A stretch of 64,000 bases of DNA, from the NCBI GenBank assembly GCA_963764625.1, contig CAVXTH010000009.1, positions 416,001 through 480,000 on the forward strand, written 5' to 3'. Positions 1-64,000 of this stretch are shown one piece after another. Numbering within the stretch: the stretch's first letter is position 1; the number at the start of each line of letters is the position of its first letter. The notes beneath the pieces are model-generated. The model ran no database searches, was not told the origin of the DNA, and saw only the letters and a list, made by a program, of their open reading frames with translations. The DNA comes from Candidatus Krumholzibacteriota bacterium. Its GTDB lineage: Bacteria; Krumholzibacteriota; Krumholzibacteriia; JAJRXK01. Position numbers and translations under genes: made by a program.

Positions 1-739
1 GAGTGCCACCGGGGCATTCTATCTGTTGCAGGGACGTGAAGTGGAGGACGCCCGACGCTTTCTGCGCTTGGGAGTACCGGTGGGATTGATCGCCGCCCTC
101 GCCCTCGCATTTCCCACCGGAGATTTTCAGGCGCGCATGGTGGCCAAGCATCAGCCGACCGCGCTTGCCGCCATGGAGGGTCTGTTCGAGAGCGAAGAGG
201 GTGCGCCTCTGGTGCTGATCGGGCAGCCCGACGTAGAGCGCAGGAGTCTGGACAATCCGCTGAAGCTGCCGTGGGCGCTCAGCTTCCTCACCACGAGCCG
301 GCTGCGGGCCGAAGTTCCCGGTCTGAGTTCGTTTCCCGTTGAGGATTGGCCCGACAACATCCCTCTGCTCTACTACGCCTATCACATCATGGTCGGGTTG
401 GGCACGCTCTTCATCCTGCTCCTGGGAGCGAGCGCCTTTTGGCTGTGGCGGGGGAAGCTCTTCCACAACCGCTTCTTCTTGTGGGCGCTCATGATCCTCT
501 TTCCCTTTCCCTACATCACCAACACCGCTGGATGGCTCACCGCCGAACTCGGCCGGCAGCCCTGGCTCGTGTATGGACTTCTGCGCACCCAGGACGGATA
601 TAGCGACACCGTCTCGGCCGGAAACGGCATCTTCACCCTCTTGGGCTTCATGGGAATGTACACGCTCCTTTCGCTACTCTTCATTCTCTTGATGTGGCGT
701 GAGATCCAGCGTGGTCCTTCCTGCGAGCTCTCGCACTGA
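1..739 (+). CDS. cydA: Cytochrome bd ubiquinol oxidase subunit I (5'-truncated by window edge)
   Basis: Motifs QPTALAAMEG, YHIMVGLG and GWLTAELGRQPWLVYGLLRT; the stop overlaps the next ATG (TGATG). Confidence 0.95.
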   Translation, partial: SATGAFYLLQGREVEDARRFLRLGVPVGLIAALALAFPTGDFQARMVAKHQPTALAAMEGLFESEEGAPLVLIGQPDVERRSLDNPLKLPWALSFLTTSRLRAEVPGLSSFPVEDWPDNIPLLYYAYHIMVGLGTLFILLLGASAFWLWRGKLFHNRFFLWALMILFPFPYITNTAGWLTAELGRQPWLVYGLLRTQDGYSDTVSAGNGIFTLLGFMGMYTLLSLLFILLMWREIQRGPSCELSH

Positions 740-1788
740 TGGAGGGGATTCATTTGCAGACGATCTGGTTCTGTTTCGTGGCGTTCATGCTCGTGATGTA
801 CGTGCTTCTCGACGGCTTCGACTTGGGAGTGGGAATTCTGCACCGTTACGTGGCTCGCAGCGATGACGAACGCCGTCTCGCGTTGGCTTCGATCGGACCG
901 GTGTGGGACGGGAACGAAGTGTGGTTGTTGGCTGCGGGGGGAACTCTTTATTTCGCATTCCCTCTGCTTTATGCCAGCGCGTTCAGCGGGTTCTACCTGC
1001 CTCTGAACATGGTGCTGTGGCTCTTGATGGGGCGCGGAGTTTCCATCGAACTGCGCTCGCATCTTCAGGCGCCGATTTGGCGTTCGCTCTGGGACTCGAT
1101 CTTCGTTCTGAGCTCATTGCTGCTGGCGCTCTTCTTCGGAGTGGCGTTGGGCAACGTCGTGCGTGGCGTTCCGCTGGACGCTTCGGGGAGATTCTTTGCC
1201 CCCATGTGGTTGGGGGGCCGGCACACGGTGGGAGTGCTCGATGGGTATACCGTCCTGGTGGGTCTGGCCGCGGTGAGCGCACTCGCTCTGCAGGGGGCGA
1301 GCTGGCTGCATCTGAAAACCGCTGGCGCCATGCAGCAGAGGGCTTTGCGAGCGATCGGAATTCTCGCGTGGACGCAACTGGTTCTCACCCTCCTCGTAAC
1401 GGCTTACACCTTCAGGATCCAGCCGGTGATCCTGCGCCACCTCACGGCGCACCCTTGGCGCCTGGTGTTTCCGCTCCTGGCTCTGGGAAGTCTCGTGGCG
1501 CTCTTCCTCTACCCCCGCCGCGGCCGCGAGAGGGCGACGTTCTACGCCTCCTGCGCCTATCTGACCGGCATGATGGGAGCGGTGGTGGCGGGGGTCTATC
1601 CGGTGGTTCTTCCGGCGCTGGGGGGAGAAGAGCTGAGTCTCACCATTCGCAACGCGGCGGCTCCGCTGTCGGGTCTGCGCTTGGGCCTCTACTGGTGGAT
1701 TCCGGGGGTCCTCATCGCCGTGGCCTACTCGAGCTGGATGTATCGTAAGTACGCCGGCAAGGTACTCTTGGACGATTCCAAATACTGA
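739..1788 (+). CDS. cydB: Cytochrome bd ubiquinol oxidase subunit II
   Basis: Motifs YVLLDGFDLGVG and IGPVWDGNEVWL; multiple TM helices; coupled to cydA. Confidence 0.95.
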   Translation: MEGIHLQTIWFCFVAFMLVMYVLLDGFDLGVGILHRYVARSDDERRLALASIGPVWDGNEVWLLAAGGTLYFAFPLLYASAFSGFYLPLNMVLWLLMGRGVSIELRSHLQAPIWRSLWDSIFVLSSLLLALFFGVALGNVVRGVPLDASGRFFAPMWLGGRHTVGVLDGYTVLVGLAAVSALALQGASWLHLKTAGAMQQRALRAIGILAWTQLVLTLLVTAYTFRIQPVILRHLTAHPWRLVFPLLALGSLVALFLYPRRGRERATFYASCAYLTGMMGAVVAGVYPVVLPALGGEELSLTIRNAAAPLSGLRLGLYWWIPGVLIAVAYSSWMYRKYAGKVLLDDSKY

Positions 1789-1846
1789 GGTCCGGATCGC
1801 TCTCACCACACCGCTCACAGTGCGGCGAGAATTCTCTTTCAGCGCC

Positions 1847-3385
1847 TCAGGAGCCGGCCAGAGGACCGACTCTCTCCTGCACCGCGGAGAGGATCTCTCC
1901 ACTCTTGACCAATGCGGACATCGCGTTGTGATCATTGAAGAGGGGTCGATCCTCCTCCAGATGATCGACGTGTTTCCGAATCGCATCGCGCGCGGCCTGG
2001 CACCCCACGCCCGGCGTCCACTCGCGAAAGTCGAGCGCCTGCGCGGCCGCGAGGAACTCGATGCCGAGCACCCCGTAGGCGTTATCCATGATCTGCCGGG
2101 TTTTCAGCGCGGTGTTCATTCCCATGCTCACGAAGTCCTCTTGATCGGCTGCGGCCGGGATGCTCTGGGTGCAGGCCGGGGTGGCCAAGATCCGCTGTTC
2201 CACGATGAGCGCGTCGGCGGTGTATTGGCTGAGCATCAGACCGCTGTACATCCCCGCGCCCTTGGTCAAGAAGGCGGGAAGTCCGTCCGACAACTTGGGA
2301 TTGAGCAAGCGGTTGAGCCGGCGTTCGCTGAGCACGCAAATCATGGTGATGGCCGCGCCGAGACCTTCCATGGGCAGAGAGACGGGGGTTCCCTGGAAAT
2401 TGGCGCCGGTGAGCACCGTATTCTCCTCAGGGAGAAAGATGGGATTGTCTCCCACCCCGTTCAGCTCGATTTCGATCTGCTCCTTGGTCCAGCGGAGCTG
2501 ATCGCGAGCGGCGCCGATGACTTGAGGGGTGCTGCGCATGCTGTAGGCGTCCTGAACTTTCACCTTCAACTTCGTGCCATCGGCGAGATCACCTCCGGCC
2601 AACACTCTCTGCAGGTTCCCGGCCGAGACGACGGCGCCCTTGAAGCCACGTAATTCGTGCAGGCGGCGGTCGTAGGGCCTCAGGTTCGCCCCTAGGGCGT
2701 CGAGGCTCATCGCCGCCGCGATCTCGGCCTGTTTCAACCACTCTTCGGTCTCGTGCGCCACCAGAGCGGAGATCGCGGTGAGGAGATTGGATCCGTTGAT
2801 CGCGGCCAGACCGTCGCGAGCTTGCAGACCCGGCACTTCGATTGCGGCTTGGGCCAGAGCCTGGCGGGTCGGCATGCGCTGGCCCCGGTAGTATGACTCG
2901 CCTTCGCCCATCAGAGAGAGCGCGATCTGGCTCATCGGAGCAAGGTCGCCGCACGCGCCGACGCTGCCCTTTTCGCAGACGACCGGCGTTACGCCCCGGT
3001 TGAGCATGTCCAGGTAGGTTTGAGTGATGACGGGGCGGCAGCCGGAGTTTCCGTGCGCGTGGACGTTGACCCGAGCCAGCATGGCCGCTCGAACGTGGTC
3101 CACCGGGGCGGGGTCGCCGATCCCCGCCGAGTGGTTGTAGATGAGATACCGCTGGAACATCTGCACCTGTGCGGGCTCGAGCGCGACGCTCGCGAGCTCT
3201 CCGATGCCGGTGTTCACCCCGTACATGACCTCGCCCTCTTCCATCTTCCGCTCGAGCAGCTCGCGGCAATCCCGAATGCGCTCGATAGCATCGGGAGAGA
3301 GTGCGATCGTCTCTCCATGTCGAGCCACGCGGACCACTTGTTCGATGCTCAGATCCTTGCCGGTGAGTACGAGGGTCATGATCAC
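1847..3385 (-). CDS. hutH: Histidine ammonia-lyase-like aromatic amino acid lyase (MIO tripeptide is Ala-Cys-Gly)
   Basis: Motifs YGVNTG, GSVGACGDLAP, RDGLAAING, VQDAYSMR, DNP and QEDFVSMG. Substrate not certain. Confidence 0.8.
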   Translation of the reverse strand: MIMTLVLTGKDLSIEQVVRVARHGETIALSPDAIERIRDCRELLERKMEEGEVMYGVNTGIGELASVALEPAQVQMFQRYLIYNHSAGIGDPAPVDHVRAAMLARVNVHAHGNSGCRPVITQTYLDMLNRGVTPVVCEKGSVGACGDLAPMSQIALSLMGEGESYYRGQRMPTRQALAQAAIEVPGLQARDGLAAINGSNLLTAISALVAHETEEWLKQAEIAAAMSLDALGANLRPYDRRLHELRGFKGAVVSAGNLQRVLAGGDLADGTKLKVKVQDAYSMRSTPQVIGAARDQLRWTKEQIEIELNGVGDNPIFLPEENTVLTGANFQGTPVSLPMEGLGAAITMICVLSERRLNRLLNPKLSDGLPAFLTKGAGMYSGLMLSQYTADALIVEQRILATPACTQSIPAAADQEDFVSMGMNTALKTRQIMDNAYGVLGIEFLAAAQALDFREWTPGVGCQAARDAIRKHVDHLEEDRPLFNDHNAMSALVKSGEILSAVQERVGPLAGS

Positions 3386-3576
3386 TCCCGAAGACTCGTC
3401 GATGGGTTTGCGTGGGGTTCTGGCGACGTCGCCCCGTCCGGCTCAAGCCTACTCAGTCGGAGCGGCGCTCACAAGGGTAACTCAGAACTCCCCGGACGGT
3501 GCGTCGTGGCGCCCCAGGTGCTAGAATGGACAGAGCAAACTGTCGATCACGCCCACCTTTCCCGAAGGGAATGGAT

Positions 3577-4326
3577 ATGCACACGCTGGTGCTACTCCGT
3601 CACGGTCAGAGCACTTGGAATCTGGAGAACCGCTTCACCGGTTGGACCGATGTCGATCTCACCGAGAAGGGGATCGCCGAGGCCATTCAATCCGGACGGC
3701 TTTTGCAGCAAGAGGCTTACGATTTCGATTTGATCTATACCTCGGTTCTCACCCGCGCGATCAAAACGATGTGGCTGGTCATGGAGCAAATGGACCGCAT
3801 GTGGCTGCCGGTCATCCGGCACTGGAGACTGAACGAACGTCACTATGGGGCTTTGCAGGGTCTGAACAAAGCGGAAACGGCGGAGAAACACGGCGAAGAG
3901 CAGGTCATGCTGTGGCGACGCAGCTATGCCACTCCACCGCCGGCGCTGGAAAAGAGCGACAAGCGATGGCCCGGGCACGATCGCCGTTACGCGTCGCTTT
4001 CCCCCGAGGAGATCCCGTGCACCGAGAGCCTGGAACTCACGGTGAAGCGCTTTCTTCCGCTTTGGCACCAGGAAATCGCGCCGCAGGTCAAGAGGGGAAA
4101 GCGGTTGCTTCTCGTCGCTCACGGAAACAGTCTGCGCGCCCTGGTGAAATTCCTCGATCTCATCTCTGAGGAGGAAATCGTGTCCCTCAACATCCCCACC
4201 GGGGTTCCTCTGGTCTACGAACTCGACGAAGAGTTGAAGCCGCGAGCACACTATTATCTGGGAGACCCGGACGAAATCGCGGCTGCGGCCCAGGCGGTGG
4301 CGGATCAGGCGAAGAAGAAGAGCTGA
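3577..4326 (+). CDS. gpmA: 2,3-bisphosphoglycerate-dependent phosphoglycerate mutase
   Basis: Motifs [31 protein letters not shown] and AHGNSLR. Confidence 0.96.
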
Positions 4327-4336
4327 AGGAGAGCGC

Positions 4337-6562
4337 TCAGGTCTCGAGCCACACTTCCACCGACTTGAACGCGGGAGTGCGCGAGCGGGAGTCGAGGGTT
4401 CGCGGAACCAGAACGTTAGCTTCCGGATAGTACATGGCCATGTTCCCGGGGGGCAGATCGGCTTCCCATGCGACCGCCTCCATCGTGCCCGTGCGGGAGA
4501 GGACGCGGATCCGCTGGCCTCGGCGTAGATCGAGACGTCGAAGATCGCTCTCCGCCATCAGAGCGGCGTTGCGGGGCGCGGCCCGGCGGTAGAGGTCGGT
4601 TTCCTCGTAGACCACTGAATTGAACTGCCCTTCGCTGCGCAAGGTCATGAGGCGGAAATGACCCGGGGCACAATGCCATTCGGGCAGAGCAATCGCGTGG
4701 AAATGAGCTTTCTCGTCGGGAGTGGCGAAGGTGGGTCGGTGGAAAGTGCGTCCCGCGATCTGGAACTCCTTTCCATCCACGCCCAGTCTGCCGATCGCTC
4801 GATACCCGGGGACCGCTTTCGCGATGCTCTCGCGCAGTGACTGATGGTTTCGCAGCTCGCCCCAATCGAATCGGCCCTCCGGAAGAATCCGCTGGGCGAG
4901 AGAGGCCAGGATCTGGACTTCCCCGCGGGCTCCTCGACCGTTCTCCAACGAGTGCTTTCTCTCATTGCTTCTTCCGAGCCCGTCCGCGCTCGAGCGTTCT
5001 CCGCCCATGCTCAGGCGCACGAAATTGAACATGCTCTCCTGACTGGTCGCCTGACGCTCCTCGTCACGCGCCAATGCTGGAAGAACCAGGGTTTCCCGTC
5101 CGCGTCCGGACACGTGCCCGGTGTTCAACTTGGTGGAGACCTCCACTAGCAGGGGAATCTTGTTCAGCGCCTCCGCGGCCCAGCTCGAGTCCGGATTGGC
5201 GCCGAAGAGGTTGCCTCCCAAGAGAAGGGCCGCGTCGATCTCTCCCCGGTGGGCCGCCTCCATGCACGCGTAGGTGTCCAGCCCGGCCGGCATCGAGGCG
5301 GGAACCTGGTAGAGCTCTTCGAGTTTTTCAGCGAAGGCTTTCTTCAGCGCGGGGGTTACACCGACCGAGCCCACTCCCTGGACGTTGGAATGGCCGCGAA
5401 TGGGCAGGAGCCCACAACCGGGACGGCCCAACCAACCACGCGCCAGAGCCAAATTGGCCACGGCCAAAATGTTGTCGACGCCGAAGGCATGGTGTGTGAG
5501 TCCCATTGCCCACAGAAGAATTCCCCTCCTGGCCTCGCAGAGCATTTCCACCGCGCGCTCGATCAAGTAGGGGTCGACGCCGCACGCCTGGTAAAGATCA
5601 CCCCATGAAGTCGCCTCCAGATCTTCACGCATCTCGTCGAAGCCATGCGTGTAGTGTTCGACGTAGGTCCTGTCGAGCCCGCCGCGTTCGAGCACTCCCT
5701 TGAGGAGAGCCTTGAGCAGGGCGATGTCGCTCCCCACGTGTGGTTGCAGGTAGAGACTCGCGATCTGCGATCCGAAGAAGAGACTGCGTAAGTCACTGGG
5801 TACTCTAAACCGGGTCAGCCCGAGCTCTTTCAGCGGGTTGATGACGATGACCTGGCCACCCCGCCGTCGCAATTGCATGAGCTGCGTGATTAGACGGGGA
5901 TGATTCGAAGCCGGGTTGGCGCCGATGACGACGGCGAGGTCACAGCGCTCGAGATCGCCGAGCACCACGCTAGCGGTTCCCGACCCGTAGACCTTGCTCA
6001 GCGCCACTCCGCTGGCCTGATGACAGTAGTACGAGCAGTTGTTGACGTTGTTCGTACCGTAGGAGCGCGCCAACAGTTGCAGCAAGAAAGCGGCTTCGTT
6101 GGAGGATCGTCCACTGGCATAGAAGAACGTCCTGTGCGGTTGGCTCCTCTGGAACGCACGCGCCGCCGTCTGCAAGGCGTCTTCCCAGGAGATGCGTTGG
6201 TAGTGGGAGTCAGCCGCGCCCGCCACGATGGGGAAGGAGAGACGGCCCATCCCTTCCAGCTGCGCGGAACTCATCGAGGCCATGGCGCGCAGCGAGGTCT
6301 GTTTGAAGAAGCTCTCGGGAATGGCGTCCGCCAAATCGCCCGCCACCGCCTGGACCGACTTCTTGCATACGGAGGGGAAATGGCCCGACTCGTCGACCAT
6401 CCCTCCCGACAGTCCACCCATTCCCAGGGCGCAGGTCTTACATGTGTTCTTTCCGCGGAGGCGTTTCCAGAGAGGGATCAGCCCCCCGGCCTTCTTCGCT
6501 TGGGCGAAGACGTAAGCAATGGCAGGGAAGCCGCCGGCCGCGTCCGGAGTTCGCTGAAACAT
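4337..6562 (-). CDS. FdhF/YdeP-family molybdopterin oxidoreductase
   Basis: CKTCALGMGG, SGRSSNEAAF, NNCSYYCHQASG, RGHSNVQG and a C-terminal TLRSEGQFNS molybdopterin-binding segment. Confidence 0.88.
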   Translation of the reverse strand: MFQRTPDAAGGFPAIAYVFAQAKKAGGLIPLWKRLRGKNTCKTCALGMGGLSGGMVDESGHFPSVCKKSVQAVAGDLADAIPESFFKQTSLRAMASMSSAQLEGMGRLSFPIVAGAADSHYQRISWEDALQTAARAFQRSQPHRTFFYASGRSSNEAAFLLQLLARSYGTNNVNNCSYYCHQASGVALSKVYGSGTASVVLGDLERCDLAVVIGANPASNHPRLITQLMQLRRRGGQVIVINPLKELGLTRFRVPSDLRSLFFGSQIASLYLQPHVGSDIALLKALLKGVLERGGLDRTYVEHYTHGFDEMREDLEATSWGDLYQACGVDPYLIERAVEMLCEARRGILLWAMGLTHHAFGVDNILAVANLALARGWLGRPGCGLLPIRGHSNVQGVGSVGVTPALKKAFAEKLEELYQVPASMPAGLDTYACMEAAHRGEIDAALLLGGNLFGANPDSSWAAEALNKIPLLVEVSTKLNTGHVSGRGRETLVLPALARDEERQATSQESMFNFVRLSMGGERSSADGLGRSNERKHSLENGRGARGEVQILASLAQRILPEGRFDWGELRNHQSLRESIAKAVPGYRAIGRLGVDGKEFQIAGRTFHRPTFATPDEKAHFHAIALPEWHCAPGHFRLMTLRSEGQFNSVVYEETDLYRRAAPRNAALMAESDLRRLDLRRGQRIRVLSRTGTMEAVAWEADLPPGNMAMYYPEANVLVPRTLDSRSRTPAFKSVEVWLET

Positions 6563-6622
6563 GGATGGAGGACTACCTCCGATTCCTCGAGCTTGGGGGG
6601 TTCTCTCCCGCGCGCGGTGGGG

Positions 6623-7072
6623 TCAAGAATCCACTCCCAGATCCTCGTCGGTCGGCCCCGCCGTGCGGCGATACCGGTTCTTCATGAACTCCACCGCCGG
6701 CGCCATCAGGTGGCGCCAGGCCTTCTCCGTCTCTTCGTCGAAGAATTTGTCGTACTCCTGCGCGGCTTCGATGAGGCACTCGATCCAGATGCTGTAGAAC
6801 TCCGGTCGAATGTCGAGGGCATTGCGGCTGTGGAGCTGCGCGATACGTTCGAAGTGAACGTCCCCTTCGGGGGTCTCGTCCTCCAGGAGCATCGTCATGT
6901 ACAGAGACGACGTGAGCTTACGCTTTTGGATCTTGAAGTCCGTATCCCTGAACTTCGACGCGATCTCAGGCGAGCGTAGGCAGAGCAGCTCGTAGAAGCG
7001 TTCGACGAATCCATCTCCTCCCAGGCAGCGCTCGAGGCTACCGTGGAAGATTTCCATTTCGTGTTCGGTCAT
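6623..7072 (-). CDS. Single-domain globin
   Basis: FVERFY (B10 Tyr), F..TDF.IQ (CD1 Phe, E7 Gln) and IAQLH (proximal His). Confidence 0.8.
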   Translation of the reverse strand: MTEHEMEIFHGSLERCLGGDGFVERFYELLCLRSPEIASKFRDTDFKIQKRKLTSSLYMTMLLEDETPEGDVHFERIAQLHSRNALDIRPEFYSIWIECLIEAAQEYDKFFDEETEKAWRHLMAPAVEFMKNRYRRTAGPTDEDLGVDS

Positions 7073-7160
7073 GAGGCTGGCCTCATCGGAGATCGTGGGG
7101 GGATTTTAGTTCCGGCAATGATGCCACTTCTCTCTGGCTTAGGTCCAGGTTAAGCTCGCA

Positions 7161-9063
7161 TCAAGAGTCGAGCAGCAAGACGCCGAGAGCAACCGGCAGG
7201 TAAATCAGGGTAACGAAAAAGAAGCGTCTGGCCCAGTTTTCGCGGCGCAAAGGCGAGAACCCTCGCAGCGCGGACCCGACGATCAAGCCTCCCAAGAGCA
7301 CCGCGACCGCGAGATAGACGATTCCGCCTTTGCCCTCTCCACTCAAGCCCATTTTGAGCGCGAGAAGTCGGCTCAGCACCAGGCTGCTCAGAGCCAGGCC
7401 GACGCTGGTCGCGAAAATGTGCCGCAAGCTCACCTGTTCTCCGTAGACCAAGGGGAAGATCTTGAAGCCAGCGGCCGCGTATTCCTCTTTTCGGTACAGT
7501 GAGATGGCAATGAAGTGAGGAATCTGCCACACGAAAAGGAGAGCGAAGAGGGCCATCGCGCCTCCGTCGAACCTTCCGGTGACCGCGGTCCATCCCATGG
7601 CGATGGGAAGGGCGCCGGGGATGGCTCCAAGGTAGACCGCACTCACGCTGCGCGCCTTCATCGGCGTGTACAAGGCGAGGTAGACGAAGAGCGACAGAGC
7701 GGCGAGACCACAGGTCAGCAGATTCGAGACCAGGGCTAGCCCGACCAAGCCGCTCAACGCGAGAACCCAACCCTGGATGAGCGCCACGCGAGGGTGGAGC
7801 CTTCCTGACGGCAGCGGTCGATCCCGGGTTCGGGTCATCTTGGCGTCGGGCTCCTGCTCCTGGTACATGTTCAAGCGTCGTCCCCGCCCCGACCACCAGA
7901 GTCACGAAGAAGATGGTCAGCGCCGCCTGGCCGAGGGGCAGTCCACCCGGAGCCAGCTTCATTCCCGCCGCGGTGGTGAAGATAACCATGAACGCGAGCC
8001 GGGGTTTGGTGAGGACGAACGCATCGAGCAGGCTCTGTCCGAACAGACCTCTTGAGGTCTCGCCCAGAAGCCGGGGGGATCGAAAGGTCGCGTCGAAACC
8101 GTCCAGCTCGGGCACCATGCTCGCTCCCAAATGAAGCCGGTTGGCGAGCAGAGTGCCGAATAGCGCGGTGGCCACCGCGAGATGGAGAGCCACCCAGGTC
8201 GGCTCGAGATGGTGCGCCAAGCTCACCACGCCCAACAGCAGTTGTATCATCACCAGCGTGATGGCCAGGACCGAGAGGACGAGACCAGCGCCGTCGCGCG
8301 CAATCCGAGCTTGAGTTTCCGCGCCGTGTCTCGCGCGGTTCCGCGCGAAACCAAGCGATTTGAGAGCGCTGGTCATGACTACGGCGGCGGTGACCAAGGC
8401 GGAGAGACGATGGATCATGTTCCAGCGGCCAGGGGCGTCGGCGGGCCAGAAGACGTGCGCGGAGGTCGTCGGGTCCACTCCCAGGACCGCGGCGCGCGGG
8501 CCGAGTCCGAGCGCGGCGCCGGCTCCGGTGTGGTGGAGAAATGCCCCCAGGAGCATTTCCACGAAGACGGCGGAGATCGCCAGATCGGCCCACGAATGCA
8601 CGGATGTGGTGCGTGGATCGATGCTTTCGCCCGGCGCGATCCAAGCGGGCCGCGTGCGGAAGCTCATGGAGAGACAGAGGGCGAAGAGCCCCAGTCCCAG
8701 CGCCAGGTGCGCCACGGAGATCATGGTGGGTAGCATCAGGATCACCGCCACCGCGCCGACTCCGGCCTGCAGTAGGACCAGAATCACGGCGGAACGGCTC
8801 AGCTCGCGCAGGCCCCGGTCCACCGGCCTATGGCGCGCGATCGCAATGGTAATTCCCAGGGTATAGAGGGCGAGAATCGCGGCCAAGACGCGGTGAGTCT
8901 GCGCGAGGACGGTTCCCGGCCGGCTCGTGAGGAGCTCCCCGTAACAGAGGGGCCAATCGGGGCAACTCATGGCCGCCCCCAGGATGTGCAGGAGGCCCCC
9001 CACCATGATGAGCGCGAACACCAGCCCCGCAAGCAGAAGGCTTGCACGGTGGATTCGTGTCAT
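7161..9063 (-). CDS. Heme A synthase (CtaA/COX15) fused to heme O synthase (CtaB/CyoE), with one frameshift at ~7874
   Basis: The N-terminal part has CPDWPLC and four His-bearing helices, then LTKPRL (CyoE start). The frame shifts at ACG-CTTG-AAC and continues N..E...D..M.RT..RPLPSGR, YTPMK and WQIPHF...YAAAG. Confidence 0.85.
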
Positions 9064-9073
9064 GTCCGCATTC

Positions 9074-9505
9074 TCAACCACCATGAGAGGGATACCAATG
9101 ATAGAGCATGAAGTAGATGAGCACTCCGGTGACCGAGACATAGAGCCAGATGGGGAAGGTAAAGTGCGCCCACTTCCGATGCCGCTGCCGTCGATCCTTC
9201 AACCCGTGCCTGAGGGTGATGACGATCAAGGGGAGCACCGTGACCGCGAGAATGGTGTGGCTGATGAGGATCGAGAAGTAGAGGATCGCGGGACCCCCGC
9301 TGTAGGCAAATCGCGTAGTGCCGTGAACCGAATGGTAACTCAGGTAGCCGATCAAAAAGAGAAGAGAGGAGGCCAGAGCGCTCAGTATGAGGCGCCGGTG
9401 TAAGTCCTCCTTTCCTCTGCGGATAGCCGCATAGGCGCAGAGGAGCAGAACGGCCGCGCTTCCATTGAAGAAGGCATTGAAAGCTGGAAGCTGATCCAAG
9501 CTCAT
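9074..9505 (-). CDS. DUF420 family membrane protein (oxidase assembly, CtaM/YozB-like)
   Basis: LPAFNAFFN, LFLIGYLSYH, ILISHTILA and HRKWAHFTFPIWLYVSVTG. Confidence 0.88.
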   Translation of the reverse strand: MSLDQLPAFNAFFNGSAAVLLLCAYAAIRRGKEDLHRRLILSALASSLLFLIGYLSYHSVHGTTRFAYSGGPAILYFSILISHTILAVTVLPLIVITLRHGLKDRRQRHRKWAHFTFPIWLYVSVTGVLIYFMLYHWYPSHGG

Positions 9506-9702
9506 CGTGAGTTTCCCCCAAGAGAACTCGCGCCATGATAACGCCGGGCGGCTTCGACGGCATCCCGAGTCTAGCCAAAATAACCGAATCATTTAAGCTT
9601 GGGATCTAGCTTTCCGGCACCGAGAGGCGAAGAAGGGGAATCGATGGATGGATTCTCGCCACGCCTCGTTCGCGCCGTTCTCTGTCGAATGAGGTTTCTG
9701 TC

Positions 9703-10362
9703 TTGGAACCAGAACTTCCACCGGAGTCCCCTTCAACCGCACCCTCCACTCTCAAGACTCTGCGCTTCGTACTGACCGTGCTGGTGATCACCGCCGGGCT
9801 TAGCGCGCTGGCTGCGTGGTTCTTTCTGCACTCGTCTCAATCCGGTCCCGAGGTAGTCACCGCCGCGCCTTCCTTCGAGCTGGTGGACGAAACAGGCGCC
9901 AAGTTCTCGGATCAGGATCTGCGCGGGCAGGCCTATGTCGTGCAATTCTTCTTCACTTCCTGCACCACGGTCTGTCCCCGCATCACCGATTGGATGACGC
10001 AAATTCAAGACAGGACCAAGTCTCTGGGCGATCGCATTCGTCTGGTGTCGATTTCTGTCGACCCTCGCCACGACACGCCGGAAAAGCTGAGAACCTACGC
10101 GAAGGGTTATGGCGCCATCCCCGGACACTGGAAGTTTCTCACCGGCGATCTGGACGCGGTAGAGCATGTGGTGGTGGACGGTTTTTTCCAGGTGATGGAA
10201 CGAGAACCCAACCAGAAGACAGGACTGTTTACCATCGCTCACAGCGAGCGGCTCATCCTGGTGGACCAGAAGAACCGGGTCCGTGGTTACTACGAAACGA
10301 ACGAAGAGGGTATCGACAAGCTCATTCGCGACCTGGATGCGGTGGTCAAAGAGCAATCATGA
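9703..10362 (+). CDS. SCO1/SenC family copper chaperone
   Basis: N-terminal TM; FFFTSCTTVCP (CxxxC), SISVDPRHDTPE and a conserved His in IAHS. Confidence 0.92.
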   Translation: MEPELPPESPSTAPSTLKTLRFVLTVLVITAGLSALAAWFFLHSSQSGPEVVTAAPSFELVDETGAKFSDQDLRGQAYVVQFFFTSCTTVCPRITDWMTQIQDRTKSLGDRIRLVSISVDPRHDTPEKLRTYAKGYGAIPGHWKFLTGDLDAVEHVVVDGFFQVMEREPNQKTGLFTIAHSERLILVDQKNRVRGYYETNEEGIDKLIRDLDAVVKEQS

Positions 10363-10502
10363 GCCTTTTCCTGCTGGCGGCGTCCGGCCGCTCTGAATTT
10401 CGTGTTCCGGTGAGGGGGGAGATTCGTACTTGCTCTCCGCCCCGGCGATTCCCCATCTTGTCGGCGATCTGAAGGCATCTCAAACTCCATCGGAGGGATC
10501 TC

Positions 10503-11963
10503 ATGTCGTTCGCTCGCGCCTTTGGCCGAATTCTCACGGGAGCGGTCACTCTCTTGCTCGCCTTCGCCTCCCTCGCGCAGGCCCAATCGAACTGGGCGAT
10601 CGCAAGAAGGGATGACGCGAACCTTCGCAAGCTCATCGAGACGCTGACCCCGTACACCAAGACGGTGCCGGGGGCGGACGGGGCGGCTGCCATCATCCTG
10701 TACAAGCAGCATTTCTTCCAGATGGAGGAAAACGGATATCGGGTGTGCGCCAATCTGGTGTACCAGGTGGAAGATCCGAGCAAACTCGACTCCGAGCTCT
10801 CTAAGCCCTACTTCGGTCCTGGCGACGAGTATCCCGAGCGTTCCGCCTTCATCCTGCGCAAGGACGCCATTCAGCGCTTTGATGAGAAGAAGATCGATCT
10901 GATCAAGGGCGATGGCGAGATGAGCCGCGACCAGGTCGAGATCCGCTGGGGGAATCTGGAGAAGGGGGACATCGTGGGGTGGTCCGTGGTCGAGGTGCAT
11001 AAGGGCCCCCTCTTCGGCTGGATATCCGCCGCCACCGATCGCTATCCCGTGATCTACGCTAGCCTGAGAATTCTCAATGACGGAAGTTCCGATTTCGTGG
11101 TCGGAAGCCACGGGATCGAGGCGGCGAACTTCACTCTGAAGACGAATGGGCTGGCCAACGATCGCACCAAGGAGTGGCGGGCCAACGTGAAGGATCTCGC
11201 GCCCATTCCTTCGCTGGCCGCAACCGGTCCCTATCCGATCGATACACCGGTCTTCACCATCGCTCTCAAGGCGCGCCACATCGATCGACCGAACTTCTAT
11301 ACCGGCTGGGTCCCCATGAACGGCTGGGTGACCATGGCGGGCCTTCTCGTGGCGGCGAAAGACAAGATGCTGGAGGAGACCGGAGGCGTGGATATCAGCG
11401 CGTCTGCTCTGACTTCCGGATTGACCGACGAGGTGGCCAAGGAGAAGGCGATCTGCGAATTCGTGCGCGACAAGATCGCCGACGTCAAAGAAGACCGCTA
11501 TGAGCGGGGAACTCTACGCAGCGTCAAGAAGGTCCTCGCGAGCAAGGAAGGCACGCCCCTGGAGAAGGTGGCGGTCATGATCGCCATGCTCGATGCGGTG
11601 GGGATCAAGTCCCAGATCGCTCTCGCCCGGCCGGAGAAGTGGGGCAGTCTGAAAGACGAGACCGATAACAGCTTCACTTCGTTCCTGGCTCGGGTCGTGC
11701 GCTGCGGTAGCAAGGAAGGCCGGTACTACGTGCCGCAATACGACGACTGCGCCGCTGGCACCATTCCCGCCGAATGGGGCAATGCAGTGATGTTCTATCC
11801 CAAGTCGGGTCTGTCGCAAGAGCTCGAGGCCTACAAGAAGAAGCTCGGCTCGGACGCCTTCGCGAATGCAGGGAGGCTGAATCTATTGAAGATTTCTCTT
11901 GAGGCTGAGAAGCACGGCGAGAAGGAAGGCTGGTACCACTTCGAGACCTACAAGGCGAAGTAG
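10503..11963 (+). CDS. Secreted DUF3857/transglutaminase-like protein, catalytic Cys apparently absent
   Basis: Signal peptide (AQA); NLEKGDIV, K.KAICEFVRDKI and VLASKEGTPLEK...AML.AVGI pattern. Confidence 0.55.
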   Translation: MSFARAFGRILTGAVTLLLAFASLAQAQSNWAIARRDDANLRKLIETLTPYTKTVPGADGAAAIILYKQHFFQMEENGYRVCANLVYQVEDPSKLDSELSKPYFGPGDEYPERSAFILRKDAIQRFDEKKIDLIKGDGEMSRDQVEIRWGNLEKGDIVGWSVVEVHKGPLFGWISAATDRYPVIYASLRILNDGSSDFVVGSHGIEAANFTLKTNGLANDRTKEWRANVKDLAPIPSLAATGPYPIDTPVFTIALKARHIDRPNFYTGWVPMNGWVTMAGLLVAAKDKMLEETGGVDISASALTSGLTDEVAKEKAICEFVRDKIADVKEDRYERGTLRSVKKVLASKEGTPLEKVAVMIAMLDAVGIKSQIALARPEKWGSLKDETDNSFTSFLARVVRCGSKEGRYYVPQYDDCAAGTIPAEWGNAVMFYPKSGLSQELEAYKKKLGSDAFANAGRLNLLKISLEAEKHGEKEGWYHFETYKAK

Positions 11964-11992
11964 CAAGGCGGGCTAGAGGAACGAGCGCTTCT

Positions 11993-12718
11993 TCACCGTT
12001 CCTTGGGATCGAGCAGATCATGCAGGAGCTGACCGTAGATGGTCAGCTCCTGCGCTTTTTCAGCCCCTTCGAGTACGCACGCCGATTCGCAGGCTTCGGT
12101 GATGCGTTCGGCCGGGGACACCGTCAACTCCATGGCGCGCAAGGCCCGGAGAGTTTCGGCGTGATGTGCTCGGAGCTCCTCGGGTGGCGCCCCGCTCGCA
12201 ATCAGGTCCTTGTAAGCACGATATAGTTGCGCGCGGCGGAGGAAGTGCTCGCGCGCCTTCACGTTTTCCACCCGGGCTTCCGTGGTCAAGGGTAGAAAGG
12301 GAAAGGCGTTGCGGAGGGCGGCCGTGAACAGGCCATCGACCAAGGCTCTGACCTCGCCATTCTGCAAGAGTTCCGCGTCGAGGAGTCCGCAACTCGGGGA
12401 GCGACTCTTCAAGACGAAGCCATCCAGATCGTCGACTCCCAATTCGGTTAGGCGATGACCCGCCCAGCGGTGCAGGTCGCAGGTATGGTCGATGCGGCTC
12501 TCCACCCCTCGCATTCGCGGTGCTATTTCGGCGTCTTCCAGTTGCACCGCTTCGCGCGGCACCCCCATCCCGACTTCGACCTCGGGACAGACCCCGATCC
12601 ACGCGATCCGCGCTTCGCGTGGCCACCAGGCGCGAATGCTCTCCCTCGCGGCGCCGTCGTAGCGCACCGCTTCTCCCAGAAGGCAGCGGCTTACTCCGAG
12701 CCGCAGCGGCCGACTCAT
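11993..12718 (-). CDS. DUF523 / 2-thiouracil desulfurase-family Fe-S protein
   Basis: GVSRCLLGEAVRYDG, VCPEVEVGMGVPRE and LKSRSPSCG. Confidence 0.85.
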   Translation of the reverse strand: MSRPLRLGVSRCLLGEAVRYDGAARESIRAWWPREARIAWIGVCPEVEVGMGVPREAVQLEDAEIAPRMRGVESRIDHTCDLHRWAGHRLTELGVDDLDGFVLKSRSPSCGLLDAELLQNGEVRALVDGLFTAALRNAFPFLPLTTEARVENVKAREHFLRRAQLYRAYKDLIASGAPPEELRAHHAETLRALRAMELTVSPAERITEACESACVLEGAEKAQELTIYGQLLHDLLDPKER

Positions 12719-12731
12719 GTCCAAAAACACA

Positions 12732-15002
12732 CTATCCTTCTTGCTCTTGCCGTCGGATGAGGTTCAGCGCGGATCCGGCCCTGAACCACTCAACCTGCTC
12801 TGAAGTCAAGGTGTGCAGAGCCTGGAAGCGATCCTCCTGACCGTTCTCGTGCTTCAGCACCACCATCACCTCGCTCCCGGGCGCCAGATCGCCCAAGGAG
12901 AGAATGCTCACGCGATCATCTTCCTGAACCTTGTCGTAGTCCGCCGGGTCCTTGAAGGTGAGCGGCAGGACTCCCTGCTTTTTCAGATTCGTCTCGTGAA
13001 TCCGGGCGAAGGAGCGCACGAGGACCGCTTGGGCTCCCAGATACCGGGGCTCCATGGCCGCGTGTTCGCGGGAGCTGCCCTCGCCGTAGTTGTCGTCGCC
13101 GACCGCGATCCAGCCCTTGCCCGCCGCTTTGTAGGCGCGGGCGATCTTGGAGAAGCCGTCGATCGAACCATCGAGTTGATTCTTGCCGCGGCCCACTTCA
13201 TCGCGGAACGAATTGACTGCCCCGATGAACATGTTGTCGGAGATCTTGTCGAGGTGACCGCGAAAACTCAGCCAGGGGCCGGCCGGAGAGATGTGATCGG
13301 TGGTGCACTTCCCTTTGGCTTTCACGAGCACCAGGAGGCCGTCGAAATCCTTGCCATCCCATGCGTCGAAGGGAGTGAGAAACTGCAGGCGCCCGCTCTC
13401 GGGCGAGATCTTCACCTCGACGTCCTGTCCATCTTCGCTCACCGGGATGAAGTAACTCGTGTCGCCCTGGTCGAAGCCGCCACTGGGCAGCTCGCTTCCC
13501 TGGGGGGCCTCCAGCTTGAACTCGCTGCCGTCCGCCGCTTTCAGTGAGTCGCGGAGGGGATTGAAGTCGAGCCGGCCGGCCAGGGCGATGGCGGTCACGA
13601 TTTCCGGGCTGCCGATGAAGGCCATAGTGGAGGCGTTGCCGTCGTTGCGTTTGCGGAAATTACGGTTATAGGAGGTGATGATGGAGTTTTTCTCGCCCTC
13701 GGTGACCCCCTCCCGTTGCCACTGGCCGATGCAGGGACCGCAGGCGTTGGCCAGCACGACTCCCCCCATCTTCTCCAGCTCCGCGAGTTGGCCGTCGCGT
13801 TCGATGGTGGCGCGAACCTGCTCGCTTCCCGGCGTGACCATGAACTTGGTCTTCGCCTTGATTCCCTTCGCTGCCGCCTGACGGGCGATGTGGGCCGAGC
13901 GATCGATGTCTTCGTAGCTCGAGTTCGTGCACGATCCGATGAGCGCAGCCGAGAGCTCCAGGGGATAACCGTTTTCGCGCGCATCCTGGCCCATGCGAGA
14001 GATCGGATGCAGAAGATCGGGAGTATGCGGCCCCACCAGCTGCGGCTCGAGCTCGTTGAGATCGATCTCGACGATTTCGTCGTAGTACTGATCCGGGTTC
14101 TGGGCCACTTCAGGATCGGCGACCAGCTCTTGTCGGCGCTTTAGCGCCATCTCGGCCACCTGGCCCCGGCGGGTGGTCTTCAGGTAGGTCGCCATTCGTT
14201 CGTCGAAGGGGAAGAGGCTGGTGGTGGAGCCTAGTTCGGCGCCCATGTTGCAGATCGTGGCCTTCCCGGTGCACGAGATGCTCTCGGTGCCCTCCCCGAA
14301 ATACTCGACGATCTTTCCGGTCCCGCCCTTCACGGTCAGCAGGCCGGCCAGCTTCAGAATGATGTCCTTGGGGGCGGTCCACCCGCTCAGCTTGCCGACG
14401 AGCTTCACGCCGATCAGCCGCGGCCACAAGACCTGCCAGGGCATGCCCACCATGGCATCGACTGCATCCGCACCGCCCACTCCGACCGCCACCATGCCCA
14501 GACCCCCCGCGTTCGGGGTGTGGCTGTCGGTTCCGATCATGAGAAGACCGGGAGCGGCATAATTTTCCAGTACCACCTGATGGATGATCCCCGCGCCGGG
14601 CTTCCAGAAGCCGATTCCGTATTTCTTCGAGGCGCTGCTGAGGAAGCGATAGACCTCGCCGTTCTCGTCGTTGGCGACGGCGAGGTCCTTCTCGGCTCCT
14701 ACGCGCGCGCGGATCAGGTGGTCGCAGTGAACCGTGGTGGGAGTCGCCACCCTCGGCCTACCCGCCGCGATGAACTGGAGAAGGGCCATCTGAGCGGTAG
14801 CATCCTGCATTGCGACCCGATCGGGCGTGAGGTCGACCACGCTCTTGCCGCGAGTAGGGGCTTGGTCCTTGTCGTTCAGGTGGGCGAAGAGGATTTTCTC
14901 CGCCAACGTGAGCGGATGTCCCAGAACCTCGCGTCCCTTCGCGTGGTGGGAAGCCAGATCCTCATAGGCGGTGCGGATGGCATTCAACCAGTTCTTGTCC
15001 AT
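12732..15002 (-). CDS. acnA: Aconitate hydratase (mitochondrial-like type)
   Basis: [40 protein letters not shown] and [10 protein letters not shown]. Start placed at MDKNW. Confidence 0.93.
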
Positions 15003-15158
15003 TGCGAATCCCCTTCGATGTGACGGGCTCGGGCCCCAGTTGGTGGGTGGTGACCGCGCGAGGCCACGGGCGAAAATATAGAGCTTCAAACGCGATCGTC
15101 CAGCCGCGCTGGCCAGAGAGACCACGAGTAGGTAGACTTCTTTGACCAAAATGAACGC

Positions 15159-16462
<1,304 letters not shown>

Positions 16463-16466
<4 letters not shown>

Positions 16467-16726
16467 GTCGCGGCGCCCTGGATACCCTGCGCGCCAAACT
16501 GGCCGTCTTCGAGACCTGGCCCGGGCCGTATCTCTTCAAGTTCATTGCTCCACGCGAGAAACTCGACGAGTTGAAAGAGCTGTTCGATGATCAGAGCTAC
16601 ACCCTGCGGCCTTCCCGCACCGGGAAGTACACGAGTCTCAGTTGTAAGAAGATGATGGAATCGAGCGACGCGGTGATCGAGGTCTACGAGAGGGCGCTGG
16701 CGATCGAAGGCGTGATGGCTCTCTGA
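16463..16726 (+). CDS. DUF493 (YbeD-like) small protein
   Basis: WPGPYLFKFI, SRTGKYTSLS and IEGVMAL; ATG overlaps the egtB stop (ATGA). Confidence 0.8.
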
Positions 16727-16778
16727 GACATCGTGCGCCCGAACGAACGGCTCCGCCGCCCAAGCGCTTCGGGAGGGT

Positions 16779-18137
16779 TCAGTTCGCACTCTCACCTTGG
16801 CGAAGGGTCGAGGGAACGAAGATCGCCAGACTCACCACTCGGGCGAGCATGAAAGTACTCAAAGCTAGCCAGAGCAGTTGAATGTTCTGCGCGCGGTGCG
16901 CGAACCACGCGAGCGGGGCGAACCCCACGAGCGCGGATAACACCATGGCGGTGCGCAAGATTCGCCCTCTCACCAAACCGATGAAGTAGCCGTCGAGCGC
17001 GTAGGCGATCGAGCCCACTCCCAATACGGGGAGAAGCCACGATTTCATCGCATTGACTTGAGAAAGTACCTCGCCGTGGTCGGTGAGCAAGCGAAAGAGC
17101 ACTGGAAAGAGTATGAATCCCGCCGCGAACAAGAGCCCGGTCACCGCGCTCCACAGGGCCGACATGGAAAGTAGTCGCCGAAGCCGGCGACGGTCCGCGC
17201 CGCCCTCGAAGATGCCGGCCAGGCTCTCCGTCGCGAAGGCATACCCGTCGATGAAGAACGCGGCCAGCGTCACGACCTGCTTGACTACGGCAGTGGCGGC
17301 CAAGACGACGGCTCCCATGGCGGAGGCGATGTTGGTGAAGAGGGCAAAGACGCTGATGAGGGCCAGCGTGCGCACCAGAATGTCGTTGTTGAGTGAGAAG
17401 GTGGCGCGCAATCCTTCCATGGAAAGACAGAGTGGAATCACGCGTCGGATCCTGTGGAGGGGCAGGTCTTTGAGCGCGAAGACCAGCGCGCTGATCAGCA
17501 TGAGGTATTGCGCGATGGCGCTCGCGGCGCCCACGCCGCCGGCGCTCATGTGCAGGTGGGCGACAAAATAGAAATCGAGAATCACGTTGGAGAGGTTGCC
17601 CACGATGGACATGATCAAGACGCGTCTGGCTTGCTCACGTCCCAAGAACCAGCCCAGGAGGACGAAGTTGACAAGAACCGCGGGCGCTCCCCAGATTCGG
17701 GCCGCGAAGTAGGAAAGGCCGGCCGCCTTCACCCCCGCGTCTCCTTGCAACACCCAGAATCCGAAGAGCGAGAGAGGTTTCTGCAGGGCCAGGATGAGAA
17801 AGCCCAAGCCCAGCGCCAGGGCAATTCCCCGCAATGCGACTGCCGCGACTTCGTCCGCGTTTTCTCGCCCGACCGCTTGCGCGGTCATTCCCGTGGTGCC
17901 CATGCGTAGAAAGCCGAAGGTCCAGTAGACGTAGTCGAAGAGAACTGCGCCGAGGGCGACTCCGGCCAGGAAGCGGATCTGCCCCAGGTGGCCCAGGAGG
18001 GCCATGTCGACCAGGCCGGCCAAGGGCACCATCAAATTGGAGAGAATATTCAGCGAGGCCAGGCGCCAGAAGCGCCGTGACAGAGACCTGGCGTGCCTGC
18101 CCTCCGCTTGCCCGAGCGGGGCTTCAGCGATCGTCAT
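16779..18137 (-). CDS. MATE family efflux transporter (DinF-like)
   Basis: ILSNLMVPLAGLVD, FGFLRMGTTG.TAQA.G and DGYAFATE; about 12 TM helices. Confidence 0.9.
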   Translation of the reverse strand: MTIAEAPLGQAEGRHARSLSRRFWRLASLNILSNLMVPLAGLVDMALLGHLGQIRFLAGVALGAVLFDYVYWTFGFLRMGTTGMTAQAVGRENADEVAAVALRGIALALGLGFLILALQKPLSLFGFWVLQGDAGVKAAGLSYFAARIWGAPAVLVNFVLLGWFLGREQARRVLIMSIVGNLSNVILDFYFVAHLHMSAGGVGAASAIAQYLMLISALVFALKDLPLHRIRRVIPLCLSMEGLRATFSLNNDILVRTLALISVFALFTNIASAMGAVVLAATAVVKQVVTLAAFFIDGYAFATESLAGIFEGGADRRRLRRLLSMSALWSAVTGLLFAAGFILFPVLFRLLTDHGEVLSQVNAMKSWLLPVLGVGSIAYALDGYFIGLVRGRILRTAMVLSALVGFAPLAWFAHRAQNIQLLWLALSTFMLARVVSLAIFVPSTLRQGESAN

Positions 18138-19005
18138 TCCCGCCGATCTCGACCTTCACTCCGCGGTCGTGTTGGCCCGCGATCGTGGCAAGTTCCAGGT
18201 TCCACGCGCCGAGACAAGTGGGTAGAGTCGCCTGTAAACGAGCGCGGTAGGGCTCGATGCTCTCTTTCAGCGAGGCGGGTAGATCTCCTTCGAAGGGAAC
18301 ACGATCGTCTCCGATGCGTCCGTGCTCGAGCGCATCCTCCAGCGCTTTCATCCACTCCTGTTCATTGTCGCTGAGGGACTCGCGCCCCCGCAGATCGCGG
18401 AGCGCGTTCTCCAGTTGTCGCCGGTAGATTTGTCCGAAGCTTGCTCGAGTTCGGCCAGGTTTGACGAAATTGGAAGTGGAGTCGGGTTCGTCGCCTCCGG
18501 CTCGGCAGCGGGGGGGCGACCACTGTAGATCGCACACGGCTCCCACCACGGTGAGATAGAGGTACTCTCCCGGCGACATTTCGTTCACGAGCAGCAGCGA
18601 GTCCCGGGCGCTGAGATACATCATGGTGACGCGCGCGACGCCCACGCCACTCTTGGCCATGCGGAGACCTTGCTTCAGTTTATTTAGGCCTTTCGCGTCG
18701 TGGATTTCTTTCTCCTGCTGAGAGACCTCCTCGAGCGCATCGACGAAACGACGGGTATCCACGGGTTGGCTCTCGCGAATGTTCAGATAGAGCTCCATCC
18801 GGTCGGGAGCAATGCGGCCGTTCAGCGGCGGAGTGTACTCGTCGAGCTTGCCGTAGCGCGTCACCAGCTGCTCCTCCTGCTTGTGCAACGCGTTCATCTC
18901 CGGTAGTTGATTCTTCAGCGAGCGAACGAAGATCCAGGAGGAGACGATCGAGATGAGCAAGATGGCGCCCACCACGATTCCACACCCGATCATGAACTTC
19001 TTCAT
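18124..19005 (-). CDS. Hypothetical membrane-anchored protein
   Basis: MKKFMIGCGIVVG N-terminal anchor; GAGG SD upstream; stop overlaps the MATE start. Confidence 0.7.
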   Translation of the reverse strand: MKKFMIGCGIVVGAILLISIVSSWIFVRSLKNQLPEMNALHKQEEQLVTRYGKLDEYTPPLNGRIAPDRMELYLNIRESQPVDTRRFVDALEEVSQQEKEIHDAKGLNKLKQGLRMAKSGVGVARVTMMYLSARDSLLLVNEMSPGEYLYLTVVGAVCDLQWSPPRCRAGGDEPDSTSNFVKPGRTRASFGQIYRRQLENALRDLRGRESLSDNEQEWMKALEDALEHGRIGDDRVPFEGDLPASLKESIEPYRARLQATLPTCLGAWNLELATIAGQHDRGVKVEIGGNDDR

Positions 19006-19037
19006 GGAAACACCTCGGAGTTGAGTCTCACTCTGCG

Positions 19038-20273
19038 CTACTCGGCGACCCGCTGACGTTCGTAGGTTTTGCAAGGATCCACGTCCTCGACGTAGTCACT
19101 CTCCCACAGGCGGGAAAAGAAGGTCTCGAGCTGAGCGGCGATTTTCGGGTCTTGCATCACGAGCCCGACGTTCCTGGTGTCGTGAAAATAGCTCTTTCCC
19201 CAATTGGAGGTCCCGACCCAACTCGAACGTCCATCGACGACGAGGTACTTCGCGTGAATGACGCGCGCGAAGGGAATGAATCCTCCCGACCATTGGGGGA
19301 TGGTGGCGAGTCTGACCGAGACGTGGCGGAGAGACTGGAGGCTCTTCAAGTACTGCATCGAACTCGATCCCTTCGACCAATTCGCCAGAATCATCTCCAC
19401 CTCGACCCCGCGCGCCGCCGCCCGGCGCAGTGCGTCGTCGAGCACGTTCCAGTAGTTGTGATCGCGGCCGACGAGGTGGTAGGAGAGGAGCTGGAAACGA
19501 ATGTGATCCTGGGCTTTGTCCAAGAGCTTCACGATCAGGGGCAAGTCCCACTCTTCCTCTCGGGGGAGAAAGCCGGTGGGGCTGAACGCGGGGGAGTATC
19601 CCTCGGGAAGGGCCGGAGGCGCCGCGCTCACCGCGGGTGGATCCTCGCCGGCGGACCTTGCCCAATCGTAGTCGAAGACCTCCTGCAAGCGTTCACTGAG
19701 CGCGGGATCTTCGATGCGAAGTCCCAGCTCCTGAATGTGAGCCAGCGAACGCCAGTCGAAGTTCTGACTGCCGAGATAGGCGGAACGGCCATCTACCAGG
19801 AAGTACTTGGCGTGGAGCACGCCCCCCATCAGCGCGCCCACGTCGTAGATTCTCAACTCGATGTTTGGCTGGGCGTCGAGACGATTCAGAGTCTCGGGAT
19901 AGGTCTTGTAGAAGTTCTTCTCGGCCAGGAAGCGGACTCGGACCCCGCGTTTGGCCGCCGCTTCGATGGCTTGGATCACTGCCTCGAGACGGCCGGCGCT
20001 CGCAGGAGCAGCTTGCCGCAGCGAGTCGGGCGCGTTGGACGCGTAGAACTCGGCGAAATCGAGTTCCTTCTTGGCACTCGTGACCATCTCCAACCAGACC
20101 TGGGGTGCGTCCGCGATCCCCGGATTGTCGAGACTGGTCTCCACCGGCCAACTCTCCACCAGTTGTACCGGCGGCATGGCGGCGTGGACACTTGAGATGT
20201 TCGGGGCAACGAGCGGAAGAAGGCACGAGAGAAAGAGAAACCCGAGAACACGCGGCGCTGGCGGCACGGCCAC
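19038..20273 (-). CDS. Exported phospholipase D superfamily protein (PLD3/4, poxvirus K4-like)
   Basis: Two HxKxxxxD motifs (HAKYFLVD...GSQNFDWRS and HAKYLVVD...GTSNW); LVESWP N-terminal motif; signal peptide. Confidence 0.85.
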   Translation of the reverse strand: MAVPPAPRVLGFLFLSCLLPLVAPNISSVHAAMPPVQLVESWPVETSLDNPGIADAPQVWLEMVTSAKKELDFAEFYASNAPDSLRQAAPASAGRLEAVIQAIEAAAKRGVRVRFLAEKNFYKTYPETLNRLDAQPNIELRIYDVGALMGGVLHAKYFLVDGRSAYLGSQNFDWRSLAHIQELGLRIEDPALSERLQEVFDYDWARSAGEDPPAVSAAPPALPEGYSPAFSPTGFLPREEEWDLPLIVKLLDKAQDHIRFQLLSYHLVGRDHNYWNVLDDALRRAAARGVEVEMILANWSKGSSSMQYLKSLQSLRHVSVRLATIPQWSGGFIPFARVIHAKYLVVDGRSSWVGTSNWGKSYFHDTRNVGLVMQDPKIAAQLETFFSRLWESDYVEDVDPCKTYERQRVAE

Positions 20274-20468
20274 CTCCTCAGTGGGGGTTTGGGCCAGGAT
20301 ACCAGTCGAGGGAGTTCGGGGAAAGAACTCTCATTTCTGCTTCGGGGTCGGGGTCCGGCGTTGCTTCTCTTCGAGTGGTTCCCTACACTCGCCCCACGGC
20401 CTCGTCCAGTCGGGACGAGCCGGTCTGGAACGTGGCGTGCCACGCCGACGAGAGGGAGGCAGAGGGTA

Positions 20469-20924
20469 ATGCGTGTGGCGCTCGGCTGTGATCACGGCGG
20501 ATTCCCACTCAAGGCGGAGCTTGTCTCGCTGCTCGAGAGCCTGGGACACGAGCTCATCGACTGTGGCACCGACTCCCTTGAGCCGGTCGACTATCCCCAC
20601 TACGCATCCGAAGTCGCCAAGACACTGCTCGAAGCTCGCGCGCAGCGGGGCATCGTGCTCTGCGGCAGTGGCATCGGAGCTGCGGTGGCGGCCAACAAGG
20701 TCAAGGGCATCCGGGCCGGGCTCTGTCACGATACCTATTCCGCGCACCAGGGCGTCGAGCACGACGACATCAACGTGCTGTGTCTGGGCGCCCGTGTGGT
20801 GGGACCGAGCCTCGCGAAAGAAATTGTCATGGCGTTTCTGAAGGCGCGTTTCAGCGATGAAGAGCGCCACCGCCGCCGCCTTGCCCTCGTGGCGGAGCTG
20901 GAACGCACGGGGAAGTCGCTCTAG
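20469..20924 (+). CDS. rpiB: Ribose-5-phosphate isomerase B
   Basis: GCDHGG, CGSGIG, ANKVKGIRA and RHRRR. Confidence 0.95.
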   Translation: MRVALGCDHGGFPLKAELVSLLESLGHELIDCGTDSLEPVDYPHYASEVAKTLLEARAQRGIVLCGSGIGAAVAANKVKGIRAGLCHDTYSAHQGVEHDDINVLCLGARVVGPSLAKEIVMAFLKARFSDEERHRRRLALVAELERTGKSL

Positions 20925-20996
20925 CCATTGGACTGGGCCGGAGATTCCGGCTTTGCCTCAGTTCTCTCTTTCAACCTCGCTTCGAGGAGTTCCGCG

Positions 20997-22106
20997 ATGA
21001 ACCAGAACCCCTTGATTCGCCTGCACGAGTTCGGCCAATCCTTCTGGTGGGATTCGCTCAGTCGGCGCGCATTGCGTGACGGCACCATCGCCCGCATGCG
21101 CGACGAAGACGGAATGCGCGGCATCACCAGTAATCCCAGCATTTTCCAGGCGGCGATCAGCGGAAGTAAGGATTACGACGAAGCGGTCGGCAAACTCATG
21201 CGCGCCGGTTTGGACTGCGAGTCGGTCTTCTGGGAGCTCGCGGTACAGGACATCAAAGCCGCGTGTGAGTTGTTGTTTCCCGTATTCGAGGAGAGCGAGG
21301 GACGAGACGGTTTCGTCAGCCTCGAGGTCGACCCCCGTCTCGCCTACGACGCGCAGCGCACGATGAAGGAAGTGGATCGCCTCTGGGATTGGGTCGACTG
21401 TGAGAATCTGATGGTCAAGATTCCCGCCACCAAGGAGGGAATTCCCGTCATCCAGAGTGCGCTGGAAAGAGGCCGCAAGATCAACATTACCCTTCTCTTC
21501 GGCCGTAAAGCCTACCGCGAGGTCATGGAAGCCTACTTGAGTGCGCTCGAGACCCGGCTTGCGCACAGGCGTCCCCTTAGCAGCGTGGCCTCGGTCGCCT
21601 CGTTCTTCGTGAGCCGTCTCGACACTCTGGTGGATGCCAAGTTGGAGAAAGTAGACGACCCTCGGGCGGGTTCGCTCATGGGGAAGGCGGCGGTGGCCAA
21701 TGCGAAGCTCGCCTACCGTGACTTCCTCGAGGTCTTCGCGGGAAGCCGCTGGGAGAAGCTGGCCCAGGCGGGCGCGCGCGCGCAGCGTCCTCTCTGGGCC
21801 TCCACGAGCACGAAGAACCCCGCCTACTCCGATACCCTCTACGTGGATCCGCTGGTGGGTAGGCATACGGTCAATACGATTCCCACCGTCACGGTGGATG
21901 CCTATCGCGATCACGGTCAGCCCGCGGCGGACGCAATCCTGAAGGACCAGGAAGAATCGAGCGCGATTCTGAATGAGATCGAAGCGCTGGGCGTTTCCCT
22001 GGACGCGGCGACCGAGGAGCTCTTGCAGGACGGAGTGAAGAAGTTCGAGAAGAGCTTCACTGGTCTGCTCGAGGCCTTACAAGAGAAGGCCAATGCCATT
22101 CGCTGA
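20997..22106 (+). CDS. tal: Transaldolase
   Basis: GQSFWWD, GITSNPSIF, VSLEVDP, MVKIPAT and RPLWAST. Confidence 0.94.
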   Translation: MNQNPLIRLHEFGQSFWWDSLSRRALRDGTIARMRDEDGMRGITSNPSIFQAAISGSKDYDEAVGKLMRAGLDCESVFWELAVQDIKAACELLFPVFEESEGRDGFVSLEVDPRLAYDAQRTMKEVDRLWDWVDCENLMVKIPATKEGIPVIQSALERGRKINITLLFGRKAYREVMEAYLSALETRLAHRRPLSSVASVASFFVSRLDTLVDAKLEKVDDPRAGSLMGKAAVANAKLAYRDFLEVFAGSRWEKLAQAGARAQRPLWASTSTKNPAYSDTLYVDPLVGRHTVNTIPTVTVDAYRDHGQPAADAILKDQEESSAILNEIEALGVSLDAATEELLQDGVKKFEKSFTGLLEALQEKANAIR

Positions 22107-23262
22107 TTCACCCGCGACGGCTCCCGAGGAAAAGACGCGTGGCCACGTGCTCCCCAACCGGGAGGACGTCTGGTGGTTGATCGGACGCATCATCGCTCTT
22201 CTTTTGGTTCTGTATTTCTTCCTCTATTCCATCGAATTGCTCGGTTCCACGTTCAAGCTCATGGGGAAGGGCTTCGCGGTGGGTCTCATCGAGACCACCG
22301 CCAATCCCTTCACCGGGCTTCTCATCGGCGTTTTGGCCACCAGTCTGGTGCAAAGCAGCTCGACCGTTACCTCGATCGTGGTGGGAATGGTGGCAGGAGG
22401 GGGACTGAGCGTACCCGGTGCGATTCCCATCATCATGGGCGCGAACATCGGTACCAGCGTCACCAACACGATCGTGTCCCTGGGGCACATGGCGCGTCCC
22501 CAGGAATTCCAACGAGCGTTTTGTGGGGCAACCGTACACGACTTCTTCAATCTCTTTGCCGTGGCGCTGTTTCTCCCGCTAGAGATCTTCTTCCACTTCA
22601 TCGAGCGTTCGTCACGGTGGGCCGAGGGCTTTCTTGTCGGTCGGTCGGGCGTGAGTTTCAACTCTCCCCTCAAGCTCATCGTCAAGCCGGTCGCGGAGTC
22701 GACCCAGGATCTCGTGAGATCCCTGGCCCGGGGAGATACTCTGGCCGCGGTCATCCTCATCATCCTGTCCCTGTTGCTGCTTTTTTTGAGCCTGCACTTT
22801 CTGGTGAAACTGATGCGCCGGCTCATCCTGGGGAGGGTGGAGGTCTTGATGCACCGCTACGTGTTCAGGAACGCGTTGGCGGGGATTCTCGCGGGGACTT
22901 TGGTCACGGTTCTAGTTCAGAGCAGCAGCGTGACCACGAGCCTACTGGTGCCGCTGATGGCAGCCGGATTCACCACCGTGGAACAGATTTTTCCCGTGGT
23001 GCTCGGCGCCAACGTGGGAACGACCGTGACGGCGCTCTTAGCCAGTCTGGTCACGGGTTCGCCGGCCGCTTTGGTGGTGGCCCTGAGTCATCTTTTTTTC
23101 AACATCTACGGGATCCTGGTGCTCTATCCTCTCAGGAGGATTCCGATCGGCGCGGCCAAGCTCCTCGGGCGGCTGAGCGTGCGATCACGGGGGTATGCGG
23201 TGGCCTATGTTCTCTTGGTATTTTTCATTATACCATTGGCTCTGATATTCGTGACACGCTAG
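22093..23262 (+). CDS. Na+/phosphate cotransporter (NptA/SLC34 family)
   Basis: Two QSSS repeats with GANIGT / GANVGT. Confidence 0.92.
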   Translation: MPFADSPATAPEEKTRGHVLPNREDVWWLIGRIIALLLVLYFFLYSIELLGSTFKLMGKGFAVGLIETTANPFTGLLIGVLATSLVQSSSTVTSIVVGMVAGGGLSVPGAIPIIMGANIGTSVTNTIVSLGHMARPQEFQRAFCGATVHDFFNLFAVALFLPLEIFFHFIERSSRWAEGFLVGRSGVSFNSPLKLIVKPVAESTQDLVRSLARGDTLAAVILIILSLLLLFLSLHFLVKLMRRLILGRVEVLMHRYVFRNALAGILAGTLVTVLVQSSSVTTSLLVPLMAAGFTTVEQIFPVVLGANVGTTVTALLASLVTGSPAALVVALSHLFFNIYGILVLYPLRRIPIGAAKLLGRLSVRSRGYAVAYVLLVFFIIPLALIFVTR

Positions 23263-23271
23263 GAGATCATC

Positions 23272-23952
23272 ATGTTTCGAGCTCTCTTAAACGCGCTTCG
23301 CAAGAAGAATCAGCTGAGCCGGGCTCTGGACCTGAGCTACGAGTGCCTGGAGAAGGCCGAGTTGCTCGCCCGCGCTTCCATGGATGATCTGCTCAACGGC
23401 CAGAAGCCCACGATCGACATCTACGCCCTGGATCGGGAGATCAACCGTGGTGAGATGCAGGTACGTCGCCTGGTTTTCGAGTATCAGCTCCTCAACGAGG
23501 TTCCCGACATGACGGCGAGTTTGGTCCTGACGAGCACCATCATCGATATCGAACGCATTGGCGACTATTCGAAGAACATCTACGAGCTCGCCGAACGCTA
23601 CCGCCATCCATTCGTGGGTAACCAACACTTCGAAACGGTACGCGGGATCGCTGAAGAAGTATTGAAGCTCTTCCCCCGCGCTGCCGAAGCTTTCCGCGAA
23701 GGGGACGTCGAGGCGGCAGAGTTCATCATGAAAGAGCACAGCGGTTTCAGCCGCCGTCTCGATTCGATGATCGACGGTCTGGTGGAGGACCCGCAGATCA
23801 GTGCCAAGGATGCGGTGATGGTGGCTCTCTCCGCGCGCTACACCAAGCGTATCAGCGCCCATCTTTCGAATCTGGCCAGCAGTGTAATCAATCCTTTCGA
23901 CCGTATTGGCTTTCGGCCCGGCAAGCGGGAGCCCGAAGACGCGGACGAGTGA
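23272..23952 (+). CDS. PhoU-domain protein
   Basis: D.EIN, DIERIGDYSKNI and RYTKRISAH; follows the Na/Pi transporter. Confidence 0.85.
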   Translation: MFRALLNALRKKNQLSRALDLSYECLEKAELLARASMDDLLNGQKPTIDIYALDREINRGEMQVRRLVFEYQLLNEVPDMTASLVLTSTIIDIERIGDYSKNIYELAERYRHPFVGNQHFETVRGIAEEVLKLFPRAAEAFREGDVEAAEFIMKEHSGFSRRLDSMIDGLVEDPQISAKDAVMVALSARYTKRISAHLSNLASSVINPFDRIGFRPGKREPEDADE

Positions 23953-23968
23953 GATCAAAGGGGAAGAG

Positions 23969-25636
23969 ATGCGAAACTACATTCCTTGTCTAGTTGCCGT
24001 GGCGCTGGTCGTAGTCGCGGCGACGGGTGCAGTCGCCTGCACGAACTTCGTCGCCAGCAGCGGGGCAACGACCGACGGATCGGTCATCGTGACCTATACC
24101 TGCGACGGAGAATTCCATCCACAGCTCGAGCGCGTCGCGGCTGCAACGCACGAGCCGGGAGATTCGCTCCAAATTACCGACTGGTCGGGGAAAGTCCTGG
24201 GGGCGGTGGCGCAACCAGCCCACACCTATGGCGTGGTGAATCTCATGAACGACCATCAGGTGGCGATCGCCGAGACCACGACCGATGGCCGGGAAGAACT
24301 CATCAATCCGGCCGGATTGCTCCACTACTGGGCCCTCATGCGCCTCACCCTACAGCGGGCGGCGACCGCGCGGCAAGCGGTCGAAGTGATGGGACAGCTC
24401 GTCGACGACTACGGCTACCGCAGCAGCGGCGAGTCGTTCTACATCGGCGATCCCAAAGAGGCCTGGATCATGGAGATGGTGGGCCCGGGGGAGAATCCAC
24501 CAGCGGGGAGCCCCGGTGCGTACTGGGTGGCGCTACGAGTGCCCGACGGCTACGTCTGCGCGCACGCCAACTTGGGCCGGATCGATACCTTTCCCGAGAA
24601 TGATCCCGACAATTGCCTGTACTCCCCCGGCATGGAGCAGTTCGCCGCCGCCCACGGATGGTACGACTCCTCCTCGGGGGAGGCGTTCAGCTGGCGCAAG
24701 GCCTTTCATCCCACCACTCCCGAGAAGCTCCGCTACACCGCGACTCGTGTATGGAGTCTGTACCGTCGTTGCGCTCCTTCGAGGGACTGGCCGAGCGATT
24801 ACCATCGCGGGGTAGAAGGAGTGAAGCCTCTCCCTCTATTCATCAAGCCCGATCACAAGCTCTCGGTGCAGGATGTCTTCGATCTCATGCGCGACCATTA
24901 CGAGGGCACACCCTTCGACATGACTCAAGGAGTCGACGCCGGTCCCTACAACAGTCCCTATCGCTGGCGGCCGATGGGATTTACGGTGGACGGTCAGAAG
25001 TACACATGGGAGCGCCCCATCTCCACCCAGCAGACCGGATTCTCGATGATCACCCAATCGCGCGGGTGGCTTCCCGACTCCGTCGGAGGGCTCAGCTGGT
25101 ATGGGGTGGATGACACCTACTTCACCTGCTATGTGCCTCTCTACTGCGGTATCAATGATGTGCCCCAAGCGTTCGCGGTGGGCAGTTTGAACCACTTCTC
25201 CTGGGATTCGGCCTGGTGGGTGTTCAACTTCGTCTCCAACTACGCCAACCTGAAATACTCGTACATGATTCAGGATATCCAGAAGGTGCAATCCGAACTG
25301 GAGGGTGAGTTCTTTGCCATGCAGCCGATCGTCGAGAAGACGGCGGCGGATCTGGCCAAGAAGGACCCCGCCCTGATGACGCGCTATCTCACCGACTATT
25401 CGGTGAGCCATGGGCAGGACGTGGTCTCGCGGTGGCGGCGCCTGGGCGAGGACCTGATGACCAAGTACAACGACGGCTACGTGAAGGACGAGAACGGCCG
25501 CGTTACGGAGAAGGGGTACCCCGAGAGCTGGCTGAAGACGGTGGTGAAGGAGAGACCGCAGCAGTTCCTGCTGCCGCCGGAGAGGGAGGAGACAGCCGCA
25601 GCGGGATCCGCGGCGGCCGCTCAGTCGACTCCCTAA
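23969..25636 (+). CDS. Secreted dipeptidase, peptidase C69 family (Ntn hydrolase)
   Basis: Signal peptide followed by nucleophile CTNF; MNDHQVAIAETT, MRDHYEGT and WERPIS. Confidence 0.88.
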   Translation: MRNYIPCLVAVALVVVAATGAVACTNFVASSGATTDGSVIVTYTCDGEFHPQLERVAAATHEPGDSLQITDWSGKVLGAVAQPAHTYGVVNLMNDHQVAIAETTTDGREELINPAGLLHYWALMRLTLQRAATARQAVEVMGQLVDDYGYRSSGESFYIGDPKEAWIMEMVGPGENPPAGSPGAYWVALRVPDGYVCAHANLGRIDTFPENDPDNCLYSPGMEQFAAAHGWYDSSSGEAFSWRKAFHPTTPEKLRYTATRVWSLYRRCAPSRDWPSDYHRGVEGVKPLPLFIKPDHKLSVQDVFDLMRDHYEGTPFDMTQGVDAGPYNSPYRWRPMGFTVDGQKYTWERPISTQQTGFSMITQSRGWLPDSVGGLSWYGVDDTYFTCYVPLYCGINDVPQAFAVGSLNHFSWDSAWWVFNFVSNYANLKYSYMIQDIQKVQSELEGEFFAMQPIVEKTAADLAKKDPALMTRYLTDYSVSHGQDVVSRWRRLGEDLMTKYNDGYVKDENGRVTEKGYPESWLKTVVKERPQQFLLPPEREETAAAGSAAAAQSTP

Positions 25637-25675
25637 TAGTGGGCGCGGTGACAGCCTTGGTGTAGATTTCTCCGG

Positions 25676-28303
25676 ATGCAGATCTCACCCGGTACCAGAC
25701 TCGGCCCCTATGAAATCCTCGCGCCCCTGGGCGCGGGGGGAATGGGTGAGGTGTACCGCGCGCGGGACACGCGCCTCGACCGCGAAGTCGCGGTCAAAGT
25801 GCTGCCCGAACACCTCTCGACGCATCCGGAGATTCGCTCACGGTTCGAGCGCGAGGCACGGGCGGTTTCCTCCCTCAATCACCCCCACATCTGCACCCTG
25901 TTCGACGTCGGCCGCGAGGGAAACACCGACTATCTGGTGATGGAGCTCATCGAGGGCGAGACCCTGGCGGACCGGCTCGTGAAGGGCCCCCTACCGCTTG
26001 CGGACGTGCTCGCCTTGGGCTCGCAGATCTGTAGCGCTCTCACCCGCGCCCACCGCGCCGGGATCATCCATCGCGATCTCAAGCCGGGGAACGTCATGCT
26101 GTCTGCGGGGGGCGCCAAGCTGATGGACTTCGGTCTGGCGCGCGCCGTGGGTCCCGCAGAAGCAGGTGAGGGGGGCGTGAGCCGACTCGCGCAGTCACCG
26201 ACCATCGCCCAGCCCTTGACCGCAGAGGGCACGATCCTCGGCACCTTTCAGTACATGGCCCCCGAACAGCTCGAGGGCAAGGAGGCCGATGAGCGAAGTG
26301 ATGTGTGGGCGCTCGGCTGTGTCCTCTACGAGATGGCCACGGGAAGCAGGGCCTTCGACGGGACCAGCCAGGCCAGTCTGATCTCGGCCATCATGGGACA
26401 AGCGGTACGGGCATTGAAGGAGCTCGCTCCCGCCTCGCCGCCCGCACTGGATCGTTTGATCCAGGCCTGCCTGGCCAAGGATCCCCAGGAGCGGGTGCAG
26501 ACGGCGCACGACGTCGGTCTGCAACTTCAGTGGATGCAATCCGCTGACGAGAGCGAGGCATTCCCGAGAGCCGCTGCGACCTCGGGCAAGCACCGCCGAC
26601 CGCGTTGGGCGCTCTGGGTCGTCACGGCCCTGGTCGTTCTGGCGACCTCGGCCACGACCTTCGTCATCGGTCGCGGTGGCCGGCCGACGACTGAATCCAC
26701 GGAGGTCCAATATCACCGCAAGACCTACCGCAAGCAGGCCATCTTCACCGCGCGCTTCATGCCCGACGGCAAGACGATCGTCTTGAGCTCCGCGCTCCTG
26801 GGGAACCAAACGCGACTCTACGTCATCCGTCCCGAATATCCCGCGCCGCAGCCGCTCGGGGTGAAGAACGTGCACCTGCTCGCCATCTCCTCGCGGGGCG
26901 AGTTGGCGGTTCTGGCCAACGCCCGCTACTCCGGCCACCATCGGCTCTTCAGCGGCACCCTGGCCCGCATGCCCCTGGAAGGCGCCGCCCCACGGGAAGT
27001 CCTGGAAGGCGTCCGCGAGGCGGATTGGTCGCCCGACGGAACGCAGCTCGCCATCATTCACGAGGTCGACGGCAAGGACCGGCTGGAGTATCCCATCGGC
27101 AAGGTCCTCTACGAATCGGCCGGCTATCTCAGCGACCCGCGGGTATCTAGAGACGGCCAACGAGTCGCGTTCATGGAGCATCCCTTCCGCTGGGACGACC
27201 GGGGGTCGGTCAACCTCATCGATCGCGAGGGCCACATGCGCGTGCTCAGTTCGGGATACTGGGGCATGGAGGGGATGGCGTGGTCGGTGGATGATGCAGC
27301 GGTGTTTTTCAGTGCCACCATCAACGGTAGCGACTTTTCCGTGTACCGGGCCGGCCTGCAGGGCAACGCAAAGCTGGTGCGCCAGAGCGCGGGGCTGTTG
27401 ACAATCCACGACATCGCAGCGAATGGCACCTGGATCGCGACGCGAGACGACTATCCAATCCGCATCATGTTTCAGGGGGCCGAAGACGCGCAAGCCCACG
27501 ACATCTCCTGGCTCGACAGCTCCGTGAGTCCAGTCCTCTCGGCCGATGCCAAGACCGTGGTCTTCACCGATCAGGCCGAAGGGGGTGGTCCAAATTACGG
27601 GGTGACTCTCCGCTCCACCTCTGGGGGCGCCATCGTTCGCCTGGGGGAGGGAGTGGCCCAGGAGTTCTCGGCCGATGGGAAATCGGTACTGGTGGCCGTT
27701 CCAAGCACTCCCCCGCGCGTCATGAGCTATCCGGTGGGGGCGGGACAGCCGCTTCGCCTCGACCATGGTGAGTTCGAGAATATCGGGCAGGCACTTTGGA
27801 TGCCCGGTGAAAGCGCGGTTCTGGTGAGCGGAAACGTGGCGGGCCAGCCACCTCGCTGCTTTTTGTTGAGTGCGTCCACGACCGAGCCGAAGCCGGTGGG
27901 TCCGGTGGGCATTCGGGGTGGCTTCCCCTCTCCGGATGGCAAGGTCTTCGTGGCGCTGTCGCAGACCGGTTGGTGGATCTACTCGATCTCGGGAGAGGAA
28001 AGCCCCCGGAAGCTGGAGTCGCTGTCCTCCCACGACCAGCTGGTTCGCTGGAACCTGGACGGATCCGCCCTGTACTGCTTCCGGGAGGCCAATAGCCCCA
28101 CGTCTCTGGACCGCATCGAGATCGCCACCGGCAAGCGTGAGAGCATCATGACCCTCGGCGGCACCGATCGAACCGGCCTCCTCAATCTGATCGATGTGTC
28201 GATGGCGGATGATCTGAGATCCGTCGTGTACGCCGGGTGGTACTACGACTCGGTGCTCTATACCATCGAACGTGCTCATCCGGCGGAACCGGAGCACGGT
28301 TAG
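25676..28303 (+). CDS. Hanks-type Ser/Thr protein kinase with TM and TolB/WD40-like beta-propeller
   Basis: LGAGGMGEVY, HRDLKPGN, DFGLA and YMAPEQ, then a TM and SPDG-type repeats. Confidence 0.92.
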   Translation: MQISPGTRLGPYEILAPLGAGGMGEVYRARDTRLDREVAVKVLPEHLSTHPEIRSRFEREARAVSSLNHPHICTLFDVGREGNTDYLVMELIEGETLADRLVKGPLPLADVLALGSQICSALTRAHRAGIIHRDLKPGNVMLSAGGAKLMDFGLARAVGPAEAGEGGVSRLAQSPTIAQPLTAEGTILGTFQYMAPEQLEGKEADERSDVWALGCVLYEMATGSRAFDGTSQASLISAIMGQAVRALKELAPASPPALDRLIQACLAKDPQERVQTAHDVGLQLQWMQSADESEAFPRAAATSGKHRRPRWALWVVTALVVLATSATTFVIGRGGRPTTESTEVQYHRKTYRKQAIFTARFMPDGKTIVLSSALLGNQTRLYVIRPEYPAPQPLGVKNVHLLAISSRGELAVLANARYSGHHRLFSGTLARMPLEGAAPREVLEGVREADWSPDGTQLAIIHEVDGKDRLEYPIGKVLYESAGYLSDPRVSRDGQRVAFMEHPFRWDDRGSVNLIDREGHMRVLSSGYWGMEGMAWSVDDAAVFFSATINGSDFSVYRAGLQGNAKLVRQSAGLLTIHDIAANGTWIATRDDYPIRIMFQGAEDAQAHDISWLDSSVSPVLSADAKTVVFTDQAEGGGPNYGVTLRSTSGGAIVRLGEGVAQEFSADGKSVLVAVPSTPPRVMSYPVGAGQPLRLDHGEFENIGQALWMPGESAVLVSGNVAGQPPRCFLLSASTTEPKPVGPVGIRGGFPSPDGKVFVALSQTGWWIYSISGEESPRKLESLSSHDQLVRWNLDGSALYCFREANSPTSLDRIEIATGKRESIMTLGGTDRTGLLNLIDVSMADDLRSVVYAGWYYDSVLYTIERAHPAEPEHG

Positions 28304-28329
28304 TTCTCGAGTTCAGCCAGGCCTCGAAT

Positions 28330-29262
28330 TCAACGGAACCTCGCCTTCAGCCCGCCAAAGCCAGTCGAGTGCGCCGCCACCGTCTGCGACCAGATGCCCG
28401 TGATGGAGCTCTCATTCGCCGCCGCCCCAAATGGTGTCAATCCGAGGACCTCGCACAGACAGCGCAGCACCGCGTAGTGGGTGAGGTGTTGGGTGGAGGT
28501 CTGTCCCGCCTGCACCGCCGGTCCGGCGAACACGGTGAGAACGTGGTTGCCCGAATGGCTGTCGTCTTCATCGAAGGTGAGCACCACCATTCCCCGTGGC
28601 CCCACCGCCTGGAGCATGGCTGGGATGTTGCCGGCGAGCCAGGTGTCGCCGGTCGCCACCACGCAGCTGTGCATGTCGTTGCACTGGCTAGGTACCACGA
28701 AGGAGAGCCGGGGTAGAGTTCCGGCCGCGATGTCAGCCGCGAGGTCGGAATAGGGCCGCTCATGGGTGTGATCCAGGTTGGACCAATCGGTCCAGGGCTC
28801 GTGCTTGCGCGCGTAGAGCGAGCCGCTGGCAGTGCATGCGGTGCTTCCTACTGAGGGCAGGTACTCCGAATAGGCCCGCCAGCTGACGCCGGCCGCTTCG
28901 CAGGCATGGCCCAAGTTCTCGGTCGTGTAGGGCGAGCCGGGGGAGGGGCAGTTGTCGTTCGTCACACCCTGGGTGCCTCCCGCCCACAAGGCCAGGTAGT
29001 TCGGCTGCGAGGGATGGGTGACTCCGTAAGACTGTGTGAACAGCACGCCGCCGCTGATGAGGGCGGAGATGTACGGCAGCCCGACGACCTGGGCGTAGCT
29101 GTGATTTTCCATGATCACCACGATGACGTGGTCCAGAGCCGGAGCCGCTTTGGCCGCAGCCGGCAAGGGTTGCCATAGCGCGGCCAAAGCCAAGAGGCTG
29201 GTCGCGTCGCGCAGAAGGGCCCAGCCACGACGGAATGCGAGAGAGTGAAGCTTGGAGGTCAT
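28330..29262 (-). CDS. Secreted phosphoesterase / acid phosphatase (alkaline phosphatase superfamily)
   Basis: HVIVVIMENHS, HPSQPNY, YARKHEP, NDMH and TFDE; short C-terminal tail TVAAHSTGFGGLKARFR. Confidence 0.85.
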   Translation of the reverse strand: MTSKLHSLAFRRGWALLRDATSLLALAALWQPLPAAAKAAPALDHVIVVIMENHSYAQVVGLPYISALISGGVLFTQSYGVTHPSQPNYLALWAGGTQGVTNDNCPSPGSPYTTENLGHACEAAGVSWRAYSEYLPSVGSTACTASGSLYARKHEPWTDWSNLDHTHERPYSDLAADIAAGTLPRLSFVVPSQCNDMHSCVVATGDTWLAGNIPAMLQAVGPRGMVVLTFDEDDSHSGNHVLTVFAGPAVQAGQTSTQHLTHYAVLRCLCEVLGLTPFGAAANESSITGIWSQTVAAHSTGFGGLKARFR

Positions 29263-29345
29263 CAGAAAAATCTTTCCCAGGGGAGCTGAACGGCGGCGGA
29301 CATTCAGTATACATCATACGAGCTGGGAGATTCCCTCGCCTGGAT

Positions 29346-30986
29346 TCAAGATCCCATGCGCCTCACCAATTTCGTCGGAATCTGCGGCGGCGGCGAAACG
29401 AGTCGCAGACGTCCCGGCCTGCGAAAGGCCAGGTCCAGATTCTCGAAGAAGCGATGACGATTGTAGCTTCGCCGATCGATGACGCGTAGGGCGCGGCGGT
29501 TGGCGAGAACCCAGTCGGGGGCATCGCCTCCGTGGATCGCTCTCTCGTAGAGACCGGGACCGAAGCCAAACTTGCCGCGCAACTCGGCCAGTTGTTGCCC
29601 TAGAGGGTGGAGGTGCCACCGGTGACCAGGCCTCTCGTTGGGAAGCTCGATTCTGGAGAGAACGGGATCGGTGAGCCCCAGGGACTGGATGACGTACCAG
29701 TCGAAATGGTCGTAGTTCCGCACGCACCAGTAGTCGGCCACGATGAGCGCAAATCCATACTTGCTCCGGTGCCGCCAATACTCTCGATAGGCTCCCCGCT
29801 TGTCGAACCCGGCGCCGGACTCCCAGGGCTTGCGTGCCAACTCGGGGCGCAGGCGATGGGTCATCGCATCCTCGAGGACTCCGTGGCCCAAGTAGCCTCC
29901 GCGTAGGGTATAGGGATGGCCGTCGAGGGCGTGGGGGTAGAGAAAACTCGTCCCCGCCGCCACCACCAGTCCAATCTGTGGCAGGAGCCAGCGCCGCGCT
30001 CGAGGCGCAATCCCCGAGATTATGGATTCGAGAAGGCCCGAGATCGGCAGCAAGAGAAGGGGAATGGAAAACGCCAGATAGCGGTAGTGGAGGAAGTCGC
30101 CGCCGATCTTCACCACGTAGGCCATGACCGAGAGCGCCATGAGAACCATCACGCCCCGCGCGCCGAGTTGCGGAAAGTCCTTTCCTCTGCGGTGGAGAGC
30201 CCAAATGCCAAAACCCGCGAGCGGTAGAATCACGAAGTACCCGTAGGTGAACGCGGTGTCCCACACATAGCGTAGACCCTGGGCAATCCAGGTCATGTTT
30301 TTGAGGTAGAAAGTGTTGGGCAAAAGGGCGGCGTAGTAGACGATGCGAAACAGGGACCACCCCCCAAGAGTCGTGAGCGCGACCGAGAGGGACCATCGCG
30401 GCCACGAGCCCGTGCGATGCCGGGCCCACGGAACGCTGAGCAACCAGGGGAGAAGTAGCTCATGACGGACGAGGGGTGCCAAGCCCACGAGTACCTGTCC
30501 GGCACGGGAACGCGGGTTCACCACGTGCCAGGCAAACGACGCGGCCGCAACTTGAACCAGAGGCGTCTCCAGCCCCGAAGTGAACGAGCTCAAGACCCCG
30601 TAGTTGAAGGTCAACAGGATGAGGGGAAGGTCGAGATGGTCGCGCTTGGAGAGCCGGTGGTGGGTGGCGACCATCAGAATCCAGAATCCGAGGAACGACG
30701 CCACGCCCAAGCCGCGCACCAAGAGCCAGTAGTTTGCGTGCAGTGCTCTGCCGGCGGTGAGCAGCAGCACCCAAAGGGGGCTCGAGAAACCCTCGACGTA
30801 CTCGCCCGCGTTGTAGACCAGCCCGAGTTTCAGAAAGAGCAGGTTGTCGACGTAGCGGAAGTAGACGAAGGCGTCGTCCATGAGCCAGGCGTAGTGGATG
30901 GTCAGAAAGAGCCCGCAGGCCAGACACACCCATTCACTCGGCGAGGGTCGACGCCACCACGAGCATGAGTGGGCGAGATCACGCAT
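29346..30986 (-). CDS. GT-C fold membrane glycosyltransferase-like protein (AftB-like)
   Basis: DDAFVYFRY..N..GLVYN.GE.VEGFSSPLW, SGLETPL, LPNTFY.K and GGDF..RY; many TM helices. Confidence 0.7.
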   Translation of the reverse strand: MRDLAHSCSWWRRPSPSEWVCLACGLFLTIHYAWLMDDAFVYFRYVDNLLFLKLGLVYNAGEYVEGFSSPLWVLLLTAGRALHANYWLLVRGLGVASFLGFWILMVATHHRLSKRDHLDLPLILLTFNYGVLSSFTSGLETPLVQVAAASFAWHVVNPRSRAGQVLVGLAPLVRHELLLPWLLSVPWARHRTGSWPRWSLSVALTTLGGWSLFRIVYYAALLPNTFYLKNMTWIAQGLRYVWDTAFTYGYFVILPLAGFGIWALHRRGKDFPQLGARGVMVLMALSVMAYVVKIGGDFLHYRYLAFSIPLLLLPISGLLESIISGIAPRARRWLLPQIGLVVAAGTSFLYPHALDGHPYTLRGGYLGHGVLEDAMTHRLRPELARKPWESGAGFDKRGAYREYWRHRSKYGFALIVADYWCVRNYDHFDWYVIQSLGLTDPVLSRIELPNERPGHRWHLHPLGQQLAELRGKFGFGPGLYERAIHGGDAPDWVLANRRALRVIDRRSYNRHRFFENLDLAFRRPGRLRLVSPPPQIPTKLVRRMGS

Positions 30987-31094
30987 GACTCTGGCGATGG
31001 GGGGAAGGGACTCCTCTACCCTACACCGTTCTTTTCTTCAGCGTGGAAAAATCCCTGCCTGCGAGAGTTTGGCCCTCGTTCCGGGGGAGAAGGA

Positions 31095-32246
31095 CTACCC
31101 CGCCATCACTTGCCTCGTCCTGGGCGCCACGCTGCCGTCGCCTTTGAGCGCGAGCATGCGCTGAAGGGCCATGCGCGCTCCCTCGGCGATCTGTGGAGGG
31201 ACGTGGATGGGATTGAGCTCGTGGCCCTGAAGCAACTCTTCGAGGCAATACAACAGGTGTGGAGGATCGATGCGGTACATGGTGGCGCAGGCGCACTGGA
31301 GGCCGGAGAGACTGCGAATGTCCTGCTCGGGATGTTCGTTGGCCAATCGGTTCACGAGGTGGTACTCGGTCCCGATGGCCCACTTCGATCCAACCGGGGC
31401 TCGACGAACTTGATCGATGATGAACTCGGTGCTCCCCACAAGGTCGGCGTTCTGCACCACTTCGAAGTTGCACTCGGGATGGACGAGCACGCGACGCTCG
31501 GGATCGTTTGCCCGGAGCCACTCGATGTTCTGAGGATTGAAGATCTGGTGCACGCTGCAGTGTCCGCGCCACAGGATGAGCTTCGCATCGGCATAAACAC
31601 CGGCTTCTGAGCCTCCGTCTTGCGCGTGGGGGTCCCACAGCGGCATCTGCGCCAGGGGAATGCCCATGGAGAAGCCCGTATTGCGGCCGAGGTGTTGGTC
31701 AGGGAAGAAGAAGGCCCGCTTTCCCCGCTGCAACGCCCACTCCAGTACGGCGCGCGCGTTGGAGGAAGTGCACACCACGCCATCGCGTCGGCCACAGAAG
31801 TCTTTGATCTCGGCACTGGAATTCATGTAGGTGATGGGGATGATTCCATCCACCCCGAGTGCGCTCAGTGTCCCCCAGGCCTCCTCGACTTGATCGGCCC
31901 GCGCCATGTCCGCCATGGAGCATCCGGCCCCCATATCGGGCAGCAGAACGGTCTGGTCGTCGCCAGTGAGGATATCGGCGCTCTCGGCCATGAAGTGCAC
32001 CCCGCAGAAAACGACGTACCGCGCCTCTTTCTGCGCCGCCGCGTGCTGGGCCAGCTTGAAGGAATCTCCGGTCGCGTCGGCATGACGGAGGATCTCGTCC
32101 GCCTGGTAATGGTGTCCCAGCAGAACCACGCTGGAACCGAGGGCCGTCTTCGCCGCCGCGATCCTCAAGCCTATTTCCTTCTCGGAGAGCGCAGTGATGC
32201 TCTCGGGAAGAGGGGTGTAGGTCTTTTGCATCGTCGCGTCTCGCAT
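31095..32246 (-). CDS. nadA: Quinolinate synthase
   Basis: LGHHYQ, FCGVHFMAE, AGCSMADMA, CTSSNA, HPEC and CACATM. Confidence 0.95.
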   Translation of the reverse strand: MRDATMQKTYTPLPESITALSEKEIGLRIAAAKTALGSSVVLLGHHYQADEILRHADATGDSFKLAQHAAAQKEARYVVFCGVHFMAESADILTGDDQTVLLPDMGAGCSMADMARADQVEEAWGTLSALGVDGIIPITYMNSSAEIKDFCGRRDGVVCTSSNARAVLEWALQRGKRAFFFPDQHLGRNTGFSMGIPLAQMPLWDPHAQDGGSEAGVYADAKLILWRGHCSVHQIFNPQNIEWLRANDPERRVLVHPECNFEVVQNADLVGSTEFIIDQVRRAPVGSKWAIGTEYHLVNRLANEHPEQDIRSLSGLQCACATMYRIDPPHLLYCLEELLQGHELNPIHVPPQIAEGARMALQRMLALKGDGSVAPRTRQVMAG

Positions 32247-32264
32247 GAGAAACACCTCGGAATG

Positions 32265-32987
32265 TCAGAAGGGCAGGAAGAAGCCCTTTTCACGCAAGTG
32301 GAGAAAATCGACGTCTTTGAACCGGTAGAGCTCGGCCGGACGTCCCGGACCCTCCGCGCGCTTTTCTCCCACTGGCTCGACCAGATCCAGGAGCTTCAAC
32401 CGACGGCGGAAATTTCGTTTGTCCAAGGAACGATGGAGCACGATCTCGTAACTCGACTGCAGTTCCTTGAGGGTGAAGGTGGCGGGCATCAGCTGAAATC
32501 CCAGAGTGGTGTACTCCAGCTTCGTGCGAACCCTGGCCAGCGCCGTGTCCAACATCTCACGGTGGTCGAAGGCCATGGCGGGCAAATCATCGACCGAGAA
32601 CCAGCGGGCTTCCGCTTCGAGCCGATGCAGGGTGAGAGGGCAGAGATCCGCCGCCACCAGGGCCACGTAGGCCACGCTCACCACCCGGCCGCGGGTGTCC
32701 CGCTCGGGTTCGCCGAAGGTGTAGAGCTGTTCCAGGTAGACGTCGTGCACTCCGGTGGCCTCCTGCAATTCGCGCCGGGCCGCCGACTCGAGGCTCTCCT
32801 CGCAGCGCACGAAACCGCCGGGCAGCGCCCAGAGACCGGCGAAGGGTTCGTCGAGACGCTTCACCAGCACGAGCTTCAACTCGCCCTCCAGCACGGTGAG
32901 GATGACCGTGTCCACCGTGAGGGGGAAGGAGGGGAGCCGGCGCGCCGGGGGCAGCTCCCGTTGAGGTATGGGGGCTTTGGTCAGCAT
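32265..32987 (-). CDS. nrtR: NrtR-family Nudix/wHTH transcriptional regulator
   Basis: Nudix segment WALPGGFV...AARREL, EQLYTF, MAFDH and wHTH LDKRNFRR...GRPAELY; lies upstream of nadA. Confidence 0.9.
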   Translation of the reverse strand: MLTKAPIPQRELPPARRLPSFPLTVDTVILTVLEGELKLVLVKRLDEPFAGLWALPGGFVRCEESLESAARRELQEATGVHDVYLEQLYTFGEPERDTRGRVVSVAYVALVAADLCPLTLHRLEAEARWFSVDDLPAMAFDHREMLDTALARVRTKLEYTTLGFQLMPATFTLKELQSSYEIVLHRSLDKRNFRRRLKLLDLVEPVGEKRAEGPGRPAELYRFKDVDFLHLREKGFFLPF

Positions 32988-33001
32988 GACACCCACTAAA
33001 T

Positions 33002-33018
33002 AGTGTTCGAATGACACT
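33002..33018. promoter_or_regulatory. Putative NrtR operator
   Basis: Palindrome AGTGT-TCGAATG-ACACT, matching the GT-N7-AC core of NrtR boxes, 15 bp upstream of the nrtR ATG. Confidence 0.8.
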
Positions 33019-33179
33019 TATGCAAGCCCACGGGCCGCGGCTGCCCGGGAGGCGGCTGGCGGTCCGCGCGAATCCGCCGGATCTTGAGCCTCGCCGAGTC
33101 GTCCCCTGGCGGCACCCCTTCTGCGCCGTCGGATTCGGTTCTCCCCTCGCGCGAGGCAAGCCAAGGACAGGTGAATTTG

Positions 33180-33770
33180 ATGATGAGGAAGATCACGGGC
33201 ATTCTGGCGGTAGCGCTCACGCTGCTCGGCGCCACGCTCGCCCAGGCGGCGCAGTGGAAAGTGGATACGAACCACTCGATCCTGAGCTTCAAGGTGCGCC
33301 ATCTCTTTTCGAAAGTGGATGGACGCTTCGACGATTGGTCCGCCTCCCTGAACTTCGATCCGGATCGAATCGAAGAGGGTGGTGTCACGGTCGAGATTCA
33401 AGCCGCGAGCGTCACCACCGACAACGATCGGCGTGACGCCGATCTGCGCTCACCCAATTTTTTCGATGTGGAGAAGTACCCGACCTTGAGCTTCAAGAGC
33501 GACAAGATCACCAAGGAAGGGGACGGGTACATCCTCTATGGTGCTCTCTCCATGCACGGGGTCACCAAGGAGGTCTCGTTTCCCTTTGAATTCAACGGTT
33601 CGGGGAGCGATCCGGGCGGGAACACTCGCGCCGGATTCAGTGCCAGACTCAGCTTGAACCGCAAGGACTACGGCATGGTGTGGAATCGGGCTCTCGACTC
33701 GGGCGGAATGCTCCTCGGTGACGACGTCGACATCGACATCTCCATCGAGGCGGTGGAAAGCAAGGACTGA
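33180..33770 (+). CDS. YceI family periplasmic lipid/isoprenoid-binding protein
   Basis: Signal peptide; W.VD..HS..F.VRH, RDADLRS..FFD..KYP and LSMHGVTK. Confidence 0.92.
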   Translation: MMRKITGILAVALTLLGATLAQAAQWKVDTNHSILSFKVRHLFSKVDGRFDDWSASLNFDPDRIEEGGVTVEIQAASVTTDNDRRDADLRSPNFFDVEKYPTLSFKSDKITKEGDGYILYGALSMHGVTKEVSFPFEFNGSGSDPGGNTRAGFSARLSLNRKDYGMVWNRALDSGGMLLGDDVDIDISIEAVESKD

Positions 33771-33797
33771 GCGACCGCGGCCTGAGCCACGGGACGC

Positions 33798-34967
33798 TCA
33801 GCGGTAGCCGACCGCCACGTACCCGACCCAGTGGTGCAGGTTGTTGGGAGCCGTCGCGCCCAAGCCCAAGATCTCATCCAGGTCGAGGGAAGTCTCCGCC
33901 ACGCTCGTTCCGTAGTCGAGCAGGGTGCCGGAAAGGGTTTTCGAATCGAGGGTTTCGCTCACGCGCGAAGCCACGTCCAACCCGAAGGGCACCGAGAAGC
34001 GGCCACACCAAGTGAGCTTGTACTGCGTCACATCCTTGTCATCGACGAGGGTGTACAGGAACTCCTTTAGTCTCTTGCGCTGAATCGGGCCCGTCAGCTC
34101 AGCTTCGGCAAGAGAGCGGTCGCGATCGACCGCTTTCGCGTAGCCATCGATGTCGGTTCCGAAGCTAGCGAAGTTGTTCCCGCCCCAGCCTGAATCACCG
34201 TAATGCACTGCGTCGGAGGATGCGATGATCGCTACGTCCTTTCCCAGAGTCCAGCCCTTCTCCTTCATGATCTGCGACAGGGCGTCGCTGACCGATTTGG
34301 AGATGCGGTCGAGAGTCTTCCAATCCATGTAGGGGACGAGAATCGGAACGATCTCGACCTGGTGGTCGACCGCCTGCAACCAGGGGACGATTCCCTCCAC
34401 GGAGTGCTCGACAGTGTGCATGTCGTTGTTCACGATGAAATCGCCTGCGGGCAGACGTGACATCAGATCTTCACGAACTGGCGAAACGCTCACCGGACCG
34501 TAGGGTCCCCGCCAGGCCTTGAAGGAATCGAAGACCAGTTGGTCACGGCAATTGAAGACACTTGCCTTGTGGAAGACCCCAAACAGGATGACGGTCTTGG
34601 CGCGAATGTGGGGAGCGAGCAGCGCGTAGAGGCGACTTGCATAGTAGTAGTCGTCGTGGGGGCAGACTCCGGCGGCGAACGGAGTGTCGGGATCCCAGCC
34701 GGTCTCGTTCTTGATCTGCAATGCGCGCGGGGCTGACAGCGCTTGGCTTTGCGTGAGGACCGAGTCCATCTGCTCCGCGGTAGTGGCATACCCCAGGTCG
34801 TCCGCGAGACCGCGCAGCTCGTCGGTGGGCTGCACCGGAACCTTGGCCAGCAGATCCTTGGGACCCACCGCCCTTGTGGGCGGGGTCATCATCCGGGACC
34901 CGATGGGAAGGGACGAAAGAAAGAAAAGGAAGGGCAGAAGAGCGAATGTTCGCCGCGCTGAACTCAT
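33798..34967 (-). CDS. MEMO1 / AmmeMemoRadiSam protein B-like protein with N-terminal hydrophobic leader
   Basis: CPHDDY, FGVFH, EHSVE, SSDAVHYG, TWCG and VGYVA. Confidence 0.75.
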   Translation of the reverse strand: MSSARRTFALLPFLFFLSSLPIGSRMMTPPTRAVGPKDLLAKVPVQPTDELRGLADDLGYATTAEQMDSVLTQSQALSAPRALQIKNETGWDPDTPFAAGVCPHDDYYYASRLYALLAPHIRAKTVILFGVFHKASVFNCRDQLVFDSFKAWRGPYGPVSVSPVREDLMSRLPAGDFIVNNDMHTVEHSVEGIVPWLQAVDHQVEIVPILVPYMDWKTLDRISKSVSDALSQIMKEKGWTLGKDVAIIASSDAVHYGDSGWGGNNFASFGTDIDGYAKAVDRDRSLAEAELTGPIQRKRLKEFLYTLVDDKDVTQYKLTWCGRFSVPFGLDVASRVSETLDSKTLSGTLLDYGTSVAETSLDLDEILGLGATAPNNLHHWVGYVAVGYR

Positions 34968-35114
34968 GGGATTCTAGCCTCCTCGAACTCCGACTCCGCA
35001 AGAACTTGAAGCTATCCCGTAAGATAGTACCTTCTATCGAATCCCTCAACGGGTCCGGACGAAGGCGATGCTGCATTCAGCCGACGAGCCCGATTCTCTC
35101 GAAAGGATCCACGG

Positions 35115-36032
35115 ATGCACTTCATCAACAACCTCATCGGTGGCGTGAGTTGGGATATTGTGATCCTCGGCGGCCTGCGGATTTTGCTCATTCTGGTGAT
35201 GTTCTGGGTCGCAATGAGCGTGGTCAAGATGGGTCTCAAGCGCCTGGAAGAGAACCTGGTGCGTCGCGGCAAGGAATCCGGAGACATCGCCAACGAGGCG
35301 GAGAAGCGCGCGGAAACCCTGGTGCGGCTTCTGCGTCAGGCTGTGATCATCATGATGTGGGTGATGGCTGTTCTGGTGATCCTGCGCCAATTCGGGGTGG
35401 AGATCGGCCCCATCCTGGCGAGCGCCGGGGTGGCTGGAGTCGCGATCGGTTTCGGCGCCCAGAATCTGGTGCGCGACATCATCGCCGGTTTCTTCATGAT
35501 CCTGGAGAACCAGGTCCGCGTGGGGGACGTGGCCATCCTCAATGGAACCGGCGGGCTGGTGGAGCAGATCAATTTTCGCACCATCGTCCTGCGCGACCTT
35601 TCCGGCACCGTGCACGTGTTTCCCAACGGCACGGTGACCACGATGTCCAACCTCACCCGCGAGTGGTCCGCATACGTCTTCGACCTCGGCGTCGCATACA
35701 AGGAGGACGTCGATCAGGTGATCGAGTTGATCAAACAGGTCGGGGCCGAGCTGCGCAAGGATCCCGAATTCGGGAAATTGATGGTCGATGACATCGAGGT
35801 GTTCGGGGTGGATAACTTCGCTGACTCCGCGGTGGTCATCAAGGGCCGTCTGCGCACGCGCCCGATCAAGCAGTGGGCCGTCGGCCGCGAGTTCCGCCGC
35901 CGCATCAAGCACGCTTTCGACGAGGCGGGCGTCGAGATCCCGTTCCCACATCGCTCGATCTACTTCGGCGAGGCGAGCGAGCCCATCCTGGCGAAGCTGG
36001 TGAATGCACGCTCCGAGGCCAAGACCGAGTGA
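35115..36032 (+). CDS. Small-conductance mechanosensitive channel (MscS family)
   Basis: AGVAGVAIGFGAQNLVRD, VGD...G.VE and PNG motifs. Confidence 0.92.
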   Translation: MHFINNLIGGVSWDIVILGGLRILLILVMFWVAMSVVKMGLKRLEENLVRRGKESGDIANEAEKRAETLVRLLRQAVIIMMWVMAVLVILRQFGVEIGPILASAGVAGVAIGFGAQNLVRDIIAGFFMILENQVRVGDVAILNGTGGLVEQINFRTIVLRDLSGTVHVFPNGTVTTMSNLTREWSAYVFDLGVAYKEDVDQVIELIKQVGAELRKDPEFGKLMVDDIEVFGVDNFADSAVVIKGRLRTRPIKQWAVGREFRRRIKHAFDEAGVEIPFPHRSIYFGEASEPILAKLVNARSEAKTE

Positions 36033-36036
36033 GCCC

Positions 36037-36729
36037 TCAGCCCGGGCCTTTCCGCTGCTGTGGATTCCACACCGCGATGGCGTCGAGACCTTTGCGCTGA
36101 AGATCGGGGACTTCACAGCCGGCGGCCGGGTAACCCACCGGAAACAGGATGTAGGGTTTCTCGTTGCGGGGCCGGCCCAGGATCTCGCTCAGAAAGCCCA
36201 TCGGGCTGGGGGTGTGGGTGAGGGTGGCGAGCCCCATCCGGTGCAGCGCGGTGATGAAGAGCCCGCAGGCCAGACCCACGCTCTCGCTCACGTAGTAGTT
36301 CTTGCACTTCTGGCCGTCCGGGGAGAGCGAATAGCTCTCGGCGAAGACCACCACCAGCCAGGGGACCACCTCCAGGTAGGGTTTCTGCCAGTCGGTGCCC
36401 AAGGGCTGCACGGCCTCGATCCACTCTTTGGGCATGCGCCCCTGCTCATACGAAGCGTACTCCTCTCGTTCGGCCGCCAGGCGGATTTCGCGCTGTAGCC
36501 GGGGATCGTCGATCGCGACGAACTTCCAGGGTTGGCGATGGGCTCCACTGGGGGCGGTGGAGGCGGTACGGATGGCCAATTCGATCATCTCACGCGGGAC
36601 CGGATCGTCGCTGAAGTGCCGAACACTGCGCCGTCGGTCCATTTCGTCAAAGAAGGCGTGCCCTCTGCGCAGGGCTTCCTCGAGCTCGAGCCGCTTGGGG
36701 CGATAGGGCAGAAAGCCGGGTCGGTTCAC
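36037..36729 (-). CDS. Nitroreductase family, iodotyrosine deiodinase-like
   Basis: RRSVRHFS, TAPSGAHRQPW, AAEREE, LGTDWQKPYLE, ESVGLACG and LTHTPSPM. Start uncertain (GTG 36729 or ATG 36768). Confidence 0.85.
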   Translation of the reverse strand: MNRPGFLPYRPKRLELEEALRRGHAFFDEMDRRRSVRHFSDDPVPREMIELAIRTASTAPSGAHRQPWKFVAIDDPRLQREIRLAAEREEYASYEQGRMPKEWIEAVQPLGTDWQKPYLEVVPWLVVVFAESYSLSPDGQKCKNYYVSESVGLACGLFITALHRMGLATLTHTPSPMGFLSEILGRPRNEKPYILFPVGYPAAGCEVPDLQRKGLDAIAVWNPQQRKGPG

Positions 36730-36854
36730 GGACGGGTCCCCCTTGGCTGGTGCTCTGACGGGTCGCATCACCTTACTCCCAGCTGCGACTGCGGACCAAG
36801 CCTCCAGCCAGCTCGGGGGCCGGGCCGAAAGTTCGGGATTTTTTCCGCAACCCA

Positions 36855-36879
36855 GGTGTATTATGCTCCGTAATACACC
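36855..36879. promoter_or_regulatory. Putative GntR (YtrA subfamily) operator
   Basis: Perfect 9-bp inverted repeat GGTGTATTA-N7-TAATACACC, one base before the GntR ATG. Confidence 0.8.
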
Positions 36880-36880
36880 C

Positions 36881-37282
36881 ATGTTCGCCGACCTCACCTT
36901 CGCCTTTCTCCTCGATCCCAATTCGGGGAACCCGCTGTACCGGCAGCTAATGGACCATTTGCGCCTCGAACTCTTCGCTGGGCGCCTACAACCGGGAACC
37001 ATGCTGCCTTCGGTGCGCCAACTGGCCCGCGAGCTCTCGATCAACCCCATGACCGTCTCCAAGGCCTACTCCCGCCTGCACGAGGAGGGAGCGTTGGAGC
37101 GCGTCCCCGGACTGGGCATGCGCGTCCCGCAGGACTCGGACCGCGGCCTCCAGGAACGCTTGCGCCGGGAGCTGCTACCCCGGCTCCAGGAAGTGGTGGA
37201 GCTGGCCGGAAAGGCCGGCCTCTCGCGTTCCCAGCTCTTGAGCCTCATCGAACCCCTGCTGGAGGATCTGAACCATGAGTGA
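36881..37282 (+). CDS. GntR family regulator (YtrA subfamily)
   Basis: PLYRQL, LPSVRQLA..L.INPMTVSKAY; short C-terminus; precedes an ABC ATPase. Confidence 0.9.
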   Translation: MFADLTFAFLLDPNSGNPLYRQLMDHLRLELFAGRLQPGTMLPSVRQLARELSINPMTVSKAYSRLHEEGALERVPGLGMRVPQDSDRGLQERLRRELLPRLQEVVELAGKAGLSRSQLLSLIEPLLEDLNHE

Positions 37283-38156
37283 AATCGTTCTTTTGGCGCA
37301 CGAGGTGGAGAAGCGCTTCGGCGAGAGACGCGTGCTCAACGGAGTGGACTGGGAGGTTCCCCGCGGCTCGATCGTCGGTCTCTTGGGACGCAACGCGGCC
37401 GGCAAGACCACACTTCTCAAGTTGGTGTTGGGACTCTTGCGTGCCGACCACGGTCAGATCGAACTGTTGGGCGAGGATCCCTGGGAATTCTCCGATGCGA
37501 CCAAGGCGAGGATCGGGTACGTGCCCCAGGAGTATCACCCCTATCCCTGGATGACGCCGCGGGAAGTGCTCGATTACATCGCCGCGTTCTATCCCCACTG
37601 GGACGCCCTGCTGATCGACGAGTTGATCCACCGCTGGCAGTTGGACACCGATCAACCGACCAAGGACCTCTCGGTGGGACAGCGGCAGAAACTCGGTTTG
37701 CTCGCGGCTCTGGGCAATCGCCCCGAGCTCTTGATTCTGGACGAGCCGGCCGCGAGTTTGGATCCGGCGGCACGACGCGCCTTCCTCGAGTTGATTCTGG
37801 AAGTGGTGAGTGAGGGCGAGCGCACCGTCATCTTCTCGACCCACATCCTCAGTGATCTCGAGCGCGTCGCCGATCGTGTCGCCATCCTTCGCGATGGGCG
37901 CATCGTCTACGACGATGAACTCGATTCTCTCAAAGACCGGGTCAAGAGAATGCGGATCATCGCTTCCTCCGATCTACCGCGCGATCTCGGTATCCCCGGA
38001 CTCTTGCAGTCCAAAGTGCGCGGGCGCGAGGCGGTGATCAGTGTGATCTGCGAGAACGGCTCTTTGGCCAAGGAACTGGAGCGGCGCTTCGCCGCACAGG
38101 TTCAGGTTCAAGAACTGAATCTGGAGGACATCTTCCTGGAGATGAGCCATGAGTAA
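37275..38156 (+). CDS. ABC transporter ATP-binding protein
   Basis: Walker A GRNAAGKTT, signature LSVGQRQK, Walker B LILDEP and STH. Confidence 0.93.
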   Translation: MSEIVLLAHEVEKRFGERRVLNGVDWEVPRGSIVGLLGRNAAGKTTLLKLVLGLLRADHGQIELLGEDPWEFSDATKARIGYVPQEYHPYPWMTPREVLDYIAAFYPHWDALLIDELIHRWQLDTDQPTKDLSVGQRQKLGLLAALGNRPELLILDEPAASLDPAARRAFLELILEVVSEGERTVIFSTHILSDLERVADRVAILRDGRIVYDDELDSLKDRVKRMRIIASSDLPRDLGIPGLLQSKVRGREAVISVICENGSLAKELERRFAAQVQVQELNLEDIFLEMSHE

Positions 38157-39558
38157 CGCCCATACCGCGGCTCTTCGCGACTACGCGCGACGCGTCCGTT
38201 TTCCTCTGGCGCTCCTCCTTTCGTTCGTGCTCTTGACGATCGTGGGGGAGGGCCACCTGAAAGGCAAGGAGTGGGCGGGCCAAACCGGCTTTCTGATCAC
38301 CGGCATGCTGCTCATGATGTGGACGGGGCTGGTGAGTGGACACCTGAAGCAGGTTCTGGCGCGTCCCGAAGGGCAGGCTCGTGCCCCGCTTCGCACCGGT
38401 TCAGCTCGGGGTGGCGCTGCTGCTCGTTCTCCCCGCGCTTCTGCTCGCGATCGGTGGATCTCTCCTCGCCGGGCTCAGTCTCGTCGCTTCGCTCGCGCTC
38501 TCACTCTTCATCTTCAGTGTCTACTGGAGCTGGCCCTACTTCGTTGAGCACGGGAACACCCTCATGCTCTTAGGTCCCTCGCTGGTGTTCTGGGTCTCAC
38601 TGCTCACCGACCTTCACAGCCCGCGGACCTGGAACGCCTGGATCGAGTTCTGCGGAAACTTTCAGAGCGGGTGGCTGGTGGCCATCGTCGTCTCGCTCGT
38701 GCTCACCGTGTTCACGGTGCGCCGGATGTTGCATCTGAGCGAGAGCAATTTCGAATACCATCACGACCCCTCGATCTGCTGGCGCGGCGGCTCGAGCCCC
38801 GATTCCGGTACGCCGTTCATCGGCTTCTTCGTTCATCTCCTGCCCTGGCTGGGCCGATACTCGTTGAGGCCACGCCTCAGCGTGTACCGCTCGGGGGCCT
38901 TGCGGCGTATCGCACACTGGCGAAGGGGCATGGGGCCCCGCTCTCCCCTGGTGAGTGGGCTGGCCATGGCGGTGCTTGATGGCCCTGATGGGAGCGTTCT
39001 TTCTGGCGTACCACGAGAGGCATGGGCATGCGGAAACCGGGCTGATGTTCGTCTACTTGGTCATGCTCCCCTTCAGCCGCTATGGACACACGCATCGGCG
39101 GCGTGCCCGCGTGGAACGCGAAGCTCTCTTTCCCGTCGCCCGCGCGCAGCTGGTACGTGAGCTGGGAATGGCTTCGGCACTCGACATTTTGGCAAGCTGG
39201 TTCTGTCTCTGTCTCGCAACCCTGGCGCTGCGGACGGTCGGCCTCTTTGGCACCGTGTCCTGGGGATCGATTCCGTACCTCATGTCGCTCTCTCTGGGCA
39301 CCACTCTGTTGGGGATTGGAATCTCTCCGTGGTTTCTCCGACTCAACGGCGACAAGCTACCCTCGTTGCTCTTGAGTTTTCTCGTGCTCATCGTGGGCGT
39401 GTGCGCCGTTCTCCCCTTGCGGTCGTCGGTGGGTTACCGCGCGTGGGAGGCCTGGCTCTCGGTGGTTCTCGTGCTCTCGGGCCTGGGAGTCCTCGGCAGC
39501 CTACCTGGGGTATCGGAGCTGGAGCGATCTCGAGCTGGGGCGCAGCGATCTGTGGTAG
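38149..39558 (+). CDS. ABC transporter permease, interrupted by three +1 frameshifts (~38372, ~38976, ~39496)
   Basis: Hydrophobic ORF pieces join into one multi-TM protein ending AAYLGYRSWSDLELGRSDLW* when one base is removed at each site. Confidence 0.65.
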
Positions 39559-39564
39559 AAGGCT

Positions 39565-40405
39565 TCAGCTCTTGAGGAAATAGGGAACGAAACTGACGAG
39601 CGAGAGCACGACGGAGAGAATCGATCCCAGCGCGAGGACCAGGGCGCAGGTCACCACCCCGATGCCTTCGCGGTGTTCGGCCTCGGGCAAGAAGAAGCGC
39701 GCAGTGAGATAGCCGAACCCGAAGCCACCGAGGTGGGCCAGGTTGTTCGTGCGCGAGCCCATGAATCCCAATACGAGTAGGAGCCCAGCCCACATCAGGG
39801 CCTGACGGGTGATCGCATCGCCCAGATGGCCTCCGTGGGCGCGTCCGTAGATCACGGTCGCGGCCAAGAAGTCCGAAGATTCCTCCCGATGCTCCGACGG
39901 TGGGAGCGCCACTGACGAGATCGGAGACGAGGAACCCGCCGATCGATGCCACCATGAAGATGACGAAGTAGCGGGCCGGACCGAAGCTGTCGTCGATGGT
40001 GGGACCGATGCTGCGAATCCATAACAGATTGAAGCCGATGTGCAACAGACCGCCGTGTAGGAAGGTCGCTGATAACATGGTGTACCAGTGACCATGGCTG
40101 GCGGCCGCGCCCGAGGTCATCCCCAACATGAGGAGCGATCGGCCCGAAGGCGAGAGCATGCCGAAGATCCCACCCTGCGAGGACAGCGCGGCCCTCGGGT
40201 CGAGCGCAAGAGAGATCAGATAGAGCAGAATGCAGAACCAGGTGATGCCCGCGGTGGGATCGATCGATTCCAAAAGATGCGAGAGCGTCGAGGCATAGCC
40301 GAACATTCCCGGCTGCCAGCGGCGGCAAAAGGGACACCGCTCTTCATTGACGTCGATGAGTTTGCCGCAGGACGGACAGACGATGGAACCGCTGGTTTGA
40401 CGCAT
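39565..40405 (-). CDS. Rhomboid intramembrane serine protease with N-terminal zinc ribbon, frameshift at ~39866
   Basis: CPSC..CPFC, FLHGGLLHIGFN, VGASGG, then in a shifted frame NLAHLGG. Confidence 0.85.
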
Positions 40406-40454
40406 GGAGCTTCAGGGCCTCGGCCGTAGGCTGCCGGGCGGTCGCACCCTTTCT

Positions 40455-41015
40455 CTAGAGGACGGCTTCGACCGAGCTGATCTCGGGAATGAAATGACGC
40501 AGCCGCGCCTCGATGCCCTGCTTGAGCGTCATGGTGGAGCTGGGGCAGCCGCCACATGCTCCCTGCATCTTCAAATAGACCACTCCCTCGCGATAGTCCA
40601 CGAAGACCACGTCGCCGCCATCCATTGCCACCGCGGGACGAATCTGGTCGTCGAGAATCTCTTTGATGCGACCGACGATGGCGCCCTCGCCTTTGGCGTG
40701 ATCGTCGTGCCCACCGGGAACCGCGGCTTCACCCGAGCGGAGGAAGTCACGAATGGCCTCGGAAACCCGTGGCGTCATCTCTTCCCACAAGCCCTCCGCG
40801 TTCGCAGTGACCGTGACCAGGTTTTGACTCACGAAGACTCCCTCGACGCCATCGACGTCGAAGACCCGCTTCGCCAGGGGGGAACGCAGCGCCGACTGGG
40901 GATCGCGAAAATCCGCGCTTCCGGTGGGCAGGAGAGTGCGTTCGGTGAGAAATTTCATGCTGCGGGGATTGGGAGTCCCCTGCACATGGATGGGGATCAG
41001 TGCCTCGGTACTCAT
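40455..41015 (-). CDS. NifU/Nfu-type Fe-S carrier
   Basis: TPNP.SMKF N-terminal domain; IRPAVAMDGGD and GACGGCPSS. Confidence 0.92.
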   Translation of the reverse strand: MSTEALIPIHVQGTPNPRSMKFLTERTLLPTGSADFRDPQSALRSPLAKRVFDVDGVEGVFVSQNLVTVTANAEGLWEEMTPRVSEAIRDFLRSGEAAVPGGHDDHAKGEGAIVGRIKEILDDQIRPAVAMDGGDVVFVDYREGVVYLKMQGACGGCPSSTMTLKQGIEARLRHFIPEISSVEAVL

Positions 41016-41075
41016 GACCTTCCTTTAGGACTCAGGGAATGTCACCCCGGGATCGCCCGGTTCGCATGTCTATAT

Positions 41076-42191
41076 CTAATGCGAAGCGGCCGGCTTGGCT
41101 TCCTCCGATTGCGGCCACGCCCACACTCCGGGGATTTCACGCCCGCAGCTGGGGCAGGTTCCTTCGTTCTGCTCGTCGATCGCGAGTGCTCGCAGTTCGA
41201 CCTCAAATCCACGGCGCTCCACCAGGGTGGTGCCGCAATCGGGACAGAACGTCGATTCTCGCGGGTCCTTCTTGCCCGCCAGGTTGCCCAGATAGACGTA
41301 GCGAAGCCCTTCCTCGCGGGCGATTTCCCAGGCGCGGCCCAGAAGAGCACTTGAGGTGGCGGCGCGGTCGTTCATGCGATAGTCGGGGTGAAACGCGGTT
41401 AGATGCCAGGGAATCTCCTGGTCGAGACCGGCCAAGAACCGCGCCATCTCGCGAATCTCTCTTTCGTCGTCGTTGAACTCGGGAACCAGCAGGGTCACCA
41501 CCTCGACCCAGTAGCCCATCTGCTTCACGCTCTCCAGAGTTCTCAGCACGGCCTTCAGAGTGCCTCCGAGCTGGCGGTAGTCGGCGTCGCGGAAGCTCTT
41601 GAGGTCGACCTTGAACAGATCGAGTCGAGGTCGCAAGAACTCGAGGACTTCAGGGGTAGCGTTCCCGTTGCTCACGAATCCGCAGAGCATCCCCGCCGCT
41701 TTGGCTTCGTCGAAGACCGCCGCCGCCCACTCCGCGGTGATCAGCGGTTCGTTGTAGGTGCTGACCACCACCCGGCTACCCGCGCGGCGGGCCGCTTCCA
41801 CGATCTCCTTGGGGGTGCACTCGTGAAAGGAGGCGACGGCGTTCTCATCCCGTAGGGTCTGCGAGCTGATCCAGTTCTGGCAGTATCCGCAGTGGAGATC
41901 GCAGCCGAGCATCCCGAAACTGAGCGCTGGTTCTCCGGGCAAGACGTGGTAGAAGGGTTTCTTTTCGATGGGATCGCGCGCGAGCGCGTGCACGTAGCCG
42001 AAGGGCACGCGTAGCTCACCTTCTTGCAGGAAGCGCACGCGGCACACGCCGCTGCGATCCTTCGACAGACGACAGCGGTGCCCGCAGGCCAGGCAGCGCA
42101 GTCGACCTTGGCCCAGGTCCTCCACCAGCGCCCCGGCGGCGCTCGCCGTGTGCTGGGAGAGGAGTTCCTCAAGACCGGAGTTTGGGCTCAT
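41076..42191 (-). CDS. amrS: AmmeMemoRadiSam-system radical SAM enzyme
   Basis: C..C.H.C...G.C.VR, DPIEKKPFYH, GCDLHCGYCQNW, TYNEP and C-terminal CPDCG/CPSCG. Confidence 0.9.
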   Translation of the reverse strand: MSPNSGLEELLSQHTASAAGALVEDLGQGRLRCLACGHRCRLSKDRSGVCRVRFLQEGELRVPFGYVHALARDPIEKKPFYHVLPGEPALSFGMLGCDLHCGYCQNWISSQTLRDENAVASFHECTPKEIVEAARRAGSRVVVSTYNEPLITAEWAAAVFDEAKAAGMLCGFVSNGNATPEVLEFLRPRLDLFKVDLKSFRDADYRQLGGTLKAVLRTLESVKQMGYWVEVVTLLVPEFNDDEREIREMARFLAGLDQEIPWHLTAFHPDYRMNDRAATSSALLGRAWEIAREEGLRYVYLGNLAGKKDPRESTFCPDCGTTLVERRGFEVELRALAIDEQNEGTCPSCGREIPGVWAWPQSEEAKPAASH

Positions 42192-42363
42192 CTTGCGCCT
42201 CCTGGCGCGGAATTCCGCGCACTGCGCCATGAAAGTCCAAAGCCTCGTCCCAAGCAAGGTTCTTGGCGAAGGCGCGGCAAGATCCATACTTGGGCTTTCA
42301 TCCCCGGCGGGATCGAAGCTACACTCATAGACCTCTCCCTAAGGGTTTTGGAGGCAGATTCGT

Positions 42364-43383
42364 ATGGAAGAGCGCTACCGAGAAGATACAGAGCAAAGCT
42401 ACCGCTTCGCCAAGGGCGAGTCGGCCGAACGCGGCCGCCCGATCGCGCTGGTCGCGGTGGGGGGGCACGCCTTCATGGAACCCGGGGGGAAGGGCACGAT
42501 CGAGGAACACGAGCGTTGCGCTTTCGCGCTCTGCGACAAACTGATGACCCTGGTGGAGCGCGGCTACGAGTTGGTGATCACGCACGGGAACGGGCCCCAG
42601 GTGGGAAGCCTCTTGCTCCAGCAGGAAGCGGCCCAGCCAGAAGTGGCCCCAATGCCGCTGGACGTACTGGTTGCGCAAACCGAGGGTTCGCTGGGCTACA
42701 TCCTGCAACAGGCCCTGCTCAACCAACTGCGGAGCCGAAACATCGGGCGCTACGTGGTGACGGTGGTCACGCAGGTCCTGGTGGACGAGAATGACGAGGC
42801 ATTCAACATGCCCACCAAACCCATCGGGCCCTTCTTGAGCGAGAAGGAAGCCAAGCGCCGCGCGAAGGAGCTCGGCTGGACCGTACGCGAGGACTCTGGC
42901 CGCGGTTGGCGCCGCGTGGTTCCCTCCCCGCGCCCGCTGAAAGTGATCCAGCGTCACATGATTCGTGACGCCGCGCACAAAGGCCACATCGTCCTCGCCT
43001 GTGGAGGGGGCGGCATACCCATCACCGAAGAGAAGGGCACGCGGGCCTACAAGGGTATGGAGGCGGTCATCGACAAGGACCTCACCTCTAGCGTGCTCGC
43101 CAGTCAGATCGGGGCCGAACTGTTGATCATCCTCACCGCGGTTCCGCAGGTGTACGCCGGATTCGGCAGCAAGGATCAACGTCCTCTAGGCGCCGTTACG
43201 CTGCAAGAAATCGAGCGTCTGCGCGCGGAGGGCAATTTTCCCGTGGGGAGCATGGGCCCCAAGATCGACGCGGTGATCCACTTCCTGAAATCGGGTGGGG
43301 TGCGCGGTCTCATCACCGATCCGCAGAGTCTGGCCGAAGCCCTGGAGGGCCAGGCGGGAACGCACCTCGTGGGACGCATCTGA
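42364..43383 (+). CDS. arcC: Carbamate kinase
   Basis: THGNGPQVG, PTKPIGPF, GWRRVVPSP, EAVIDKD and GSMGPK. Confidence 0.9.
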   Translation: MEERYREDTEQSYRFAKGESAERGRPIALVAVGGHAFMEPGGKGTIEEHERCAFALCDKLMTLVERGYELVITHGNGPQVGSLLLQQEAAQPEVAPMPLDVLVAQTEGSLGYILQQALLNQLRSRNIGRYVVTVVTQVLVDENDEAFNMPTKPIGPFLSEKEAKRRAKELGWTVREDSGRGWRRVVPSPRPLKVIQRHMIRDAAHKGHIVLACGGGGIPITEEKGTRAYKGMEAVIDKDLTSSVLASQIGAELLIILTAVPQVYAGFGSKDQRPLGAVTLQEIERLRAEGNFPVGSMGPKIDAVIHFLKSGGVRGLITDPQSLAEALEGQAGTHLVGRI

Positions 43384-44209
43384 TGGGAACCCCCGCGCGG
43401 CGGCCCGCCGTCGTCCTGAGTATCGCGGGAAGCGATAGCGGCGGGGAGCGGGGGTGCAGGCCGACCTGCGAACCTTCTGCGCGCTGCGCGTCCACGGCAC
43501 CTTTGCGATCACGGCATTGACCGCGCAAAACACTCAGGGAGTGCGCCACATCGAAGTCGCGACGGCAGAGAGCGTTCGGCAGCAAATCCTGGCGGTTCGC
43601 GAGGATTTTTCCGTGGCGGCAGTGAAAACCGGCATGCTTGCCAGTAAAGAAATCGTTGAGACGGTAGCCGACACCCTGGGAACCGGGCCTTTCGGTCCCC
43701 TGGTGGTCGATCCGGTGCTCGACGCCCAAAGCGAGGGGGTGCTTTTGCCCAGGGAAGCTCTCGCGACGCTCAAGGATCGCCTCTTGCCTCTGGCCACGCT
43801 CCTCACACCCAACCTTCCCGAAGCGGAGGCGCTCTTGGGAAGGCCGATCCCGGAGGGCATGCGGGAACTGGAAGTCGCCGCGCGCGAGATCCTCCGACTG
43901 GGCGTAAAAGCGGTGTTGATCAAGGGAGGACACGCCGAAGGACCCACAGCGGACGACCTTTTCTTCGATGGCGCACAGTTTCGTGTCTTCACCGCGCCAC
44001 GGATCCCCACCTCCAGCACCCACGGCACCGGCTGCACGCTTTCGGCCGCCATCACCGCGCATCTGGCGCGGGGAGCTTCGTTGCTCGAGTCGATCGAGCG
44101 AGCGAAGATCTACCTGACCGAGGCCTTGAAGGGCGCGGTTGCTCTCGGCCGCGGCCACGGACCGCTGCATCATTTCCACGAGTTCTACACAGCCGGGGAT
44201 TCTGCCTGA
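43383..44209 (+). CDS. thiD: Hydroxymethylpyrimidine/phosphomethylpyrimidine kinase; one G missing at ~43445
   Basis: VLSIAGSDSG(G)AGVQAD restored by adding one G to a G-run; TALTAQNT, TPNLPEA, KGGH and THGTGCT. Confidence 0.9.
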
Positions 44210-44249
44210 GAGTTCAGATCTCGCCTCGCCACTCACTGCATGGGCTCGC

Positions 44250-45269
44250 TCAGTCGCGTCTACGCTCGAGGGAAGGGATCTCGACGTGGAATGGGCGGAT
44301 GGTGAGATCCCCGAACGAAACCCGGGAGCGATAGCTGAGTCGAGGTCCCTCGGGGTCGCTGATCTCCCCCTGTCCCTCGCCGCCGCTGACTTCGCCGAAC
44401 ACCGCCTTGGCATCGCCATGCCACACGGCGTTGTCCGGGAGTCGAAGCAGCATTTCGCCCATTCTCATGTTCGTCACCAGGGAGGAATCGCGCAGGAGCG
44501 GTCCCCCGAAATGGATCCTCATCTCTCCCATCTCGCCCACGATGAGAATGTTCTTGGCCGCCAGGCGGGAAACGCCGTTGATCTCGAATTCCCCCATCTT
44601 GCCTTCGAGGCTGAAGCGGTTCATGTCGAGGGGATTGGAGCGATCGACCTCCAGACGGTAGTCGCCCATCACCAACTTGGTGGAGAGCGTGGCCAGAGCG
44701 AGATTCGTCAAATCGATCTTTCCCTCTCCCTTAGCCAGAGAGAGTTGCAGCTCCATCGGTGTTTCCACCGGCAATTGGACCTCGATCCGGTTGTCGGGAT
44801 GATCTTCGCCCGAGAACTTCTTGCTGGCGAGCAGCCGGCGCATCCAGTGAATTCGCGCTTTGAAGGTGAGGTGGTAGAGCGGCGTTCCGTCGTCGTCGAC
44901 ATCGTACTTCTGCACGAGGTCGTAGCTGGACTCGTCGTACTTGGCCTCGACTTTGATCCCGTCCGCCGCCGATCCCGGGTCGATGTGGAACTCCGCTTCT
45001 TCCAGCTCGAGGACCACCCGCACCGGCGCGGCGCCAGGAGTCTTCTCGCTCTCGGTTCCCGTGGGTTCCTTGCGCTCCAGCTGGGTCTGAGAGGTCGAAG
45101 ACGGGGCGGCCGGCGCGTTCGTCTCCACCTGTTGTCCCAGCTTGGCGCTGACGATGGAAGGCTCCGGCACTCCACTCATGCGGGCGCTCAGCACGAAGAT
45201 CAGGGCGAGCACCAACACGACGAGAGGAGAGAGGAGGCAGCCGAGGGCAATCTTGCTGGCACGTCGCAT
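44250..45269 (-). CDS. Membrane-anchored protein with LiaF/toast-rack-like beta-repeat domain
   Basis: N-terminal TM; repeated xMGE/xFGD beta-strand units. Confidence 0.6.
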   Translation of the reverse strand: MRRASKIALGCLLSPLVVLVLALIFVLSARMSGVPEPSIVSAKLGQQVETNAPAAPSSTSQTQLERKEPTGTESEKTPGAAPVRVVLELEEAEFHIDPGSAADGIKVEAKYDESSYDLVQKYDVDDDGTPLYHLTFKARIHWMRRLLASKKFSGEDHPDNRIEVQLPVETPMELQLSLAKGEGKIDLTNLALATLSTKLVMGDYRLEVDRSNPLDMNRFSLEGKMGEFEINGVSRLAAKNILIVGEMGEMRIHFGGPLLRDSSLVTNMRMGEMLLRLPDNAVWHGDAKAVFGEVSGGEGQGEISDPEGPRLSYRSRVSFGDLTIRPFHVEIPSLERRRD

Positions 45270-45495
45270 GGGGCGGGCTCCGTGGGAAGGGTCACAAAAC
45301 GGGCGGGGTCTAGCCCGGGGTGGACTACGGATCCTCTCCCGGCCCAGTTGCGCCGGAATGTATCTCGTCACTTCGGCGGCAAGCCGCGAGGCGCTGAGCC
45401 CCGAGCGGCTCATTTCCCTTCGCGGCCTTGCTCTCTGATATTATCTTTGTATCGGCGTAGGCCAGAATTTGCAACTTCGAGAAAGGACAGTCTGA

Positions 45496-47478
45496 ATGCC
45501 TCCCCTTACCCGGCTCCCCGGGCGGACAACTCCGCCCGTCCTCTCACGTTTCCTCTTGGTCTCGTTGCTCTTGACGGTATTTGCGACCCCCTCGCTCGCT
45601 TTGCGCGTAGCCTCGTGGAATGTCCTCAATGCAAGCCCAAGCAATCTGGCTTCACGCATCGTATACGTACGAACCGTGCTGACCGCGATTCATCCCGATT
45701 TGATGATCGCGGAAGAGATCATCGGCACCGATGGAGCTCAGAACTTCCTGGACAACGTGCTGAACAACATCGAACCCGGGCAGTGGAGCATGGCTCCCTT
45801 CGTGGAGGGGCCCGACACGGAAAGCGCCTGCTACTACCGGACCAGCGCTTTGAACTACCAGAGCATGGTCACGCTCCCCACCGCGCTGAGGAACATCTAC
45901 GGATGGGCCTTCAAGCCAGACGGTTACAGCGCGGCTGCCGCCGAGTTCCGCATCTACGCCGTGCATTTGAAGGCCAGTACGGGAACCGACAACGAGCAGA
46001 AGCGATTGGCCGAGGCCACGATTCTCCGCAATCACCTCAACTCGCTACCCGCGGGGAGTCATTTCTTGGTGGGGGGCGACTTCAATTTCTATTCCGCGAG
46101 TTCCGAGCCGGCTTGGGATGAGCTGACCGGAAGCGCCAGCGACAATGACGGGCGCTGCTACGATCCGATCGACCGGGTGGGGAGTTGGCACAACAATTCC
46201 GCGTTCGTGGATGTGCATTCACAGTCACCGCGACTCGACAATCTCGGAGACGGTGGTTCGACCGGTGGCCTGGATGATCGCTTCGACTTTCTGCTCGCCA
46301 ACGACGACATGCTCGACGGAGCCGGGATCGCCTATTTGGCCGGCACCTATACGACCTACGGACAGGACGGCAACCACTTCAACAAGAACATCACCGACTC
46401 GCCGACCATTCCGCAGGGGGCCACGATCGCCAATGCTCTCTTCCGCGGTTCGGACCATCTGCCCCTGTATCTCGAGCTGCAGATGCCCGCGGAGCTGCAG
46501 ATCACGGGAAACCTGGCCTTCGGCCGCGTCTTGATCGGAACCACTCCGCAAATCGGGCTCCAGGTAGCGAATCCCGCGCCGATTCCTTCCGATGCTCTCG
46601 ATTACAGCGTGCAGGCGAGCGCTGGATTCACCGCACCGTCCTCAAGCCCAAGCGTCGCGGCCGGTGGCTCCGGTTCGGCGAGCATCGGGGTCGTGACCTC
46701 GACGCCGGCCGATCTGACGGGCACCGTCGACTTCACCACCAACGCTCCCGACGATCCCACTCCGCAGGTGGCGGCGTCGGCGACGGTTCTGGCGCCGTCG
46801 GCACCTTCGGTTCGCTCCGACGCGCTGCTCAGCAGCGAGGCGGCCGATTTCGGCAGCCACGCGGTCGGCGAATTCAGCGACTTTCAAGTGGACGCGTACA
46901 ATTATGGTTTCACCACTCTACAGGCCCTGTTGAACGTCTATGAGGTACAGATTTCGGGCACCGACGCCGCGCGCTTCAGCGTGCCTTCGTTCGCGGCGCT
47001 CGACCTCGGGGCGACACCGGCTGCCTTCACAGTGCACTTCGACGATAGCGGCGCCACCGGGGGATCGGTCTACACGGCTAGCCTGCACTTCAAGACGCGG
47101 GATGAACAAGGCGTGTTGGGGGCGAGCGCGCGCAACGATCTCGTCTACGACCTGTCGGCGACGGTGGAAGCGGTGGGCACTGCCGCTCCGGCGATTCCCG
47201 GCATCACGCGGCTTCTCACGAATCACCCGAATCCGTTCAATCCGAGTACGACCATCCGCTTCGACCTTGCGCGGGCCGGCGCGGTGCATCTCTCCATCTA
47301 CGACGCGCGCGGCCGTCAGATCGCGACCCTGCTCGATGGCGGGCTGCCGGCGGGCTCTCATTCAACCATTTGGAACGGGGTCGACTCCACGGGACGTCAG
47401 GTCGCCAGTGGGGTATACTTCTACCGCTTCCAAGCCGATGGAGTCGATCAGACTCGGTCGATGACGCTCGTGCGCTGA
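45496..47478 (+). CDS. Secreted endonuclease/exonuclease/phosphatase with Ig-like domains and FlgD-Ig/T9SS-like C-terminal domain
   Basis: VASWNV, HLKA, GGDFN, DDRFD and SDHLP; C-terminal NHPNPFNPSTTIRF...IYD.RGR...WNG.D..G..VASGVYF. Confidence 0.85.
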   Translation: MPPLTRLPGRTTPPVLSRFLLVSLLLTVFATPSLALRVASWNVLNASPSNLASRIVYVRTVLTAIHPDLMIAEEIIGTDGAQNFLDNVLNNIEPGQWSMAPFVEGPDTESACYYRTSALNYQSMVTLPTALRNIYGWAFKPDGYSAAAAEFRIYAVHLKASTGTDNEQKRLAEATILRNHLNSLPAGSHFLVGGDFNFYSASSEPAWDELTGSASDNDGRCYDPIDRVGSWHNNSAFVDVHSQSPRLDNLGDGGSTGGLDDRFDFLLANDDMLDGAGIAYLAGTYTTYGQDGNHFNKNITDSPTIPQGATIANALFRGSDHLPLYLELQMPAELQITGNLAFGRVLIGTTPQIGLQVANPAPIPSDALDYSVQASAGFTAPSSSPSVAAGGSGSASIGVVTSTPADLTGTVDFTTNAPDDPTPQVAASATVLAPSAPSVRSDALLSSEAADFGSHAVGEFSDFQVDAYNYGFTTLQALLNVYEVQISGTDAARFSVPSFAALDLGATPAAFTVHFDDSGATGGSVYTASLHFKTRDEQGVLGASARNDLVYDLSATVEAVGTAAPAIPGITRLLTNHPNPFNPSTTIRFDLARAGAVHLSIYDARGRQIATLLDGGLPAGSHSTIWNGVDSTGRQVASGVYFYRFQADGVDQTRSMTLVR

Positions 47479-47533
47479 GCGGCGCGTAGTTGAAACGGGG
47501 GTGGTGAGCGCCCTTGGGCGCTCACCTCGGTCG

Positions 47534-50191
47534 ATGGCGAAATCCTTCCTTTCGGTTCTCGTGGCGGTGGGACTGCTGGGCGCCGGGCTCGGGTTTGCGC
47601 CAGCCCGGGCTCAGGAAAAAGGCATCAAGAGCCCCGCGCAGTGGCTGGGTCACCCTCTCGGCGCCGACCGAGAGCTGGCTGACTGGGACACCATCGTACG
47701 CTACAGCTACTACCTGAGCGGAGAGAGCGACCGCGTCGACGTGGTCGAACTCGGGCAGAGCACCCTCGGTAAACCCTTCATCCTGGTCATTCTGGGCAGC
47801 ACCGAGTCCGTGGCCGAGCGCGATCATCTGCAGGATCTCGTCCACCGTCTCACCGAGGTCTCCGCCACCTCCGAATCGCAGGCGCGCGAGTTCGCGCAAA
47901 AGGGCAAGGTCATCGTCGCGCTCTCGTTGGGTCTGCACGCGATCGAAGTCGGGGCCTCTCAGGCCTCGATGGAGATGATGTACGAGTTTGCCACCCGAAA
48001 CGACGCGAAGACACGGGCCATTCTGGACAACTGTCTTGTGCTCATGGTGCCCTCGATGAATCCCGATGGCCTGGACATCGTGGCCGACTGGTACAAGAAG
48101 AGCGTGGGGACACAGGCCGAGGGCAGTCCGCCCCCCTGGCTCTATCACCACTACGCGGGGCACGACAACAACCGCGACGGCTTCTTCAACAACCTGAAGG
48201 AGACCGCGCTCTGGTCTCGCCTGCTCTACGAAGACTGGTTGCCGCAGGTGGTCCTGGATGAGCACCAAATGGGGGCTTCCGGTCCTCGCCTCTTCTTACC
48301 GCCCTTCGACGATCCCATCTCGCCCTCGGTTCATCCTCTGGTTTACAGCCAGCTCTCCGCCGCGGGACAACAGATGGTGAGCGACCTCACCGCGAAGGGC
48401 TGGACCGGCATCGCCACCTCCACCATGTTCACCGCGGAGTGGCCGGGTTCAGTGCGCAGCACCGGGTTCTGGCACAACATGCTCGGCTTGCTCTCGGAGG
48501 TGGCGAGCGCGCGGATCGCGACCCCTCTCTATTTTGCGCCCGGAAGCCTGGAAGGTGGGGGACGGGGGCTGCCGTCGTACCGCAAGCAGGCCAACTTCCT
48601 CGCACCATGGAGCGGTGGATGGTGGCGTCTGGGTGACATCATCACGCTCGAAAACGACCTCACCTGGTCTCTGCTGGCCTGGACGGCGCGCGAGAGAGAA
48701 CAGCTCCTCTTCAATTTCTACCAGATGAACGCGGACGCGGTGCGGCGCGGCCGCAGCGAAGCGCCCTATGGATTCGTGGTGGGGGCGGATCAACACGACT
48801 CCGGCGCCGCGCACCGATTGGCCCGGCTCCTCCTGGATGGAGGGATCGAGTTGCGCTGGCTTGCGGGTCCGGCCGAAGTAGGGGGAAGGCTCTATCCGCA
48901 CGGCGCCTACCTGATCGACGCGGCACAGCCCTTTCGTCCTTTCCTCATGGAGATGCTCGACCCGCCCGACTATCCGCTGGGGGGCGGCTCGAAGGACGAA
49001 GCGCCCCCGCACCCCTACGACGTCACCGCCTGGAGTCTTCCCGCGCTCTTGGACCTGAGAATCGAGTCCTTGGCGAGGCCGCTGGACTTCGGCCGGGCGG
49101 CCAAGGTCCTGCGGCCCCAACGCCCGCTGGTGGAGAAGTTCCAGGGCCCGGTCCGCCTCCCCGCGAGCGACAACGCCAGCCATGTGGCGGTGGCGCGGCT
49201 CCTGGCCCGTGGCGTGACCGTCTGGCGCTGGATCGAGCCGCAAGACGCGGCCTTCGACTCGACCGGCGGGCCACGCCAGGGAGACTTCCTGCTCGAAAGC
49301 GGCCAGGAGGCGGACGCGATCTTCATGGCCTGTGGCGCGCGGCCGAGCCCTCTCTCCGCTCTCACCCTGCACCCGGACGAGCTGGGCTCGCGCGCCGTCA
49401 CCTTGCACGCACCCTCTCTGGCCTTGTACTGCCCGTGGGGCGGGAGCATCAGTGAAGGGTGGATGCGGCTCGTCCTCGACCGCGGAGGCTTCAGCTACCG
49501 GAGCTTACGGAACCAGGACTTCCGCGCTCTGGCGAACCGTGTCGATGGGGGAGCGGCGCTTCGAGCTAGCTATGACCTCATCGTGCTCCCTTCGATCTCG
49601 CCCGAGGTTCTCTCGCAGGGACGGGAGGAGGCGCGAGGCCCCGCCCTGACGCGCGCCACCTGGCCCGAGAAATACCAGGGTGGTCTGGACGACACGGGCG
49701 CGGCGAAACTCCTGGAGGGCTTCGTGCGCGAGGGTGGAACCCTCATCGCGCTGGGTGCGGCGACCCGCTGGACGAGCCACGCGCTCGAGCTGCCGGTCGA
49801 GCCCACCCTGGAGTTCCTCTCGCCCGAGCAATTCCAGGCCCCCGGGACTTTGGTGAGAGCCACGCTCGATCCCAAGCAGCCCTTGGCCTGGGGCATGCCA
49901 CCCTCGGTGGCGGTGTATCTCGCGGCGGGCGAGGCATTCCGGCCGCGGGCCTACACCGAGAAAATCGACGTCCCCGCGCTCTACGCGCGGCAGGATCTGC
50001 TCGTCTCGGGTCACCTCGTGGGTGGAGAACACCTCGCCGGCCGGCCGGCCCTGGTGGATCTCAAGCTCGGGAAGGGGAGAATCGTGCTCTTCGGCTTCTC
50101 TCCGCTGTATCGCGCCCAGACCGAGGCCACTTTCAAACTCCTCTTCAACGCGCTGCTGAGAGCCGGAGAGGGGACGGGAGCTTCAGGCTAG
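47534..50191 (+). CDS. Secreted M14 zinc carboxypeptidase-family protein
   Basis: Signal peptide; LHAIE (HxxE), NPDG, DNNRD and DEHQMG; PYDVTAWSLP. Confidence 0.85.
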   Translation: MAKSFLSVLVAVGLLGAGLGFAPARAQEKGIKSPAQWLGHPLGADRELADWDTIVRYSYYLSGESDRVDVVELGQSTLGKPFILVILGSTESVAERDHLQDLVHRLTEVSATSESQAREFAQKGKVIVALSLGLHAIEVGASQASMEMMYEFATRNDAKTRAILDNCLVLMVPSMNPDGLDIVADWYKKSVGTQAEGSPPPWLYHHYAGHDNNRDGFFNNLKETALWSRLLYEDWLPQVVLDEHQMGASGPRLFLPPFDDPISPSVHPLVYSQLSAAGQQMVSDLTAKGWTGIATSTMFTAEWPGSVRSTGFWHNMLGLLSEVASARIATPLYFAPGSLEGGGRGLPSYRKQANFLAPWSGGWWRLGDIITLENDLTWSLLAWTAREREQLLFNFYQMNADAVRRGRSEAPYGFVVGADQHDSGAAHRLARLLLDGGIELRWLAGPAEVGGRLYPHGAYLIDAAQPFRPFLMEMLDPPDYPLGGGSKDEAPPHPYDVTAWSLPALLDLRIESLARPLDFGRAAKVLRPQRPLVEKFQGPVRLPASDNASHVAVARLLARGVTVWRWIEPQDAAFDSTGGPRQGDFLLESGQEADAIFMACGARPSPLSALTLHPDELGSRAVTLHAPSLALYCPWGGSISEGWMRLVLDRGGFSYRSLRNQDFRALANRVDGGAALRASYDLIVLPSISPEVLSQGREEARGPALTRATWPEKYQGGLDDTGAAKLLEGFVREGGTLIALGAATRWTSHALELPVEPTLEFLSPEQFQAPGTLVRATLDPKQPLAWGMPPSVAVYLAAGEAFRPRAYTEKIDVPALYARQDLLVSGHLVGGEHLAGRPALVDLKLGKGRIVLFGFSPLYRAQTEATFKLLFNALLRAGEGTGASG

Positions 50192-50426
50192 CTGCCCTGG
50201 CTTGGGTGCAATGCCGTTGGCGGCGCCGATTCCCATCCGCTCCATGAGAGTCCCTTGTCCAAAAAGCCCAGTCGGGACTGGACCTCGCTACCCCACGCTC
50301 TATATTGACGACCACTGGGGGATGAGCCCGAGGCGGAGCCAGCTTTCTTCCTCGTCGGCTTGCTCACAGTCCTAGACGCGCTTAGACTGCTTTCTTAAAT
50401 CATTAAGAGCGCGCGGGAGGTTTGCC

Positions 50427-50927
50427 TTGGCTTCAACAGACTCGAATTCGTCTACCTCAGATCCGCAGCTGAAGCAGATCCTCCGCAGCGAAAAAGTGCG
50501 CCACGTGATGATACGTGAGCCTTTCACCGTCCCTCTTCACTCTCCGGTGAACGAGGCGGTGGAGGGAATCAAGGAGCGCACCACGAAATACGCTCTGGTG
50601 GTCGAGGGAGAATCCCTCGCCGGGATCTTCACCGAACGCGATTACCTGGACAAAATCGCCGGGATGAGAGTTTCCCTGCAGCAGCCGGTCGACGAGTTCA
50701 TGACGCGTGAGCCGCAGTTCATAGGGCCCGACAACTCGATTGCGGAGGCTCTCGATCTCATCATCGAAGGCGGATACCGCCATCTTCCCGTGGTAGAGAA
50801 CAACAAGCTGGTGGGTGTTATCACCTCTCTGGGCATCGTGAAATACATCGCGGAGCTCTTTCCCACCGAGGTCTACAACTTGCCTCCCCGGCCGGGTCAG
50901 GTCATGAACCAGGCTGAGGGGGGTTGA
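50427..50927 (+). CDS. CBS-pair protein
   Basis: GIFTERD, FMT.EP and GGYRHLPVV. Confidence 0.88.
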   Translation: MASTDSNSSTSDPQLKQILRSEKVRHVMIREPFTVPLHSPVNEAVEGIKERTTKYALVVEGESLAGIFTERDYLDKIAGMRVSLQQPVDEFMTREPQFIGPDNSIAEALDLIIEGGYRHLPVVENNKLVGVITSLGIVKYIAELFPTEVYNLPPRPGQVMNQAEGG

Positions 50928-50978
50928 TCGAGCATCGTTCGCTAGGACTTCAACCTGAACCTCGAGGACTGAAGATCA

Positions 50979-52835
50979 ATGTCAGAGCGCAAGGTGACAG
51001 AATTAGAATGTGTCACGATCCGCTTCGCGGGTGATTCCGGAGACGGGATGCAACTCACCGGCTCCCGCTTCACGGATACTGCAGCCTTGATCGGAAACGA
51101 CATCGCGACCTTCCCCGACTATCCGGCCGAGATCCGCGCCCCAGCCGGCTCTTTGGCGGGGGTATCGGGCTTTCAAATTCAGTTCAGTTCACACGACATT
51201 CGCACGCCCGGTGACCACCCCGACGTGCTGGTCGCCATGAACCCGGCCGCGCTCAAAGTAAACCTGAATGACCTTCCCAAGGGCGGCGTCCTGGTGGTGA
51301 ACGAGGATGCCTTCGCGAAGTCGAATTTGAAGTTCGCGGGGTACGAGACCAATCCGCTGGAAGACGGCTCTCTGGCCGAATACCGGCTCATCCGGGTCCC
51401 CATGACCGAACTGACCATCAAGGCGGTCGAAGAGACCGGCTTGAAGCGGAAGTTGGCCGAACGCTGCAAGAACTTCTTCGCCCTGGGTGTGATGTTCTAT
51501 CTCTATCAGCGCTCGCTCGACCCCACTCTGAAGTGGATCGAGCTGAAGTTCGGCGCCAAGCCCGAAATCGCGCAGGCCAACAAGCTCGCGCTCACCAAGG
51601 GCTTTCACTACGCCGAGACGGTGGAGGTCTTCCAGACCACCTACGAGGTCAAGAAGGCCGCTTTGCCTCCGGGAACCTACCGCAGCATCAACGGGAACCA
51701 GGCCCTCGCTCTGGGATTCGTCGCCGCGGGTTCGGTGGCTAAGACCCCCGTCTTCTACGGCTCGTATCCCATCACTCCGGCCAGCGACATCCTGCACGAG
51801 CTGGCGCGCCACAAGGGTTTCGGAGTGAAGACCTTCCAGGCCGAAGATGAAATCGCGGCCATCGGCGCCACGATCGGCGCGGCCTACGGCGGTTCGATCG
51901 CGGTCACCGGGACCAGCGGTCCCGGCGTGGCACTGAAGAGTGAGGCCATGGGACTCGCGGTGATGACCGAACTGCCGGTGGTCATCGTGAACGTACAGAG
52001 GGGAGGGCCCTCGACCGGACTTCCCACCAAGACCGAGCAGGCGGACCTCTTCCAGGCCGTACTGGGACGCAACGGCGAGTGTCCGATGCCGGTGATCGCG
52101 CCGTCGACGCCCGGCGACTGCTTCCACATCGCGATGGAAGCGGTGCGACTGGCAACCAAGTACATGACTCCGGTGATCGTGCTGTCCGACGGCTATCTGG
52201 CCAACGGGGCCGAGCCCTGGCGGATTCCCGATCTGACGGAGTTGCCCAGGATCGAGATCAAGTTCGCGACCAAGAGCGAAGGGGAGTTCATGCCCTATGA
52301 GCGCGATGCGAAGACCCTGTCGCGTCCCTGGGCCATCCCCGGAACCCCAGGTCTCGAGCACCGCATCGGCGGCCTCGAGAAGGACCATCTCACGGGAAAC
52401 GTGAGCTACGACCCCGAGAACCACGAAGAGATGATCAAGCTCCGCGCGCGCAAGGTCGCGGGCATCGTGGACGACATTCCCGATCTTGCGATCGAAGGCC
52501 CCGCCGACGCGGAGTTGCTCGTGTTGGGGTGGGGTTCGACCTACGGTGCCATCACGAGCGCCTGCGAATCCCTGCGGGTCACCGAAGGCCTGTCGGTCGC
52601 CAACGCGCACTTGCGCTATCTGAACCCGTTCCCCGCCAATCTCGGGAAGATTCTCGACAGTTTCGACCAGGTCCTGGTGCCTGAGATGAACATGGGTCAG
52701 CTCCGCCGTCTCCTGCGCGCCGAGTACCTCAAGCCGGTCATGGGCTTGAGCAAAGTGCAAGGAAAGCCGTTCAAGGTGGAGGAGATCGCGGAGAAGGTCA
52801 GAGCCCTTTTGCAGAAGAAGGCTGTCGCCAGATGA
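50979..52835 (+). CDS. korA: 2-oxoacid:ferredoxin oxidoreductase alpha subunit
   Basis: FAGDSGDGMQ, YPITPASD, QAEDEIAA and QRGGPSTGLPTK. Confidence 0.93.
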   Translation: MSERKVTELECVTIRFAGDSGDGMQLTGSRFTDTAALIGNDIATFPDYPAEIRAPAGSLAGVSGFQIQFSSHDIRTPGDHPDVLVAMNPAALKVNLNDLPKGGVLVVNEDAFAKSNLKFAGYETNPLEDGSLAEYRLIRVPMTELTIKAVEETGLKRKLAERCKNFFALGVMFYLYQRSLDPTLKWIELKFGAKPEIAQANKLALTKGFHYAETVEVFQTTYEVKKAALPPGTYRSINGNQALALGFVAAGSVAKTPVFYGSYPITPASDILHELARHKGFGVKTFQAEDEIAAIGATIGAAYGGSIAVTGTSGPGVALKSEAMGLAVMTELPVVIVNVQRGGPSTGLPTKTEQADLFQAVLGRNGECPMPVIAPSTPGDCFHIAMEAVRLATKYMTPVIVLSDGYLANGAEPWRIPDLTELPRIEIKFATKSEGEFMPYERDAKTLSRPWAIPGTPGLEHRIGGLEKDHLTGNVSYDPENHEEMIKLRARKVAGIVDDIPDLAIEGPADAELLVLGWGSTYGAITSACESLRVTEGLSVANAHLRYLNPFPANLGKILDSFDQVLVPEMNMGQLRRLLRAEYLKPVMGLSKVQGKPFKVEEIAEKVRALLQKKAVAR

Positions 52836-52854
52836 GCCCGAAAGGAAGAATGAG

Positions 52855-53877
52855 ATGAACACCGCCGGCGCGACCGCAGAGAAGCTCACCCGCAAGGACT
52901 TCGCCAGCGACCAAGACGTTCGCTGGTGTCCCGGTTGTGGGGACTACTCCATTCTGAGTCAGGTTCAGAAGGTGATGCCCGAGTTGGGCTATCCCAAAGA
53001 GGACATCGTCTTCATCAGCGGAATCGGTTGCTCCAGCCGCTTCCCCTATTACATGGACACCTACGGATTCCACAGCATCCACGGCCGCGCCATCACCCTG
53101 GCCACTGGACTGCGGATCGCGAATCCTGACTTGAGCATCTGGGTGATTACCGGGGACGGCGACGGCCTCTCGATCGGGGGGAATCACTTCCTGCACGGTC
53201 TGCGTCGCAACCTGGACATCAACGTCATCCTCTTCAACAACCGCATCTATGGTCTGACGAAGGGTCAGTACTCGCCGACCTCCGAATACGGCAAGAAGAC
53301 CAAGTCCAGCCCGCAGGGTACGGTGGAGCATCCCATTCGGCCCATTTGCGTGGCGCTGGCGGCCGAGGCGACCTGGGTGGGACGATCCACTGACAGCGAC
53401 ACCAAGCACCTGGCACAGATGATCGAGCTGATGGCCAAGCACGACGGGGTTTCTTTCCTCGAGGTCTATCAGAACTGCATCATCTTCAACGACAAGGCCT
53501 TCGAGGAATACACCGCGAAGGCGGAGCGCGAAGACCACATGATGTACCTACAGCCCGGCGAGCCGATTCGCTTCGGGAAAGACCTTCAGCACGGACTGCG
53601 CCTCAACGGTCTGCGTCCCGAGAAAGTCACCGTGGGCGAGAATGGCGTCACCGAGAAGGACCTCATGGTCCACGACGCCACCAACCCGGCCATGGCCTAC
53701 CTGCTCGCTACTCTGGACTATCCCGACTTTCCGGTTCCCACCGGAGTGTTCCTGGACGTGAAGAGGGACATCTACGAGCAGAGCCTGCAGGCTCAGGTTG
53801 ATACCGCGCAGAAGCGCAAGGGAGCCGGCGACTTGTCCGCTCTGCTGAACGGTCCGAACACCTGGGTGGTCGACTGA
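52855..53877 (+). CDS. korB: 2-oxoacid:ferredoxin oxidoreductase beta subunit
   Basis: WCPGCGD, SGIGCSSR, GDGD and NNRIYGLTKGQYSPT. Confidence 0.94.
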   Translation: MNTAGATAEKLTRKDFASDQDVRWCPGCGDYSILSQVQKVMPELGYPKEDIVFISGIGCSSRFPYYMDTYGFHSIHGRAITLATGLRIANPDLSIWVITGDGDGLSIGGNHFLHGLRRNLDINVILFNNRIYGLTKGQYSPTSEYGKKTKSSPQGTVEHPIRPICVALAAEATWVGRSTDSDTKHLAQMIELMAKHDGVSFLEVYQNCIIFNDKAFEEYTAKAEREDHMMYLQPGEPIRFGKDLQHGLRLNGLRPEKVTVGENGVTEKDLMVHDATNPAMAYLLATLDYPDFPVPTGVFLDVKRDIYEQSLQAQVDTAQKRKGAGDLSALLNGPNTWVVD

Positions 53878-53896
53878 ACGCGAAAGAGAGTTGGGT

Positions 53897-54415
53897 ATGG
53901 ATTGTCCCCTCTGTGGCCACGAAAATCTTCCCGGAGCCGACTCCTGTGAAGTCTGTCACGGCGATTTGGCCGCGGCCGATGTGGAGAATTTTCGAAACCG
54001 TCTGAAAGACGGGGTCCTCGGGGACACGCTCTCTCAGCTGGGAACTCTCAAGCCCGGGGTCATGAGCCCAAGCGGAACCGTCGCGGATGCGCTTCCCTTG
54101 ATGCGCGCGGACCGGCGCGGCAGTGTGCTCATCTGCGATGAAAACGGAGTGGTCGGGATCTTCACCGAACGCGATCTCATCCGCCGGGTGGCGCCCGACG
54201 CCGACCTCACCACCTTGAAGATTTCCGAGGTGATGACCCCTGATCCCTTCACCTACTCCCCGAACGACAACATCGCCTACGCCCTCAACGGCATGACCGC
54301 CTGGGGCAATCGGCACCTTCCCATCTGCGATGAGAACGGAACCCTGACCGGCTTCGTCTCGGTGCGCAAAGTTCTAGGGCACATCAAGGAGCGTTGCGAC
54401 AGCGGCGACTGCTGA
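53897..54415 (+). CDS. Zinc-ribbon plus CBS-pair protein
   Basis: CPLCGHEN...CEVC; GIFTERD, VMTPDP and RHLPI. Confidence 0.85.
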   Translation: MDCPLCGHENLPGADSCEVCHGDLAAADVENFRNRLKDGVLGDTLSQLGTLKPGVMSPSGTVADALPLMRADRRGSVLICDENGVVGIFTERDLIRRVAPDADLTTLKISEVMTPDPFTYSPNDNIAYALNGMTAWGNRHLPICDENGTLTGFVSVRKVLGHIKERCDSGDC

Positions 54416-54673
54416 GGGGACTCGGCGCGAGCACGCAATCCTCTGAAGAGCCTTCTATCCGGGTATTCTGGTCCATCTTGCCTGACCGGCCGCGGCCCGC
54501 GGCAACACAGGACAATTGAGTCTGCTGTAGGACTGTGGACGGCCACAAGCGGGTATGCCATCATCAATCGTCCCTGCGTGCAGATTTGACCATCCCTCGC
54601 TCCCGGGTGGTCGTCGGGCGCCCCCCAGCCAATTGTCCACCAGGCACGAGTGTAAACGTTCGAGGTGACAGGC

Positions 54674-56077
54674 ATGCGTATGCGGTTCTTAGTTCTTCTT
54701 CTCTTTGTTGCGGTCGCCATGCCGCTGCTGGATGGTTGCGGAAGCGACCCGACTGGCCCTGAGAACGGCGGATCGTCCGCGTTCTCGCGTATGATTTTCG
54801 GGAGCGGAACCGACAATACGCTCTCGGGCGACGTCGCCGTGACCTCCGACGGCCTGAGGGTGATGGTAGGGCAGTGCGGCCATTCGCTGCAGATCACCGG
54901 CTCCTCCACGACTTTGGATCCCTCGGGTACTTCGCACTTCTTCGTGGCCGGGTTCAATGCGGATGGTTCGACCTCCTCGGTCACCCTCGTCCCCGGTGCT
55001 GGCACTCCCCCGGAAATCCACGCGATGGTGAGCGACCCGAGCAACAACCTCGTGATCGCGGGGTTTTTCTTTTCCGACATTACCTTTGGATCCATCAACC
55101 TGACCGGCAGCGGCAGCGGGGACGTGTTCGTGGCCAAGTTGGATGCCACCGGTCACCCGATGTGGGCTCAGGGGGGGACGCAGGGAGTGCTCGATGACGA
55201 GGCCACCGACCTCGCGGTAGCTCCGGACGGCTCCATCTATGTCGCCGGTCTTGCCTACGGAGAGATCGGGCTTGCCGGAGTGACAGCGGGAGTTGCCGGA
55301 AAGTACAGTGGTTATCTTGTGAAGCTGGGCGCCAATGGAGATGGTATCTGGCAAAAGACGGCGACTGCGACGTCCCAGTCAACCTGCTGGGGGACGGCCG
55401 TCAGTCAAGACGGCTCAGTGCTCGTGTGTGGGGATTTCGCTGGCTCGAGCGTGACGATCGGTGGAGTGGTCCTGCCCAACGACGGATTGGCCAACGCGTT
55501 CATATCCCGCTTCAGCGCCGGTGGCGCGGGGATGGGCAACATCCGCATCGGTGGGCCAGGTACCGCCGTCGCGCGGCGGGTCGCCACCATAGGCGACGAG
55601 CCCGTCGTCGCGGGCACCTTCACGGGAACCGCTGACTTCGATGTCGACACCTCCGCGGGATCCATGGCTGCGGTGGGGATCGACGTGTTCATCGCGCGTT
55701 ATAGCCGGGCCGGAGAGCTACGTTGGGTGGTGACCCTCGGCGGAGCCGACGACCAGTTCGTCAGCGACTTGGCCCTCACCGACTCCGGCGATATCGTGGT
55801 CTGCGGGACCTTCTCTACCATCCTCACTGCGGGGTCGACGACGCTCAACTCGGTCGGCGCGACCGACGCGTATTTCGCGCGCGTGTCGGCTGACGGCCAG
55901 GTGCGCTCGGCGCAAAGGGTGGGCGGCTCGAACGATGAAACGACTACCGGCATAGCGGTGTCGGGAGCTTCCATCATCGTGGTCGGCAGCAGCAAATCCA
56001 ACGACTTGAGCTTCCCCGACGGATCGCAGCGGCCGCTGGCAGGTGAGATCGATGCCTTCATCTATCAGCAGCCCTAG
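54674..56077 (+). CDS. Lipoprotein with SBBP-like beta-propeller repeats (paralog 1)
   Basis: Lipobox LDGC; repeats of DxFVAK/RxxxxG..W and DGSIYVAG; ends FIYQQP. Confidence 0.8.
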   Translation: MRMRFLVLLLFVAVAMPLLDGCGSDPTGPENGGSSAFSRMIFGSGTDNTLSGDVAVTSDGLRVMVGQCGHSLQITGSSTTLDPSGTSHFFVAGFNADGSTSSVTLVPGAGTPPEIHAMVSDPSNNLVIAGFFFSDITFGSINLTGSGSGDVFVAKLDATGHPMWAQGGTQGVLDDEATDLAVAPDGSIYVAGLAYGEIGLAGVTAGVAGKYSGYLVKLGANGDGIWQKTATATSQSTCWGTAVSQDGSVLVCGDFAGSSVTIGGVVLPNDGLANAFISRFSAGGAGMGNIRIGGPGTAVARRVATIGDEPVVAGTFTGTADFDVDTSAGSMAAVGIDVFIARYSRAGELRWVVTLGGADDQFVSDLALTDSGDIVVCGTFSTILTAGSTTLNSVGATDAYFARVSADGQVRSAQRVGGSNDETTTGIAVSGASIIVVGSSKSNDLSFPDGSQRPLAGEIDAFIYQQP

Positions 56078-56125
56078 GCGGAGAACGCCAAGCCCTGACG
56101 ACCATCAACCTGCGAGGTCCTAGTC

Positions 56126-57523
56126 GTGCGTCCAACCCTCTTTCGTTTACTCGTCGTCGCGCTCTTTGCGTCGTTGGCGCTGAGCGGCTGTGGGAACGGC
56201 TCCACTTCCCCCGAGGATGGCGGACTCGCCGCGTTCGCGAAGCGTATGGGCTGTCGTCCCGACCTCAGCACGACGGCCGATGCCGTGGTCGTGACCTCGG
56301 ACGGGAATCGCATCGTGGTGGGTTCCTTCAGCGGGATGCTCCACCTCGCGGGCTCACCCGATTCATTGTCCGCGGGTGGGACCTCACGTATCTACTTTGC
56401 TGCTTTTGGTCGCGACGGTTCGCTCGCATGGCTCACCTCGGCCGCCGGTGGCGGCGCCCCGAGCATCGCGAACATGACGCGGGATGCGAGCGACAACCTC
56501 CTCCTCGTCGGCACCTACGACGGAAGCATCAATTTCGGCGGGATCACGCTCCCCAACAGCGGCGGTACTAACATCTTTTTCGCCAAGCTCGACAAGGACA
56601 CCCAGCCAATCTGGGTTCTCGGTGCTTCCTCGAGCGGGATGGACGATGGCGAAGACATTGCGGCCGACAGCGACGGCAATGTCTACATCTGCGGGTACGC
56701 CGGCGATGAAATGACAGTGGCGGGGGAGGACGTGGGTGTGCCGGGGCATGTGACGGGCTTCCTCGTGAAGCTGCTCGACAACGGTGGTGGGCGTTGGGGT
56801 GAGACCGCGGCGACGACTGGAGTCTCCAGCTGCCAGGGGGTTGCCGTGAGCGCGGATGGCACGGTCGTGGTGTGTGGAACCTACGCCGAGAATTCGGTGG
56901 ATATCTCCGGCGAGGTCCTCCCCAACGACGGCTACACCGACAGCTTCATCGGACGTTTTGGCGCCGATGGCTCCAGGCTGGGCGCCATTCACCTCGGTGG
57001 CGCCGGCGGCACCACCGTGCGCGCGGTGACGACGCTGGGCAACGACGCCATCGTCACCGGGTTCTTCAACGGAACGGTGGACTTCGATCTCAACACCGCC
57101 GCTGGCAGTGCCACCTCGTCAAGCGCCGACGCATTCGTAGCGTGTTACAGCGAGGCGGGTGAGCTGCTCTGGCTCAAGACCTTCGGACCGGGGGACGATC
57201 AGATTGGGTTGCGACTCGCCCGCATGGATGGAAATCGTATCCTGCTGAGCGGCCAGTTCTCGAGCTCCATCACTCTCGGTTCGAAGACTCTCACGTCCAC
57301 CGGAGAGCAGGACGTGTTCTTCGCCCGTTTGGACGCCGAGGGCAATGTCCTCAGCGTCGGCCAGATCGGCGGCTCCGACACCGAAGAATCCGCGTCTGCA
57401 GCCGTCGACGGTTCGACGGCGGTCGTCGTGGGGCTAAGCTGGTCAGATGAAACAATCTTCCCCAATGGAACCCAGCTGAGCCGCTTCGGCAAGCTCGACG
57501 GCTTCCTTTACCAGCAGCCCTAG
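56126..57523 (+). CDS. Lipoprotein with SBBP-like beta-propeller repeats (paralog 2)
   Basis: Lipobox LSGC; colinear with the previous gene (VTSDG, LPNDG, DFD); ends FLYQQP. Confidence 0.8.
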   Translation: MRPTLFRLLVVALFASLALSGCGNGSTSPEDGGLAAFAKRMGCRPDLSTTADAVVVTSDGNRIVVGSFSGMLHLAGSPDSLSAGGTSRIYFAAFGRDGSLAWLTSAAGGGAPSIANMTRDASDNLLLVGTYDGSINFGGITLPNSGGTNIFFAKLDKDTQPIWVLGASSSGMDDGEDIAADSDGNVYICGYAGDEMTVAGEDVGVPGHVTGFLVKLLDNGGGRWGETAATTGVSSCQGVAVSADGTVVVCGTYAENSVDISGEVLPNDGYTDSFIGRFGADGSRLGAIHLGGAGGTTVRAVTTLGNDAIVTGFFNGTVDFDLNTAAGSATSSSADAFVACYSEAGELLWLKTFGPGDDQIGLRLARMDGNRILLSGQFSSSITLGSKTLTSTGEQDVFFARLDAEGNVLSVGQIGGSDTEESASAAVDGSTAVVVGLSWSDETIFPNGTQLSRFGKLDGFLYQQP

Positions 57524-57533
57524 GAGGTTTGCG

Positions 57534-58013
57534 GTGCGAGTGATCGTAATGGCACTGGCAGTGCTCATGATTCTGGCTTCCGGATGCGGCAGCGACTCCC
57601 CTTCGGGTGTCCAGAACACGACGCCGACCACCTACGAATTGAGCGCGGGGCCGGGCTGGTTTGTCACCTCCCCGGACGTCGACCTTTCCAAGTTCTCCAG
57701 CGTAAGTATCGTCGTGACCTTCAAGAGCAACGCGGCGACCGATTTCACGTTCAGCACTTCACCTCAGTTCCAGCTCTGGACGCATCCCGACGTATACGAT
57801 CTTACTCAGCCGGGAACCGTCACGATCAACGATGAGCCGTCGGGCCAGGCGAGCCCTGGAAGCACGTTCATGTACGATCTGACGGTCGACCTGACCAACA
57901 TACCGCCCAACCAGGTTCACATCGCCCTGCGCCCGACGGAGGACACTACCTACGGTACGCTGGGAACATCAAAGATCTCGGTGTCTTCGTCTGAAGTAAA
58001 GTTCACGCCCTAG
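57534..58013 (+). CDS. Small hypothetical lipoprotein
   Basis: AGGAGG SD; lipobox ASGC; Ser/Thr-rich beta-type sequence. Confidence 0.7.
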   Translation: MRVIVMALAVLMILASGCGSDSPSGVQNTTPTTYELSAGPGWFVTSPDVDLSKFSSVSIVVTFKSNAATDFTFSTSPQFQLWTHPDVYDLTQPGTVTINDEPSGQASPGSTFMYDLTVDLTNIPPNQVHIALRPTEDTTYGTLGTSKISVSSSEVKFTP

Positions 58014-58166
58014 AGCGCATGCCTGGCCGTGACTGCTCGGCCGACAAGCGGGCACCGGCCTTCGAAACGGCTGCCCGATGGAGGTGTATCCTCAGTGTCC
58101 TGCGGTATGATTGACCACACCGAATTCACCGACCGCGGCGCTTCCCGTAACCCGCGAGGTAACACC

Positions 58167-59924
58167 ATGTCGCGACGATCCCCCCTCTGCCTGGTCGTCC
58201 TCGCTGCCGCCGCGGCGCTGGCCGTCGGCTGTGGCGGTGGCAGCCCTACGGCCCCACCGACGCCCCAACCCACCGGCTCCGCCGCGACCTGGCACGCCGA
58301 CCTCTACGGAGGCACCTTCACGTCGATCTGGGGCGCTTCACCCCAGGCCCTCCACGTGGCGACCAGCCAGATGACGCTCTTTTACGACGGCTCTACATGG
58401 CGCGCTTACCCCACAGGCGAAATCAGCTACGTCAACGACCTCTGGGGCACCGCGGCCGACAACGTCTACGCGACCAGCATCACCGGCAACGTCCTCCACT
58501 TCAATGGAACCGTGTGGGACACGTCGACCACGACGACCAAGATCCTCCGCACTGTGTGGGGAACCGGGCCGAACAACGTCTACGTCGGGGGGAGCGACGG
58601 TCTCATCCTCCACTACGACGGATCGAACTGGAGCCCGGAGACCACCGGCGTGAACTGGCAATTCGTGGAGATCTGGGGGACCGGTCCGAACGACATCTTC
58701 GCCCTCAGCCAGGAAGCTCGGGAGACGATGACGTTCACCGGCTCGTTTCTCCACTACAACGGGACTGACTGGGAGACGCGCTCCTTGAGCGGCCCCATGG
58801 GAATCCAGTCGGTATGGGGCTCGGGACCCGGAAAGATTTACATTTCCGACAACCAGGGCACGATCTTCGGCGGCGACGGCACGAACTTCTCAGACCGCAC
58901 GCCTCCCATCGACCAGCCGATCATAGACATTGCCGGACTTCCCTCGGGCGTGCTCTACGGATCTACGTCCACGCAGATCTACACCATGCTGGGGAACGCG
59001 CCCGGCCTTGATCCCGGCGAGACGATCTACGACCTGTGGGCGGCGCCGTGGGGAACGGTGTACGCCGTCGGGCAGGCCGGGACCGTGGTTTCGACCACCG
59101 GGTCCGATTGGAACGTGGTGTACGGTAAGAATCAGAATTATTCGCTGCGGACGGCCTTCGGATCGTCGTTGAACGACGTCTTCGCGCTCGGCGATGCCGG
59201 CGGGTTCCACTACGACGGGAGCAGCTGGACGCCGATGCCAGTACCGGTTCCCATACGGGCCGGCACGGCGACGTCGGCGAGCTTCGCGGTCGTCGTCGGC
59301 GACCTGGGCGCGATCGAGACGTGGGACGGAAGCTCCTGGCACGAGGCGCAGAGTCCCACGACGGTGCGACTCGAGGCAGTCTACGCGGCGTCCTCGAGTA
59401 ATGTGTTCGCCGCGGGAAAGAATGACGTCATCGTCCACTACGACGGCACGCAGTGGTCGCAGATCTATCCACCGAGTGCATCGACCGGCTGGCTCCTCGG
59501 TATCCATGGCTCGGACGCGAACAACGTGTTTGCCTGCGGCACAAACGGCGAGGTGCTCCACTTCGACGGGACAAACTGGACGCCGATGTCGACGCCGATC
59601 TCCACCGCGCTGCAGGCCGTATGGGCGTTTTCCCCGGACAATGCATTCGCGGTCGGCGGGTCCGGCGTCGTGCTGCACTACGACGGCAGCCAATGGCAGG
59701 TGATGCCGATCGGGACGACGGACTATCTGTGGAGTATCTGGGCGAGTGGTCCCAACGACATCTACGTGATGTCGACGAAAGACACGATGTTCCACTACGA
59801 CGGAGAGAAGTGGGCACCTTTCCCCGCTCCGCCGACCGGCCTGGTGAGCCCGATGTGGGGCACGGGCGGCCGTCTCTACGTGGTGGGCGTGGGGTCGACG
59901 GTGATGAGCCTCCGGATCCACTAG
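58167..59924 (+). CDS. Lipoprotein with HYDGxxW / xWGxxxxDxY beta-propeller repeats
   Basis: Lipobox AVGC; about a dozen ~40-aa repeats such as VWGTGPNNVYVGGSDGLILHYDGSNW. Confidence 0.85.
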   Translation: MSRRSPLCLVVLAAAAALAVGCGGGSPTAPPTPQPTGSAATWHADLYGGTFTSIWGASPQALHVATSQMTLFYDGSTWRAYPTGEISYVNDLWGTAADNVYATSITGNVLHFNGTVWDTSTTTTKILRTVWGTGPNNVYVGGSDGLILHYDGSNWSPETTGVNWQFVEIWGTGPNDIFALSQEARETMTFTGSFLHYNGTDWETRSLSGPMGIQSVWGSGPGKIYISDNQGTIFGGDGTNFSDRTPPIDQPIIDIAGLPSGVLYGSTSTQIYTMLGNAPGLDPGETIYDLWAAPWGTVYAVGQAGTVVSTTGSDWNVVYGKNQNYSLRTAFGSSLNDVFALGDAGGFHYDGSSWTPMPVPVPIRAGTATSASFAVVVGDLGAIETWDGSSWHEAQSPTTVRLEAVYAASSSNVFAAGKNDVIVHYDGTQWSQIYPPSASTGWLLGIHGSDANNVFACGTNGEVLHFDGTNWTPMSTPISTALQAVWAFSPDNAFAVGGSGVVLHYDGSQWQVMPIGTTDYLWSIWASGPNDIYVMSTKDTMFHYDGEKWAPFPAPPTGLVSPMWGTGGRLYVVGVGSTVMSLRIH

Positions 59925-59988
59925 CGGCCGGGTGTCCCTACCAGAAACTCCATCCGCATTGCCTAGCATGAACTCACTGCACACAGCC

Positions 59989-60339
59989 ACGGATAGTGGA
60001 TTGTATACGGCGCTTTAGCCGAAAAGCGAGCAACGACCTTCGAAACGGGTGCTCCTTGCGCTGTGTTCTCGGTGCGATGATCACGATGAGGATTGATCGT
60101 CGATCCGCGACTCACCCTACCGCAACTCTGTTCGCCCGACATGCGCCCACCTGAGCGGCTTCCACCTATCCTCGTGCGGGTCGTTGCCGCCGATCCGTGC
60201 CAGGTGTCTGAGAATCCGGTCCACCACCGCTGCTTCGTCGATCACCGACACGATCTTCATGGTTACCCCGCACTGCGGGCAGAGCATGGGGTCCACCTCG
60301 AAGATCCTGCGCAGCAGGCGTGCCCAGCTGCGGCTGCGC
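59989..60339 (+). repeat. 351-bp direct repeat, copy 1 (pairs with 63450-63800)
   Basis: Ungapped manual alignment gives about 14 mismatches in 351 bp. Confidence 0.95.
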
Positions 60340-60368
60340 ATGCCGCAGCTCTCGCAGCACCAGCCGTA
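59989..60368 (-). mobile_element. IS91/ISCR-like (Y2) transposase C-terminal remnant with ori-like end, copy 1
   Basis: Minus strand encodes YGW...RSRSWARLLRRIFEVDPMLCPQCG.TMKIVSVI....VVDRILRHL and ends ...TATACAATCCACTATCCGT. Confidence 0.8.
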
Positions 60369-60393
60369 GGAAGGGCTCGACGGCTTGTGAGTC

Positions 60394-61230
60394 TCAGTCG
60401 AAATGCTTCTTGAGCGCGTCGAGAACCGAGCTCCACGCGTGGTCGAAATAGTCATACACCTCGTTCCACTGGCCGCCCACACCCCAGCCGATCTGTGACA
60501 GGGTGACCGTCACTGTACCGTCCTCGTTCTCCTCGAATGTCATCACTACTTCGGTGCGGTACCCTCGCTCAGCTTCAAACTTGGGTGGAGCGTTCCAGGT
60601 GAACGCCAGCATAGTCTGTGGCAGATACGCCAGTACCCTACAGCCTTCGCCGCCGCGGTCGCCGGAGGCAGCTTCTTGGTTGAAGTACCATTCATACCGG
60701 CCGCCTGGCTTCAGCTCAATTGCGCTGTTGATCCTAAGGAATTGCCTGAGTCCATCGGACGTCGTGAACGACCGCCAGACATCGCCTATAGGAGCGTTGA
60801 CTCTGACAGTCTTGTCGATTCTCTGGTTCGAGATCTGTTCCGGCAGTTTGTCGCGGCCGTGCATGAGCGATGCAACGAACGGATAGAGCTTGTAGGTATG
60901 GACGCCGGCGACGACCGACGGTTCTTTGTCCATGATTTCGCGGGCTCCGGCTTCGTCGGCGACCTGCAGGACAACGACGCCGCCCAGTCCGAAAGCCGGG
61001 CCGGCCAGAAGCATCGTTCCGTCATACATCAGGTTGCGCAAGTAGACGAAGTGCTTCTCAAGAACCGCTTCTTCGTCCGGAGTCATGTTGCTCGGCCAGT
61101 CGGCGCGGGTCCCCTCGAGCAGCACCAGGAATTGTCTCTTCGGCATAGCATCCTCGGCGGCCGCCCGGTGCGGGAGCGCGAACTGCAGCATCAGACCGAG
61201 CAGCATGAGCGATTGTGTTAGTTTCTTCAT
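60394..61230 (-). CDS. Exported YCII-domain / SRPBCC (AHSA1-like) fusion protein
   Basis: Signal peptide (AAA); H..YL..L...G..LLAGP (YCII); VNAPIGDVWRSFTT...LAFTWNAPP...GWG (SRPBCC). Confidence 0.8.
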   Translation of the reverse strand: MKKLTQSLMLLGLMLQFALPHRAAAEDAMPKRQFLVLLEGTRADWPSNMTPDEEAVLEKHFVYLRNLMYDGTMLLAGPAFGLGGVVVLQVADEAGAREIMDKEPSVVAGVHTYKLYPFVASLMHGRDKLPEQISNQRIDKTVRVNAPIGDVWRSFTTSDGLRQFLRINSAIELKPGGRYEWYFNQEAASGDRGGEGCRVLAYLPQTMLAFTWNAPPKFEAERGYRTEVVMTFEENEDGTVTVTLSQIGWGVGGQWNEVYDYFDHAWSSVLDALKKHFD

Positions 61231-61256
61231 TTTCACCGTTCCTGCATTGATGCCTG

Positions 61257-61646
61257 TCACTCCCAGGCGCTCTGCTGTCGCGGCGTGCGCCCGAACTTCT
61301 GCGTGGCGAAACCGAGGAGCAGGCCGACGATGGTGCCGGGGATCATGATCTCAGCGTAGTAGTAGTTCCCCTCGGCGGTCGGCTGCATCGCCACGAGATA
61401 GGCCAGGATGAGTCCGACGGCGCCGCCGAAGAGGATGCCGATCGGGAGCGACGTTACTTTACGGGCAAAGAACCCGGCGGCGAGGCCGACCAGCAGTCCC
61501 TTGATTCCCGAAAAGAACATGATAGATCCGACCATCGACTTCGTTTCGGGATAGAAGAAGCTGGTGGCGCCGTCAATTGCCCCGAGCAGAAGGCCGAGGA
61601 TGATTCCGATCACTGGTTTGGACACGGTAGGTCTCCCTTGGTTCAT
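61257..61646 (-). CDS. Small Gly-rich 4-TM hypothetical membrane protein
   Basis: Four hydrophobic Gly-rich segments; AGGA SD upstream. Confidence 0.7.
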   Translation of the reverse strand: MNQGRPTVSKPVIGIILGLLLGAIDGATSFFYPETKSMVGSIMFFSGIKGLLVGLAAGFFARKVTSLPIGILFGGAVGLILAYLVAMQPTAEGNYYYAEIMIPGTIVGLLLGFATQKFGRTPRQQSAWE

Positions 61647-61699
61647 TGTCCTGCGAGTGTCACCGTTCTATTACACACCGAGACAAATCTCTTTAACTC

Positions 61700-62644
61700 T
61701 CAGCGGAGAAAATACAGAATGACACGCGCCAGGATATAGGCGCACACCAGTAACACAATGAACTTGTTGCGTTTAACGAACCGTAGCGCTCGCTCGAAGA
61801 AATTCTCCGGGTAAGCAAGTACTGTTTGGTTGGCCAGCCACGCCTGGATATCGTCGATCAGCGGCTGGACCGTCGGATAGCGGTCATCCGGATGAGCCGC
61901 GCGACAGGTCGCGATGATCGCCACCAGCGGCCGCGGAATCTTCTTGCCGGACCAATCGACCGGCCGATCGTCCGGATCGGTTGGTGCTCGCCCGGTCAGG
62001 AGATATTGCAGCACACCGCCGAGCGCAAAGATGTCGGCACGGTGATCAATCTGCTCCGCCCCCGCCACCTGCTCCGGCGCCATATAGCCGGGGGAGCCGG
62101 CGACAGTGCTCTCCGCCTCCGGCTCGGTCGTCAGCCGGGCAATCCCCCAATCCATCACCAACAATTCGCCGAACGACCCGACCATGATATTCTCCGGCTT
62201 CAGGTCGCGGTGGATGACGCCGCCCGCATGGGCGAACGCTACCGGTTCGCAGATACGGATAAACAGATCGAGACGGCGTGGGAGCGAACGATCGGGCGTA
62301 CACCACTGGTCGAGCCGTTCTCCCTGCACATGCTTCATCGCATAATAGAAGCGGCCGTCGGGCAGCTCACCCAGATCGTGTACCGGCACAATGCCCGGAT
62401 GCTCGAGGCTGGCGATGATCCGTGCCTCGGCGCGCAGCCGATTCGTCAGGTTGTCCGACATCACCGCGACGGAGATGAGCTTGAGTGCGACTTTGCGCAG
62501 AAGGGCCGTATCCTCGGCTAGCCAGACTGCTCCCATCCCCCCTTCACCCAGCTTTTCGATCAGCCGGTAGCGGGTGTCGGACAAGTCCGGTTGGTCGAGA
62601 AGCAGCCGCAAGTGCCTGAGGTGTTTGTCGGACAGTTCACTCAT
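61700..62644 (-). CDS. Short Ser/Thr protein kinase with C-terminal TM
   Basis: LGEGGMGAV, HRDLKPEN, DWGIA and GSPGYMAPEQ; ATG overlaps the sigma factor 3' end. Confidence 0.9.
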   Translation of the reverse strand: MSELSDKHLRHLRLLLDQPDLSDTRYRLIEKLGEGGMGAVWLAEDTALLRKVALKLISVAVMSDNLTNRLRAEARIIASLEHPGIVPVHDLGELPDGRFYYAMKHVQGERLDQWCTPDRSLPRRLDLFIRICEPVAFAHAGGVIHRDLKPENIMVGSFGELLVMDWGIARLTTEPEAESTVAGSPGYMAPEQVAGAEQIDHRADIFALGGVLQYLLTGRAPTDPDDRPVDWSGKKIPRPLVAIIATCRAAHPDDRYPTVQPLIDDIQAWLANQTVLAYPENFFERALRFVKRNKFIVLLVCAYILARVILYFLR

Positions 62645-63389
62645 TCGGATTGATTCCCAACAGGCGTCGCACTTCGTCACGGTACTCATCGTCGGTGGCG
62701 GTCAGCATCTTCAATCGTTCCAGCACAATGGCGCGAAAAGTCCGCCGCGCCAACGCGAGATAGTTGGTCACGTCGGTCTGGCGCAGGCCGAATTGCTCGG
62801 CGAGGTCGGCGTAGGACAACCGCAGCGACTGCTCGACCCGATCGATGTCGTACCTTTCAAACAAACGATAGTACACCTCTTTCCCCTGCTGCATGAGCGT
62901 TTCCTTCAGTTGTACCAGAGACGAATCGAACAGCGCCCGCGTCAACTCGATTTCAAACTGCTGCTCGGCCGACGTGCCGCCGGAGGCAAATCGTTCCAGC
63001 TCCCGTTCGGCAACCGTATAGTCGAGCGAGACAACCTCGAGGTCGCCGCCCCGTTTCTGTCGCGAGGCCGCTTTCAGTTCGTTGTTCATCATTCGGTCGA
63101 GGACCGTTCGCAGGTAGGTGCGGAAGCGCGCTTTCGACGGATCGAAGTCGGCCAGGAATTCCTTTTCGATCACGCGGGCAAAAAACTCCTGCGTCAGATC
63201 ACGGGCGTCGTCGCCGCTCCTCTGCCATTTCAACCTGATGTACTTGTACACTGGCTTCCAGTAGACATCGACCAGCGCATGCAGCGCCCGCCGCCGCACA
63301 TCGCGTTCACCGCTGCCGAGCGCCCGGATGGCGGAATAGCGAGTCGGTGGAAACCGGTCGGATCGGTCATGATGTAGGCTGTCGATCAT
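62637..63389 (-). CDS. ECF sigma factor, kinase-associated type
   Basis: FPPTRYS, YWKPVYKYIR, DARDLTQEFF, ARFRTYL, KRGG and region 4 SYADLAEQFG. Confidence 0.88.
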   Translation of the reverse strand: MIDSLHHDRSDRFPPTRYSAIRALGSGERDVRRRALHALVDVYWKPVYKYIRLKWQRSGDDARDLTQEFFARVIEKEFLADFDPSKARFRTYLRTVLDRMMNNELKAASRQKRGGDLEVVSLDYTVAERELERFASGGTSAEQQFEIELTRALFDSSLVQLKETLMQQGKEVYYRLFERYDIDRVEQSLRLSYADLAEQFGLRQTDVTNYLALARRTFRAIVLERLKMLTATDDEYRDEVRRLLGINPNE

Positions 63390-63409
63390 CGCGTGCGCCA
63401 CTTTCGCTT

Positions 63410-63489
63410 ACGGATAGTGGATTGTATACGGTGCTTCGGTTTAAGAGCGACGGATAGTGGATTGTATAGGGTACTTCGGCCGAAAAGCG
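63410..63489 (+). repeat. Tandem 2 x 40-bp imperfect repeat of the element end
   Basis: ACGGATAGTGGATTGTATAcGGTgCTTCGGtttAgAGCG-like unit followed by ACGGATAGTGGATTGTATAgGGTaCTTCGGccgAAAAGCG. Confidence 0.92.
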
Positions 63490-63800
63490 AGCCTCGACCT
63501 TTGAAACGGGTGCTCTTTACGCTGTGTTCTCGGTGCGATGATCACCATGAGGATTGATCGTCGATCCGCGACTCACCCTACCGCAACTCTGTTCGCCCGA
63601 CATGCGCCCACCAGAGCGGCTTCCACCTATCCTCGTGCGGGTCGTTGCCGCCGATCCGTGCCAGGTGTCTGAGAATCCGGTCCACCACCGCTGCTTCGTC
63701 GATCACCGACACGATCTTCATGGTTCCCCCGCACTGCGGGCAGAGCATGGGGTCCAGCTCGAAGATCCTGCGCAGCAGGCGTGCCCAGCTGCGGCTGCGC
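63450..63800 (+). repeat. 351-bp direct repeat, copy 2 (pairs with 59989-60339)
   Basis: Same ungapped alignment as copy 1. Confidence 0.95.
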
Positions 63801-63882
63801 GCAGTGGAGGGTGCCCTGGCGATCGTCGCGTCCTGGGGGTTGGCTCTTGCCCCTCGGGCCCGGTGCGAGTACCAGCCGTAAT

Positions 63883-64000
63883 GCGAATGTGCTGGGTGGG
63901 GTGTTGTTCGGCGTCGGCATCGCGCTTCTGATCGAACGATTCAGGCCGCCGTTTCGAATCGTGGGACTGGGACTCGGCGGGGCGGTGAGCATCAACCTCT
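63883..64000 (+). pseudogene. 5'-truncated membrane-protein gene fragment
   Basis: Reads ANVLGGVLFGVGIALLIERFRPPFRIVGLGLGGAVSINL starting right at the element boundary, with no start codon or SD of its own evident. Confidence 0.45.

Follow-up and report, generated by a model that had tools for sequence, protein, structure and literature searches.

The window analysed here, a 64,000-nt stretch of a Candidatus Krumholzibacteriota genome (G000; contig C9, positions 416,001 to 480,000), carries near its right end four minus-strand genes arranged as an operon, which encode an ECF sigma factor, a Ser/Thr kinase, a small membrane protein and a YciI+AHSA1 fusion (Table 1). This is the four-gene co-oriented module that an earlier note had recognised in this DNA, and it is enclosed by the two same-orientation repeats that the note had described, which match its account exactly: the direct repeats at 59989-60339 and 63450-63800 are each 351 bp long and differ by 14 mismatches (96.0% identity) without gaps, 11 of these falling in the first 97 nt, the non-coding ori part. 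Chance is excluded for this pair, because the unit recurs nine more times downstream at 91-99% identity. The transposase tail and common terminus claimed for each repeat are likewise present, as the 3′ end of an IS91-family transposase gene followed by a sharp terminus: on the minus strand, copy 1 aligns to residues ~392-449 and copy 2 to residues ~363-449 of the full protein, and both copies terminate in ...CCACTATCCGT, with unrelated flank beyond. The first unit (u1) has its nick-side terminus at 59989, the second (u2) matches the full-length element over 431 bp, reaching 63880, and a derived 102-bp deletion is common to both. Directly before u2, in head-to-tail arrangement, stands an ori stub identical to u2 at 34 and to u1 at 33 of its 40 positions.

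Table 1. Features of the array within the window (window coordinates).
Feature	Position	Strand	Description and evidence
Block 0 cargo, 631-aa repeat-rich ORF	58029..59924	+	ORF with internal repeats
Degenerate ori relic	58037..58098	+	Ori profile model positions 27-87; terminal 26 nt missing
Unit u1, ori end and transposase tail	59989..60339	-	Element positions 1-184 and 287-456
Cargo 1, YciI and AHSA1/SRPBCC fusion, 288 aa, last operon gene	60394..61260	-	Pfam AHSA1 2.7e-17, YCII 3.1e-7
Cargo 1, membrane protein, 129 aa	61257..61646	-	ORF; 43% identical homologue in L108, gene order kept
Cargo 1, Ser/Thr protein kinase, 329 aa	61700..62689	-	Pfam Pkinase 1.4e-36; NCBIfam and PADLOC kinase models
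Cargo 1, ECF-type sigma factor, 254 aa, first operon gene	62637..63401	-	Pfam Sigma70_r2, Sigma70_ECF
40-nt ori stub	63410..63449	-	First 40 nt of the unit; ends at 3′ side of hairpin 1
Unit u2, ori end and transposase tail	63450..63880	-	Element positions 1-184 and 287-536
Block 2 cargo, start	63881..64000		Extends past the window edge; next ori end at C9 482019

The operon fits closely between the units, the sigma-factor start codon being 9-18 nt away from the ori stub and the stop codon of the fusion gene 55 nt from the u1 tail. The sigma factor scores 54.8 bits against TIGR02937 (cut-off 42.9). A search of eight other genomes from its own family did not find the fusion, and its best in-phylum matches, 46-49% identical, come from another family. 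The order of kinase, membrane protein and fusion recurs at 43-46% protein identity in locus L108, whose genome belongs to a different family of the same class. Among nine other genomes of the family, this cargo has no match at the DNA level besides short kinase-motif matches, and neither that DNA comparison nor protein comparison identified a donor. With PADLOC, the cargo-1 kinase matched generic kinase models and one protein beyond the window resembled AbiU/AIPR; there were no further hits, too little to speak of a defence island, an idea that was rejected. To the left of u1, the block 0 ORF is probably a lipoprotein with beta-propeller-like repeats, judging from its sequence; no Pfam family matches it above threshold, a paralogue 32% identical lies at C9 69.8-71.5 kb, and its DNA has no match in the sister array segment of a genus relative, G002. 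At the ori relic (nhmmer with the ori profile, E=1.1e-4; blastn 86% over 35 nt) the variable array has its left boundary, and homology to G002 stops at C9 473991, equivalent to window position 57991. To the right of u2, the cargo of block 2 encodes a beta-helix protein with a T9SS sorting domain.

A full-length element of 1790 bp (C9 497334-499123) is found outside the window. It encodes a transposase of about 433-458 aa (458-aa ORF at C9 497588-498964) with the Pfam domains Zn_Tnp_IS91 (4.2e-21) and Y2_Tnp (5.8e-26), scoring 196.4 bits against NCBIfam transpos_IS91 (cut-off 125). The protein contains HPHVH and RYYGWYS, which we take to be its HUH and Y2 motifs. The intact IS91-family transposase with the same 3′ end that the earlier note had proposed to look for is thus present, in the same array, and of its description of the units as IS91/ISCR-like, the IS91 part holds, as transpos_IS91 is passed and the ter end is defined, and the ISCR part does not, the ISCR clade Ia model being below its cut-off. 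The ori end (ACGGATAG...) and the ter end (...CACTCATCTG, common to three copies) are unrelated, so that there are no terminal inverted repeats, and no direct repeat, that is no target-site duplication, flanks copies A, u9 and u10. Two hairpins lie inside the first ~75 nt of the ori end, and pairing in hairpin 2 is kept in diverged copies via compensatory changes on both arms. Two subterminal palindromes have been reported for the oriIS of IS91 and IS801 (PMC13181058).

The array that these units form continues for 35 kb beyond the window edge, as had been suspected from the window, and comprises in total 11 full ori ends, one 40-nt ori stub and one relic on a single strand. All ori ends lie on the plus strand of C9 from 474037 to 515325, with zero elsewhere in the nine contigs of the 3.57-Mb genome. 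What is found is therefore not a pair of ragged copies, the outcome that the note had set against its proposal, but many copies with one sharp common boundary: every unit ends at the identical nucleotide and is then followed by one of 12 different flanks, and eight ori ends in G002 have a likewise sharp boundary. The island is a 45-kb chromosomal region, divided into blocks of foreign genes by at least 11 same-direction IS91-type ends, and none of 48 island ORFs scanned belongs to an integrase or recombinase family. Its members include the intact cognate transposase, one 5′-truncated copy and two both-ended deletion derivatives. Over both arrays, ori was kept and ter lost in 14 copies vs 2 in which ori was lost (binomial p=0.004), or 11 vs 2 when ori-keeping and ori-lacking truncations are counted as independent events. 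The derivatives u9 and u10 (outside the window; element positions 1-184, 287-591 and 1573-1790, about 702 bp) keep both ends with the transposase gene deleted and are thus non-autonomous, MITE-like derivatives, a class from which u1 and u2 are set apart by having the ori end only. The two have 736 bp in common at 99.2%, which covers the whole 702-bp derivative and 35 bp past ter, a signature of ter read-through. Four ori stubs of 14, 28, 38 and 40 nt stand head-to-tail before an ori, and three of them are identical to the following ori at 14/14, 28/28 and 37/38 positions, as expected for nicking and rejoining at ori.

The cargo itself bears on how the blocks came together. Blocks 3 (C9 482018-484110) and 7 (500525-502612) match at 98.9% over 2094 bp, a duplication of an ori unit with 1.85 kb of cargo that begins at the ori nick, the second copy stopping precisely at the nick of the following ori; in keeping with the arrays of ori unit plus cargo that had been proposed, a short block has thus been copied from precisely an ori end. 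Among the cargo blocks are diverged versions of chromosomal segments like those of C5, C7 and C3: cargo 3 is collinear with C5 493400-498476 at 75-83% nucleotide identity and breaks off mid-gene exactly at the ori4 nick, and cargo 9 is collinear with C7, reaching within 3 nt of ori10. At three of three testable junctions the DNA past the unit does not continue the source locus, hence the units did not simply insert into DNA that was contiguous beforehand.

Comparison with relatives reveals both occupied and empty sites. G002 has an array between the same flanks, with units 89-100% identical and almost no common cargo, and in G004 and G001 the two flanking genes are directly adjacent; the cargo is not syntenic in relatives, nor was it seen there standing without the repeats. 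Between G000 and G002 the island and near flanks are 84-93% identical, compared with 77-78% for the surrounding core, and because of this lower divergence the two arrays may share a recent common origin and not be independent. Both are metagenome assemblies, that of G002 being 88% complete with 7% contamination. Public sequencing runs that were found contain 7-29% of sampled words, as short-read contigs throughout; contigs of four runs (X1, X2, X3, X5) give fragmentary low-depth cover that breaks at the units, and these low-coverage data gave no interpretable circle, excision or empty-site junction, a result that weighs neither way, the three read-contig joints having short sides or being divergent stretches.

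The locus has the look of a natural array that collects genes and was built by an element of known type, and the reading that we consider reasonably probable is that one-ended rolling-circle transposition stacks blocks of ori plus cargo, probably at resident ori ends. The island would then have grown by accretion on the chromosome through the action of a rolling-circle insertion sequence of the IS91 family (HUH, two-tyrosine), whose transposase would nick the plus strand immediately 5′ of ACGGATAG, with replication, by homology to IS91, displacing this nicked strand toward higher coordinates. If termination at ter failed, or the unit had no ter, the displaced strand would consist of ori, transposase tail and the DNA beyond. 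Such blocks would come to follow one another head-to-tail, most simply if the incoming strand were joined by its distal end to a resident ori at the nick site, and the outcome would be the one-directional series of ori units and cargo that fills the 45 kb, in which the window repeats would count as the first two units and the sigma/kinase operon as block 1 cargo. The short units would be mobilised in trans; alternatively, they could be premature-termination products of full copies, as known for IS801. A resident ori would be the preferred insertion site, making insertion site-specific and 'integron-like'. Consistent with one-ended transposition are the duplicated block of ori and 1.85 kb, the 35-bp ter read-through and the cargo ends at ori nicks, although the low-depth contigs showed no intermediate or event of this kind. 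Several observations count against the accretion-array reading. The same orientation could by itself be explained by strand bias of single-strand transposition, u9 does not adjoin a resident ori, the two arrays may not be independent, and a 1543-bp duplication in G002 has an ori boundary at its end but not at its start. A tetranucleotide is missing as well. Tetranucleotides mark targets and termination points in IS91, IS801 and IS1294 (PMC13181058, PMC3189936), and a target of the CTTG/GTTC type adjoining oriIS was sought here: the 17 ori-flank junctions of G000 and G002 show no consensus before the nick, and the six distinct truncation points in G000 do not end in a common motif.

It may also be supposed that IS91 copies, full or 'miniature', were inserted singly into a pre-existing variable island and never moved cargo, which would have come via other routes, with orientation set by strand bias and ter-side loss by later deletions. 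We hold this to be unlikely, yet several observations speak for it. IS801 transposition often directly yields miniature ori-end fragments (229, 360 and 679 nt), and most genomic IS801 fragments were judged by the authors of that study to be rearrangement products (PMC3189936). IS30, IS481/IS3-like and IS66 elements in the island suggest a general sink for mobile DNA, single tail-only IS91 remnants occur in other phyla (7 of 29 loci match the tail alone, with >1 kb of locus sequence upstream), and the u9 derivative is flanked by two cargo stretches with no resident ori adjoining, so insertion is not exclusively ori-targeted. Independent insertions fail, on the other hand, to account for the non-contiguity of cargo on either side of a unit at all the testable junctions, for cargo that ends at the very nucleotide of the nick site, for an ori and cargo block duplicated as a unit, or for the near-total difference in cargo between two arrays with common units and flanks.

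A passive role for the repeats, in which homologous recombination and unequal crossing-over, also at the flanks across strains, would shuffle, duplicate and replace the DNA between them, is decidedly less probable still. The units are 91-99% identical over 180-630 bp, sufficient for RecA-type recombination, the identity gradient around the island suggests whole-region exchange among lineages, and a crossover inside a unit could equally give the left boundary of the block 3/7 duplication; left unexplained are mid-gene cargo stops exactly at the next ori nick, the 14-40-nt ori stubs, the 35-bp ter read-through common to u9 and u10, and the diverged C5-, C7- and C3-like segments between units. 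Collapsed or chimeric repeats are an obvious concern in a metagenome-assembled genome whose units break the short-read contigs of other samples, but an assembly artefact is highly improbable here: the contig spans 1.13 Mb in a genome of only nine contigs, diagnostic substitutions, deletions and truncation points distinguish the units, a comparable array stands at the same locus in an independent assembly, and a 3670-nt contig from an unrelated run contains the distal 872 bp of cargo 3, ending at the ori4 boundary.

A bolder version of the accretion reading, which is tentative and to us somewhat doubtful, would make the locus a 'rolling-circle integron': transposase-driven, site-specific accretion in which single-stranded DNA segments primed at any ori unit, including units of 99-430 nt without a transposase gene, would integrate at the resident ori nick, so that one site collects and reshuffles operons and segments from related bacteria. 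The ori stubs would then be scars of abortive initiation and rejoining. If insertion does target resident ori ends, cassette platforms of an integron-like kind are within the reach of HUH transposons, a second and mechanistically unrelated route to cassette arrays, and the locus would suggest a simple way to test how multi-gene regions are put together by ISCR-type elements. The inference of IS91/ISCR gene capture draws mostly on antibiotic-resistance plasmids, a setting of extreme selection and sampling; the present example is natural and non-clinical and comes from a phylum about which little is known, with its history readable at one site from an intact element, deletion derivatives, ori-only units, duplicated blocks, recognisable cargo sources, a sister array and empty sites. 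There are precedents for ISCR-bracketed modules, for one-ended capture and for miniature derivatives that keep the ori end; full-text searching, subscription journals and supplements lying outside it, gave no account of IS91 ori ends lined up in one direction in a long chromosomal array.

Among known systems, the element resembles IS91, IS801 and IS1294 in its transposase (Zn_Tnp_IS91 with Y2_Tnp, HUH and paired tyrosines), in its distinct ori and ter, without terminal inverted repeats or target duplication, in its two subterminal ori hairpins, and in fragments that retain ori and are cut variably on the ter side, ter read-through probably bringing flanking DNA along. It departs from them in that the target/termination tetranucleotide is not recognisable, that all copies occupy one locus in one orientation and partition it into at least 10 cargo blocks, that the cargo consists of whole operons and chromosomal segments of related bacteria instead of short neighbour-gene fragments, and that the host is Candidatus Krumholzibacteriota. 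For ISCR modules, namely complex class 1 integrons and ISCR2 units, the accepted model of capture is failed termination. As in ISCR arrangements, modules lie between same-orientation, sometimes truncated IS91-like copies, with genes directly beside the ori end; by contrast, the transposase reaches 182 bits against the 925-bit cut-off of NCBIfam ISCR_clade_Ia, the only ISCR clade matched, a clear ter end is present where the ISCR criterion is no recognisable terIS, and the array is chromosomal, with cargo other than resistance genes. On an outward promoter in the ori unit, like that of ISCR1, a sigma-70 consensus scan of window 59900-64000 speaks neither way, with 0 sites vs 1.3 expected by chance. 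The array is also much longer than the ISCR arrangements known to us.

With integrons the locus has in common a fixed chromosomal platform, one-directional units each with a structured single-strand site, content that varies among close relatives and an enzyme encoded at the locus. It differs in having no IntI tyrosine recombinase, attI or attC, the repeats being IS91 3′ ends and the enzyme an HUH nuclease, and in its blocks, which measure 1.4-10 kb, mix gene orientations and often contain truncated genes. Helitrons, which are rolling-circle transposons of eukaryotes, differ in their helicase domain, absent here, and in their dispersed copies as opposed to a single clustered array in a bacterial host, but they likewise rely on a two-tyrosine HUH nuclease, have a subterminal hairpin, capture pieces of host genes through end bypass and have more non-autonomous than autonomous copies.

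The feature pointed out in the earlier note is real and largely as its reader supposed. In this 3.57-Mb genome of 9 contigs, of which the window is C9:416001-480000, two 351-bp segments, at window 59989-60339 and 63450-63800, form a direct repeat whose copies differ at exactly 14 positions and align without gaps, in agreement with the earlier estimate of about 14. Also borne out is the claim that each repeat carries a transposase tail and a shared terminus: on the minus strand the ORF end (...SWARLLRRIFEVDPMLCPQCG.TMKIVSVIDEAAVVDRILRHLARIGGNDPHE...) is followed by ~130 nt of non-coding sequence terminating in CCACTATCCGT, beyond which the flanks are unrelated. In the second copy (u2, the first being u1) the match to the parent element extends over 431 bp, to window 63880. 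As claimed, the repeats enclose four co-oriented genes, all on the minus strand, encoding an ECF sigma factor, a Ser/Thr kinase, a 129-aa membrane protein, and a YciI+AHSA1 fusion. This operon (cargo 1) is whole, with tight limits on both sides: 9-18 nt separate its start codon from a stub (a partial terminus copy), and 55 nt separate its stop codon from the u1 tail. No match to cargo 1 was found at the DNA level in the family's 9 other genomes, and the order of kinase, membrane protein, and YciI/AHSA1 recurs in a locus from another family of the same class (L108), with 43-46% protein identity.

Queried with the 351-bp unit, the whole genome returned 14 matches, every one of them on the C9 + strand between 474040 and 512794. 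With BLAST and a profile built on the initial 99 nt, the count was refined to 11 full ori ends (the nick-side end of the element), one stub, and one relic, with no further match in the genome; the rightmost ori end is a diverged copy (81%). Three short matches on C2, C4, and C6 fell in the 60 nt of flank included in the query, outside the unit. All units terminate at the identical nucleotide, with 12 different flanks beyond. The suggestion that it passes the window edge at 480000 proved correct, the ori ends running to C9 515230.

An intact IS91-family transposase with the same 3′ end, which the earlier note proposed to look for, is encoded by element A, whose opposite (ter) end (...CACTCATCTG) is common to two further copies, u9 and u10. 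The ORF has 458 aa from the first GTG, or 433 aa in a 99%-identical database protein (P0001), and contains Zn_Tnp_IS91 and Y2_Tnp domains with the motifs HPHVH and RYYGWYS. Of the proposed IS91/ISCR likeness, the IS91 part stands, the protein passing the NCBIfam IS91 model (196 bits, cut-off 125), and the ISCR part falls, since it fails the ISCR clade Ia model (182 bits, cut-off 925). The transposase family is large and environmental, with 1614 of 8000 scored proteins at E<=0.001. The two ends of A are not inverted repeats, and A, u9, and u10 all lack a flanking target duplication. The ori contains two hairpins in its first ~75 nt, and in diverged ori copies the pairing of hairpin 2 is kept via changes on both arms. 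Relatives in other genomes have a similar ATACAA.C..CTATCCG terminal motif 260-300 nt past the stop codon. Solitary tail-only remnants of IS91-family transposases (last 40-80 codons, each tail preceded by >1 kb of locus sequence) were also seen in seven loci from several other phyla (L086, L087, L093, L094, L095, L097, and L098), and fragments of the ori end may be widespread for this IS family. A deletion of 102 bp, between element positions 184 and 287, is found in u1, u2, u9, and u10; as homologues share the C-terminus encoded in the deleted segment, the loss is a derived state and a marker of one copy lineage.

Ori ends, element copies, and chromosomal matches of cargo (cut and missing positions are element positions)
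Feature	Location	Description
Full ori ends	C9 475989, 479450, 482019, 485236, 487021, 497334, 500526, 502613, 507417, 512444, 515230	+ strand
Ori stub, 40 nt	C9 479410 (window 63410-63449)	+ strand; head-to-tail, in front of u2
Ori relic	C9 474037-474098	+ strand
Element A	C9 497334-499123	complete, 1790 bp
B (5′-truncated transposase copy)	C9 502613-503892	cut at 1280
u9, u10		both ends present; 592-1572 missing
u1		cut at 456
u2		cut at 536
u3, u7		cut at 247
u4		cut at 630
u5		cut at 99
Cargo 3	match at C5 493400-498476	75-83% nucleotide identity, same gene order
Cargo 9	match at C7 247121-243234	~74-82% nucleotide identity
Cargo 10	match at C3 6482-8610	75-82%

The cargo lying between the units is heterogeneous, with genes in both orientations and a GC content of 0.526-0.657 vs 0.629 in the flanking core. 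It includes, besides the sigma/kinase operon, beta-helix proteins (one with a T9SS sorting domain), a DUF4386 protein, an M16 peptidase, FG-GAP proteins, an AIPR/AbiU-like protein, a PT-HINT protein, and an HNH protein, and in several stretches it duplicates, in diverged form, chromosomal segments found elsewhere in this genome. The AIPR/AbiU-like gene (C9 496255-497274; Pfam AIPR 1.3e-35, PADLOC AbiU 2.8e-28) immediately precedes the ori end of element A, and it may be truncated, since the models match only its C-terminal two-thirds. The HNH domain is C-terminal in a 678-aa protein (C9 513157-515193; L022:3157-5190) with weak matches to IscB (34.6 bits, cut-off 175) and DpdF; its gene sits between u10 and the oldest ori relic, is shared at 87% with the genus-mate G002, and may itself be mobile, given copies of 69-82% nucleotide identity on C3 and in three relatives (G001, G003, and G004). 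Other mobile DNA is present as well. A 259-bp inverted repeat (C9 487195-487453 and 491140-491398, 99.6%) encloses an IS30-type HTH transposase fragment, a NosD-like beta-helix gene, and an IS481/IS3-type transposase, and pieces of this stretch also occur in G002 at different positions.

When element A was used as query against 40 relatives, matches were obtained in 8, with near-identical copies only in G002, where they lie between the same flanks (left flank 93% identical, right flank 87-88%). The G002 array is comparable: its 8 full ori ends and its 3 stubs all share one orientation. Apart from the units, the two arrays share one block (485340-488035 in the genome under study, 99.5%) and IS30-, IS481-, and IS66-type copies; no other DNA common to both was found. 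In G004 and G001, the left CBS-domain gene adjoins the right convergent gene, the CBS stop codon being <150 bp from the start of right-flank homology, with no ori-like sequence between them in either genome, and thus the island can be delimited to C9 ~470416-515330, about 45 kb. Three tandem lipoprotein genes (window 54665-58013), two of them paralogues of 465-470 aa and the third of 159 aa, belong to the island, as they are missing at this empty site and 93% identical in G002, and they lie outside its ori-unit-bearing part; one of the paralogues has a weak SBBP beta-propeller repeat match. The following 631-aa ORF (window 58029-59924), with at least 6 internal repeats of ~39 codons (...HYDGS.W...), matched no Pfam family above threshold and looks like an unclassified beta-propeller lipoprotein.

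Over C9 452-526 kb, identity to G002 climbs from a core level of 77-78% to 84% over the final 4 kb left of the island and 93% in its left part, and to the right of the island it stands at 88% for 8 kb before returning to 77%, a pattern that suggests exchange of the whole island region between the two lineages by recombination in the flanks. The two arrays are therefore possibly not independent. An IS66-family element (C9 493883-496258, TnpB- and TnpC-type genes) is 100% identical in both genomes over 2376 bp, indicating recent transfer given a core identity of ~77%. A second G002 contig has a right flank 95% identical to that of the genome under study and a full-length element at the u10 position; as the G002 assembly is 88% complete with 7% contamination, this contig may represent a second strain. 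In another genus of the family (G005), a 33-kb stretch of one contig contains transposase tails of more diverged IS91 elements, at least 5 in number and in the same orientation.

The truncation of the copies is anchored on the ori end: across both arrays, 14 copies have ori without ter and 2 lack ori (p=0.004), or 11 vs 2 when shared or duplicated copies are counted once (two-sided binomial ~0.02, by simple arithmetic). Such copies might have accumulated as an IS graveyard, by ordinary and prematurely terminated insertions into an island filled by other means. In the IS801 study, ori-end fragments of 229, 360, and 679 nt made up ~1/4 of trapped insertions, and its authors thought rearrangement the source of most genomic fragments (PMC3189936); by analogy, the short units in the window may be products of transposition rather than its substrates. 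Against this reading stand all three testable junctions. Block 3 (an ori unit with its cargo, 482018-484110) recurs as block 7 (500525-502612), the two being 98.9% identical over 2094 bp; the duplication starts at the ori nick, and block 7 stops inside the DUF4386 gene exactly at the ori nick of B; the rest of block 3 has no second copy. Cargo 3 breaks ~60 codons into a gene, exactly at the u4 ori nick, where the C5 paralogue continues and the DNA past u4 is unrelated to C5. Cargo 9 reaches to 3 nt from the u10 ori, and the DNA past u10 resembles C3, not C7. At these junctions simple insertion of the unit into contiguous DNA does not fit, and we regard the graveyard as unlikely, though it is the most serious of the alternatives. 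That the units are passive repeats serving homologous recombination seems to us improbable, and an assembly artefact can be given hardly any credence. There are two further footprints consistent with rolling-circle events: the u4 block is 99.5% identical in the genome under study and G002, with different DNA abutting its nick in each, and u9 and u10 share 736 bp at 99.2%, consisting of the derivative plus 35 bp past ter that A does not have.

Starting from the array anatomy and junctions as observed, a scheme of block addition can be proposed as the most likely mechanism. A report on IS91 describes transposition from oriIS, downstream of tnpA, back through the gene to terIS, failure of termination mobilising the DNA beyond, with a single-stranded circle as the inserted intermediate (PMC13181058). 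By homology with IS91, the + strand would be nicked 5′ of ACGGATAG and displaced toward higher coordinates, and we infer the same direction of replication, with transposase presumably provided in trans to the short units. The mobilised block would comprise ori, tail, and cargo, and the simplest route to the observed junctions would be joining of the distal 3′ end of the incoming strand at the nick of a resident ori, a site that the enzyme must cleave anyway. Choice of a resident ori as target would add blocks head-to-tail in a single orientation. The four stubs (14, 28, 38, and 40 nt), of which three match the following ori at 14/14, 28/28, and 37/38 and that in the window at 34/40, would be the expected remnant of a transposase-linked 5′ end rejoined to a briefly extended 3′ end, and would equally be left by termination a few nt into the next ori. 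Several observations weigh against a strict form of this scheme: no tetranucleotide motif occurs at the nick flanks or truncation points, u9 does not lie against an ori, a duplication in G002 ends at an ori and does not start at one, and the common orientation could be explained by strand bias alone.

One-ended capture, miniature ori-end derivatives, and modules between same-orientation ISCR copies are already known. IS91 'cassettes' with circular forms are likewise described (PMC5737581). The present combination was not found in a search of full texts outside subscription journals and supplements: copies all at one chromosomal site, at least 11 one-directional ori ends, ori stubs, cargo made of recognisable chromosomal segments and whole operons, and, for comparison, both empty sites and a sister array whose cargo differs. 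With its transposase below the ISCR clade Ia cut-off, the element is not an ISCR. Its transposase, ends, ori hairpins, and absence of target duplication make it a member of the IS91 family, from which it departs in the target tetranucleotide, which has no counterpart here.
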